Positions 1 to 64,000 of a stretch of DNA of 64,000 bases are shown here, piece by piece; within the stretch, counting starts at the first letter, position 1; every line of letters starts with the position of its first letter. A model generated the notes under the pieces. That model had not been told where the DNA came from and did not search any database. It saw nothing but the letters and a program-made list of their open reading frames with translations. The DNA is taken from assembly GCF_038025025.1 (NCBI RefSeq), contig NW_027117340.1, positions 1,860,001 through 1,924,000 on the forward strand. Direction: 5' to 3'. Source of the DNA: Phyllosticta citribraziliensis. Taxonomy: Eukaryota. The translations under genes and the position numbers were made by a program.

Positions 1-2062
1 CGACGTGACTCGTGATCAGAGGTTGGTCCCATTCTCTGCTCGAGCCCACATGAGATCGAGACGCTTTTCGATGACTCGTAAGTATTGGGAAAGCGGTGGG
101 CGATGGAATGGCCACATGAAAGGAAGCGTTTGTAGACCCTGGTTTGCCCGGGTTGCCTTTCTCCATTGAGGCGTACCCCTTTCTTGAGTGGCAATGGAAC
201 CCAGTGTGAGAGAAGCTGTCAAGTGGAAGCAAGTGTTGTGCAATCGTTGACATTCAGAATATCGAAAGGACTAGATCGAGTGCTACATGGATCTGTCAAA
301 TGTAAGCACCTCATTGCATTCGCAGGAAACGACGGGCAGGTGAAGGAGAACACCATTGAAACCTACAGCTGCAATGACTAACACCTCTCCAACTCCATCT
401 CCAAAGTCTAAGCCGAGACCTCCTGCGCCACAAAAGTCAGTGATGAATAGCAAGTCTTGCTGGAAGCTCCCAAGTTACTTACTGCCAACACCATGAACCA
501 TCAGCGACTGAAGTCACCGTCCCAAGTGAGCGCTTCTCTTCCACTCGAAATCTCGCGACAACAGGAACGAAACAGCCTGCCTGCAAAGCAGCAGGTGAGT
601 GAGCGATACGTCCTCGGACGCCCCATATATACCCAACCTCCGTCTGACCTCCAGCAAACAAGTTACCGAGCAGCATCGACGTATGTGTGAGTGTATCAGC
701 TGGCGCCTGACCCCAGTCTATGTATTCCGCCGTCCCACATTCTCCAAGTTAGTCCACCACTGCAACCCCCGCCCAAACTCCGTTGGCTGGCCTTCTTTCC
801 CCCGCAAACTCCAAACTCCGTTTTGATCGCCATCTCTCCCCCACATGCCCGAATTTTCACCGCTCACCACATAGCACCCTAATAAAAGCCATCTATACAT
901 TCGACGTGTGGGTTGCTGACGAGTCAATACCCAGGCTTTCAAGGCGTGAGCGCCCATCACTTTTCTCCGCAAAGCTCCCACGTCACTGCAAGAAACGATC
1001 AAGAACCCTCTTTACGAGTGGATTGAGCAATCTCTATTCAGGCTGAAGGAAGAAAAACATCCGGCTCATTTTCGCGTTATCGTCTACCTGGTTCGCGTGA
1101 CCGCAAAGAAAAACACTGTACTTCCCCCTACGTCCAGCCAGCCAGTCAGGTCCACCAGATACTCGCCAGCTACCCGCCAGTCGGGGCCAACGAACCGCCC
1201 AACCAACCACGTAGACGAGTCTCGTCCCAAATCGTCCGTCTTGCCAAGGCTCTCGCGTAGACGATTGCCTCATCCATCTATCCAGGAAGGTAGGAAGGCG
1301 GCTGGCGGCATCCATCTTGGTGAAAGGTCCGTCGATATTCTTTGCAAGGCAAGTATCCGACGTGACCGGGTAGCCAACCGAAACGTCTCTACTTGCCTCA
1401 GAACATGATGCGGCAGGTAGGGGCGCAAACGACGATCCAGATACGATAGGGCTCCCCAATTGCCTGCCCCATTGGGCAACCACGCCTGAAGCCACCCGCA
1501 CAGAGCCCAGCAGTCAGTGCTGAGATGACGGCTTGTTATCGTCGTTCGGTCACGCAATGTGCAGTCTTGAAGAAGCTTGTCTGCCAACCTTACTGTCTCT
1601 GGTTCGTCATTGGTCGGAAAAGGGTCTGCGATGTGCTTGTCGATCGTGATGTGTTGCATGGGAGTGCCAGATTGGACATGGAGGCACTTCTTGGATGATC
1701 ACAACTGCGTTTTTTTTCGTGCGCTCAATTCAGCTATTTCCCATCCAGTGAACGCGCGCAATCAGATTGGCAGTCTACCACTTAGCTCAAATGCAAACTC
1801 TTGATCGTATTTTGGTTATCAACCAAGTGAATCCTCCAATGCCACAGCTCGTGGAAATACGGCGATTCAATGTCTTGAGAATCATTCAAGCACGAGGCAT
1901 AGGGAGAAAAGAATGGAATAGGTCTCATTCTATCATTGGTTGCAACTCTATCTTGCAGCAGAACAAGTCTACCAGCGTCGATTCCAGTAAAGGAGACCAC
2001 GTGTTACTGCGCCTGTTGAATTCACTTTTGCTTTCTACGCAGCGGATGCACCCCAACGTCTC

Positions 2063-5000
2063 CTACAAGTACCCAAGGCCGCGTCCGCCAACGAATTCCA
2101 AGTCGCTGCGCACCACCCACTCCTCAACACCAACCTTGGCACACCCTTCGGCGCGACGCCCACTAGGCAGCTCCGCCCAGCGACCCAGCAAGCCCAAGCC
2201 GGCGTCAACGATGCCGCGCGAGCCAAAGCCCTCGCTCTCGACAGCGCGATACGCGCGCGGGTTGAGGCCACAGTGATGGTCGAGCGAGGCGGTGAGAAAA
2301 GTCTGCAGAGCCGTGAGGCGGCGGTACATTTGCTCGTCGACGGCCGTGATGAGAGACAGGGCGCCCGTCTGCGTCGTTATGAGAATTTGGTGCGTGACCG
2401 GGACGCCTGCCTTCGACCCGTTCTCGTTGTCGATATCCATGGCGTCGTTGATGATGGCGCCGCTGGTGTCAGCTTGGGCTGGCGTTGGCGATAGCGTCGA
2501 GGGAAGCAGCGTCATGGTTGTAACGTAATGGCCAGTGTGGAAGGTGGATTTGTGCAGCAGGCGCGCGCCGCTCACGGACTTCGGATCTGAAATGGTAGGT
2601 AAGTATCTTGTGTTTTCATTATGAACTCGGTCAACGTACGGTCTGGATCGTATTGCAGTACGTGGAGGTCTCCGTCTGCATCAGCTGCGATCATGAACAA
2701 TTCTTTTCCATGCGGGAGGAAGTCGGCAGTCATGACCTCCATGCGGGTGCGCGATTTGCCGAACAGAATCATCTTATAAGGATCCTCCTGCGACAGGATT
2801 AGCAAGCTGATTCTTGTCAACATGAAGTGCATTTACTTACAGTGTAGCCCGAAAACCACAATCCCTTGGCCACGTCACCGAAAATGAGCATGCCAGTTCC
2901 TGCAAGCTCTTTGGCAACAGTCACGTAGCACTGCATGTCCATGAAGGCGACTGGGAGCAAGGTACCGTCCTCCTTGAGACCTCTGACCATGCACTTTTGG
3001 CCCTGGGTCATGAGCAGGAAACCTTGGCTGCCAACCTGCGTGATTGCCGTGACTGGACCGCGAACTTCTTCCTTGGAGACGAGTTTGAGCTTACGATTGG
3101 TCTCGGGGCGGCCGGGCTCGGGCACGACGTTGATAATTTCAAAGACATAGATGCAACCGCGGCTGGGCAGGTCTTCGCCGCGAATAAATCCAGTACCGAT
3201 GCAAATAAGAGCTTTTCGCTCGTGTGTCATCTCATTGACCTCCAGGTTCAGGACTTTGATGGTGAGAACGGCCTCGGTTGACTCAAGGTCAAATCTGAAA
3301 ACACCGTCAGCAAGTCCTCTCCGTTTAGGGCGTTCAATCTTGGTACCTGTCTATCTCCGTATAATTGTCGGTCTCGAAGATCTTTACCGTGCCATGCTCC
3401 ACCTGTGGCTTGAAAGTAATGTCTGGCAAGCGTATGAGAAACTTTGCGCTTTGCGATGAATTCTTAATCTTACCTTCATCTCGCCATTCTGGATGGTGCT
3501 CGTCGTCGGGCATGGAGAAATCCTCCTTCTCCGCCAATCCCACGGCGAGTATGTCTTTTCCCGGGTGGTAGCATAGATTCTGAACATCCCGTCCCATGGG
3601 AATCTTCCTCACCACCCACCCAATGTCACCATATCGGCAGCCCTTGGGCAGCTGGCAAACTTGCATATTGCCATTTTGGTCCACAACTGCAAAGCCCCTT
3701 TCGATGTCCGCGGTGTGGAATCCGCCGACGCATTTCACAGCCTTGGCCTCGAGTTTGATCACTCGAGGCATGCTGGCCGCTTCTTTCAGGATAAAACTGG
3801 GCGAGGTGCCTGTCATGAAGGCCGTGCTGTAACCACCAACGTTGGGCAGGGCGGTAAGGATTGACTCTCGGCCAAGTGCAATGTCCTCGGCTTCGAGACT
3901 GGGTTCTTCAGAGAATTCGGGCAGCTTTGGTTGTGGAACCTTGAGCCAACGAAGGCTGCTAGCGAAGGGCTGGTCAGATCCTTGAGTAGGATAGTGGTAA
4001 GGTTGATAGAGAACAATATCGTTGGAGGATGTCCGAACCTAGTCTTGTCAACACGCCATTCTTTTTCAGCACAGAGAAAACTTACAATGAGGTATGAGGA
4101 CTTGAAGACATTGTCTCCCAGCTCGGCCATGAGGATTTCGGTAAGAGTGGCCTTTGCAGATGAACGCCGGGGGGTGTAATCCGCAGTGAGGTAGGAGGGC
4201 AGGAAACACAGGCTAGTCACCACGTGGACAGGATCTGAAAAGTCTGACGGATCAAAGACCTAGACGCTACATCAGTGCCTCTTCAAAGGTGAGTCATTCA
4301 TGGTTGACATACGTGTAAGCCTCCCTCGGCACTGAGGAGGTAAACCAGGGGCTTATCGCCAGTGGATGCTGATTTGTGGATGCATCCTGAGAGCCATTTT
4401 GTGGACAAGACAGCGTCGCCGCGGTCGATTTCCTCCATTTCGCCATTGGAGTCCGCTTGAAGAATTATGACGCTGGAATCCTCACGATGGATCAGGATAT
4501 ACGGGTCGCAGAAGCTAGTGCTGATGATTCGTAGTTCTTGATCATTCTCGTCTTCCATGGCCAACATTTGTTCGAGACCGAGCTCTGATGGGAAGCAAAG
4601 TTAGCCATGTGCTCACAAGATAAAGTCAAGCACAATGAACACAAGCCGTGCGGGGAAGCGATAGTATTGATTAAATGGCGAATGTTTTGGTATGCCTTTG
4701 TCCAATTCCCCAGTCTTTGGCTTACGTAGCAAGCCTGGTTTCAGAGGGAGGAGGGCCTTGTATAAAAGAGGCAAGATGACAATAAGACGCCATTTTGAAG
4801 GCTCATGTTGCATATCCCCGATGAATCGCAAGCTATCTTCATGCCGCACATTTGCCCGAGCTTGGTTTATTCCACTTTGAATGCATTTGCACAGGCAAAC
4901 CTTACGAAAGTGATCTGTGAAAAAGAAGTTGGACTTACCAGAATTGTAACTGCGAATTTCGCCTTTGAGGACTTGTACGATGCGCGTACCAGCCGCGATG

Positions 5001-6970
5001 GTCCCTACATCGATAGTGGCGGCATCTTCTCTCTCAAATTCTCCCTTGTCATTCTCCTCAAAGCCTGCGGCAGTGATGTTGAAGATTGCAGTCTCTTCGC
5101 CTCCTGCGCTGTTCAACCTGGAAACAATTAGGAGCTGGTCATAGTCCACATCTGCAGAGAGCTTCGCCTCGGCGTCATCCTTGCCGGCAAACTGTATGCC
5201 TTCGGGAGCTGGCTTCTTCGCATGGATAGACCAAACTGCCCTGGCATTCGAAAGTTGCCCTTTGCGAAGCACGACAGGATCAATTTCTCGCCGCACGACA
5301 GCAATGGCACCGGCTTTGTCCTTGCCTGTAGCCATGACAAGATCGACGTGATCTTCCGACTTTGCAAAGGTGCTACTGGACAGGTCCCTGGTTTTGTGGC
5401 TGGCGTGCGCGATGTCTTTGATCGGAGCCAGACTGGGCAGGAAGTCGTGGACTCTAAAAGTGTAGTTTCCAGGGTCGTTCAGCTCCGCAGAGTTGTTTGC
5501 GGCTTTGGTAGTTGTCGCTCCGTCCCCATACAAGTCATCGTCATCTTCAAGATCCTCTTCATCAAAGGAGAGGTCGGCGTCATCGGCCAACATTTCTGCA
5601 TGGGAGCGCTTGCGGGAAAGCTGCGCAGCCTTGCGCGTCCAGCCCACAACTACAGAGTCGCCTTCTTCGCTGCCAATGAACATCCTGTTGCGTCCAAGAC
5701 TGGTGGCGCAAGAAGCCGCCGTTGCCAGGACCAATCCTCCTTTGTCTTGGCCTACACGTTGCAGCGAAAGCCCAGAGACGGACCTTCCGTCCAGCTTGAA
5801 GCTGGCGATGGCCAACGCTCCATCCTTGAGCACAACAAGCAAGTCACCGGTTTCAGATGATAGTTGCTCGATGCGGCACCCCTCGAGCCGCATGCCTAAA
5901 TCCGATTGGTCTGCCATGGGAAAAGAAGAACACTGCTTTGCGAAATCATTGACTGCCACCGCGTTGGTCTTTCCCGCTTGGTCGACATGGATCAGTTGGT
6001 TGGCACCAACGAGGAGGGCGCCGCCGACAGGGAGTGGCAGCGGGACCACTTGATGAGTGTCATAGGGCAAGCCCGGGACCGAGAGCAAGGCTGTAGAGGC
6101 TTTTTCTTCCAAATCCAGAGTAAACACCGTATACGTCAGGGCGTCTTTTCTTTCGTACAGCAATGACGCAGCCATCGCCTTTGGTGCAGATATAATGCCA
6201 AAAGTTGGCTCTCGATACTCGTGCAAGAAATCCAGGTGCACAGGATGAGTAAGGGTTGGGTCTATTTGCGGGAGTGACAAGGTGAAGGATGCTCTGTAAG
6301 GCGTTTGAGCTGTTCCATCTTCGTTTGTGGCCTGACCCTGGGGTGCCGACGCCTCCTCCATGGGCTCGTCAAAGTCGGGGTCGTAGTCGCCTTCGACCAG
6401 GTCGTCACCAAGCTGGCGAAAGGGCAATATTGCCAAGTGGCGGGCTCCAAACTTGAGCGCGGCACATCGACTGTTCGGATCCGCAGCCAGAAAGTTGTGA
6501 TATTGGCTAGGGTCGGCATCCCATGGAGCCCCCTGCAGTTCGTCTCCTTCGTAGTAGTGTATCGAGACGGTAGAAATACCGTGGTTCTGCGGGTCCCATT
6601 CGACCAGGCTCATCTTGGCATTGCGAAAAGCGACTAGAAGCGCATCTCCTCCAGACCTTGTTTCCAGGGCCTTGATTCGAGCCATTGATATGACGGTCCC
6701 GGCAAGAGGGTATTCGGCGACAAGCACAAGCTTGGTAGTATGTTCGGTGCGCTGGACAAACATGTCGGCAGGCTCACCAGCCTCGGGGCCGGCGGTAGAG
6801 AATTGGAACTGGGCATCCTTATTCGCCTCGGTGACGACGGACTTGAGCTCAAAGACCTGCAGCAGAGATGACTTTGCGACGACCAGGTTGTGAGATTTGG
6901 GGCCGAGAAAGTCGAGGTTCACGGCGTGGGAGACGGCGGTCGGCGGGGTGAGGTCGGTGTAAACCTGCAT
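2063..6970 (-). CDS. CFT1: Cleavage and polyadenylation factor subunit Cft1 (CPSF160), about 8 exons
   Basis: ATG at 6970 gives [16 protein letters not shown]. Characteristic segments: [78 protein letters not shown]. Seven GT-AG introns (the first is 4938-4585) join ORFs 4613..7252, 4298..4567, 3813..4223, 3334..3816, 2817..3230, 2572..2832 and 2063..2575. TAG at 2065-2063. Confidence 0.93.
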
Positions 6971-7315
6971 GATGGAGTGGAGGGTCAAGCACAGAGGACG
7001 GGGGCATCCTGCTGTGGTGGTGGTTGGGGAGGGAGCGGAGACGAAATGTTGTCGCGTCTGTGTCTGGTACGCGGTCCCTTCCCCGGTGCCGATCAGCTGC
7101 CGCGCAGATACCACCCAGAGGCCCGAGCTCGACCTCAGCTTCTCCCGGGTCTGCACTGGCGTCATCGGCCAACGTCTGGTCAGCACTGGACCGCACCGCA
7201 TGTCCCAAAAGCAGGCTTCGCCTCCAACCTCCACCTCCTCTCGCTCCCTCATGTCGCCCTGTCAATCCACTCCGGCGACTTAACCACCACCCCCGTCCTC
7301 AATTCCATCGCCGCC
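6971..7315. promoter_or_regulatory. Short bidirectional promoter/5' UTR region shared by CFT1 and the LMBR1-family gene
   Basis: The two ATGs are head-to-head, 345 nt apart, with C/T-rich leaders on each sense strand. Confidence 0.6.
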
Positions 7316-9209
7316 ATGGCCCTCATTCAGACCAGCTTGATCTGGGTCGCCTACGCCGTCGCCATCGTCATCCTCCTGGCCATCGCCTCCATCTTTGTCT
7401 ACCTCTACCAGACTCCACGAGATCGCGCCGCCTCCGTCACGGCAATATGCATCTTCACCACGAGCGCCCTGCTGGCCACCGTCCTACTCATGCCTGTTGA
7501 TGTCGCCCTCGTCTCATCAACCAACATCTCCAGTCAAGGTCGCAAGAAGGATTGGGCCACGCCAGACAAGGTCGACGAAATCGTCTTCACACTCAAGGTT
7601 CTCTACTACACGCTATACTCTTTGGATGCCTTTCTCTGTCTCCTCGTTGTCCCTTTCACCTACTTCTTCTACGAGGAATATGACGAGGGAGCAGAGGCCG
7701 AGGGAACCCAGACATTCGGCGGCCGAATCTGGGGTGCTCTCAAATACACCATTGCCTTTGTCGTCTTGGTAGTCATCCTTTTCCTTGTCGGCTTCTTCGT
7801 CCCGGCTGCGAGGAGCACAAAGCAAAAACATCTGGATCTCGACTATTTCAAAAACCTGCTGGCCGAGAATCGTAAGTGGAAATGCCTATCCCAAGACGCA
7901 CGTGTACTTACACTACGATAGACGGAGAGAGAGCCCTTACATTTGCTCTCGGTTTACTCATCACCATCGGAACGCTGGTTTACGTGCTGTATACGGCAAG
8001 CGGTCTGGCTCTACTGCCGGTCGCCATGATCAAATCCGCTCCTTCGGTGTCGGCGCCGACTCTTTCCGAAAATACTGCTGCTCAGCTTGAATCTAATCGC
8101 GAACGGCAGAGGCAGCTCGAGCGCCGCAATGAAGGTCGTCAAGATGGCCTGGATTCTCGTGACAGGCGGGAGCTCGAGGCTCTTTTGCGAGAAGAACGCA
8201 CGCTTGCTCGACGGGAACGTCTAGCCGCTGAATCCAGCGGCCAAGATCGCAGCTGGTTGGTCAAGACTTGGATCAAGATCGAAGCCGTCTTCCGACCCTT
8301 GAAGCTCGTCGGCGGTGTTTTGTTGATGCTTCTGGCCCTCATCATATTTGCATCTATGCTTATTACTGGCATCGACAAGGCCAAGAACTCCATTTGCAAG
8401 GCCGGATGTGGATATGTTCTGGGTCACATCAACATTTTCCAGCCCATCAACTGGATCTTGGTAAAATCCTCCACCGTCTTCCCCATCGACTACATCATCT
8501 TCTTCTTCCTCTTTTTGTTTCTGTTCTGCGCTTCGGTTGTTGGCATCGCCACTGTTGGCATCCGTTTCCTGTGGGTCACCATCTTCCGCATCCGGAAAGG
8601 TCACACCAGCCCGCAAGCCCTTTTGCTGTCAACGGTCCTCTTGACGTTGATTGTATTGGCTATCAACTACTCTGTTGCGATGCTTGTTGCTCCACAGTAC
8701 TCGACATGGGGTCCGCAAACCTACTGCGATCGACCTGCGCAGATTCCTGGCGGACAACCAGATTGCTCCGACAACAAGAGCGCGGTAAAATCGTGCACAG
8801 AGCTGGCTGAGAACCCAGTCGCAAAGGATGTCTGCACGCCAAGCGTCGTTAGCACCTTCATCAACAGGGTAACCGTTAATTTCCCCTTCTTTGGAGTGGT
8901 CGACTTTTGGGCCCAATTCGCGTTTCTCGGTAAGTTTGATGGTCATTCTGCGAGATTATGCACTCGTGCTTACGCTTAACAGCAATTTACCTCATTTTCT
9001 TCCTCACCACCTTATTCCGCACTCCTAGGCTTGACACCAACCAACTTGAAGCCGACCTCGAAGAAGAGGAAGAGGAAGGCTTGCTGGCTAGCACTGGCCG
9101 CCGCTTCAACGCTACCTGGCAAGACATCACTGGTCGCTCCAAAGCAAGGGCTGCGCATTACGGTGCCACTGATGGTGACGACGCTAGCGCGCGCGACACG
9201 CAATGGTAA
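7316..9209 (+). CDS. LMBR1-family multi-pass membrane protein (probable lysosomal cobalamin transporter homologue), 3 exons
   Basis: [17 protein letters not shown]..., [37 protein letters not shown], many hydrophobic helices. Introns 7872-7921 and 8930-8982; TAA at 9207-9209. Confidence 0.88.
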
Positions 9210-11794
9210 TTGCCTCTTCGCCCATGATGCTTAACGCACCTACATACAAGTCTCCATATCCGAGTTGTCGATACGGTTCTTTGTCCTTGAGTTAGTCGCC
9301 ATGGTCTTATTTCCTAGTTTGATATCCCGATTACGATTGGTGGCGCGCGAACGAGGAGCGAGGTAGCAGAAAATGAAAATACCACCGAGTGGCGTGTGTT
9401 GCCCATCATGCTTTGGTTCCTGCGATGCTGGGAGCATGCGTACCTTGAGACTGGTCCAAAGCATAGCTGTCGAGTGTACCTGCCAAGATCGGTAAGTCTC
9501 CAATCAGATCCCAAAGGCGCGCCGTTTTCCAACGGTTGGTTCTGCCCCTGTACCAATCTCTTCCTTGTTCTGAAACCATTTGATGAGCGCAAAGCTGCAA
9601 ACATGCCCTCACGACTATTGGCCAAAACAGCACACCTCATTTCACAGAGTTTCGGGCGCAAGGGAGGACCGATCCACAAAGGCAACAATTTACGGCACCC
9701 GGGAAAAATATTGCTCTTCTCATGCTCAGCGCAGCTCCGATGCGCGGTTCCGTTTAGGTCATTTCTCACCATCATAATCAGATGCTTGGGACGGGTCTAC
9801 TCCGTGCATCCTGCGACTTTCCAGCAGATGTCAAAGTTTGGCGATCAAATACGCCACATGACCGCAGATATTCAGGCCAAATTCCTTGTTTGGTTAACAA
9901 GATGGACTTAAGCTCTCCAAATTTCGCCTTCCACCGCTCCGTGGACAAGCAGTCAGTTAACTCTAATAGTCGGAAGTAAACCTCGGTCGCCCAAGCTCTG
10001 CTTTACGGCGGCGCTAATTGCCAGATTCTCTCGCTCGTCATACCTGCGATGCTCTGATGAGAACCAGGCCAACGCCACCTCAACGATCTTCCCGCGAATC
10101 AGTCTTGGTATCACCAGCGCACGTGCTGCGACCTTGCCTGTTTTGGCAGTAGCAACGAGCTTTCCATCTGTCTTGGCCTTCCTCGCTGTCTGCTGTCTGA
10201 AAAATACGACCCATGATGTTGGTTTTCGAAAAGACCGACATGCTGCCTTGAGGCTCTGAACATGGTGGCCAACTGTGGTGGCCAACCGTGATGGCAAAGG
10301 TCGTTGGTGGAACAAAAATAGTAAATCAGGGTTCAAGGCCACTAGAGCGAGTCTGTAAGGCTGCGACGGGGATCTTGGGAGTGCGATTTCTTGTCGCGAC
10401 AGGGATAGATCTAACGTCTGTAGGACATCCGAGCAGGCAGGAACACCTGAGAACTCCACCTGCAACGCGTACCGCGCACGCACGTTTTCGCAAATGTGTG
10501 GAGAACACGAACCGTCATTTCAAACCAAAGTCTTTCATGCATGCGGCCAAACGCACCGAGTTCTCCTGTTGAAGTACGGCTCCAGAACCTTGCGAGTAAT
10601 AACCATGATGGAATAGGCTCTTGCGGAACGTCTGACACGGCAGTGCTCCTCACCTACTTCTTGTGGACTGACTAATCGGCTACGGACGGAACGGCCCTCG
10701 TGCACCTCAGACATCGATCCTCTAGTACTGCTGTGGACGTCCTTGGCCAGCCCTCGGCAACAGCGTGGCAGTACCAAGCGGGAACACGCGTAAGCCTCCC
10801 GAAGCCATAGAACGAGTTTGGGGAAATCAATCAATTTCCAATGGCTTGAGTTTGCTGCGACTGCAGAGCGCGAGACGCGGCTACATCAGGGCTTCGTAGC
10901 AAAGTTTTTGATTGTCGATGCTGCGTTGGTTTCTCAGATCCAGGAACAGTGTGTGAGGCCCGCAAGAGGCCAAGCGTATCAAGAAGAGCTAGGAACGATT
11001 GGCAAACTGTCAGATGAGCCAAACATGCCATGCCACTTCAACCAAGGCTCCAAGACCCCGTCGTATGCAGGAACGCAAAGCCAAAAATCTTGTTGACGCC
11101 AAAGTCGCCAGTGGTGGCCATACAACATGACTGGGTGCAAGCCCCCGCCGCCACTGCGAGACCCTGGTTTCCAGAACAACTCTACCCTTGGCCTGCCCGT
11201 CGACAACAGCCTGGATTTTCATGGATTTTCGCAAATCACAACTCAGGACTGCTGCCACAAGGTAGCGAGCTCCTGGGCCTACCAGCAAAACTCAAGAAGT
11301 CGGTACTTTCGGAAGCCGGGTAAACTGCTGTGAGCGGAGAAGGACCATGACCAATACCTTGCGCTCGTCCATGCACGGCCTCAACCACAGCCTTGTTAAG
11401 CTGCAAGTCTACCTTTCCAAGCGCGCTTCTAAGCATTGGCCGCAGGCGGGTTTTGAGCGGAGGCAATGAGTTTGCTCCACCAGACCGATCATCCATCAAC
11501 CCAGACCCTGTCGCTCGTAGTCCCCGCGGCCAAGCTGCATGGGGCCTCTGCACCTCGCTGTCGCTGTAGGATTCGAGTCCCGAGGCCGGTAAGATTGCCT
11601 AGTGTAAATCCTGCAATCTATTTGTTCTAAGAATACGGGAAAGAGCATCTTTGACAAGGAACCTTTGGTGGTGAGGCTTTCCGGCCGTGTACATTATATA
11701 TACAAAGAACTGCTCCAGTTATCCTCCCATCATTCAACCAACCCCTTCCACCTATCCATTCTTTTCCGTTTGACAACGCGGGTATTACATCATC

Positions 11795-12916
11795 ATGCAC
11801 GGGTACGGAAAAGTTCTTCTCGCCTCCCTCTTCGCGAGCGGCTCTCTCGCTTTGCCTTGGGCTCAGGGCTCCACGGATTCGACCACGGGTACACAGCAGA
11901 CGAATACTCAAAACTCGGGTCCATCTACTGCGGAAATCAAGTCGAGTGGAACAGGCGGCAAGGTTGCAGAGGGTGAACCCATCCCTGAGGTCTCCGAAGT
12001 TGGCCCTGCCTATTCTCTCCTGCTTGCGAAGGAAGTGTACGTTCGCGTGTGTCACCTTTTAATCTACTGCTAATCATACCAGCGCTCCAACGGATCTCGA
12101 TGGTGTCATTGTGTCCTGGGCATACGGACTCCCTTTCTGCACGCAACGCCAGCTTCTCTCTGAGAGTATCGAGGACTTCTGCAACAAGAACCTTACTTTT
12201 GATCGAGTACCTAAGCTGGACGAGAATCTTCAAGCCACCGGAGAGGTCACTCAGATCTCGGGTTACTATGCCGGCTGCTCCGACGACGTGTCACTCGGAC
12301 GCTCTTACGCTGGTCTCTACTGGGTGGAGGTAATTGGCATGTACGATGGCGTCGGTGATCAACCAGCTGCCCCCGGTGGAACCGACGGATATGTGCAGAG
12401 GACTACCAACACCGGTACCAACAGCGGCACGCCACCGACGACTCAAAACACGCAGAACACTCAACAAGGCACTCAAAGTACTCAGAACACGGGTACCTCC
12501 TCCGGAGGCACTGGCAATGGCGGTGTTCGAGGACCCGTCGAACAGCCAACCCCCGGCAAGACTGCTTACAAGTGCAATAACGATCGGGAGTCTCACGAGT
12601 GTCCCCGTGGTAACAACGCTGAGGTTGACATTATTGCGTTCGCTTCTGTAAGCACTCCAACCTTGTGTGGAAGGTATTCGGAGCAGGTTCTAATAGAAAT
12701 TAGTGCGGCCAATACGCCTACACCGACAAGAAGGGCGAACCCGGTACTGGTGGTTCTAGTAGTGGAACTACTTCCACCACTCCCCCAACGACCGACAACA
12801 AGCAGCAGCAGGGCAACACCCAGCAATCTGGATCCGGCACGGGCACCGGCACCGGCACCGGCGGCGGCAGTGTGGGAGGTCGCAAGTACAAGACGCTTCG
12901 TGCCCTCAAGGCTTAG
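11795..12916 (+). CDS. Secreted hypothetical protein (about 340 aa; six Cys, Thr/Gly/Gln-rich linkers), 3 exons
   Basis: Signal-peptide-like start MHGYGKVLLASLFASGSLA-LP. Introns 12037-12082 (GTACGT..CTAAT..CAG) and 12648-12703 (GTAAGC..CTAAT..TAG) join three frames into one ORF ending ...KYKTLRALKA, TAG at 12914-12916. Confidence 0.75.
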
Positions 12917-15900
12917 AAGCGTTTTCCAACAACGAAGTTTTAACATGGCTTCTGGTTGCACATGACGGATGGAGATATGGGACTCATTTCATGTAACGGT
13001 CAACTGTTTAGGGGATTTGTGTAATTTGGCTTATCCACCGTAGTGTACCCGCTCAATGACGCGGCAATAGATTGTACCTGCTTAACCTCTCCCCTTCCTC
13101 TCCCGCCGCCCCACTGCGGCTATGGCTCTTCGGATCCTGTTGCCACTACTGATTTCACAGAGCCAACAGCGAGCAGCAAGGCCTCCCCCCTACATCCTTA
13201 CACTAAGTATTATGAAAAAGAAATCACCAAAACTTAGAGGGTCGCCCGACTCACGTCATCCATACACATCGTCCTCCCTCTCAATGCCGCCTCTCCGCAT
13301 TAACCTTCAAGCGTAAAAGCAAGCAGTGATGCGGGACTTCCGCGCAGTTGGTTCCCGTCCAGTGCAGCAAGGCTGGGCAACATGCATATTCATGACGTGT
13401 ACGAGCTGCTTTCTGGGCGGTGCATTGCAGGGCGGGCGGGCAGTCGGGGATCACGACTGGGGTGACCAATTCTTCGCTCGATGAACACGATGGTGGAGGC
13501 AGACGGATGACAGGGAATTGAAAGAGTGGGCAAGGCGCGGAAGCGTTTGGACAGACGGGGACAACGGTAGACGGGGCGCCAGGGTAGGAGGAGGAGCAGT
13601 AGCAGCGAACATACGTCAGCGACGGACTGCCAATGAGAAGAGAAAGTTTTTTTCAGTGAAGCTTGAACACGACTGTGTTGTGAGCCTCGCGCGAGAAGCA
13701 TCTTGCTAACCGCTTGTTAGGATTGGGCTGCATGGACGGCGAGTGAGGCATCTAGTTTTTTTTGAATTACATTCCCCACTCCAAACCGCCTTGGTCGATG
13801 AAAGTTGAGAGCAAAATTGATTGAACGGCTCGATGCAGTGGAAACCGTGCTTTTTGCGGCTGATGATATGCAGTGATGGACTTCTCCAACCGCTCCATGC
13901 ACACATGCGCTTACAGAGCGCAGCAACTCGTCAAATCAAGCGCTGCGCAAGTGGCAAACGATGGAGAAGCCGAGCAAACGCGCAACCTCCGGAAATATCC
14001 GTCTGGGCTTACCCAGGGAGACGGAATGCGGTTGTCAGGGTTGAGGGAAGAGGAACATGGGACGCATTGGGTTTAGCGGCACTTCCGCGCTGGGTCGGAC
14101 GGGGCCCTGCCTTTTGGGCAGCAGCGCCCGAGAGAGGCATGAGGCGCCGTCTCATCCGGCAACTGTACGCTCGCGCGGGTCGAGAGTCTGCTTAATCGCC
14201 AGCCGGTTTTGAATCTGTGAGCCGACGAGGTTGGAGCGCTGTTGCGACACGGCCATTGTCGTCCGTGACGAGAGTTTTGCTGATGCCGGAGGCAGTGCTG
14301 CCCACTGCCGATGGTGCTCGATGACCTGAGCTACATGCAGCCCGTTCGGCTTGGCCATCAGCTGGGCTTCAGAGTCTCGGGCGTCGCGCCTTGCAACGGT
14401 GCAGAATCGAGCTGCTCGGCGCTGTTCAACACGGACTCTTGTCTTCGAGAAGCCTGCTTCGCTGTCTCTCGGCGTACATGTCTTCGGGAAGTTACTCCCT
14501 CGCGGCATCCAAAGTCCGATAGCGCGTCGTGCGATTTCTCACTGCTTGCGGCCGGCCCACGAATGAACCCATCTTGATCATCAGGCGAGACGCGGAAAGT
14601 CAACGTTGGTTTCGAGCGGTACCTGCGCGACAGCTCGGACGGGTCCTGCGGATGCTGCGTTGGAGCAAGGAAAACAAACAGGGAGGCAGGCATTGCAGGT
14701 CGAAGGAATCAGTATTGGAATCCTCCATCTCCCAGACCCACGAAAAGCAAACGCAGCCTGTTTCCCCCCAACTCTGTCAGTGTCGCATCGCTGAGTTCTT
14801 CTAGCAGATACCACCATTTTGCCCGAACCGACCTCATTGTTCGACCCAGGCGCTTTTTTGGCGCTTTCAGGAGAATTGCAGAAGCGCGCAAACATCAGTC
14901 CAAGGCTATCGGTCATGGGTGGATTGAAAGCAACTCGACATGCTCATCGTACTCCTCGGAACAGAGGGCTTCCAATATCGATGAACACGCATGTTTGGGT
15001 CCAAGGCCGGCTGCAGCTAGACTTTCCTCATCAGGTTAGCCCATTTTGTGTCAGCTGTCCACTACTGCACTACTGCATCTTGGACCGAAGAGTCAAGGGT
15101 CCTCCTCTCTGTCCCAGGTGGCCCGTGAAGATGACACGGCTATGATGCTCATTTGAGGAGCATTCCATTCTGCCTTGCGACAGCTTGACAGCCGCGTTGC
15201 AGGCGCGATCTATCGCTGTGCAGGAAACACGCAAGCTGAGGATGGTCGTGGTCTTCGACAAAGCACGCTGTCTCACGAGCTTCTCAGACAATCTGTGTTC
15301 GGTTGCGGAAAATGAGGGCTCCAGCGACCACAATACCTGCCATTCTGGTCGAAAGCTCATTAGCTCTTCCGACCGGCCGCCCATCTGCGGGCGAGACCAG
15401 AGAACCACACCCAGCTCTTGAGGCGCTATCGGTTGTTCTAGAAGCTCCTGCGCCGAGCGATACGTTCAGCTTTTATGTCGCGACGGTTCTTCTGAGTCGA
15501 CTCTGGAGATGGCTCCGCTCTTGACTCATTCGCTGTTCACCCTCTCGGCTATGGTGGCAAGGCCATTACTTTTCATTTGTCTAGAGCAATGTAAATATCG
15601 GGACGGACCGCCGCTGCCTCCCACCTGCAGGAGATTGACACGACCCGAAGCGTCGCCAGCCGGCCGGGCTGGACTTTCTTGCCATCTATTTCGCCCATAT
15701 CACTTTCGCTATCGTCAGAACGTCGAACATCATGTGTGTTCAAGAAAGGGCGCGAGACCTTCTGTCCAACTTATCGTACTCGTAATCCTGTCGCAATAGT
15801 CACGGAAACTTGATTCGACCTGTAGACCATCCACGCGGCCGACGCCAATCAATGAAGCTAACGTAAAGGGGAAGACGAGGGCCCAGGTGGCTTTCCTAGG

Positions 15901-16365
15901 TACCAAGCAAACCTATCCAATTAAAAAGTGGACGGAGGGGAGCGAGCGGGACGATTGGTTCGAACAAGATTCTGCCAACGTAGAGTGTTCAGAGCCTTAC
16001 TGGCACAGCTTTCATCCGTGGATGCAACGGGCATAGTTCCAGCGCCTCGCCACAGGGCTCTGGGGGCAGAGCAGTGTCGCTCCAGCTCCAGCCTTCCGCG
16101 GAGGAGCCGTGTTCATCGACTGAGATCCTTTAAGGTCGCCTTGGTCTTTTGGAATCAGTGGTCCATGGCAGAAGACGTCTTTTGGTAAAATCCCTTTCCT
16201 TTTGGTTGCGTGTGGCCCCATTGACCCCAATCCGCTCTCTCCCCCCCTCTCTCTCCAGTAATCCCCAGCTTCCACGTCCTTCTTCTCCTCTCCTTCATAC
16301 ACACGCTCTTCACAGTCTACACTCCTTGGACTCTAATTATCGCGTACCGACTACCTCTGCCCGTC

Positions 16366-17712
16366 ATGGCGAACAGAGGTGACAAGCTCATGGGAGCGGC
16401 ATACTTCTTCCTGGTCCTTTGCACGTTGCTTGTGTGCCTGCGATCCTACACGCGGGCATTTGTAGTGCGGAACTTTGGCTGGGACGATGGGTTAATGGTT
16501 CTGGCCTTGGTGAGTTGTCCGAGAAGGATGGGTTGCTCCGCAAAGCGTGGTGACTGACGCTGCTCGCAGGTTGTCTATTTCATCTTTGTCGCCTTTCTGA
16601 AATTAGGAACGCATTATGGGATCGGAAAACACCTACTTGAAATCCAACCCCCAATCAACGTTGTCCCGGCAATCAAGGTAGGCAATTTTCTGGATTCATG
16701 GAGCCTCCCCATCTGACATCTTTTGCAGTATTTGAGCATGTTCGAAATGGCGTACATCTGGTTGAACGGAATCATCAAGCTGTCCATCAGCTCGACCCTG
16801 CTTCGGCTGGTGGTGCAGCGCCGATACGTCTATTTCCTTTACTGCTCCATGATTGCCAACATCATTGTGACGATCACAAGCTTCTGCCTCTTTCTGCTGC
16901 ACTGTCGGCCAGTTGCGTACGCATGGGAGCAGGTACTACCGCACAAGGAGGGCAAGTGCTTCAGTTGGACGGCGCTGGTGGTCATTGGCTACTCGGTGTG
17001 CGCGGCAACCATCGTCCTCGACGTCGTGTACGCGACGCTGCCGTGGATCATGTTTTGGAACTTGAACATGCCGCGCAAGACCAAAGGCGCACTCATGTTC
17101 GTTCTTAGTCTTGGTGTCAGGTAAGTCGAGAAGTCGGGGAGTTCTTAGAAGCCATGTCACTGACAAGACCTAGTGCTGCCGTTGTAAACATTATCCGCAT
17201 CAAATACGTCAAGACGCTCGGAGACAAACATGACCCGCTTTGTAAGACGACTCACTTAATTCATCCGACTGGCGGATACTGATCGTTTTGCAGGGCTCAT
17301 CGCGCCAGCTCTCTTCCTGACGGTAATAGAAGTCGGCCTGGGTATGACGGCGTCCTGTCTGGCCTCGCTGCGGCCATTCCTACGCAAGCTCAACTTCGTC
17401 GGCTTCGAGTCGCAAAACGACAGCAGCCGCGCCAACGCGAAGAAGACGCTGCAGTCAAGGACTGGTGGTGCCACCATGAACCGCAACTCGGAGGTGTACC
17501 AGCTCGACGGCGGCTCGGCGTGCGGCAAAAACCTGACCGTCACTGAGACGGTGCGCTCGCAGAGCGGCACCAGTGACGACGACGAAGCGACGCTGGCCGG
17601 CGACCAAGGCAATGCCAACGTCATCAAGGTCACAAAGGCCTTTTCAGTGCGCGAGCAGCATAGCCATGCGTCGTCGTCTTCGGCCGCCTCATCCCCCCAT
17701 GGCTCGATATGA
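16366..17712 (+). CDS. PTH11-like (fungal rhodopsin-domain) integral membrane protein without CFEM, 5 exons
   Basis: LRSYTRAFVVRNFGWDDGLM, YGIGKH, IKLSISSTLLRL, CRPVAYAW, LPWIMFWNLNMPRKTK, IEVGLGMTASCLASLRPF. Introns approx. 16510-16570, 16678-16728, 17120-17173 and 17242-17293. Confidence 0.85.
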
Positions 17713-18271
17713 TGAAGTATGGACGGGAGAAACGAAATTGACGACTTGTTCTGCGCTTCTGGCATGGGGAGGCGTTTGGATTTTGGACGACGACATGGGA
17801 TACGAATACTGAGACGACTATTCCTGGATTACTTTGAGCTTGAGCGCGCGTTTTGTGGGAATTCGTGTGGCTTTAGATTCGATGGCGTCTCGTTGGATAT
17901 GGCAGCATGAGCAAAGGTCTGGCGGACGTGTGTACGTTAGAGATGAATGTTCAGCAATATGAATTGACATGGATATCTGCAACAACCTTTGAATCGGGCA
18001 ACTCTTTTTTCTTGTGTCGGTTTACATTGTGCAGCAACTTGAGACATTCTTCCGGCGGGTTCGAGAGTCATATGCCGCCGTGGGTCCTTACTCCTCCTTC
18101 GCGATTGTCCTCCGCTCCCTTGGCTTGTCCAGGTCTTCGTACACAGCAACAAGTGACTGCTCCGTAAGCGCAGCTAAGACAGCGAATGAACGCGCCCTAA
18201 GCACACTCGAAGTGCCAGATTTCTTTCTCTTTTTTCTCTTTCTTTCTTTTTCAACGCCCACTAGGGCTCTC

Positions 18272-19402
18272 CTACGGCAGAATTGCCACAGTCTCGTCCG
18301 TTTGAGCCACCCTCGCCGCCTCAAACGCCTCTCTCCATTGCTCCAACCCAAACGTTGCTCCCACGCGCAGTCCACCCCTTTTACTCAATGACAGCAGCCC
18401 GGACTCGACCAGTCTCAAGAAGCCAGCAATCTGATCCCGCGTATACATCCAGGTCCCCTTCATGCTGAGACCCCGCACCATAAAGTCTTCATATGCAAAC
18501 GACACGTCGGATGGCAATCCACCCATCAAGCTGATCCTCCCTCCATTCCGCAGCGCCGCAATTCCGGATTTGAAGTGCGTTGAACCAGCAGCCATGGGCG
18601 GCGAAATGTCGAAAAAGGCATCTGCGAGACCCCAAGCTCGCAATGCGGCAGCGTCGGCCTCCATGTCGCCGGTGATCTTGACTGTGCTGACCCGCCCGTC
18701 GAGTTCGCGCAGCTGCTTGAGTGCTCCCTCGTTGCGACCCATGGCGATAACGCGGCCAGCACCCATGGCCAACGCAACTCGCACGGCTGCGCTACTGAAT
18801 TGACCTGTCGCTGGCGCAATGATGATCGTCTCGCCCGGCTTGAGACCAATGTCGTCGAGCCCACCGTACGGAACAAGCAGGCGGAACATGTGCGTCAAGT
18901 CCTCAACGCGATATCCCAAGCCGCCGGCAGACGGCTCGCCCAAGAGCCGGGTCTCGTTCAACGGAATGCAGTTCTCGAGGGGGAACTTGCAGTACTGGGC
19001 GTAGGTCGAGTCGCGCCACTCGCCGTGCATCAGCTTGGCGCTGGCCTCGGTGAAGCCCTGGACTATGCCAGACAGCATGACAGCAGAGCTATTGTCACGG
19101 CCGCGGATCGTGCACTCGAGGAGAACCAGCGTGCCTGGCGTGAGTGTCGTTGCGTCGGGTCCGACGGCGACTACGCGGCCTATCGCAGTGCATCCAGGCA
19201 CCATTGGCATGGGAAACGGGTATTGTCTCTTGCCATTGTAAAGGTCGCCCGAGTAGGAGATGACGGCAGATGCAAGGACTTGCACAACGGCGCTTCCCGG
19301 GCCCGGTTGGGGTGTTGGAACCGTCTTGACTTGCAACGGCTCCTCTGTGGATTCCAACTGGAGAACGCGGTGGGTTTCGGGAAGCTGGATCGCTGCGGCC
19401 AT
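18272..19402 (-). CDS. Medium-chain dehydrogenase/reductase (GroES-like alcohol dehydrogenase family), intronless
   Basis: 376-aa ORF with PTPQPGPGSAVVQV, PGCTAIGRVVAVGPD, GLKPGETIIIAPATGQF and ALRNGGRISLMG. Confidence 0.85.
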   Translation of the reverse strand: MAAAIQLPETHRVLQLESTEEPLQVKTVPTPQPGPGSAVVQVLASAVISYSGDLYNGKRQYPFPMPMVPGCTAIGRVVAVGPDATTLTPGTLVLLECTIRGRDNSSAVMLSGIVQGFTEASAKLMHGEWRDSTYAQYCKFPLENCIPLNETRLLGEPSAGGLGYRVEDLTHMFRLLVPYGGLDDIGLKPGETIIIAPATGQFSSAAVRVALAMGAGRVIAMGRNEGALKQLRELDGRVSTVKITGDMEADAAALRAWGLADAFFDISPPMAAGSTHFKSGIAALRNGGRISLMGGLPSDVSFAYEDFMVRGLSMKGTWMYTRDQIAGFLRLVESGLLSLSKRGGLRVGATFGLEQWREAFEAARVAQTDETVAILP

Positions 19403-20130
19403 GACTATTGTTCTTTACGTTGAAGAGGAAGAATGCTTCTTGTACGAACATCGATCGAGGGGCTGACTTGTGCTGTCCAGATGGCTGTCTGCACGATGTT
19501 TTATGTGGGCTCGGGTGGGGAACCATGCGTACGTCACCCGGTGGCCACGGCCCCATGGCCGCCTCAGGGGACGTTCGTGGACCCATCATTCAACACAAGA
19601 CCCTAACAAGCGAGTGTCGTTCTCGATGAACGGAACTGCCCAGGGGATCGGTCAAATGTCGTGAAATTGTAGGTTGGGCATGGGTTAGAGAAAACGAACG
19701 GAAGGAAGACGTCACTTCTGCTGGCAAATCTCGGCCCGTCTTCGTCTGGTTGACCGCCTACCCTGACCTCCACCCACCAAGGCTTGGTGACAAAGGCCGT
19801 GACACACAAATCCCGAGTATCTGCGAATTGGTGATGGAGCTCTGGTGTAAGGTGGCTTGAAGGCTCCTCCTCAGCTGTATGTTGAAGCGGACGAATACCT
19901 CCTCATTGCTCTCCCACTTGTTTATCCTGGGCAAGGATCCTTGGGGGCATTCAAACGACCAGAATCAAAGCCTTTTCCATTTTTCCGATTCATACCTGTC
20001 TCAGGAAGCTACTCTCAAGCAGTCGCAACACTGCTCATGATGATCCCTCGAAGCATTCAACCGATGACCCGTCATCCCCGAAAACCCTTTTGTTCGACCC
20101 ACGACAAGTGATTCACAGGGCAATCCGACC

Positions 20131-21050
20131 TCAACGATGGTGGCGGCACATGATGAAGTCAACCTCTCTGTCGGACAGTATGCGGCCAGAATAGTCGCGC
20201 TCGTCGCCGGCAGGAGAATTACGCCTTGGAGGGGGATTTTGGCGGGGCTAAAGAGACAGGTTAGTGACGGAGTCCACGGCTGTGTGTGCTCAGTAATCGA
20301 GCGAGACTCACCTTTGGCTGATCCTCTTCTTCGAAGCGTTTGGCGAGCTGGGGATGCGCCTTGCACAGAGATTCGAGCTGCCAAAGAAAGACCTAGAAGA
20401 TGCTCAGCTCAACTGACTGTCCACTCGGCCTGAGGACTTTCACCTACCTGATCCAGGTTGTTGCGGCGGCGCGTCAAGGCCATCTTTTCAATGAGGCGGT
20501 TGACCATGCCGCAGTCTCGCGGGAGTGTCAGAATCACGTAGCTCGCGTCGTCGAAGCTCCAAGGAGCCCTTTCAAAGCTGTCGATGCGCATGTTGAGCAG
20601 TCCACCAATGGTGGTGAGGACTTCAGTGATCTCGAGGTACAAGGCAGCTTGGTAGACGAGGACGTTTTGCTTGAACTCATCTTTCCTTTTGATCGCTATA
20701 CTTGCAGTCAGCCAACGCCAGATTCCGCCTGAATACGAGGACTTGCGCATGAAATCGGCGGCTTCGCAGGTGCGAGGGATCCACGCCATTATGTAGCGCA
20801 GTGCGCCAAGCGCGACGTTGCCGGGAGGGATTTGCAAGTTGGTGTGCTCGTGACTGACGAGCAGCTGGCTCGCCAGGTTCGAAAAGGCCTTGAGCGCGTT
20901 GCGCGGACATTCGACGACCGCGCGTTGCATGCCGTCATCGGTCAAGAGCAGCTCAATCGTGGCCTTTGGGCCTCTGGTGAGAGCAGATCGCTCTCTGCGA
21001 GGCAACTCACGGACTGGTCCTTCTTGACGTGGTGGGCGCGGGGGAAGCAT
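20131..21050 (-). CDS. Hypothetical protein, possibly with a divergent BTB/POZ-like domain; multi-exon
   Basis: ATG at 21050. Introns 20746-20696 (GC-AG), 20447-20393 and 20311-20248 keep one frame to TGA at 20133-20131. The BTB resemblance (PRNALKAFS, ALRYIMAWI, VYQAALYLEI) is by eye only. Confidence 0.6.
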
Positions 21051-21997
21051 ACTTGTAGTTGGACGTGGCAAGGTGGAAGTTTGATTGTAAGGTTGATGTA
21101 GAAGGATGAGTGGTGGTGATGGTAAGCGTCAGGTTGACGCCAGAAAAGTGTTAACAATTATCCCGGAGGCACATGTCAAATGGTGAGCAACGGAAGTACG
21201 CCGCGAGAGGCGTTTATATGGATCACGTGGAACCTGACGTGGTGAATGAGCCATTTGCCAGTGAATTTCATGGCGGACCTGTTTTTAGTGTTGCTCCTGG
21301 GCAGAAAGAAACGGATGAGGGAAGGGAGAATTCCATACCCAGCAATGGAAAGGTAATGTAGTGTGGTTCCGGGTCATCCAACTGAGGAGCATTCGATCAC
21401 CAGGACTGGTGAGATTACAGCTGTATATGGCATGACTTCCTTGGTGAACCGAGCCTACATCTTGCTGTGTTGTCCAGAAAGAGTAACCAAAGCTTGACGA
21501 GTTGTCGGTGGGCATTTCGAGGACCCCTCTCTGCTTTGGCTAGAAAGAGCTTCTATCCCTTTCTCAGCTTCATTTAATGGAGGAGTGAAGAAATATAACA
21601 AGGACAAAGCTCCAGTTTTCAGGTGCAGTGGGTAAGCAGGGTGCAATACAGGCACGCGAGGCGTGGAAGGAGATATTCATCGCATTTGAACGGTAGAAAT
21701 GGCTTGGACAGAGATACATGCACTGTGTGCTTGCAGGAGCCACAGTCGAACCAGAGCAGGAATGTGGATGGGGTTGAAGTTGGAGAAAGCCATGAATGAG
21801 GAGGAGAAGGACAGCAAGACGGGCGAAGGGTTCCTGACGCGCTGGGGTGTCGAGTGGCGCCGGGCAATCATTCGGGCCGAAGCCATGCTCGATTCATGCT
21901 AGCTCGAAAGCCCCGACTCCTCTGACTCTTGCGCTAACAATTTCCAAACCCATCTTACAGACGTTTCCCACGCACCAGCAACAGGACCAATTCCAAA

Positions 21998-23013
21998 ATG
22001 GCCCCTTCGAAGCACCCCGTCAAAGTCGGAGACTATGTAGTCTTACCTCTCACCGTTCCACCAACCGAATCATACCCGACCGCGACTACGCACTATCTCT
22101 ACGTCCGCGCGCATTCGCCCAAAATTCCCGACAGCGACTCGCACCGCTCGCTCTTTGCCAGCAACCTTCCCTTCGACGCCTCGGAAAAGTCGTTGCGTAC
22201 ATTGTTCAGCGAAAATCTAGGGGGCGCAAGATTAGACCGTGTTGAGATTGAGGGTGCGCGACCGAAAAAGAACCAGCGCGGCGCAGCGCTCAGCGGATCA
22301 GGCAGCGGGACAACAAAAGCAGGCAAGAAGAGGAAGAGGGGTGCCGATGGGGATGCTACAGAAGTGGAATTGCCGCAGACGTGGGACAAGGAGCTTCTGA
22401 AGAGTGGGAGCAGTGCAGTGCTCGTGTTTGTGGACAAGGCGAGCGCGGACTTGGCTCTGAAGGAAGTTTCAAAGGTGGCCAAGAAGAAGAAGGAGGTGCA
22501 GTGGAAAGGAGAAGACGGGTTGGGTATCGAGCGTGAGTTTTTCGGTCTACACTTACTACTCAATGCTCACGCGCGCAGGATACCGTATCCATCACCACCT
22601 GACGTTTCCCCCTCGCGATTTGCTCCAGACTACAGTCAACTCTTTCCTTACAAGATGGGCCAATATGGAGGGCGCACGGGCAAGAGAGCTGGCCAAGCAA
22701 CGCAGCGTACCAGATGACGATGGATTCATTACTGTCACGAGAGGTGGTCGGGCTGGCCCGGCCCGGGTGGAAGAGGCACAGGCAGCAGCGGAGAAGCTCA
22801 AGGAAAAGCAAAAGCCACCAGAGAACTTCTACCGCTTCCAGACGCGCGAGAAGAAGAAGGAGACGGCCGAGAAGCTAAAGCGCGAGTTCCAAGAAGACAG
22901 GAAGAGGGTCGAGCGGATGCGGGCGTTCAAGGGAAAGATCAAGGTATGTCCAAGTCAGGGATACTGCCCTGGTGAGATGAGGCTGACTCTAGATTCTACA
23001 GCCGGAAAGCTGA
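21998..23013 (+). CDS. RRP7: Ribosomal RNA-processing protein 7, 3 exons
   Basis: THYLYVRAH, RSLFASNLPFD, SGSSAVLVFVD, PDDDGFITVTRGGR, FYRFQTREKKK. Introns 22533-22578 and 22944-23001; last exon encodes PES then TGA. Confidence 0.9.
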
Positions 23014-23570
23014 GCGGGTATTGGCTTGGCAGGGGGTGCGTACATTGGATGAATATAGAGCAGCAGCGCAGTTGTCGTATCGAAAAGAAGAAGGGGAGGC
23101 ACGTGGAGAATGTCTGGCCCAAGATTCGGTGGCTGTGCAAGGTGGCGCCCCGAAAGAAGGGGGCCAGAGCTGGCACAAGGGGTGGAGCATTGTGGTGCCA
23201 GCATACGAGAAGCCAGGCTACAGACAACTGCAAGGAAAAAATAGTTCAAGAAGGCCAATTGACCGAGACGCAGTCAAACTGATACTGCTTTTCTGCTACC
23301 GGATCCAGCAATGGTTGTGCAAGCAGACATGGCCTGTCGTCCTCGCAAGCGGCGTGGCTGGTCTCGCATCCCTGCAGGCGGTGAGCGGCGCTAGGCTAAT
23401 TTTAAGCACGCGCAGTCATGCATCATGGCTCTCTCTGTGGGGCTGGCTCAGTTGCACTGCACCCTCCCCTCCTTTAAACACGAACAGCTCCCCTCTTCTC
23501 TCTTCCATTATCTCAATTCACACACTCTCTCTCTCATTATACCCTTCTCCACCTCCACCTCACCTTCACA

Positions 23571-25203
23571 ATGGCCGCCGTCAAAGATCTTGCGCAAAAT
23601 GTCCTCGGCAAGCTGAACATTGGCTCGAGCGGTGCCCCGCCCAAGGAGCCTTCCGCAGGTAATAGTCTCGTCCTGTTTGCTTTGGCTCAGCTAACAGCTG
23701 TGCAGAGGAACTGCAGGCCCTCCGCGAAAAGTACACCAAGGCAGGCCAGGGCCAAGTCTTCACCTTTTATGACCAGCTCGACACTGCCGAGAAGGCTACC
23801 CTGTTCCAGCAGCTGTCCGGCTTCAACCCCGAGCACATCAACGAAATCACCAACCGCGCCCTCAACCCGCCCAAGACCGAGAGCGAAGATGCCACACCCA
23901 AATTCGAGCCGCTGCCCACGTCGGCTACATCGTCGGTGCTCGACTCAAAGCCTGAGGACTTGCAGAGGTGGTACGACCAGGGCCTCGAGCTCATTGCGGA
24001 AAACAAGGTGGCGGTGGTATTGATGGCTGGCGGCCAGGGAACGCGTCTGGGCAGCTCAGCACCCAAGGGTTGCTTCGACATCGGCTTGCCCAGCCACAAG
24101 TCGCTGTTCCAGCTCCAGGCAGAGCGCATCTGGAAGGTACAGCAGCTTGCCCAGAAGAAGCACAGCAAGGAAGAGGTTGTCGTTCCGTGGTACGTCATGA
24201 CCAGCGGACCGACCAGGGGTCCGACGGAGGAGTTTTTCGAAAAGCACAACTACTTTGGCCTGAAGAAGGACAATGTCATCATCTTCGAGCAGGGAGTGCT
24301 ACCTTGCATTTCCAACGACGGCAAGATCCTGTTGGAGAGCAAGGGCAAGGTCGCCGTCGCCCCTGATGGCAACGGAGGCATCTACCAGGCTCTCATTACC
24401 TCGTCAGTCGTCGCCGACATGGGCAAGAGGGGTGTCCAGCACGTCCACGCATACTGCGTCGACAACTGTCTGGTCAGGGTTGCTGACCCTACCTTCATCG
24501 GCTTCTCTGCGTCCAAGGACGTTGAGATTGCCACTAAGGTGGTCCGCAAGCGTGACGCCAAGGAGTCCGTCGGCCTCATCATGCAGAGAAACGGCAAGCC
24601 CGACGTGGTCGAGTACTCGGAAATCTCGTCTGAAATGGCCGAGGCCAAGGACTCGAACAACAAGGAGCTTCTCAAATTCCGTGCTGCCAACATCGTCAAC
24701 CACTACTACTCTTTCCGTTTCCTCGACAGCATCCCACAGTGGGCACACAAGCTGCCGCACCACGTTGCGCGCAAAAAGATCCCCAGCGTCAACATCGAGA
24801 GCGGCGAGACGGTCAAGCCGGAGAAGCCCAATGGCATCAAACTCGAGCAGTTTGTCTTCGACTGCTTCCCCTTCCTTCCCATGGACAAGTTTGCATGCAT
24901 GGAGGTGCGGCGTGAAGACGAGTTTTCGCCGCTCAAGAATGCGCGCGGGACGGGCGAGGATGATCCCGACACGAGCAAGAGGGACATTATGGACCAGGGC
25001 AAGAAGTGGGTGCAGGCTGCCGGCGGCGTCGTGACGAGTGAAAAGGAGGAGGAGGGTGTGGAGGTGTCGCCGCTCATCAGCTACGTAAGTAACACGCGAA
25101 GCGCGGACGAGCATTTGCTGACAGTGAGCAGGGTGGCGAAGGACTCGAATTCCTCAAGAACAGGACCATCAAGGCGCCGGCCGTCATTGAAAAGGAGGAC
25201 TAA
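23571..25203 (+). CDS. UAP1: UDP-N-acetylglucosamine pyrophosphorylase, 3 exons
   Basis: [65 protein letters not shown]. Introns 23659-23705 and 25085-25131. Confidence 0.96.
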
Positions 25204-25769
25204 GGTTGAGGTGATCGAGCGGTACGAAGTGGCGGGCGGCAAAGGCGGCACAACATGTACATGTCAAGCATATGAAGGGCAGATGAATGCACCAAAATAC
25301 CTGAGACGTTGGTGATATGGCGGCGAGTGATGAGACGAGTGGTTATGTGGCTAGCGGACCAGCATCTGAAGGGCTTACGGAGCTCGGGGGGCCGGTTGCT
25401 TGTAGATTGCCCAAAAGGGTGGGGGTGGTCGAGAGGGATCCCTGCGGACGACACGTGACAAAATGGGCTTTTGGGTTCCCTGTAGTCCGGTGGGCGGATC
25501 GAGCTCCCCGGATGGCTATCCCGTCTTGATTTGGCCGAGGTGGGCTGCAGTTGCATCTGCATGAGGTGGACTGCACGCAGCGAGCGCGCGCCACGGCCAA
25601 CGCAACGAAGCCGACGGGGGTGGGCGAGGCATGCTGAAAGCGGCAGCGCTGGCGACGAGGAGCTGAGCCTGGCTGTGTGGTCTGGCAGGAGTACCGTAGA
25701 GACAGGACAGGACAGGAGCGCCCGGCTGCACGACCGGACGCATCGTCATCCATCATCGGCAGTCACCCA

Positions 25770-25927
25770 GGTCAGGTCAGGTCAGGGCAGGGCAGGGCAG
25801 GGCGTGGTTCCTCTGTGGTGGACGTGGACCGTGTCAGGTCAAGACCAACCCAAGCGCTGTCGGGTCGGGTCAAGGTGGGTGAGGTGGGTGAGGTCCGGGT
25901 GGGTGTGGGTGTGGGTGTGGGTGTGGG
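25770..25927 (+). repeat. G-rich microsatellite cluster: (GGTCA)n, (GGGCA)4 and (GGGTGT)4+
   Basis: Directly visible tandem units. GGG tracts at 25785, 25790, 25795 and 25800, and at 25897, 25901, 25907, 25913, 25919 and 25925. Confidence 0.85.
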
Positions 25928-26505
25928 TCGGTGCGCAAGTCTCGCCCGGTGCGCTTGAAAAGAAGATCGACCCAAGCGACCCTCGCTCCTCTACCTACAA
26001 ATACCCACCGCTGCCCGAACCCCCCTCTTCCTGCGAGTTGCCGTTGCGTCGTTGTCCTTGTATACGAGAAGATTTGCTGAAGCTGTGAGTTTGTGCTTCC
26101 TTTCGCCTTCACTCGCCCTTTGCGCCGTGTCGAGCTGCGTCGCGTTGCGCTCGCCTTCTCACTTGCCGCGCCTCCTTCTGGCAAAATTTATCGCCGCTGA
26201 CCCTCTGCTCTTCCAGGCGCCGTTTTTCGCCGTTTGTCACCAAGGTACACCCAATTGTTCTCTCCGCCTCCCTCACAACTTCACTGGAGTCCTTCGACGC
26301 TGTTGCGCTCGCCATCTGCCGCCTGTCATGTCCATTACCCAAACGCCCCAACCTTCTTCGACCCTCCGCAACATGCGCCTCGACCCGCTAGCCACCCACC
26401 AATTCCAAGCCCAATTTGCACACCTTTTGGAGAGCCGGCAACCAAATCTTTCAAGTTCGAATTTCTGACTTGGGTGTGCCGCAGTTATACGAGGTTGAAA
26501 GCAGA

Positions 26506-27294
26506 ATGTCGTCCCTGTCGCGTCGCGCGTGCTACAAGTGTGGCAACGTTGGTCACTATGCCGGTAAGGCCGAAGCCTTGGATGCGCGCAATGTCGGCCG
26601 CTGACTTGTTTCAAGAGGTTTGCTCTTCGTCTGAAAGACTGTGCTACAACTGTAAGTCAATTCAACCGAGGCCAAGAGACACAATGCTAACAACCCCCAG
26701 GCAAGCAACCTGGTATGTCCGGACGCAATTATAGATCCGCTCAATCTAATGGTTCCAGGCCACGAGTCCAACACCTGCCCCCACCCGCGCACCACCGAGG
26801 GAAAGCAGTGCTACCACTGCCAGGGCCTTGGCCATGTCCAGGCTGACTGCCCAACTCTGCGCCTGAGCGGCGCCGGCACCAGCGGCCGCTGCTACTCTTG
26901 CGGACAGCCCGGTCACCTTGCTCGCGCGTGCCCTAACCCCGCTGGAATGCGTCCCGGTATCCCTCGCGGCGGATTTGGTGGATTCCGCGGCGGCTTCGGC
27001 GGCGGTCGTCCTGCGACTTGCTACAAGTGCGGCGGCCCCAACCACTTTGCGCGCGACTGCCAGGCGCAGGCCATGAAGTGCTACGCCTGTGGCAAGCTCG
27101 GCCACATCTCGCGCGACTGCACTGCTCCCAATGGCGGTCCTCTTAGCACCGCCGGCAAGACCTGCTACCGCTGCGGTCAAGCCGGCCACATCTCTCGCGA
27201 ATGCCCTGCGGCCGAGATCAATGGCGATGATGGTCTCGCTGCTCCTCAGCAGGCTCCGGTCCAGCCCCCTGCACCCACGACTGCTGTCGCCTAG
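26506..27294 (+). CDS. GIS2: CNBP/Gis2/Byr3-like CCHC zinc-knuckle RNA-binding protein, 4 coding exons
   Basis: Seven C-x2-C-x4-H-x4-C knuckles and an RGG box. Introns 26564-26615, 26652-26700 and 26713-26758, with a 12-nt exon at 26701-26712. Probable 5' UTR introns at 26085-26216 and 26245-26484. Confidence 0.92.
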
Positions 27295-28070
27295 GCAGTG
27301 ACTGAACACGGCCAGTGGGTGGTCTTTGGGCACGGCAACCACCTAGGCTACTAGTCCTGCCCGCGTCGTTTACATACCTGTCGTTACTTCGCTTCTATAC
27401 CACCCAGTTGTTTCCTTGTTTCCCATTTTCCCCAGTCGCTTCCAGGTTGCCACTCTTCCTTCTGTTGGCACCGGCATCGTAACGATGACAACGACCCCCA
27501 CACCACCAAAAAAAAGTAATTTGACGAGATCCCGATACCCATGATTTGCATCCCCACGACACCTCATACCCGAGCGATTGGTGCTCCAGGACTACAGCTT
27601 CATATCTCTTTTTTCCGGTTCGACAATCCGATTGGCAACGGCTCAGGATGTTGGAAAAAGAAGAATGCAGAGACGTTGGCAGTTCTGGGGAAACCCCGGA
27701 AGGCGGAGGCTGGAAGCGAGTGAAAGTACGAGGGTGAGGGCGAGAGGGACTTTGAGTTGCAGGGAGAGAAGCGGTTATGTTGTCGGTAGTCTAGGCAGGA
27801 CGTTTGGCAGACTCAGAACCTTTGGCTGCGATTGCTTGGGCACGCCGTTTTGAAATATGCTGCCGCAGTGGTTGATGATTTGGTGAGGAGTTGGTAGGGA
27901 CGATTTTGTGACGTGGTGCTGTGGATGGGGGGGGCAGAGGTAAGGCCCCGAAGATTGGCGAGCGAGGCACACCCTCTGCCCGCTTCTTCACCACCAACAC
28001 CAATCAAGATTCCGCCACAACGACGCTTATACTCCATCCCGTTTCAATTGTTCTCGTCACAGCTGTCGCC

Positions 28071-29498
28071 ATGCCTGGTTCTGTTGCTTCCGACGAGTCT
28101 GGAGATGTGAGCCTCCTGCTCCCAAAAAAGCTCACGCTTTACTGATCTGCGGCCAGGACGTGTTCATCGTCGACATTGATCAAATCCAAGCCCATGGTAT
28201 GACGCTTCAAGATGCCGCTCATCCAAGCCGTAAAGCTGACGCCAAGCTCAGGAATCAGTGCGGTCGACATTACCAAGCTCAAGACCAACGGCTATTACAC
28301 AGTAGCGGTACGCGTCTTCGGCCGGCTTTCTGTGTAGTCGATTCTAACCTCTGCAGTCCGTCCACTCTGCCACACGACGCAATCTGCTCAAGATCAAAGG
28401 CTTCAGCGAGATCAAAGTCGACAAGGTCAAGGACGCCATTGCAAAATGCCAGGTGCGCTTCTCACGTTCACCTCTGGGTCCACGCAGTACCGGTGTTGCC
28501 ATCTCCCTTGACACCCACTGTGCGAGCCTTTGTCCTGCATGTCGTGCTAACCCGACCGCAGCCCAATGGCATCGGATTCATGACAGCAGCAGAGCTTGGC
28601 CAGTTTCGCAAGCGCGTCGTCACTATCTCGACTGGAAGCAAGCAATTCGACACCATGCTTGGAGGGTTGGTTACACTCTGGCAGATGCATGAGACACTAG
28701 CTAACTTGCTGCAGAGGCTTCCAGAGCATGTCTCTCTGTGAGGTGTACGGCGAATTCCGATGCGGCAAGACGCAGCTGTCGCACACCATGTCTGTCATTG
28801 CGCAGCTGCCCAAGGAGATGGGCGGTGCGGATGGCAAAGTGGCGTACATCGGTTGGTTCCACCACCTTCGACAGCAACTCTCCTTCTAAAGAACATGCTT
28901 GTAGACACCGAAGGAACGTTCCGCCCCGAGCGCATCGCGCAAATCGCAGAGCGCTTCGGCGTCGATCCAGACCAAACGCTCGACAACATCATCTACGCGC
29001 GAGCAGTCAACAGCGAACACCAGCACGAGCTGCTCAACCGGCTTTCCGAGTCGTTTGCGACCAACGAGTACCGGTTGCTCATTGTCGACAGCATCATGGC
29101 GCTGTTCCGCGTCGACTACACTGGACGCGGCGAGCTCAACGAGCGGCAGCAAAAGCTCAATCAGTTTCTGACGAAGCTAACACAGATTGCGCACGAGTTC
29201 AATGTCGTCGTGCTCATGACCAACCAGGTCCAAAGCGACCCCGGCGCCAGCGCCATGTTTGCCGGCGCCGACGGCAGGAAGCCTGTAGGCGGACACATTC
29301 TGGCGCACGCCTCTTCGACGAGGATCCTGCTCAGAAAGGGCCGCGGCGACGAGCGTGTGGCCAAGATTCAAGACTCGCCTGGTATGTCGATGGTCTCTTT
29401 GATGGTTGCATTGCTGACTGATGGGTGTAGACCGTCCCGAGGGAGAGGCCACCTACATTATTACCAACGGCGGCATCAACGATCCTGAAAAGGCGTGA
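28071..29498 (+). CDS. DMC1: Meiotic recombinase Dmc1, 8 exons
   Basis: [12 protein letters not shown], Walker [74 protein letters not shown]. Seven GT-AG introns keep the frame; TGA at 29496-29498. Confidence 0.93.
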
Positions 29499-29797
29499 TA
29501 TGCCTACCATTTACGACACAACTGACCACTTTGTTTCGCACCTCCGATTTTCCGAGCTGTCCCACGCAATTTCTTTCGATCGATTGCTAAACGGTTGCTA
29601 CATGTTGACATTTGTCTTTGTTTACGAGGCGTAGAGTATGGGCACATACCGCATTATACCATTTGCTTTTACATTTGCGTTGCTGGAATCATGGAAGACG
29701 GCGTCATGGAGGGAAGGCGCTGCTACCCGCAGAGAACTTGAGGGCTGATGAAGGACTGGGCGAATATTGCAGTAATCCAATCACTACACTCTACGCT

Positions 29798-29882
29798 TGA
29801 ATGCTCCCCGTCAGTCGCAGTCATAGCGTATGAATGCTCCTCGTCAGTTGCAGTCATAGCGTATGAATGCTCCCCATTAGTT
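29798..29882. repeat. 33-bp tandem repeat, about 2.5 copies
   Basis: TGAATGCTCCCCGTCAGTCGCAGTCATAGCGTA / TGAATGCTCCTCGTCAGTTGCAGTCATAGCGTA / TGAATGCTCCCCATTAGTT. Confidence 0.9.
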
Positions 29883-30173
29883 ACCAACTATCTTGAGTAA
29901 ACTTCTCTTGTTGTGTGTGCCACGACTTTGGTAACCAAGCCTCGGACCAAGACACCCCCTGCGGCCACGACTTATCGGCTTTTGACGTGTGTACCCCTAC
30001 CCCTGTGCTCGAGCCTTGCCTGCGGACCGGTACCATGCGCGGGAGTCCAGGATAGCTGCTTAGGTTACCTTACCGCTTTCCGCGCGCCGGGGGGCGGGCA
30101 GGAAGCGTTCACCACGCGTGCAGGGGGGCTGCAGGGAGCAGCCGAGTGCAGGCGGCAGCTTGCAGCTTGCGTC

Positions 30174-31946
30174 ATGGCAACCACAGGTCTTTCGTCAGAC
30201 CCACGACAACGCCGACCACAAAACGACAGCGGCGGCCCGGCTGTCAACAACAAAAGCGCCGCCTGCACCATGATCTACGACGCCGACGCGGCCGCTGCCT
30301 CGCTCCAGCTGCAATCCGAACACGCAATACAGCTCCTACGCACCCATCGGCGGCGCCCCCTCTTGCACCACCTGCGCGCTGGCCCGTCATGGCTGCTACA
30401 GCTGCCGCGCCCTGTCGCCGCGACCAGGCGAGGCGCCCGTGGATTCTACAACGTCTTGATCGACCCCAAATTTGAAAGGCGGACAGATGGCAAGGAGGAG
30501 GATCTCGAGGCACGGTCGTGGGTCGCGAGGACCACGGGCAGAGCCAAGAGCGTGAGAAGTGTCGAGGAAGTTCACGAGCTGATTGGGGAAGTCGAACGGC
30601 TTGCTGGCAGGGGGAGACGAGGGACAGGAGTAGCAGCAGCAGCAGCAGCAGACAAGACAGAGACGGCTATCGATGTCGTTGTCATATCTGCGCGAGGGAA
30701 GCTATCCGTGGCCGAGAGCGAAGCTCTGCTCCAAATCGACTCCGACGTCCCCGTTTTCGCGCTCGAGGTTAGCCACCCTCTCTGACCTCCATAATCACAT
30801 ATAGCACTGTTGCCACATGATAGCTGATTACTTGTGCGCCAGGAAGCCATCCCAAGCATCGCCGCCCTCGAGCACTTCCGCCTCGTCTCCCCCATCCCGC
30901 CCTTCTCGCGCAATGACCCAGACTGGCGCGCCGCGTCGCTACCCCCGCTGCCCGAATGGCTCGCCGTGTCTAGGCTTGAATGCTCTCGAGGAGGAACAGC
31001 CACAACCTCTCCTACGATGAATGAATCGCCGTCGAAATCATCAGCGCTTCTCTTCGCCTTCGCGGTGCCCAACCCGCCGGACCAAGCTTCCTCACGCGCG
31101 CGCGAGCCCTGTGCACAAGCACGAGGCCGCAATTCTGCACGTGCGCTGCTGCACAACGGGTGGGCGCCGGCAGCACCGGCGGGACCCACGTCCGAGGGCG
31201 CTGAATGCATTATATTCGGTGCGCGGAGAGCGAAGGGCGCAAAAGTCCAAGGGAATGGAGGGACTTCAGCATCTGGGATGAGTCCACAAGACGGCGGTGA
31301 AAAAGATGCAGACGAAGATGGCGACTCGTTGCTGTCTCCCGATGCCATCAGAGCCGTTGCGTACGCTTGTCCAAGCGTAGACGTGCTGGCCGTCATGATG
31401 CCAGGCGTAGCGGTGGATGAGCAGCGGGAGAAGCATTCTTGCGATTCCAACCGCATCCATGCGCGAGCGCAAAAACTGCTGCGCGCGAGATACTGGATCG
31501 ACGTTGGCGAAGAGGGCGAGTCCAACACGTGTGGAGCGGCCGCCCACCGTCGCGGCACCAGTGACGGCGATAGCTGGGTCAGAGTGGCGAATAGTGATGC
31601 AAGCCAGAGTGCTGGTGGACCGGGAGCTCGGTGGTATACGCCGTGGCGCTGGCCTGGCGCGGGAGTGAGATGGTTGTTGAACGGCGAACGTGGTAATGGT
31701 GGAGAGGCAAGGGGCAAGAAGAGGGGACTTGACGAGAGTGACGAGGAGGAAGAAGAGTACGACGAGGACGGCGAACACGATGAAGGCAGCGGGCAGACAG
31801 ACCATGCGGAGAATGGCATCATTGGGCATGAAGATGAAAGAGAAGGAGTTGAGAACGAGGACGAGGACAACGGTGAAGCAATGGATCCGTGGAGAGACGT
31901 CCAGCGCTGCCGTCTCGGCGGTGGAGAGAGCAGAGTCTTGCTCTAA
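30174..31946 (+). CDS. Hypothetical protein resembling a degenerate fungal metallo-beta-lactamase-fold family member; acidic C-terminus; 2 exons
   Basis: Intron 30768-30842 joins ORFs 29913..30785 and 30834..31946. Motifs RPLLHHL..SWLLQLPRP, YNVLIDP, IDVVVIS, PLPEWLAVSRL and AQKLLRARYWI. The start codon is uncertain (30174 or 30270). Confidence 0.65.
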
Positions 31947-33510
31947 CTCTCTCAGTCTGTCCCCATAGTTGGATTACTTTCTACCTCCGATTTCTCATTG
32001 GCACTGCCCCTTCCTACACCACCTACTCTTCCTCCTTCTCTTGGTTTCATTTTCCGAGGTCCTTTATTTCTCTATCCAGGCGTTGTTGGCATGCGGCTGC
32101 TGGACTGGCGACGGGGTACAGGCGTAATTGGGCATGGGCAATGGCAAGTAATTAGCATGGCGACCATTGAGGCGCAGCAATTCAAACTCAAGCAGCATTG
32201 TATGACTTTCATACCCTAGGACACACGGGGTGATTGAACAAAATGAATGGAGTCTCCTGGCACTACAGCAGGGCCTTGGGAGCTGGCACTCATCGCCACG
32301 GCTACACTCAATGAGCTGTCCTTCACACGCTGCAACGGATGTATCTACGGGACTTCAATGACGTTTGACGCTCTCTGTGGCACCATCGTTGTAGTCTAAC
32401 AACGAGGGCAATGCTAATTCCAAAACACATTGTCATCTTTCCAGCCGGCAACTCTCAGCAGAACATGGGTGTCTGCAGGGATACCAGCATCGGCCTTGCC
32501 GAACTGACCACGAGACTGGAGACGCGAACGGGGAAGGGCGTGGATGGGAGTTTTCGAACAGACCAATGGACGGGGGGGCTTTAGTAATTTTTTGACATGC
32601 TGAGTCGACTTTGGGGAAACTGGCGAGGGATGTCCTTGTAGGCTACGCCGACCTCTTGTTTTCTCGTCGTCTGTTCGGGAGATGTTTGTACAGTACAGGT
32701 AACGGAGAATAAGAAATGCGAGTCCTTGGGGCTGAGCCTCGACACGCATGCACGCACGGGAGAATCTGCTGAGCTTGCATTGCTTTTCTCGTCTTTGGGG
32801 TGGCAGTGGTGGTGTTGCGAGGCTCGTGCTCGGTAGGCCACCCATCTCGGCCAATGAATGCAATGGTTTACATGTTTCCTTTTTGGGATGTTCTGTTCTT
32901 AGCATGCGGGATTCTTGTCGTCATTGTTGCGTCTGTCACATTTGCGGAGGAAACGGCGCGTCAAGAGACGGCCAGCGCAGCAATTGAGCTGCCCGGGCGC
33001 GGCGTAAGGACAGGCGAAACGGCAAAAGGGTCATGGGAAAAAGATAGCATGGGGGTGTTTGATTGGCGCAGGCCAGACGGGAAGCTCCCGGTCTGCGCCT
33101 CGTGGTGGCATACAAGGCTGGAAGCAGTGAGCCACCTGGAAGCTCGGCAGGCAGCCGTACGGCGAAGATTGTGGGCCTCTGCCCGTTTGTCGCGGCTCCG
33201 CGTGGAGAAGGCCACGTCGAGGGCTGTCAGTGGTGTCGACAGCCGACCGGTCAATGTGAGAGCGCTTACGCTGTTGATGATGGAGGTGGGAGAGATGTAG
33301 GCGTACGGCAAACGTCGAGGGGAGATGGCTCAGTTGAGGTAACGGAGAGGGAGAGTGTACAGAGAGTGGAAGGTGACCCGGTGGAGCGGTTTGACTTGGG
33401 CGGCTAACGGGCCTATCACGCGTCGCTCGACGTGAGGGGCATCGACTACTTCTCTGAGCCTTGCTGCTCTGCTGCTCTGGACGTGTAACAGTTTACAACA
33501 ATTATTTACC

Positions 33511-35739
33511 ATGGCCGCCGCTGCCCATCTGATGCCCCAGTCGCAGTCCGTCGTCTCTCACTTCTCGCCATACACCGACTCGCCATCCTCGCCCGCTCCC
33601 TTCAGCCCCGCCTTCTCCCACTCCACCAGGTACCGTACCAGCACTCGAAGCTCTACTCTTGCTAGCGGCCTTTTAAATTTTTGAATAGATCTTCCGGCCC
33701 TCAGGATTCGCTGCACCCTCTGCGCTCGCCATATCTGGTGGAACCTTCTCCCGTCGACAGCAACGGCACCAGCACCACGGATATCGACGACGATGCCCAG
33801 CTCGACGTGGCCGACCAAGGCCTGAGCGAAGCCGACGAAATGGACGACAAACCTTCCCAGCTGCCGCAAATCGACACGTCTGCGCGCCCGCGCTCCAACT
33901 CGGACGAGGCGCCCCAGTCCGTCATTCATGCGCCGCCTGGATTCCAGCAGTTTGAAAAGTCGCCCGCCGACATGCAATCGCCAGCCGACACCGAGAACTC
34001 GGCCAACACGGTTGTGTCGCCAGCCTCGCCAGCCTCGCCAGATGAGACGGCCACAGACGCAGGCAGCAATGCTGACGCCCAGCCCGAATCGATGCCTGCA
34101 ATCGACACCTCGGTGCCACCAAAGCCAGACCGCCCCACGCCGCGCGCGCAGACGAGGCAGGAGGCCGACGACGAGCTGAAGCACCGGCCGCGCAGTCGCG
34201 CGAGCACCAATCTCGAAGGTATGTAGTTTTGCGACACCAATCACAGGCCCCAGCTCACACGCGACAGACATTTCCGAGGATTTTGAGTCGCGCAGGGAGA
34301 GCATCGACACGGCCGCTACCAGCGAGGCTGACGCTTCTGATCTTGGCCAATCGCAAACCATGGACCAGGCCCTCAAGCATTTAAATAACGCTGAAAAGGA
34401 TACCAAGGCCCTCAAGACGGCGCTTAGCGAGTGCTGGACTCTCTGCAATACTCTCGCAGGCCTCAGCTCGTCGCATCGCGAGAGAATGTTTAATTTTTCT
34501 GGCCAAGGTGAGCAGGGCGAGATGGCTTGGAAGAGCTGCTGGCGCCTGTGCCAGAAACTGTACGAAACGCGCGAAGACCATGCCAGCGAAGTCAAGCCGA
34601 CACTGGAGCTGTGTCGCGAGTTCTGCCAGGCACTTTTTGATGCGCGGAGCCGGAGCGACGAGGCTTCTGATTCCGTCTTGCGCGTCAGCTTCGAGCTGAA
34701 CAACCACCTGTACAACACGGCGGATCGCAACCTGCCCGAGGCCTTTCGGGAACGGACTCTCGACTTTTACATCACCCTATGCCACAGGCTGATGAAGCAA
34801 AGGACGTCCCTGCCCGAGGAGACGGATTCGCTCCTTCGCGCTTGTTGGTCTCTGGCAGAGATGCTCTTTAGCCTGCGCCAAAATAAGCGCGAAGGGAAAC
34901 CGGCCGACGAAGAATTGCTGGGATCTGCAGTCCAGGCCTGCTGGGAGCTCTGCGACCTCTTTCGCGAAGGGTGGACTCAGATACGCCCAGATCGTGGAAC
35001 TCCGCGCCCCAGTCAGTCGGCATTTACGGCAATAACCTCGACCACGTATATGCAAACGCCGCATCCAGGACGCGGACAATCCATCGCCCCACCTTCCGAG
35101 CGCTCTCTCGATGCTGCAACCACCAGCTACCACTCGGCCAAGTCTATGCCCCCTGAGACGCCCACCACCATCTTTGACGAGACGACCGAAGAGCTCTCAC
35201 CTGAGGAGGAACCGCACGTGCCAAACATTCTAGTGTTGGGCCCGGAGAACAACATTACCCGTACACACGACCGGTGGTCCTCGTCTGCCTCGATTCTCTC
35301 TACTTACTCTGATTCGGCGCGGACCTCTTCGACCGCACGCAACTCGAACCCAGCGACCAGCTCGGCCGAAGATCCGCACCTCCTACGACTGCAGACTCTT
35401 ATCCTCGCCGCAGCCATGACGACCGGCTACACGCGCTCCCTCGGCCTGACGCTCCCGCAGTTCGTCAAGACGCTGCCATCCACCTCGTTCGGCCCCGCAT
35501 CCTGGCAGGTCGCACTGCTCTCCAGCTACAAGAAGCTGGTGCTCGCAGACCCGACGCTTCGCGTACCCGGATCGCAGTTACCGAGCTTGCGCTTGGGGGC
35601 GCCAGAGGTGGGGCGCGCCGTGCAGTGGATGGCGCGGGCAGAGCAGTTTGGCTGGCTGCGCGATCTGTATCGTCTGGTTTTTGGATGCGCGGTCGAGGAG
35701 GGGGTTGTGAATGGCGGAGGAACTGCCATTCAAACATAA
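33511..35739 (+). CDS. Conserved-looking hypothetical protein (Ser/Pro-rich N-terminus, helical Cys/Trp-repeat core), 3 exons
   Basis: ATG at 33511; introns 33630-33689 and 34219-34267. Core has repeated ECWTLC / SCWRLC / ACWSLA / ACWELC helices. Confidence 0.8.
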
Positions 35740-37552
35740 GGTTGACCGTGTATTGCATGAACACAGCCTATCTTCGCTGCGTCGTGGTCCTGTCTCACTG
35801 GTTTGCAGGCACTCCCATCTTGTTCCCACAATGGGTGTTGAGAGAAACCTGGCCTAGCTGCAGTTGTGGACGAAAACTCCCTGGACGCAAGTGTGGCAGT
35901 AGACGACTGCTCTCTAGCCTCGTACACAGCCGCTGAACAAATGCCCCCTGGATGCACCAGCACTCCCTGGAGTTATCGATTCATCTGGCGCTCCCTGATT
36001 CTGTTGACGGATCAAGACCTCGGGACCAAGGGACGTTCCAGCGACCATGAAAGTCTCAGGAGACCGCCACGGCATGATTTGCTCTGATTCCCTCCTCGCA
36101 TCTCGAGCATCTGAAGCGCATAGCCTTTCAAAGGCTCTTCCTATCTTTCCTCCGATGGCTCTGGCCAAGTCGGCGCTCGAAAAAGACGGACCTGACGTGG
36201 GATCCGGACATCAAAAACCAAGTCAGCATGTGATGGGTTGAAAGCGCGCCGCACCCTACAGGAAAAAAGGAAGTTCACCCGACGCCTTGCCTTGCCTTGC
36301 TCCATCCCACCCCCTCTTTGCTTTGAGAGGTGGACTTGGTGGAATCAGCACAACGATGTCCGAGGCATCATCGTAAAAAACACTCGCAGCAGACTTGCCA
36401 ACGACTTGGTAGCCTGTCTGTCCCAGTGAAGGCAGCATGTCTGCGATCTGGCGCCCCCTTCACTTTCTCCCACCCCATCAAAAAGGCGCGCCAAAAATAC
36501 CCCTTGAAACGAAATCTCCCTTTGTTCTCTTCGCCTCATCCCCGTTTTATGTACCGCTCGTATAGATACCCCCAATCCTCTTTTCCTACATAGTTTAGCA
36601 GTCAAGTTTGGCATGTGGTGGTTGTTGGGGAATGATGGCACAGCGTGAAGAAGAGCCACATTATGGAGACTGGGAGAGGATAATGTTTACTTGGTTGGGT
36701 TTGCCATGTATGAATGATTCCAAGGTCGTCAAGAATTGTAATTCTGCCTCTGTGGCAGCAAGCCCACGGTGAAATTCGCTCAAGCCAGCTCGCATTCGCA
36801 AAGTCGTGTCCGAAGTGTAAGTGAGCGTGGAGTCGACAAAACATGCGAGGAAGCCATTGCCGACGGGGTTTGACGCATGAGACGGACCGCTAATGGGCTC
36901 AACGCTCACTACTGGCGCACACCACGGGTCCAGATAAGGCTATATTGCCAAAAAGACATCTGGCGCGTCTCGTATTCGCGACAGCTCGGGTTGGCAGGCG
37001 TAGGTGCGGCGAGAAGGAGCGACGACGGGGTGCGTAGCGCCGGCTTCGTTGAGAAAACACCTGAACGGCCAGATTGATGGCGGCGTGAAAGAATTGTGGA
37101 CAGGTTTGTCGAGATGAGGTGATGATTTAGTTGGCGCGGGGACGCGTTGTGCACGGAGCACTGCCACGACGGTCCCCTCCAGGATATGACGTCTGCCAAC
37201 TTTCCACCTGGCTGTCCGTCGCCGCGCCCAAGCAAATCCGTCGCAGTCCAGTGCATCCTGTTTCTCAGTCTCAGCACTCCGCCCTCTCCAGACGCACACA
37301 TACAGGCTGAACTGCAAGGCTGCGCAACACATGCCGAGTGCTGGATTCTGGTTTGTCGACGGCAAACACCCACCAGCCGCTTGCACCGCCACGTACCTCA
37401 CCAACCCATGCGAGCAAGCTTGCGCCTCTCCATGTACCTCTAGCAGAGTGCGCTCGAGTCAGCAATCAAGTCCCTTCCTACTTCTCCCTCTAAGCTTCTG
37501 CTGTTCCCGAACTCCATGAACCTAATCTGATCTCCTCTTTCCCGCCTCTGCC

Positions 37553-40500
37553 ATGGCTTCCCCATCTCCTCCGCCTTCCGGAGGCTCTCAAGAACACCTA
37601 CCAATGCCCAATCCGTACTCGCAAGCGCAAGAGGCTATGGCTGCGGCAGATCCGGAAGACCGCCCACCCCACGCGCCCCATGCTAGCACTCCGGAAGCCG
37701 AGGAAGTGCTGGTGCATGCAAAAGGCGACAGACTTACGCCGTTAGTCATTCGCGCCTCTGCCAAAATTTCCACGAGCTCACTGTCTGCAGGTCCAACGAT
37801 CGTGGAGCTGTCGCGCGCGATTCTTCCAACACTGCAGCAACATCCGGGGGAGAAGAGCCACCGCCGCCATACAGCGAGACACTAGGAACCGTTTCAAACG
37901 AGCAAGAAGATTGGGGCACACAAGCAACCGTCGCCGGTGGGCAACATGTACCTCTTGTGTTGAGTATTTTGCTGACTGGGAGCGCAGATGATGGACGTGT
38001 CAATATCCGCATCGACCAGAGAAACCGGAGGCTGTCAAACCTGCTGGTCCCCGCACTTCGAAACCAAGCCGTCCTCGCCGCCAATGAGCCTTCGCCGCCG
38101 CCGTATATTCCACCTACGCTTGCGGGAGAGCGCGGAAGGAACCCCCCGCCTCCCATGAATGTTGTCATACACGTCGTGGGATCTCGAGGAGATGTGCAGC
38201 CGTTTGTGGCGTTGGGCAAAGTCCTCAAGGACGTATACAATCATAGAGTCAGATTGGCCACACATCCAGTCTTCAAGGGCTTTGTCGAAGAAAATGGCCT
38301 CGAATTCTTCAGCATCGGTGGTGACCCAGCCGAGCTCATGGCCTTCATGGTCAAGAATCCAGGTCTCATGCCCGGCATGGAAACGTTGAAAAACGGAGAC
38401 GTTGGCAAGAGGCGCAAGGGAATCGCTGAAATCATCGACGGCTGCTGGAGATCCTGCATCGAAGTCGGCGACGGCTTTGGGGTTGATGCTGTCGATGCAA
38501 CAGAGGCATGGGTGGCCAGCGGCGGCAACGATCCAGGCGTCTCATCAGCCGCGGGGAAACCGTTTGTTGCAGACGCAATAATTGCGAACCCTCCCAGTTT
38601 CGCTCACGTTCACTGTGCCGAGAAGCTTGGAATCCCGCTACATATGATGTTCACGTAAGAAAACCACGCTGGTTACCAGACACGCAACTGACCGTCTCTC
38701 TAGTATGCCGTGGTCCCCCACGCAAGCATTTCCTCATCCTCTGGCAAATATTCAGCGCTCGAATGCTGAGACTGGTGTCGCAAACTACATGTCATACGGC
38801 CTTGTAGATATTTTGACTTGGCAGGGGTTGGGCGACATCATCAACAAATTCCGGACGCGAACGCTCAACTTGGAATACCTTAGCACCTTTTCTGCCATGG
38901 GTTTGCTGGCACGCCTACACGTGCCATATACATACTGTTGGTCACCGGCCTTGATTCCAAAGCCCAAGGACTGGGGCCACCATATTTCAGTCGCCGGCTT
39001 CTTTTTCTTGTCCCTGGCATCAAATTACACCCCGGATCCAGACCTTGCAGCTTTTCTCGATGCCGGCCCTCCCCCAGTGTACATTGGGTTTGGAAGTATT
39101 GTCGTGGACGACCCGAACGCGATGACGACCATGATATTTGAAGCGATCAAGAAGCTTGGGATTAGAGCCCTTGTCAGCAAAGGCTGGGGTGGTCTTGGTG
39201 CCGACGAGCTGGGCATCCCGGAAGGAGTCTTCATGCTTGGAAACGTACCTCACGACTGGTTATTCAAGCGCGTCTCTTGTGTGGTGCACCACGGAGGCGC
39301 TGGCACTACTGCTGCCGGAATTGCCTGTGGAAAGCCCACCGTCGTTGTTCCATTTTTTGGAGAGTAAGTGATCCTATTACTTGAATTGAAACTATGCTAA
39401 CAACTCAGTCAACCATTCTGGGGCGCCATGGTAGCCAAAGCTGGTGCTGGGCCGATGCCCACTCCATACAAGAATCTTACTTCGGATAAGCTGGCCGAAT
39501 CCATTCAGGAAGCACTCAAGCCTAGTTCAAAAGATCGGGCAGAGGAACTGGCCGCCAAAATCAGCAAAGAAAGAGGCTGTGATGTTGGTGCCTCAAGATT
39601 TCACCAGCATCTTGACATCGAGTCTCTGAGATGCTCCATCCTTCCTAATCGAGTTGCTGTTTGGCGATTGAGGAAAACACAAGTCAGACTGTGCGCTCTA
39701 GCAGCCGTGGTCCTGGCAAACGAAGGCATCATCACTTTCGCAGATTTGAAGCTGTAAGTATAGACTGCCTTGATTGCGACCGAAACTCGCTAACACTTGC
39801 TCTAGGTATCGCCCCAACGAATTTGATCCCGAGTCAGGTCCCTGGGATCCTGTGACTGGTATCGCGGGTGCCGTAACAAGCACTGTAGCCAGCGTCATGA
39901 TGGGCGTGGCAGACATGCCCCTCAGCTCGATGAGGTCAGCTGCTTCGCATGGGAGTAAAAGCCGGTCTCACTCCCGCGCACCATCAACTTCAGCCACCTC
40001 TGACCCAAGGCGATCGCATCGAGAAGTCTTGGCCATTGAAAACGGCCCAAGCCATCGGAGGTCACTTTCTGCCTCGTCAAGAGTTTCAGACTCGAGCATT
40101 GCTAGCGTTGAGACTCCCCAAATATCAATCACTGATGAAAACGACGAACGCAGTTCTGTTTATACCAGCAGCAAGAGCACTGGTCCGGAGAAGAAGAAAA
40201 AGTCTGTTCGTCATGGTCTCCAGGCGTTGGTTGACCATTCCGCATTCCACGCACAAACAGAAAGAGGCGATTCACCGAGCGTGGGTAGCAGCGCTTCAGA
40301 CCCCAGGACCAGAACATCTGACTGCCAACAATTCACCGTCGACTCTGCGGTCCAAACTGGTCGTAGTGTTGGTAAAATTGCAGAGGCTGGTATGAAGGTT
40401 CCGATGGAAGTCATGATGGGGCTGTCCAAGGGCTTCCACAATATTCCCAGGCTGTACGGTGACCAACCTCGAAAGGTTGAGAAAGTCACCGGTTTCTCAA

Positions 40501-42256
40501 GCGGGCTGAAAGTCGCCGGGCGGGAGTTTGGCCAGGGATTGTATGAAGGCTTTACGGGCATACTCACAGAACCGTACAAGGGAGCCAAGGAAGATGGCGT
40601 CGGCGGGTTCGTCAAAGGAATTGGTAAAGGCATGGTTGGCATCGCCATGAAGCCACAAGCCGGTATGTAATTCTGACAGATCCCTCTAATCGACGCTGAC
40701 ATGATCTAGCTGCCTTTGCACTCCCTGCATACACTATGAAGGGCATCTACATGGAGGCACGCAAACACTCTGGCTCCAGTGTTCAAAATTACATCATTGC
40801 CGCTCGCATCGCGCAGGGCTGGGAAGACTACAACAACTCTTCGCCTGACCAGCGCGCTTACATTGTGGGAACGTACCGATTCGTCTCCTCCCACGCCCAG
40901 AAGAAGAAAAACTTTGGCGAACGCGAAAAGGAAGTCCTGAACAGCATCCACCAAAAGCGCAAAGCAAAGGCGCACGACCACCACCAGAAGATGATAAACC
41001 TCTTCTCCCGGCGCTCTACCATGCCAGCATCGACCTTTGACCGTGGTGAGATGAACGGCGAGAGCTCGCGTGCGTCGATCAGCCATTATCAATCAAATAA
41101 CCCTCGATCGCCATTGACCGCCGCGCCGTGGACCAATGAATCCCAGGCTTCGCTGTCCTCGCAATCGCAAGTTCCTCCAGACGGTCCTCCTGTCCATTCC
41201 TCTACCATGCCACCCAGCTCCCCGCGCACTGGTCCTGGAGCTGAGGAGCTAGGTGATAATGAGTGGGACGAAGACGCTCTCGCCGAGGCAATTCGCCAGT
41301 CTGTCGCCGAAACCTCGTCTGGCAACCCAGAGGAGGACGAGCTTGTCGAACGCGCCATCCGCGCCAGTCTAGCAGCGGGTGAGCAACGCTATCACCCAGA
41401 CGACGGCGCTGAAGACGATGAGCTGCGCCGTGCGCTTGCAGCCTCTTTAGCAGCGCACGAAGAGGAAGAGAGCGCAGAGCGCCAGCGCCACCAGGCGCAA
41501 GAGGTTGGCGTCGAAGGCAGTGCGGATGATGCTATGCACAAGCGTGAAATGGAAGAAGCTCTGCGGCGAAGCCTAGAGAATAATGCTGGGCCCACTACAG
41601 CTCTTGGAAACAACAGCAGCAGTCCTCTACCACCCATACAGACGCTGCCGCCGCTGCAGACGACAATCGACGACCAAGCACGCAACCAGTCTCTCGACTT
41701 GCCCGCAACGGCTCCGCCATCATATCAATATGCAGCCGGCGGTAGCAGCGGCGGTAACAACACCGCTACCACACCTAGTGCCTCGTCCTTCTGGCCTGAC
41801 GATTCTGACGACGACTTTGCCTCGACCGAATCTGGCCCGACGTACCAGCCCGTCACCACCACCACGCTTCCATATCGCGGCAACAACGACAGCACCAGTT
41901 CAATTGCCCACCCCGACGGCCACGGCGCTGCTACAGAGACAGGAGGACAGGAACAAAACAACACAATCGCAGACGGGGCAGATGACGAAAGCTCCGAAGA
42001 CGCCGAGCTCCGTCGCGCCATCGCGGCCTCGGAGCACGAGAGCCGCCAGCAGGAGGAGCAGCGGCGCAAGGACAGAGAGGAGGAAGATATTGTGCTCGAG
42101 TACGTCAAGCGGCAGAGCCTGGCGGAGCAGGAGTGGAGGGCCAGGCAGGGGACCAGCGGCGAAGGGAGTGGCAGTGCTGCGGACAGCGTCGCAGGCTCTT
42201 CTAGCGGTGCGGAGAGGAGTGGATCGACGGGCGGGGGGTCTTTCCGCGACGTGTAG
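37553..42256 (+). CDS. Family 1 glycosyltransferase (sterol 3-beta-glucosyltransferase-like) with C-terminal UIM-like repeats, 7 exons
   Basis: VGSRGDVQPFVALG, HRVRLATH, DAIIANPPSFAHVHCAEKLGIP, PPPVYIGFGSI, VPHDWLF, VVHHGGAGTTAAG, VPFFGDQPFWG. Introns 37741-37790, 37937-37987, 38655-38703, 39364-39408, 39754-39805 and 40663-40709. Confidence 0.9.
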
Positions 42257-43155
42257 AGGCGCTACTGGCGTGCGTTGTGATTTGGGTTTTGGGACGTGGA
42301 TGGGATGGGATGGGATGCTGCAATCAGCAAGGAAAGCACTTGATGCGATACCCCCTTTTTCCTTTATTTTTCCCGTTTTTCTTTTTAAAATATTGCCTGC
42401 CCTCCTCTATCTATTTCTTGGTCCAGATTTTCCCTCTCCTTCGTGCTCATGGTTCAAATAAAACAGACAAACAGGTTGGTTTGCTGGCTAGGGGCGGCTA
42501 TAGTATTCTGTCCAGAAAGAAAGTAGATAGACAGCGTCACGAAGAAACGAATGCTCCTTGTTCTTTCTCTGATGCTTCTTCAGCTTCTGCCTTGTGTCGT
42601 GGCAATTTACTGGTTTTGTGGGAAAGTACTTGTACTGTGCCCTGACCACGAATGCTCCCTGTTCGCTCCCTTTCTGACATGGAGTAGTGGCGCCCAAGAC
42701 CTACTCCACGGGAAACTTAAACTCTCTCCAGGACCACTCTCGAAGCATCCAAGAGCCTAACATATCCCCTGGACAACTTTAGTGCGCCTTGGATCATGTA
42801 CACACGTAAGGCAGCGCATGCGCAGATGCAGGGTTGACGAGTATATTCCTCCATTGGCAGCGAGGCAAAAACAGTATCTATTCGCGAGTCTATCCAATTC
42901 ATAGAAGCCACCCAATTTTGTATGGGTAGAACTAACCGCGCGAGGTCCGTCCAAGCTTGGTTTCTAAAAGCCATGTACCTGCCTGCCTTTGTTCTCTGAA
43001 TGATCTTGAATACTCCCTTGCTCCTGCATCAATCAACATGTTCCAGAAGATGAATGCTTCTTGTTCCATCTTCGCCTTCGCCCACGGGCGAGATATTCTA
43101 GTCCTTGTCGCCGCACGTCCAAACTTTTGCGCTGACCCCGCGCCTCTTAGCCCAC

Positions 43156-44803
43156 CTACCTGGCGTCCTCGCCCATAACGACGTCCTCGGCATTACTAAT
43201 GCCCACGCGCGCCTCCACCGCGCTGAAGTCCTCCTCGCGATCCACTGCCATGCTAGGCCTGCCACTGGGGCTGGGGCTAGCATTCGCACTCGCACTGCCG
43301 GCAGTCCTCAACCCGCCGACGACGCCGTCGGCGATGCGCTTCCTCTCCTCGCGCATCTTGAGCAGCACGCGCACGACGCGCTTGGCAATCTCCTTGCGCG
43401 CGTTGGCCTTGCCGTAGACGTTGGTGACCTGGCCGACGGGCTCGCCGGGCGCCGCCACCAGCGGGTCGTAGGGGAAGAAGGCCGCGCCGCTCCACATGGA
43501 CGGCACCCGCGGGTCGGGCGTTACGCGGAAGATGGGCTGCGCGATGCCGAGCGATACGCACAGCCTGTTGAGCTGCTCGCCGGGCGACAGGTCGGCTGGG
43601 AGCGGCGAGTTCAGGGGCGAGTTCGAGTTCGAAGAGCTCGATGAGGGCGGCGACGTGCCTGTGGCACCGCCAGTCGTTGTCGGTTCCGTTTTCGATTGTG
43701 CTGCTGATGTTGAAGGCGAAGGCGGCGCTCCTCCAGTTATCGCAATCGATGACGAGGGCGCGGGTCCATTCGGGTTCGAAGTGGAGGAGCTGGTGACGGA
43801 GACGATGGGGCCAGCCGAAGCAGCATGTACGGCGGCCATGGTTGTCGCGTTGGCGGCTGCTCGTACCTTCTTCTTACTTGGATGTCCTTTTTCGGGCATG
43901 TCGCCGCGAGCTCGCAGCCAGAGCACGGCTTGTGAAGCAGCATGGCGCTTGGCGCTCTTCTTGCTGTTGAAGAGGATATCGCGGTCGCCAAAGGGCTGGC
44001 CTGGGCGAGTGGCTATGGTGCATTCGACTGAAAAGTTGGACCCGTTGCGGAATTCTTGATACGAAGGCGCCGGTATGTCCACAGCACAGCAGTACTCTAA
44101 ATCCGGTGGTGTCAGATGGAATGAGAAAAACACGTCTATTATGGCAAGCACAAGTTGTAGATAGCATCGACATACCAGTCAGCAGACCAACCCAGTTATC
44201 ATCTACCGGAATGGACTCATCGCCCTGCGCCTGTACTGCGCTACCCTGAGCCAAGTCCTGACTGTCGGTGTCCTCGCGCTTCCTCTTTACTATTTGGGCA
44301 TTTCTCTCCCCCACCGCCTGCTCAAGCACGCCGCGTCCGCTCTCGCTGACAGCGGCCTTGGCCTCCTTCTTGTTGAAAAAAGGGCCCGGATCGCTCACCT
44401 CGTATCGCTTCTCCTGGCCGTCAAACATGCGCACCGTAAATGACAGCTTTACGCTCCATCCCTGACGGCCGAGAGGCAGGCCGGGCGCCTCAGTGTAGTC
44501 GTAGATGGGCTGTACGGCGGCCTTGAGGCATTCTTTGGTGAACTGTGCGACTGACTCGGACGACCAAGCGCGCCCGGCTTCAACGGGCTGCGGCTGTGAG
44601 TCGGCTGTAGCGTACGAGGATGGCGTCGAGGCGCGCGTGCGGGTCAACGAGGTATAGGGCTGCGGCAGCACCGGCGGCGACGTCAGTGGCATCGTATTGA
44701 GCTGTTCTTCAAAGTCGTCAATGTTTTGCGTGCTGTCGTCGAGAAGGCGGAGGCCAGGGACACGGCCTTGCGATGACTGCGAAGAGGGCGCTGATGTGGC
44801 CAT
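43156..44803 (-). CDS. Double-stranded RNA-binding domain protein (three dsRBM-like units), 2 exons
   Basis: ATG at 44803; intron 44175-44097. Three units end in NKKEAKAAVS, SKKSAKRHAASQAV and GKANARKEIAKRVV, each preceded by a helix-PxY/F pattern. Confidence 0.72.
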
Positions 44804-47800
44804 GGCGCTGGGTGGGCGGCGACTATGGCCGCTTTTGAGTCGAGGCACAAGGGAGGAGTGGGACTGAGGCGTGGTAGAGTGCCAATGGGCGAGATGTTGG
44901 ATGCGGCGTGGTGGAGCTCAAAGACGCGCTGAGGTTGGTTTGTCGTGATAGAGGACGCGTGAAGCGCCGGAACGAGCTCACGTGGCCAATCAAGCGCTTC
45001 ACTTTCCGGTGCCTGAAAATTGTCTGTGTTCTGCCGGGCACTTTCCATCCATCTCATCGACGAGATCTCCATCAACCAGCTCAGGCACATGTGCTAAACT
45101 CAGTCAACAGCTTACGCACGTGGCAACGCCCGCGACTCGTTTTCCCATCATGCTTCGCGAGGGCCGAAGTCGTGCCCAAAGAAGCGGCGCGAGACCTGGC
45201 AAAAGCAAGAGGACCTCGCGCGACAGGCGACGAGTCACTTCACCGCAAAGTTTCTTCTCCTGCACCATGATGCCATTACTGAGGAATCAAAAAGCATCAA
45301 AGTATCGCTGGGCGTCCTCGATTGTGCCTCGCAGGGGCATATTATGATTCCCTGGGTCTAGCTGCGGTGGTGAGGGGCAGCTTCTCGGGCACACTTGTGG
45401 TAGCAGACGAATGCTCCTTGGGCGTCACTGTAATGGCAGATGACTGCTAAACATCTGTTGATGTCGGCGCAGCACCAACAACTTACGCCTGCGACATGGC
45501 CATTGGTGTGCCAAACAGAATCCCGTCTTGATGGGAAGTAACGTCTTGTCAATGACGAAGCATACGTTGCATGCGCGCACCAACGCCGAGATCCAGTGCA
45601 TATACCGGAGTCTATCTCGGCTCTTAAGACTCCCTTTTTCGGCGTTCGCGAGCAGCAGCGATTGGATCTTGATCCGCACGCCTCGCATCGTCAACTCTGT
45701 TGCGCCCCACATTGCATACCAAGTAGATTCTGACGGGTTGCACGCCCAGTCAGACGAGCACGGAAAGCTATGCCAATGCGGTGTACGGTTGCTTTTCGAA
45801 ACTGCCCTAACCAACTCTTCCAGTCAGCAGCCTTCATCAGCACCCTCGCCATCAATCCGACATCGACAACGCGCCAGTTACGTCTAGGTAGTCAGGGCAA
45901 GACAGAAAACCACCAGGGTTGGCGAGCGACGGACCAGTATCCCTGATATCCCCCGACCCCATCATCCCAGACCCCTGTGTCAAGGCAAAGGAAATATCGC
46001 AGTTGGAGCGAGAAGAGGGTGGAGGACGGGAAATCCGGAGAGCTGCCCCGCGGCGGCTGGAGCCGGGGGTGGGCCTGCGCCGGTTGTGGAGCAAGGGCAC
46101 GACGGACGCGACGGCGATGCCCCCAGCGCCACCTGCTCGGTGCTGCTGGGTTCATGACTGATCTCGCAGCAGATGGATGGTCATGTGATGCGGGGATGCC
46201 GGGGGCCCTTGCTAGTTGGTAGATGTAGGAGAAGGGAAAGAAGACAGGAGTGGAGGAACAGTGGGTGTCGAAAGAGGTATTGCTCTAGCTCCAGGCGCAA
46301 ACGAGCGGTCAACACCACGTCAACGAAATGCAGGTTGGCAGATGGGCAGGCGCACGAAAGCGAAAGCGAGAAACTGACGACCCGGCGCACGGTACGAACA
46401 AGGCATGTACACAAAATGCATGAATGAAGAACCTCCCTATTGACACTGCAACGAGCAAACTAGAGAAGGACCACAACGCAACTGAAAGCAGAACCACGGC
46501 GACACTGGGTGGGGGTGACGATGGAGGCACGCAAATCGACATACCTGATCAACCCAGCTACCAACATCTTGATGCAACAAGCGGACCCATGACGCTCATG
46601 GCACAAGCTCAACAACCACCCGTCGCACAATCCCCTATCATACATGCTGATCGACGTCCGGGAGATGATGGCATTGCGGGGTGGATTCCGAGACGAAACG
46701 GTGCAATGTGGGAAGAGTCTTCGGGAGCGGACGATGATCCATTCTTCACTGCTGCCGAGACGAGCTAGAGAGGTAGGTTGGAGAAGTGAACGAAAGAGAT
46801 ATCAGGATAGTGCCGGAAACAATTCGACGATGGCAAATAGGAAGCAGTCGTTCGCTGCGCCAGTAGCAGACTGGGAGCATCCGTCATCTGTGCCGCAGAC
46901 GCATCAGGGGCCTCTCGTCGGCGCGCCAGGTGCCTGAGGAGCATTCGGCCGCCGCGCCGCCCTTGACCTCGATCTTTGTTTCGTCGACACTGGCAGTCAT
47001 GATGACGTGGAGAGCTCTGACTGTGTGCACGAGTAAGGTGGTATTTGTGTAGTTGTGGCTACTATCTACTATGTCTAGCCCTTGATTAATATACCATGCA
47101 TGCCTAGGTTCCACTTCTATTCACCGTATGTACAAGATTAGGGAAAGAAGTGTGTGCGGGATGGTATTATATGAAGAAATGTACAACGTTTGGTGTAGGA
47201 AGCCATCGCAAATGTAAGTGTATGCGATGGGGTTGGTGAGAAGTATTCAAGGCAACAAATTAAACAGAAGGGTGGCGAAACGCAGCAGATTAGAAATTAA
47301 CCAAGGGGTAGAGAGACATGACGCTGATACCGCTCGACGTTGCGTTGTAGGAGGACGGTGGCAGGTATTGACAAGATGGACCAAAGGCTTCTTTCTCGTC
47401 CGTCTGGCCCGCCATCCTGCGCTTCGTATGTTTGGCCCGGCCGACTATGGTAGTGCCGGGTAAAAGTGTCGAATGCTCCTTGTGTCTTACCAGCTCCGTC
47501 AGTGAGACGCCAGTGAGGGCTGAAGCAAGCTAAGCCGCAGCCAGAGCCCTTCGTGGCCAACCAACGTGGTTGAAAACGAAGGAAAGAAAAGGGCATGCTG
47601 TGTGAATGCCAATTCCAGTATTAGGGATTATGTGCTAGAGATTATGTGATGCGTGTGTTTGGGGGGGAAATGGGATAGAGAAGGGGTAGAAATGCGAGGT
47701 TTGATGCTGATGCAGATGCTCCTGGTCAGGCTATTGCCCTTCTATCGTCTACGCCGTATGCGATGCGATGTGGTGCAGATCTTATTATGCAGGGGAAATA

Positions 47801-48595
47801 AGTGACGGTGGTGTGGGTAAAGAAAGCAACACGGGTTTTGACGGAAGAAAAAAAGACGACCTTTCGCGCAGTCTCGACGAGGCCAACTCGACTACTGGAA
47901 TCAGACGCTCGTCTGTCCCAGATCGCGAAGTGCGCCCGGTTCCGTCTAGATGGGGCGGGGAGAAAGTTGACCCAGGAAGGGAGAGAAAGGGAGGGAAGGA
48001 ACCGCTCGCTCCCTTCCCGTCCGTAGCGCTGCAGGCAGGCATGGCTAGCGTCGTGGCGGCGTTGGTCCGTCGCTTCCACCAGTGCCTGCCCTCGTCCAAG
48101 GCTCAACACATTAGCAAGAGTTGTGCTTTGTGCGCAGTCAAGGAGCGTTCATCCGCTTGAACTGACAAGGAACTGATAGGGAGCATTCGAGCCCCCGGTT
48201 CGGAGAACCTCAGCATTGTGTGCCACCGATGGATGATGAAGCTGATCCCCTGCAACAATGACTCCGCACAAGGGAGAGAGACGCCAGTGTTGTTTCCGCC
48301 GTTGCAGTCGCCCTGGCTCCGCTCGCCTCACGTCGCCACCACACCAACAACCGACGCTTCGTCTTGACTCACTACCGCACTTGGCCTGTCCGCGCCCCGC
48401 CACCTGCCGCCCGGCTGCTAGGTTAGTCTCCGTCCGTTGCCCGCTGCTTTGTCGTCTTGTTTGTCATGCAACAATAACATCGATGTGGAGCCTGGCTGGT
48501 TGTCTGGCTGGATTTTGCCGAACGGGAACAGACACGGGAAAGGTACCCCTCCAGCGCCAATCCCAACAACCCGCTTATTAGAGACGGTTGCGCGA

Positions 48596-49034
48596 TCATA
48601 GATCGCCTCCCCTGGAGCCCCGGCCAATCACGCCTAGAATACCCATGGACGTCGGCAGGGCCATCGAGTCCGAGCCGGACCTTTGCACCGAATCCCTCTT
48701 TTCGTGACCCTTGACCTTGTCTGCGACCTGGTCGTTTCCCTCGCTCTTCAGGTCTGTCGTAGAGCGTGCGCCAGTACCGTTTCCGTTGGTAGCGGTCATG
48801 GCCGACGCGTTGCCGTTGCCAAGGGACATGCGGTGCAGGCTCTCGGCGAGGTCGTGTTGCGACAGGCTAGCCATGGTGATTGGTGATTGCGGAGTCGACA
48901 GGGACGTTGTCAATGCCGTGGCGGATGGAGGAAAAGGCAGCGCACAGTATCGCGCCATGGGCTGCATCGATGGCGGCGGGAACGACGGCGGCGGCGGCGG
49001 CGGTGGCGGCATTGCTGCCGCAGCCATGTACATG
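48596..49034 (-). CDS. Candidate alternative terminal exon of the NAM8-family gene (145 aa, Pro-rich/low complexity)
   Basis: Branch point GACTAAC at 49060-49054 and acceptor CAG at 49037-49035. The open frame MYMAAAAMPPPPPPPP...GGDL* is in phase with the reconstituted donor at 49858/49806. Confidence 0.55.
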
Positions 49035-49803
49035 CTGTCCCCAAAGTAAACGCGTTAGTCTCGAAGCCCTGGTGGTACGTACAACGCGCGGGAGTTTGAG
49101 CGAGCTCGGCGGGCGGAAACGACGTGGGATCAACCAGGCGGGGGAGGAGGGACGGAATCGACGACAGTCCGTACGGCACTGCACAATGATAGCACCCAAG
49201 AGCAACAGCACAGGCAAGGAGCAGCAAACAAGGCAAGCCGCATGCGAGAGCAAACACTGGTATAAAGCGCGCAATAATACACAAACGAATGCAAACCATA
49301 AGGAGAACCAATCGTTGCCGGGAAAACCATGAAACTAGCAAAGTTGCAATTTAGAGGAAAAGCAGCATGCTCTAAAAAGCATCCATCCCGGAACCAGTCG
49401 GAGCATAGGCTCGTCAGCAAAGGGGAATCGAAAAACTAGCTACAACCCGAGAAAACCTCCATGTCGTGTGGAGAAAATAATAGTGTTGTTCCCGCGAGGA
49501 CCGCAAGAAGATTAAGAGAGAGCAGCAGAAGAACCCCTGGCTAGGCCGTGTTGTACAGGATTTTCTCTAGACCTCGGTCGTGAAGAAGGGAAAGAGCAAC
49601 TTTTTGGTATTGGGGGAAAGGCATGAAAACCCGGAAAATTGACTGGAGACCGAACTTGATGATGATGAGAGTCGTGACGTGGCATGCATAAAGTGAGAAA
49701 ACCATGGACCAAGCCAACCGAGTTAAAGAGCCTTGAAAGACCTTTGAATGCACGACGTACGCGAACTCCCGCTGAACCCTCAAGAAATTGTAAGGAATTT
49801 AGC

Positions 49804-51195
49804 TTACTGTGGCAACGTCAGCAAGCCTGCATCTATGGCGGTTCACTGCTGCCATACCTTCATGGGAGCAAACCCACCGTATGGACCGGGCATGCCCATG
49901 TTGGGGTAGACCGGGGGAGGAGGGGCCGGGCGGTAGGGAGTGCCAGCGGGACCAGAGTTGTTTTGGCTGCGGCCCCAGGAAAGACGGACGCGCGAGTTGC
50001 CAATGGGGTATCCTTGCATCTGGTTGATAGCCATCTCTGCGGCATGGCGCTGCACGAATTGGACGAATCCACAACCCTTGCCCGGCGGGATCTTGACGTA
50101 AGTGATTTCACCAAAGCCTTGGAAGAAAGAGCGGAGCTCATCCTCGGTGACGTAGCCAGAAAGGCCTCCGACAAAGACGGTCGTGTTGTTGGGGTCGGTA
50201 AACTGGTTCATGGGCTGAGGAGCACCGTAGTAGCCAAGAGGCGGTGCGCCCATTCCGTACATTCCCACGGGGCCAGGACCGTGCATGCCGCCCATGGGGC
50301 CACCGGCAGCGGCTGGGCCACCGCCGCTCTTGTTCTTAGGAGTAGCGGTCGAAATGCGCATCGGGCGGTTGCCGCAGTAAACACCCTGCATCTCGTTGAG
50401 CGCGCGCTGCTGCTCACTCTCTTCGGAGAAGCGAACGAATCCGTAACCACGAGACATGCCGCTGATGGGATCCGTCATGATCTTGGCCGACTTGCACGAG
50501 GGGTACTTGTTCTGGAACAGCGAGACCAGGACGTATTCGTTGACTTCGGGGCCGAGGTCGCCGACAAAGATGGAGTACTCGGGGCCACGGTCGTCACGGC
50601 GGTCAGCGAGGCCTCCTCCGGAAGCCCAATTGAGCTTGAAGGGACGGTTCGTGTTGGGAATCATCTGTCCATTGAGGGAAAGGGCCTTGGAGGCAGCCTC
50701 GGGCGTCTGGAAGTCGACAAAGCAGTAGCCGGCATTGTTGCTACCATGGTTAGCTTTGATTGTTGAAGCAAGGGATGTTGCAACTCACCCAGAGAACTTG
50801 TCCCGGATCATCTTGACGTTGACTTGCTCGCCCATGCCAAACCAGACACTGCGGATGAAGTTTTCGTCGATCCAAGGCTCGAGTTCACCCATCCTGCCCA
50901 CGTGTTAGCCATCAATTGCGAAAATGTTGCGCGTCGACCTTGGGTGAAGCGCCAGCTTCGGACCGACGCGACCGTGTGCGCACGCGTACCAGAGGGTTGT
51001 CTTGGCCTCGCCGCCAGGGCCTGGCTGAGCGGCGTTGGGCGCGCCAACGGGCATGTTTCCACCTTGGAACTGACCAGCCGCGCTCTCGATGGGCTGACCC
51101 ATCTGAGGTTGTGGTTGACCTCCAGCGACGCCCTGCGCGTTGGAGTCGTCGGCGCCGGGCTGGCCTTGAAACGAGTTGTCGTAGGGGAAACTCAT
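49804..51195 (-). CDS. NAM8: Three-RRM RNA-binding protein of the Nam8/Ngr1/Csx1 (TRNAU1AP, RBP45/47) family
   Basis: TLWMGELEPWIDE, AGYCFVDF, FKLNWASGGG, SIFVGDLGPEV, SRGYGFVRF, DPNNTTVFVGGL, KGCGFVQF, RVRLSWGRSQ. Introns 50989-50894, 50788-50741 and 49857-49807; the last exon starts with TAA at 49806-49804. Confidence 0.9.
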
Positions 51196-51834
51196 GGTGA
51201 CCGCGCGAGGTGCTACGGTAGGTATATTCGGAAGTGTGAAAAAGTTGAAGAAGTGGCTTGGGGTTAACGTCCTAGCGTTGACGACGGTAGAAGCTAGCCG
51301 GGCAGAGGATAAGTCAGCACAGGCGCTCTGATCGCACGGCGGAGAGCCATGTGAGAAAAGCAAGAGGCACGAGCCCGCAGCCCTGATCAGGCGTGCAGAT
51401 GATTGACGCTTGGGGCAGAACTCACCTCGAGAAGAATGACTGCAGATGGCAGATGTATCGCCGAGATTGCGACAAGACGACCTGGATTGCGCGCGCAGGC
51501 AAAGCCCAAGGAAGCGGAAGCAGCAAGCCAGATGGAATTGAAGGCGACTTGACTTGGGAGGGACCGCGCGAGCGAAAGTTCAGAGTTAGGAGAACCTAGC
51601 AATGCTGAATGAAGGTCGTTTGCTCGAAGCGGCGGAAGCAGCAGAAGAGAGGTCACTCGCAAATCTGCCGAGAGATGAGAAAGAGTCAGTCAGCAGGCGG
51701 CGGCAGAAGCGAGAGTGAGTAAGCGCAAGCCAGATCACATGCGCGCGCGCGCGAGGGAGGGACTTTGTCGAGGCGGGGTTGAGCGACGGAAGGCGCGAGG
51801 TGGAAAAGATGCGGGAGAGAGGTGGAGTGGTGGA

Positions 51835-51861
51835 GTGGTGGTGGTGGTGGTGGTGGTGGTG
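51835..51861. repeat. (GTG)9 microsatellite upstream of the NAM8-family gene
   Basis: Directly visible. Confidence 0.85.
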
Positions 51862-53098
51862 ATTTGTGGGCGGAGGGTTGAAGAGGTGCGGTCCGGGAGC
51901 GTCAGAGCGAGGTACCTAGCGTCGGCGGCGGCGTCGGCGGCGGCGGCACGACACAAGACGCACGACGACAACGGCCCAAGACAGGCGCGCGCGCGCGCGA
52001 GAGGCAAATGCGGTTGCGAGTCGGTGGCTCGACGACCTGACGCGCTTGGCGGGGTGAGAGTGCCGGGGCGGCGAGGATCGCAAACGGACGACGGCCGGGG
52101 CAGCGAGGATCGCGGTTGGTTGGGTGAAGTGAGAGGTGAGGTGTGAGACGAGGGAGACGTGTGGGCCGCGGACGCGATTGAAAAAAATCGAAATCAGCAG
52201 CGAGCGACTTACCAAGCTAATGACGACGGACTGAAGCAGAGCGGCAATCAGATCGAATGCAGAGAGACTGGCGCCAGACTGGAGAGACGAAAGACCCAAC
52301 ACGCGCGACGCAAAGGGAAGACGGGCGAATAAATAAGCGTGGGGAGTGGTGGTGAGGGATTAGTGTGGAGGTAGTTGTGAGGGCGAGGAGCGAAGGGAAG
52401 GGAAGGGAAGACGAGGAAAGGGCAGACGCAGTCCCGTGATTCCACTCCGTCGCGGTCCACGGTCCCATGTTTTGGCCAGAGTCTATCGAGCCCACGACCG
52501 CAACCCAACCCATCCATCCCATGCCGCTCCGTCAGGTCCGCAACCAAAGCCCTCTCCTCGCTGCACGACATGGCCCTCTGTACGGTAGGGCTGTTTCAGC
52601 AAGATGAAGACGATCGACTTGACCGCTTGCAGTCGCCCATCCCCACCACTGCCAGTCCTCAGAGCTCCACATCGGCTGCCCTCAACAGAGACCCGCCGGC
52701 CTGGATCCCCCCAGCTGCAAACAGTCACCTTGACCTCTCTGTGTAGGTACCTAGTCATCTACGAGTACGGTAGCTCCAGATGCTGTACCATGGCGCGCCA
52801 CTCCCGCCGACCCGTTGCGCTGCCATCCCTCCCGACCGCACACAACACTACCGGTACACACACACCCCTCGCACAAGGTCCGTCGTCTGCTGCTCAAGAT
52901 CTGCTGCGGGGATTCCACCACCTGACGTCCTTCGCTGTCCGCGTCTGTGCTGGCCCGGACACCACGAGAATCACATTGCTTGTTTTGTTCAGGGGCCGCT
53001 CTTTGGCAACTGCTCCACGCGTTTATTGGTTGCTACATGGCATCGACGGGCTCGAGGCCACGAGACAAGTCATCAACCCCACCATCCCATCTCCTTCT

Positions 53099-53735
53099 TT
53101 ACTGCTTTGGGGGAACGCCCTCGGCCGCCGCCGAGTCGCCAAACGAGTCGCGTCCAGACTCAAACACCTTGTCGAAGTCGTACTCGCCCCACCTGATGTC
53201 CGGGTTGAGGCCAGCAAACTTCCACACGCCGTTGACCTTTTTGTACCAGTGCGTGTTGGTGCTGTGCGCGTGGCCCTTGACGGCCACCTTGGTGCGCGAC
53301 GAGTCCGTGTACCGCTGGTGCGGCACGCGCAGCTGATGCACGCCAACGACCTCGTCGTCCGAAATCTTCTCCCACTTGGATCCGCCGATGAAGTGTTGGG
53401 TCTTGAGCAGCGGGTCGCCAAGCACGTCGGGAGACGAAATCATGCCAATGAACTCCTCGGCTGGCATGGCCTCCCAGAGCTTGTCCAGGAACGAGCGGTA
53501 ATCGATCTGCAACGGACCATTGGCCATGGCCTCTTCGTCATAATCATGGTAGCGTACTGACCCTCAACGTTGGCGCAATGCACTTGCTCAACCGAGCCCA
53601 GTCCTTGGTGTCGTAGCTGTCGGCCCACTCAACAAGACAGTTGCAGAGGCCAAGGTAGTCTGGTTGCCATTAGTAACGCACCATGGCCGCCATGTGAGGC
53701 TCCATACCCTCGAAGGTGATGTTTTTGCTGGCCAT
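53099..53735 (-). CDS. SCD1: Scytalone dehydratase (DHN-melanin pathway), 3 exons
   Basis: [67 protein letters not shown]. Introns 53707-53660 and 53561-53507. Confidence 0.96.
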
Positions 53736-54950
53736 GTTGGAATGAAGTTTGGGTGATTGAATTGGCGAGGATCGAGTGATTGGTACGTTCGGAGCGAGCA
53801 AGACGTCAATGGCCCAAGGTCCCTGATATATACGTCCATGTCACTGTTCGGATCCCCATGCTAAGGCGTGTCCGGCGGACTCTGCGGGGGGGACCCGAAA
53901 GCCACGGGCAAGATGCTAACCATGTTGACACGAATCTAGAAGAATTCGAATCGGTTGCGGCAGCTGGAGACGAATGGGAGAATTTAGAAAAATGCACAAG
54001 TTTGGGTCGACAGACTCTGGGTCGTGGATGGCATGGCTTGCTATAGCGTGCCATGGTGGAGGGGCGGGGCGGCGTCTGCCACTCATTCCTGGGCTGCACA
54101 GCACGGGCAGCGAGTGACGAGGCTCAGTCCACATGCAGTAGGATCGCAGGACCGGCCTTGACGACCAAGATGAAGGTCCGGGTAGATCTTGGGCGGGTAG
54201 CTTGTGCACCCGGAGCTGAGCTGGGTACTGTAATGGATGCAAGCTGGCAGTCCGGGTGCCGTGGCGGGGGCGATGCCGGGCGTGGATCGGACCTCATGGC
54301 TGACCTGACGGGCGCGCGCGGGAACGGACGGGAAGGCAATGCGGTGCCGCCGGCCCGAAGCTTCGGCCTTCGATTCGGATGGCCTCCAGGAGCTCATTCA
54401 GTTGGTTGATTGTTGCTTCACAAATCAGTCTCAAGAACCATCACTCCCAGAGTGGCCCAGCTCCAGCTCTGGTACCAAGTAAGATGGCTGGGTCGGCACC
54501 GCGACACATGTAAGCAAGACAACAGCTCCGCATGCTCTCCGGAGCTTAAGCTGCTGGAGCTACTGCACAAATACCTGGGCATCATCTGTTGGCATTTTAC
54601 AGACGTCGGCCTGGGGCCAAATGACTCGTAGTGCCTGAGCTTCGAACACGGCCGTTTTTGGCAGCAATAGGGACCGCCATGACATTGACGACTTCAGTTG
54701 TCGGCAGAGACAAAGCCTCGAACGGGCTGAGCAATAGGAGAGTGACGCAAGCCGGAGCGTCTTGGCGCCACCGCGACTTTGGCCCTCCTGCGACACGTCC
54801 AACGCAACAATCCACTTCCAAACGCCTTCACAGGCGTCTCAGTCTCTCACCCTCTCCCAGGAACCAACCCGACCAGCAAGAAACCGCCTCTGCCCCTGTT
54901 TCGCCCTCCCTTGACGCCTCCTCCTTTGCTTCCTCAACTTTCACCCGGCC

Positions 54951-56011
54951 ATGTCAGACGCCAAATACCAGCCCGCACCGACGGCCGAACCGCCGCGCGA
55001 GCCCCCGCCGACCTACGAGTCTGCCGTCGACAAGACGCAGCAGCAGCCCGCCGCCGCCAATGCCGGCCCGTCGCCCAACCCTCGCCGTCAAACAATGTCG
55101 CGCGTGCCTCTTCCGCTGGACCTGGCTGCCTTGAACGACCTTAGAGGGAAGAGGGTCGTCTTGGCCTCGGCGAGCCCCAGGCGGCGACAATTGCTCGCCC
55201 AGGTGCGTCAGAGTCAGCAAACGCGGCCAACAATACAATCAAAGTCAGGTTTAACAAGGGGGCGTTCGTTTCATCACAGATTGGCCTGCCGAATGTCGAA
55301 GTCGTACCATCAACGTTTGCCGAGGACCTGCCCAAGAGCATGGCGCCATTTGAATACGTGCTCGAGACGGCAACGCAAAAGGCCATGAACGTGTACAAGG
55401 TCGAGATTGACAACGAGGAAAAGGGCGAGCCGGCCCTCATCATCGCCGCCGACACCATCATCGTCGATCATTACGGTGCCATACTCGAGAAGCCGCGCAG
55501 CGAGCGCGAGCACATCGAGATGCTCAAGAACCTGCGCGATCACGGCGAGCACCACGTCTTCACCGCCGTGGCGTGCATGAGCCCGCTCGAGAGCGCAAGG
55601 GATCCGGGCTACGCAATGAAGACGCACGTCGAGGACACGGTCGTGCGGTTCGATAAGAGCGGTGCGTTGAATCATTCATAGCCGGCGCTTCGACGAGACA
55701 CCTTCCCCTTTCCTTCCCCCTGAAAATCACCACAGGTCCATGGTTATCCGCTGACTTGAGACCGGCACGCAGTCACCGACGACCTCATCCTGGCGTACGT
55801 GCGCACGCGCGAGGGCGCCGACAAGGCCGGCGGCTATGGAATTCAGGGCATCGGATCCATCCTGATCGAGCGCATCGAGGGCACCTTCGACAACGTCGTC
55901 GGCCTGCCCCTGCGCGCCACGCTCAAGCTGATCGAGGAGGTCACCAAGGACGAGGACGAGATGGACGAAGACCTAGCCGCCGCCATGGACGGTGATGATG
56001 TCGAGGTGTAG
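54951..56011 (+). CDS. Maf-family nucleoside triphosphate pyrophosphatase (dTTP/UTP type), 3 exons
   Basis: VVLASASPRRRQLL, IIAADT, ILEKP, DKAGGYGIQG, IEGTFDNVVGLP. Introns 55203-55279 and 55662-55772. Confidence 0.92.
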
Positions 56012-57379
56012 GTTCAAATTTTTGGAAGGGCAAACAAAAGCCAGGAACACGAGCCGTGTAAGCTGGGCCCGTTGCGGAGCATGAGAAGCTGAGGCTCGGG
56101 GCAGCAAGCTCGTTTGCTGTCCCATTTGAAAGTCATGCTATGCTGCATCGGCGTACATACGGGGCATAATTGGTCGACCAACAGCAGCCGAGTCGACGCA
56201 AGTCGCATATACCCACCTGCATACACATCGTTGGCAGCTTGGTCACGGAGACCGAGGAGGCAAGAAGCATTTAAACAGCCGTAGGCTCATTGGATCATGT
56301 ACATGACAGGAGAAAGACATGATGCAAATCGACTTAACCGATAGACTATTCACATTTTGTTCTCGGACCGTTGGTTCTTTTCTTGATCGTTGTCCGTCTC
56401 TCTGTCGAGAGAATATCCATGCAATAAGAACGAGGTGCATTGTGCTCCCAAGGACTCGTGCCCGCGGTGGGGGCTGAAGCGCAAGAGTCCTCCCCATTCG
56501 ATCTGATCTGTTCCCCTCCTCGAGACGGTCTTTGGTGTGCCGCCTCGACTTTCCCCACTCGCTCCCATCATGGATTTCTCGGCTTCGTAGTCTGTTGGTC
56601 TATCCGTCTACTCATCATCCACTTCCGCAGAATTAACAATCGATACTTTCACACCGAAAACGACTACGCCACGCCGCCATGATGCGGACCTGTCTGGTAC
56701 TCAGGGCGAGATGACTCGGCGTGTCGTTGACGGCATCAATGTACACGACATATTATGCACCATGGTGTTCGCAGCCCGAGTCCGAAGCTACGTCATCTCG
56801 TCTTCTGCACAGGCATGGTGCTGTAGGTGTAGAAGTGCAGTCTAGACTTTTTCTTCTCAATCATGTTTCCGTCCCTCTTGGCCAATTTCTCATATTTCTT
56901 TCTTGCTAGTGAGTGGTTTCCAGTTCCCAATCTCGCGCCTGGCCGGGTGCGACAGCGAGTGTCGAGAAATATGGAATTTCCGTCTGCAATGCAGAACAGA
57001 ACGACTGCCCCTTGGATCCTGCACCAGAATTTGTCATTCATTCAGACATCCACTTTTGGTGCCACTGGCGGGGGGTTAACTTCAAACTCATCACATGCCA
57101 GATGACGGAAACATGCATGTTCTTGTTGACATGAATTACTACGTTTGATTCATTCGTTGCTGGTCATTAAGATGCGCCCGCGTGCTATGCTGCCTGCCTG
57201 CCTGCCTGTCTGTCCGTCCGATACAGACAATACAATGCCATGCCAAATGCCACCATGCGATGCTAAAAGCCAAAGCTGGAACAAAGCCATCCGCCCAATG
57301 CAGCCAAGTGAAGAGATGCATCCAAAACAATCGCTCAGCCTCCTCTTTCCCCTCTCAACAGCGGAACAAGACACACGGC

Positions 57380-58493
57380 TTACTCCTTGGCAATCTCCAG
57401 CACGGCCTTGCCAAAGTTCTTGCCGCTCAGCATGCCGAGGAAGGCGTCGACGGCGTCGTCCAGCTTGTCGACGTGCATCTTGGCCTTGAACGTGCCCTCG
57501 TGGATCCACTTTTGCACGTTCTCCTGGTGCGCCTTGGCGTGCAGCGGGCCCATGTCCGGGTCCATGACGATGAAGCCGCGCATCGTGATGCGCTTGCTGA
57601 CCACGTGGAACAGGTTGCGGACGCCGTAGCGCTCCTCGGGCGTCAGGTTGTATTGCGAAATCATACCGCAGGCAACTGTGGCAATTGTTAGCAGGTGTGT
57701 CAAATGCGATGGTCGGATTGGACAAGGACTTACTGATGCGGCCCCTGTTGTTCATGGCCTCGAGCGCCGCCTCGAGCGTCTCGCCGCCGACGTTCTCAAA
57801 GTAAATGTCGATGCCGTTGGGCGCCAAGCGCGCCAGCGCGTCTCCGGGAGCCTCCTTCTTGTAGTTGAATCCGGCGTCAAAGTTAAGCTCCTTGAGGATA
57901 AAGTCGAGCTTGGCGTCGTCACCAACGCTGCCAATGACATTGAGGCCCTCGTGCTTGGCCAGCTGGCCGACGAGCTGGCCGACGGCACCACTGGCGGCCG
58001 AGATGAAAATCGTCTCGCCCTTCTTGGGCTTGCCGATTTCGTAGAACGACGAGTACGCCGTCAGACCGGGCATGCCCAGCGGGCCGGTGAAGAGCATCGG
58101 TTCCAGGTTGTAGGGGTTGTTCAAGTGTTTGAAGCCATTTGCCAACGCCTCGGGAAGCACGCTGTACTCCTGGATGGGGCACATGCCCGAGATGAGGTCG
58201 CCAGCCTTGAACTTGGGGTTGGCGGACTTGAGGACCTTGCAGACAACGTTGTTGTCCATGGGCTCGCCGAGTTCGAACGAAGGGAAGTATGACTTGGAGC
58301 CGGGCTCCCGCATGCGGCCACGCTGGTACGGGTCGAGCGAAGCGTAAAGGTTCTTGGTCACGATGCCGCCCTTGGGGGGCTCAACCGTGTCGAGGTCGAG
58401 GGGGCGCGACTCGACGGCGAGGTCGACGCCGGGCTTGGGCCAGCCCGTAGGCGGGTTCTTGTAGATCAAGCTCTTGTTCTGGGTTTGGACCAT
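57380..58493 (-). CDS. NADP-dependent oxidoreductase (prostaglandin reductase / LTB4DH-like MDR), 2 exons
   Basis: SLDPYQRGRM, LGMPGLTAY, GETIFISAASGAVGQLVGQLAK, GIDIYFENVGG, IACGMISQYN, GKNFGKAV. Intron 57733-57676. Confidence 0.93.
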
Positions 58494-60913
58494 TGTGATG
58501 TCGGTTGTGGTGTTGGGATGGAGAGGAAGAATTGAAGAGACTCAAAGGGGGAAGGTGTGGATTTGTTTGGAAGGTGCGGATAAATGGTATCAGAATGAAA
58601 GCAGAAGGCGAGGGGCTGGCGGGACTAGGCCGTCATATATACAGAGCTGCCAGCAGTGTAACCGCCAGCAAAGAGAAAGAAAAAAATTCAGAGAGGCAAT
58701 ATCACCGCGCCGGCGCAGACGTTAGCCGGCTCCTAACGTACGGACAGAGGGGCCTTCTTTCGCCCATCTTCGACGATTGCATCATGACAGGTCAAGCCAG
58801 CGGTCGGCAGTGGCGGCCGTCGGAGCCACTCGTCGAACCCTTACGACTGGCCTTGGCCGAGTGCCGAAAAGAGACGGGGATGAGGGGGTCACGGCCGCAA
58901 GGGAGACTGACGTTCTCCGCCCCGAGCGGCCCGATGCCGTGTCGGTCCCGACGTAGATTAGATTCCATGACGCACTAAGGTCTTGGAGGTATTCTTTTGC
59001 TCTGGTTTGGAGTGGCCAAAAATTGGAAAGCCGTTTATTCACAAGCTCTTCAAGAACAAAAGCCACAGTCGCGTATCTGCGAGCTCATGGCGACCACAGG
59101 TACAGAAGGGGCGCCGGGCAGGAGTACGCTTTTGGATGTCCGGTCCGCATCGCCCGGGCGTGCTGGCGGTGGTCCTTGAGCTGTGAGGAAGGGCTCGAGA
59201 TGTTTTCGGGGCGAGGTCCAGGCGGGATGGGCCAACGGAGACGGAGACTGTATCGAGTATGTAGGCCGCCGATGGTAGCTCAAGGCTGGTGGTTCTTCTG
59301 ACAGACGGCCGATGCTGTGGTGTTTCAGAGGGCGGGGAGGTGATTGGGAGTGGAAGAGGGATGGAGCATAAGGATGGTGATCGGCTTGCAAAACTGCGGT
59401 GGCTGCCCCGCGCCCACGATAGCCACGATAAGCCAGACGCGTCCTCGCCCTTCGCAGCTGAGAGCCATTGTTCACTCCCCTCTCCAACACCAAACACCAT
59501 CATCCTTGACGTCACGGACCTTGGTGCAGCTCCAACCTCCGTCGCCTCCTGAGATGTGCGCCAGCCATCGTCCGCCGTGCTCCCCGACCCACAGCCAACC
59601 CTGAGCCCACGTTGCTGAGCAAGCCGTCGCCGATTAATAATCCCCCAGACGACCGTCCTCTCTCCCAAACTCTGCACAGATGCGGTACTGTGTGCCGAAG
59701 GCATCCCAACAGGCGAGCAAACAACCTCGGATACAAGGCAGCCAACAGAGGAGGAGCGCGAGAAAAGAACTGTCACCAAGCGCGGCGGATACGGATCATC
59801 GGGGCCGTTTGACCACCTTGTTGGTCGACGACTGACGTACCAAGCCCACGCCCGCCTTGGTATCACCGAAATGGACAACGGACGTTGTCGCAGAAGCACG
59901 ACACAGGTGCAGGCAGATCAGTTCAAGAGCCGCGGTAAAATTCTAGATCTGCGTCCATCAACCGGGGTCGGACGTCGCTCGGACCCAGTCATTCGGGCCT
60001 GGTCCGGACGGTCTTCCTGCCTGTTGTGGTTCTTTCCTCTCTGTCCTTTTTCTGTGTGAAGCTATGATGATGACCAAGCTGTTCACTTGGTGAAGTGACC
60101 ACGTCCAGTCAGCAACGAGCAGCCCCGTGGTGATGATTCTGGCACCATCTTTTCCACAACGGCAAGCCACCGCTCCTCTTGCCGGTGGTGGCGTCGGCGG
60201 CTGCGCCCGTTTATATTTCCTTTTGCGGCAGAGCAGAAAACCGCTCGACAACGTGGCAGACAATAATCCGACAGGGAGCACTGCTGCAAGTCGGACGGGC
60301 AGCACCACAAGCACAGACCCTTCCATCTGTGTTCCTCGCCAGGTTCTGTACGGGATGTTGGCCGACGGGGTCTAGGGAGCTGTTTCCGGCTGCCGAATCG
60401 TTGACGCTGCATATCGCGTAGTGTCCGGTGGCCTGGTCATGTCACGCCGTTTTGAGTACCGTTGCGCCTATCTTGCAAATGCCTCTTAGAGTAGGGATGT
60501 AGATAGGGGGACAAAGGCACGGATGCTCGCTCCATCGTTTTTTCTCAGAACTCTTGACCAGCCCACGTGTGCTGACCTTGTGGTCTTGTTTCCACTTTCA
60601 ATCATTCCTCTTTATTCTACCGGGTACAGTCGTGCTGTCTCATGAGCATTGGAGATCCAGAGCCAACAGTGTTCTCAAGAATCGTTTGTTGCCATGGTCC
60701 CAAATTCCACGGTCTCGCAATCATGACGCAAATCATTCGTACATCCGTTCTGAACTCGGCTAATCACCTGTTTGATGCAGTTCAGACTCAGTCACACTGT
60801 CGAAAGAATTGATATCTTCGTCCATCTGAAGCATTCAATTCATGCTCCCTGGTTGCAGTTGCACTTCCATCCCTTCCCCTTCCTTCTCCTTCGCATCCAT
60901 CCCAAATCCAGAT

Positions 60914-62431
60914 CTACCCCACAGTAGCCAACAGGCCCCATAGCACGGCTATGGTCGCCGCCAACGCCGCCCCACCTCTGCCTCCACCACCCACAGTCCC
61001 CGCGTTGCTGGTGCTTGGCGTCGGCGTCGCGCTTGGCGGCGTCGTCGTGGCGGCTGACGACGACGGCGCCGACGCACTCGCATTGGTGGAGGAAAAGAGC
61101 GAGGATGAGTAAGTCGATAAAGAGGTAAGTGCGGATGCCGATGTGGGGAGTGTGCTCGCAGGAGGCACATAGCTAGGGGTTGTTGATGTCGAGGAAGACG
61201 TGAGAGGAGTAGATATCGGAACAGGCGTAGAAGTAGTGACAGGAGAAGTAGCGATAGTAGAGGAAATAGTGATCGTACACGTTGTCCAGACAGACAAAAA
61301 CTGCGGCGTGTGACGCTGGACACCAAATGTTGCTTTCGGCTTGGTGTTTTCCGTGTCGCCATTTGCTTCCCCCGCCGCAGCAGCAGCCCGATGCTGCACG
61401 TCTCTGGGAACTGGTGGATGCCACTCCGTAGACAAAGGTGCGGGCATCGGATAGACCGTCGCGGTCACCACCTGCGTCACAGGATCGGGAAATTCGGGGA
61501 CCGGATAGACGGTCGCAGTCAACAGCTGCGTAACGACGTCAGGAGAGGGTGGGACATCGGCCGTGACGGTCTCGGTGACCCAAACCTCCGTGACGATGAT
61601 ATCTGTGACGACAACAACGGGCCCGTCATCGTGACGAGCTTCGTCTTGCCTCTTCTCGTTGCGCCCTGACAGACTTGCCGCCTGCGCAGGCGCGTCTGTC
61701 GGCTTGGTCAGCGTCTGAGTGTACGGCTGCGTGATTGTCGTGCGGTACGGCACAACAGTGCCTTTGGTGGAGCCGTCCGCGTGTGTAATCAGCGTTGTCG
61801 AATCCAGTATGAGCGTGAATGTGGCGGAAGCTACCTCGTAGTAAGTGATGGGGTCGTACGTGAAGCGCGGTGGTTCGTCTACACGACGCTGCGGCTGCGC
61901 AGTCGCAGACGAAAGCGTCCTAGATGTAGCCGTACGGGCAGGGAGCGCTGACTGCGGCGATGGATTTGCTGGCTCGCTTTCCGTGACGGTCACTGTGACT
62001 GTGGCTAATGCACACGCGTTGACGTCGCCATCTCCTCGCTCAGCAAGAAATCCGTCTACGATATTGCTGTGGGAGTCTCCTGGAACATTAAGACCTGAAA
62101 GCTCTCTAGGGGGGATCTGATCCAGCGGGGGAAGGACGGTCGCAAGGTCGACGAGGGAACCCATGCCTTTGGTGTCGATTGACATTGTGAGCAGCGGCAC
62201 TGCGACAGATGGATAAGAACCCATTTTGAAGATTGGGATAACAAAAGCAACATCCAGCTCACTGGAATGGATGCGAAGACACAGCGTGGACGTTGGAGGA
62301 AACTTAAGGACTTCCATTTGAGTCGACCGAGAACATCGTGATGTGACCTCACGAAACACGAGACGGGACTTGATTGCTTGCTGGCTCAGTTTGCTTTTCG
62401 TGTTGGAGTTGGAGTCTGTCGTGATGTACAT
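60914..62431 (-). CDS. Ser/Thr/Val-rich, probably GPI-anchored cell-surface protein (start uncertain)
   Basis: 505-codon ORF with VT-rich strands, a duplicated (V/P)VTQxxTATVYP unit, a Ser/Thr stalk and the C-terminal SNAG-spacer-hydrophobic tail AALAATIAVLWGLLATVG. Confidence 0.6.
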   Translation of the reverse strand: MYITTDSNSNTKSKLSQQAIKSRLVFREVTSRCSRSTQMEVLKFPPTSTLCLRIHSSELDVAFVIPIFKMGSYPSVAVPLLTMSIDTKGMGSLVDLATVLPPLDQIPPRELSGLNVPGDSHSNIVDGFLAERGDGDVNACALATVTVTVTESEPANPSPQSALPARTATSRTLSSATAQPQRRVDEPPRFTYDPITYYEVASATFTLILDSTTLITHADGSTKGTVVPYRTTITQPYTQTLTKPTDAPAQAASLSGRNEKRQDEARHDDGPVVVVTDIIVTEVWVTETVTADVPPSPDVVTQLLTATVYPVPEFPDPVTQVVTATVYPMPAPLSTEWHPPVPRDVQHRAAAAAGEANGDTENTKPKATFGVQRHTPQFLSVWTTCTITISSTIATSPVTTSTPVPISTPLTSSSTSTTPSYVPPASTLPTSASALTSLSTYSSSLFSSTNASASAPSSSAATTTPPSATPTPSTSNAGTVGGGGRGGAALAATIAVLWGLLATVG

Positions 62432-62818
62432 GTGCTGCTCTGTTCAGGATACAAAGGTTGTAGTAACACGTTACTGGAGAGCGTCGTTGTGAGAAGCTCA
62501 AAAGGCTCTTTCCGGAGGTACAGCGAGCTTTCGACCTCCGTCAAGGTGATTCAATATGAAAACTCAAACTCAAAGACAGACGGATAGTCAACTTCGCTCC
62601 TCCATGAGGCAGCCATCTTCTTATGAGACCAACTGTGTGCAATAAACTATAACAGTGTAACAAAGTTCGTACAGGTAATGCACCAAATTTAGACAATTGT
62701 TGGACGGTGGGTATAAAAACGGTAGATGTACAACATACCTGCGGTCTCAAGCCACCCGAACTTGAATCAAAGCTTTCTATGCCTCTCTTGTAATGTAAGA
62801 ACGCCCTCCATGCGCCCA

Positions 62819-63691
62819 TCACGAGGGATCTACTCTGCGGATTCCCACGACCCTTGTCATTCTCTGCTCCATGCCCCACACGCGGTCGTCGACCAGTTGG
62901 ATGTCCCTCTCGACTCCTCTGACAATCCTTGACACTTGGTGAGCTCCGAGTTCCAAGAGCGAGATTAATGGCACTTACAAACAAGCGTCACCAATCTCCT
63001 TTGCGATTCGTCTCGTTTCCAGTCGGGCCAAAGTATTCATCATTTCAACAACATCGCCCTTCTTTCGAAGCCAAAGATAGCGCTCACGAAAACCTGCTTT
63101 TCGGTATTCCGTCTTGTAGTAGTCATCGTCGTCGCTGGGCGCATATCCTTCGCCATTACGCACATTAGGATCGTGAGATGGACTCCGTCCCATTTCCACA
63201 TCGTCGCGCAAGAACGGTCGCTCTAGCTCCCGAAAATCGCGAATCAGATGCCTTATCGCTTCGCGCATGACACGGGTGCTGACGTCGTCGTCGTGTATGT
63301 CCTTGGCGTCCGTGACTGCGTGACTGTCCAACCGCATTCCAATGATCTCTTTCTCCGAGGCACTACTGTACCCATTGTTGTTGTTGGGGTATCTGTTGGT
63401 GCCGCTGCCCCTTCGCTTCCTGAGTCTGTTGCGAGCGCCCCCCACGAAACTGCTCCGCCGGCGCTGGAAGCGCCGCACTTTGCGTAGATGTGCGCGTTCC
63501 TCGTAAAGACCCTGCTTCAGGTTGCCGAGGAAGTCTGGAATTTGGGTCTGAGCCGCTGCGATGGTTTGCAAATTCTCCCAAGAGACGCGCAGGAACGTGG
63601 CGACGGTGAAGGCGAAGCTGACGAAGCCGATCGTTGTACTTATGAGCGAGAGCGGCGAAATCTCCGTATGGGTGCTGAGGACGACGCCCAT
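62819..63691 (-). CDS. Hypothetical protein with one N-terminal transmembrane helix and a C-terminal coiled coil, 2 exons
   Basis: ISTTIGFVSFAFTVATFLRV, LGNLKQGLYEER, LIRDFRELERPFL. Intron 62978-62928 adds LIVRGVERDIQLVDDRVWGMEQRMTRVVGIRRVDPS*. Confidence 0.75.
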
Positions 63692-64000
63692 GGCTTGACT
63701 GTTGGCTTGGCGGGCTTGGGCTTGAAACGGAGAGGCCCTAGTGGACGATATTGGTGTAAGCGATGATGAATTATTGGACCGTCGTCTTGGACTCCCAGGT
63801 TGTATATGAGCTTTTTTGACAAATCCTCTGGGCGGGAGGAAGCATCACAGGGTTTGTTCTGTTCGAAGCGCTTACCTTGTTGGAAATCCTCCACCTTGCG
63901 AACTAAAGACATAACCCCAGTGTGAAAGCTACGCGTGGGTTAAGACATGAAGAGAAAGATAAGAGCTTTTGGGGGACCGAAAAGCGTCAAGCCGACGAGC

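Follow-up and report, generated by a model that had tools for sequence, protein, structure and literature searches.

A three-RRM protein is encoded on the minus strand of the window investigated here (64,000 nucleotides of Phyllosticta citribraziliensis), and the end of its gene raises the question whether one nested intron can serve two proteins. The minus strand reads ...CCC ATG AAG|GTATGG...GCTGAC...CACAG|TAAGCT. The first-pass annotation had proposed that removal of the short intron creates both a stop codon and a new donor, from which a second splice would lead to a hidden distal exon and exchange the C-terminus. All its statements on the sequence hold, i.e. intron 49857-49807, TAA, donor, branch point and CAG, and its NAM8-family label agrees with yeast Nam8 being the closest solved relative. 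The two splices have to be considered separately.

The gene and its family

Pfam recognizes RRM_1 in three stretches of the exon-3 fragment (E 4.6e-41), which corresponds to three RRM domains. In a PDB search Nam8 was the top solved relative (260.8 bits, E 2.1e-76 versus 89.8 bits, E 1.7e-24 for the runner-up), a closeness that holds among solved structures because no solved Ngr1 or Csx1 is found among the matches. Yeast Nam8 (a U1 snRNP protein), Ngr1 and Csx1/C23E6.01c of S. pombe possess three RRMs like the Phyllosticta protein, which, known from its sequence alone, is placed with the Nam8/Ngr1/Csx1 type jointly. Sources name the orthologs Csx1-type regulator, NGR1 or C23E6.01c. Within Pezizomycotina the gene is best regarded as the putative Phyllosticta ortholog of three-RRM genes of the Nam8/Ngr1/Csx1 type. 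The N-terminus MSFPYDNSFQ agrees with protein P0003.

Among 120 public protein models of this gene family 61 stop at K/Q, 40 continue with K/Q-V.. and 13 contain odd bridges, three different endings for which the nested layout accounts. Models with terminal PMKVWQQ have retained the 51-nt intron, as the sequence had suggested, and should be corrected to PMK. Such genes are split or truncated by gene callers; in Phyllosticta the tail has been entered as a hypothetical protein of its own. The exon–intron map is given in Table 1.

Table 1. Features of the three-RRM gene and of the region downstream of it (positions within the window)
Feature	Position	Strand	Evidence
5' untranslated exon (minimal extent upstream)	51426..51665	-	contigs of 4 runs, joined to 51293
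5' UTR intron, 132 nt	51294..51425	-	joint 51293/51426 in 4/4 runs
Coding exon 1, ATG 51195-51193	50990..51195	-	sequence; joined frame 398 aa
Intron 1, 96 nt, phase 2	50894..50989	-	joint 50892/50989 (cut +1), 4/4 runs
Coding exon 2	50789..50893	-	sequence and RNA joints
Intron 2, 48 nt	50741..50788	-	joint 50740/50789 in 4/4 runs
Coding exon 3: RRM2, RRM3, Pro-rich end ..YGGFAPMK	49858..50740	-	translation, Pfam
Internal intron, 51 nt, GTATGG..GCTGAC..CACAG	49807..49857	-	joint 49806/49858 in 4/4 runs
TAAGC: stop TAA (49806-49804); with G49858 the rebuilt donor GTAAGC	49802..49806	-	sequence
GGGAGTT core of conserved non-coding element (..CAGCGGGAGTTCG..), 37 nt past stop	49764..49770	-	
3' UTR of short mRNA = body of proposed external intron	49035..49806	-	contigs colinear from 49806 onwards in 4/4 runs
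Branch-point-like GACTAAC	49054..49060	-	sequence; similar motifs in orthologs
CAG, proposed external acceptor, phase 2: AG|C ATG TAC	49035..49037	-	sequence
Distal coding frame, C + 145 codons + TGA	48596..49034	-	candidate last exon or separate small gene

The first splice

The joint 49806/49858, which skips 51 nucleotides with GT..AG on the minus strand, is found in one contig in each of the four RNA runs, and all three upstream introns are removed in contigs that also lack the internal intron (the 5' UTR joint 51293/51426 reads CT..AC on the plus strand and GT..AG on the minus strand). The spliced mRNA ...ATG AAG|TAA encodes 398 amino acids ending with YGGFAPMK, so that the claim of a stop codon created by splicing is borne out by the RNA. 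The claim of a rebuilt consensus donor is borne out by the sequence: G49858, the last base of exon 3, and 49806-49802 form GTAAGC, in agreement with G|URWGY, the form known for [D1,2] donors. The external donor is split between nucleotides 1 and 2 by an internal intron that has a donor, a branch point and an acceptor of its own. The proposed external intron comprises 773 nt with G49858 included.

The intermediate of such an arrangement exists, since the 51-nt intron is excised alone and contigs continue colinear into 49806-49200. Its predicted form, ATGAAG|TAAGCT extending past 49035, was encountered in a contig of run X1 that lacks the internal intron and is colinear over the external intron and the distal frame to 48000 and beyond. 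As the AAG|TAAGC junction makes a stop codon, this spliced "intermediate" is the normal mRNA; the first-pass annotation had called it translatable, and it is indeed the ordinary message ending with PMK. An Rfam search of 48400-49900 gave no match at E <= 1, and folding of 49700-49870 (z = -0.08) indicates no special RNA structure.

Comparison with other fungi

Eighty orthologous loci were collected from metagenomes, and the junction is present in 78 of them. The layout K/Q codon|GT(GC)..AG|stop occurs in 25 of the 78, and in 37 the stop is read directly at the junction. Upstream intron sites are interrupted in 22 of the 25, which are therefore genomic, whereas 31 of the 37 are continuous at these sites and therefore mRNA-like. 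Locus L028 (AAG TAATTT) is identical with L054 (AAG GTGAGT..TAG TAATTT) over 242 upstream bases. The nearest named relatives of loci with the nested layout belong to Dothideomycetes, Lecanoromycetes, Leotiomycetes and Eurotiales; the anticipated conservation of G|GT..AG|TAAG in orthologs is thereby borne out, the layout being common among them.

With a profile of the conserved tail, 11 of the loci that contain the internal intron were seen to have a distal exon at a distance of 501-988 nt downstream. Its acceptor is in phase 2 (AG|T before the first full codon) in all 11, while the internal donor is in phase 0. These ortholog acceptors read AG|T CCN TAY/CAY, and CTAAC, CTAAT or CTGAT is found at the place corresponding to GACTAAC. 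Three Tuber-like genomic loci have no internal intron but an undivided AA|GTAGTT with the same acceptor, and in another lineage ..AMN-P[HN]AH.. is encoded by eight genomic loci that lack an intron at this place. Mature messages of the long type are also represented. In mRNA-like contigs of other fungi ..PMN is followed by the tail, which equals the predicted AA+Y (Asn) join; two long mRNAs (L047 and L059, ATG AAC CCC TAC) and a short one (L053, ATG AAG TAAGC) share 242 identical upstream bases. The protein models P0023, P0117 and P0119 (Tuber brumale) read ..AP[ML]N-PHA.., Pleosporales-like relatives of the same class use the long join, and L004, with a Thermoascus model as nearest relative (91%), reads AAT TAC TAG.

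Of 49 distinct orthologous loci, 24 rebuild exactly GTAAGC and 34 keep G at +5, while +7 is free. In some lineages the last base of the exon is altered (ATAAGC or TTAAAT), so the second donor is dispensable in places. GG[AC]GTT lies within 130 nt past the stop in 42 of 63 loci, whereas 500 shuffles average 3.4 such loci and never exceed 9.

The distal frame

Downstream of the branch point at 49060-49054 and the CAG at 49037-49035 145 codons are open to a phase-2 join, and their GC3 is coding-like. The hidden frame after AA+C = Asn is present as described: Asn would be followed by MYMAAAAMPPPP... up to 48596, which gives 543 amino acids in total. GC by codon position is 0.575/0.596/0.719 in the distal frame and 0.595/0.50/0.721 in exon 3, and GC rises at the acceptor from 0.50 (external intron) to 0.63. 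Open frames of 146-155 codons occur within 48867-49350 in all three minus-strand frames and in one plus-strand frame, therefore length alone is no proof. The acceptor pattern derived from the orthologs (CTRAY and AG|Y NNN TAY with 5-40 nt between them) has five occurrences in 128 kb, i.e. both strands of the window, and only that at 49034 precedes at least 100 open codons in the phase-2 frame. Its rarity, together with this long frame, marks the site as more than chance.

The frame is open from start to end (..GDL) in four Phyllosticta species with 78-97% identity. The P. capitalensis copy (78%) remains intact even though at least six indel positions occur in the alignment. In the annotations of P. 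citrichinensis, P. citricarpa and P. capitalensis the frame appears as a separate hypothetical protein of 144-151 amino acids that starts at the first ATG. A representative protein search with the tail yielded a single match, the stand-alone 146-aa protein P0123, and no homologs outside the genus. Pfam detects no domain in the distal frame, and none of 517 longer candidate proteins carries the RRM part fused to the Phyllosticta tail at E <= 0.01.

The expectation of a distal exon conserved in relatives was only partly confirmed: the phase-2 acceptor recurs in 11 loci, but no resemblance between the Phyllosticta tail and the conserved one could be detected. With tblastn and 13 conserved tails against the window, the best in-region value among the matches listed (E 0.038 at 49021-48959) is not significant. 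Alignment by hhalign with the conserved tail NP[HY]AAH..RLEADxRGYDSVF reaches a probability below 1%, the conserved-tail profile scores -5.7 bits (1963 of 2000 shuffles score as high), and profile–profile comparison gives 11.8 versus 11.45 +/- 2.55 for 200 column shuffles. By eye, colinear look-alikes can be seen (N-x-Y-AA..PPPP, LHRMSL versus MNEMSL, RSGSDSMA versus SRGHDSVF); as significant similarity is absent in all four comparisons they are leads only.

The second splice

The junction expected from the second splice reads ..CCCATGAA + CATGTACATGG.., and a one-step junction would read ..CCCATGAAG + CATGTAC... Of the postulated C-terminus switch the internal splice is confirmed in 4/4 runs, but the second splice is found in no contig of the four: none joins exon 3 to 49034, with a repeat at 48972-49015, 19 nt from the acceptor, masked. 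Even the X1 contig, with a mean word depth of 2772, contains no second-splice joint. This missing joint lends the second splice no support, yet it counts for little, because contig assembly drops rare forms and the repeat next to the acceptor was left out of the comparison; one X8 joint row at the masked repeat was also left out of the joint tally. RNA of the distal frame itself is sparse. The contigs of X7 and X8 are absent below 49257 and 49302, respectively, and X6 covers 48744-49115 only with low-depth pieces (1.3-1.7 versus 59.9 for the mRNA contig). Contigs end at three places, namely 49257, 49302 and 49200, in the last case with 11 loose letters resembling an adapter, which is at most a weak hint at a 3' end near 49200-49300 and is not used as evidence here.

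Proposed mechanism and alternative readings

We consider it moderately probable that the locus represents an old and conserved [D1,2]-type nested intron with the intermediate as main mRNA and a second step that is suggested by the relatives. Removal of the 51-nt internal intron, as seen in the contigs, leads to AAG|TAAGC and the 398-aa protein ending with PMK. For the second step the junction provides G|TAAGC, a donor that begins one base ahead of the first. Should transcription proceed past the 3' UTR, splicing could lead from this rebuilt donor, via the branch point at 49060, to the acceptor at 49035, and Lys-stop would be replaced by Asn and a 145-aa genus-specific tail (543 aa). Splicing would then presumably stand in competition with 3'-end formation. 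The ancestral state, kept in Tuber-like fungi, was probably a plain phase-2 intron with the donor AA|GTAGTT overlapping the stop; in most other Pezizomycotina a small intron would sit between G and T of this ancestral donor. In P. citribraziliensis the short form predominates, and we regard the long form as minor or as dependent on conditions. An intron of 773 nt is long for fungi, which counts against an external intron.

The most serious competitor, possible though clearly less probable, assumes one splice only: the protein ends with PMK, the 3' UTR extends over about 500-600 nt, GTAAGC is an unused relic of the ancestral arrangement, and the distal frame is an independent, genus-specific small gene driven from a promoter of its own. 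The separate annotation in three Phyllosticta species, the second-splice contig missing from four runs, protein searches that hold no fused protein on record, a tail unrelated at the level of detection to the conserved tail, the loss of the rebuilt donor in other lineages and an A at -3 of the ATG at 49033 all fit such an orphan gene. It must, however, start exactly one base past a branch point and AG, match the phase and the N-x-Y start of the orthologous distal exon, and lie at a matching distance (772 nt versus 448-907 nt in orthologs). Moreover, gene callers are unable to model a [D1,2] join, so that the split into two genes is an artefact to be expected; ab initio models of lichen fungi (P0026, P0042, P0091, P0094, P0120) show odd in-frame bridges instead, and the long join is in use in the Pleosporales-like relatives mentioned above.

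That the distal frame is merely a chance ORF in GC-rich non-coding DNA, with 3' UTR and intergenic sequence past the stop, is very improbable. The several long overlapping frames and the lack of Pfam matches and of homologs outside the genus would agree with it, but start and end (..GDL) are identical in four species despite indels, GC3 is 0.72 versus 0.58 and 0.60, and GC steps up at the acceptor. Still more improbable appears a long form made in one step, with either AAG|GTATGG spliced to 49035 or the rebuilt donor spliced to an acceptor closer by (TTTTAG 49372). On paper both can be drawn: joining the first donor straight to 49035 yields 55 additional codons, as had been read from the sequence, and the 49372 acceptor adds ..KACCFSSKLQLC and a stop. 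Yet AAG|CAT and TTTTAG joints, which had been named as evidence against the two-step reading, are both absent in the four runs, where all contigs are colinear across 49372, and the 55-codon frame is not the one with coding-like GC3. According to PMC9024468, one-step removal of [D1,2] stwintrons happens now and then as a splicing error and results in a frameshift.

A further extension of the nested-intron reading, in which the intron is a conserved self-regulating switch of a Nam8-relative gene, is rather doubtful. The protein, perhaps via the pyrimidine-rich stretch and GGGAGTT, might decide between export of the short form and the second splice to the long form; the 5' splice site within its own mRNA, overlapping the stop codon, would exist only after the first splice. 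Nam8 helps the U1 snRNP to use particular 5' splice sites. The conserved tail pattern L-x3-[LM]-x2-[LM]-x-[LM] (DLAESLHRMSL in Phyllosticta; MNEMSL or LNEMYM elsewhere) resembles a nuclear export signal, a match without statistical support.

Relation to known systems

The first paper on stwintrons reportedly dates from 2013. In the recursive splicing of long animal introns the first splice likewise regenerates a 5' splice site that is used by the second. In these ratchet points of animals the whole of the restored GT belongs to the sequence after the junction (AG|GTAAGT), which leaves the frame as it was. The Phyllosticta locus has this logic of a regenerated donor in common with them, but here the exon supplies the G, so that the frame is displaced by a single base and a different last codon results. 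A similar choice between two C-termini is known from secreted and membrane IgM heavy chain, where a donor within the last coding exon, or at its end, is in competition with 3'-end formation ahead of the distal exons; IgM has no nested intron, and at the present locus such competition would be expected rather than observed.

The [D1,2] stwintrons of Pezizomycotina were described by Flipphi, Fekete, Karaffa and co-workers (PMC9024468, PMC12403724, PMC5587772). In these, an internal U2-type intron lies between donor nucleotides 1 and 2, with donors of G|URWGY forms (PMC9024468). The Phyllosticta locus resembles them in its split donor and in the two consecutive standard splicing reactions to be expected. 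In the stwintrons described there, in contrast, the intermediate exists only briefly as a precursor, and a readable mRNA requires both steps, whereas here the intermediate carries a stop and is the main mRNA, and the second step would be optional and alter the C-terminus. Further differences from these descriptions are the length of the external intron (773 nt in Phyllosticta, 448-988 nt in orthologs) and the span of the layout over loci with nearest named relatives in four groups of fungi (Dothideomycetes to Eurotiales). A one-nucleotide intron shift via a stwintron was reported by Fekete et al. 2017 (PMC5587772), and intron positions one base apart are likewise seen here (phase-2 AA|GTAGTT versus nested phase-0 AAG|GT..). 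In that case the DHA1 antiporter gene has alternative internal introns and identical proteins, whereas the two positions considered here give different proteins, one of them ending translation. The gene is not described in the open full text of PMC5639578, PMC9024468, PMC6616335 and PMC12403724, nor did a term search reveal it in the supplement text of PMC9024468 and PMC12403724.

Significance

So far stwintrons have been seen as oddities in the evolution of introns, with intermediates that are no more than precursors. Since the first splice writes a stop codon and a new donor in the same letters, one nested intron could yield two proteins. This layout is common to several classes of Pezizomycotina and is found in a relative of a factor for 5'-splice-site selection. 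The Phyllosticta locus therefore offers a case in which the functional role of a stwintron can be put to the test.

Gene identity and layout of the nested intron

The gene with the nested-intron site at its 3′ end is on the minus strand. Its exon-3 product contains three RRM_1 stretches (Pfam, E 4.6e-41) and is 99% identical to a 403-aa protein that Phyllosticta citrichinensis annotation calls an "mRNA binding post-transcriptional regulator". Since yeast Nam8 is by far the nearest solved structure (E 2.1e-76; runner-up 1.7e-24), the label NAM8 family given in the first-pass annotation is fair; ortholog names in the sources also include Csx1-type, NGR1 or C23E6.01c.

All sequence statements of that annotation proved correct on re-reading. 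Removal of the 51-nt internal intron leaves 398 aa with the C-terminus PMK and the stop codon TAA, and GTAAGC is formed at the exon junction as the donor of a proposed external intron (Table). A phase-2 join of this rebuilt donor to the distal frame (C plus 145 codons) reads ..PMN-MYMAAAAMPPPP.. and totals 543 aa, a one-step join from the first donor to 49035 adds 55 codons, and retention of the internal intron gives PMKVWQQ followed by a stop.

Table. Features of the nested-intron gene and its surroundings (window positions)
Feature	Position	Strand	Remark
5′ UTR intron, 132 nt	51294-51425	minus	joint 51293/51426, 4/4 runs
Joint	50892/50989	minus	4/4 runs
Joint	50740/50789	minus	4/4 runs
Internal intron	49857-49807	minus	joint 49806/49858, 4/4 runs
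Public models reading into internal intron	49843-49857		P0003, P0127, P0129, P0132, P0134, P0128, P0136, P0137
Conserved non-coding element	49759-49775	minus	loci L002-L071
GACTAAC	49060-49054	minus	
CAG	49037-49035	minus	proposed acceptor
(CCG)n run	48972-49015		
Distal frame	48596-49034	minus	
X1 contig beyond distal-frame stop	~46460-48596	minus	~2.1 kb

Transcripts and protein models

Contigs of four RNA runs (X1, X6, X7 and X8) were compared over 48000-51700. X6 and X7 are recorded as plant-metagenome RNA, and the sequence in them is that of a close relative; the long X1 contig shows zero differences from the window. X1 and X8, with no intron left in their contigs, behave as RNA. In every run a single contig holds all four joints. 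The joint across the internal intron means that this intron is real and that the mRNA reads AAG|TAA, in agreement with the claim that the first splice makes the stop codon; first splice and short protein are practically certain.

The RNA contigs show that the true protein end is PMK. Among 15 public models from Botryosphaeriales nine retain the internal intron and six stop at PMK; the intron-reading ends PMKVWQQ or PMKVWQH are found in models of Phyllosticta, Diplodia, Neofusicoccum and Lasiodiplodia. Of the best 120 ortholog models, 61 have precisely the K or Q codon as their last, 40 continue into K/Q-V.. by translating the GTN donor as valine, 13 are extended in odd ways and three could not be classified by the pattern. 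The remaining three (P0023, P0117 and, from Tuber brumale, P0119) continue as ..AP[ML]N-PHA[AV]HMHPP..RLE[AT]DxRGY[DNH]SV[FY].., their Asn in place of Lys being the prediction of an AA+Y phase-2 join. Ab initio models of lichen fungi (P0026, P0042, P0091, P0094, P0120) reach this conserved tail via implausible in-frame bridges, which is exactly what a caller unable to model the true join would produce.

Conservation in related fungi

One metagenome scan yielded 80 orthologous loci, 78 of which contain the junction. G|GT..AG|TAAG is conserved among them: 25 of the 78 have the internal intron before the stop, in the form K/Q codon|GT (GC once), 48-80 nt with CTRAY, and AG|stop codon, and 24 of 49 distinct loci rebuild the hexamer GTAAGC (G at +5 in 34/49, +7 free). 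Twenty-two of the 25 are genomic, with interrupted upstream intron sites; three (L011, L019, L045) are mRNA-like with all upstream introns removed and the internal intron kept, so that some fungi have a third, intron-retaining transcript form (..K/Q-V..). The stop directly follows a K/Q/N codon in 37 loci, 31 of them mRNA-like, and the identity of mRNA-like L028 and genomic L054 over 242 upstream bases shows the identical first splice in another species. The window locus is very probably an ortholog of this conserved [D1,2]-type nested intron. L041, L044, L043, L050 and L069 have T or A as the last exon base (AAT|TAA, AAA|TAAGC) and hence rebuild no GT donor; these lineages appear to have given up the second splice but not the intron preceding the stop.

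A non-coding element, ..AGCGGGAGTT[CG]G.., is conserved at 25-67 nt downstream of the stop codon; GG[AC]GTT occurs within 130 nt after the stop in 42/63 loci (shuffle mean 3.4). The first 25 nt past the rebuilt donor are rich in pyrimidines, with C+T at 0.68 vs 0.53-0.61 further downstream.

A profile built from 17 conserved tails located the distal exon in 24 loci. In ten it follows AAY straight without intron (eight genomic, of an unassigned lineage), which makes the Asn-containing long protein look ancestral. Three genomic loci, with tails resembling the Tuber model, have an undivided donor AA|GTAGTT that overlaps a TAG stop, and an acceptor AG|T. The other 11 have the internal intron and, 501-988 nt downstream, the distal exon preceded by CTAAC, CTAAT or CTGAT..AG|T; their nearest named relatives include Cenococcum (93%) and Lecanora (78%). 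As their internal donor is in phase 0 and the acceptor in phase 2, the conserved frame results only from the donor rebuilt one base upstream, and on this phase argument rests the putative two-step path in relatives. L053 (ATG AAG TAAGC..) and L047/L059 (ATG AAC CCC TAC..) share 242 identical upstream bases; one organism thus has both the short and the long mRNA. The named relative nearest to them, a Pleosporales model, itself reads K-V... In L004, an Eurotiales-like mRNA with AAT TAC TAG, the second splice turns K-stop into NY-stop and removes the UTR.

Second splice or separate gene

The two-step switch proposed for the window stood in its first half, i.e. first splice, stop and rebuilt donor, with the joint in all four runs; the joint of the second splice is in no contig. 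Past the 49806/49858 junction contigs are colinear with the window, and the X1 contig (4877 nt) spans the entire proposed external intron and the distal frame, extending ~1.5 kb past 48000 as judged from its size. Among the contigs of the four runs exon 3 is joined neither to 49034 nor to nearer acceptors. This is a weak negative because contigs drop rare forms and the (CCG)n run, 19 nt from the acceptor, was skipped as a repeat, which hampers junction detection. This run codes for poly-proline directly after the proposed acceptor and varies in size among Phyllosticta species. Beyond the distal-frame stop the X1 contig has no long conserved open frame; this part could be a long UTR, could stem from read-through or could belong to an overlapping transcript on either strand.

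The main rival explanation takes the distal frame for a small gene of its own, whether it became one or has been one all along, and the rebuilt donor for a relic. In its favor, the annotations of P. citrichinensis, P. citricarpa and P. capitalensis list the frame as a hypothetical protein by itself. No protein fusing the RRM part to the distal-frame tail is on record, and three tests gave no similarity between distal frame and conserved tail; since tails of Pleosporales-like fungi have likewise diverged, this is not decisive. The acceptor of the distal frame matches the ortholog pattern (CTRAY, 5-40 nt, AG|Y NNN TAY), which occurs five times in 128 kb and is followed by at least 100 open codons at this site only. 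GC rises from 0.50 in the external intron to 0.63 in the distal frame, and GC3 is 0.72 in exactly its phase, like exon 3. A chance open frame is ruled out, since four Phyllosticta sequences, 78-97% identical and differing by several indels, can be aligned without a break between MYM and GDL. Use of the second splice in P. citribraziliensis, giving the 543-aa isoform, is rated an even chance.

Relation to known stwintrons

Stwintrons of the [D1,2] type, with the internal intron between nucleotides 1 and 2 of the external donor, are established (PMC9024468, PMC12403724), as is a one-base intron shift via a stwintron (PMC5587772). In the stwintron literature searched we found no account of this gene or of a stwintron with a junction-made stop in an intermediate serving as main mRNA. 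What is apparently new here is a stwintron intermediate that carries a junction-made stop codon and is itself the main mRNA.
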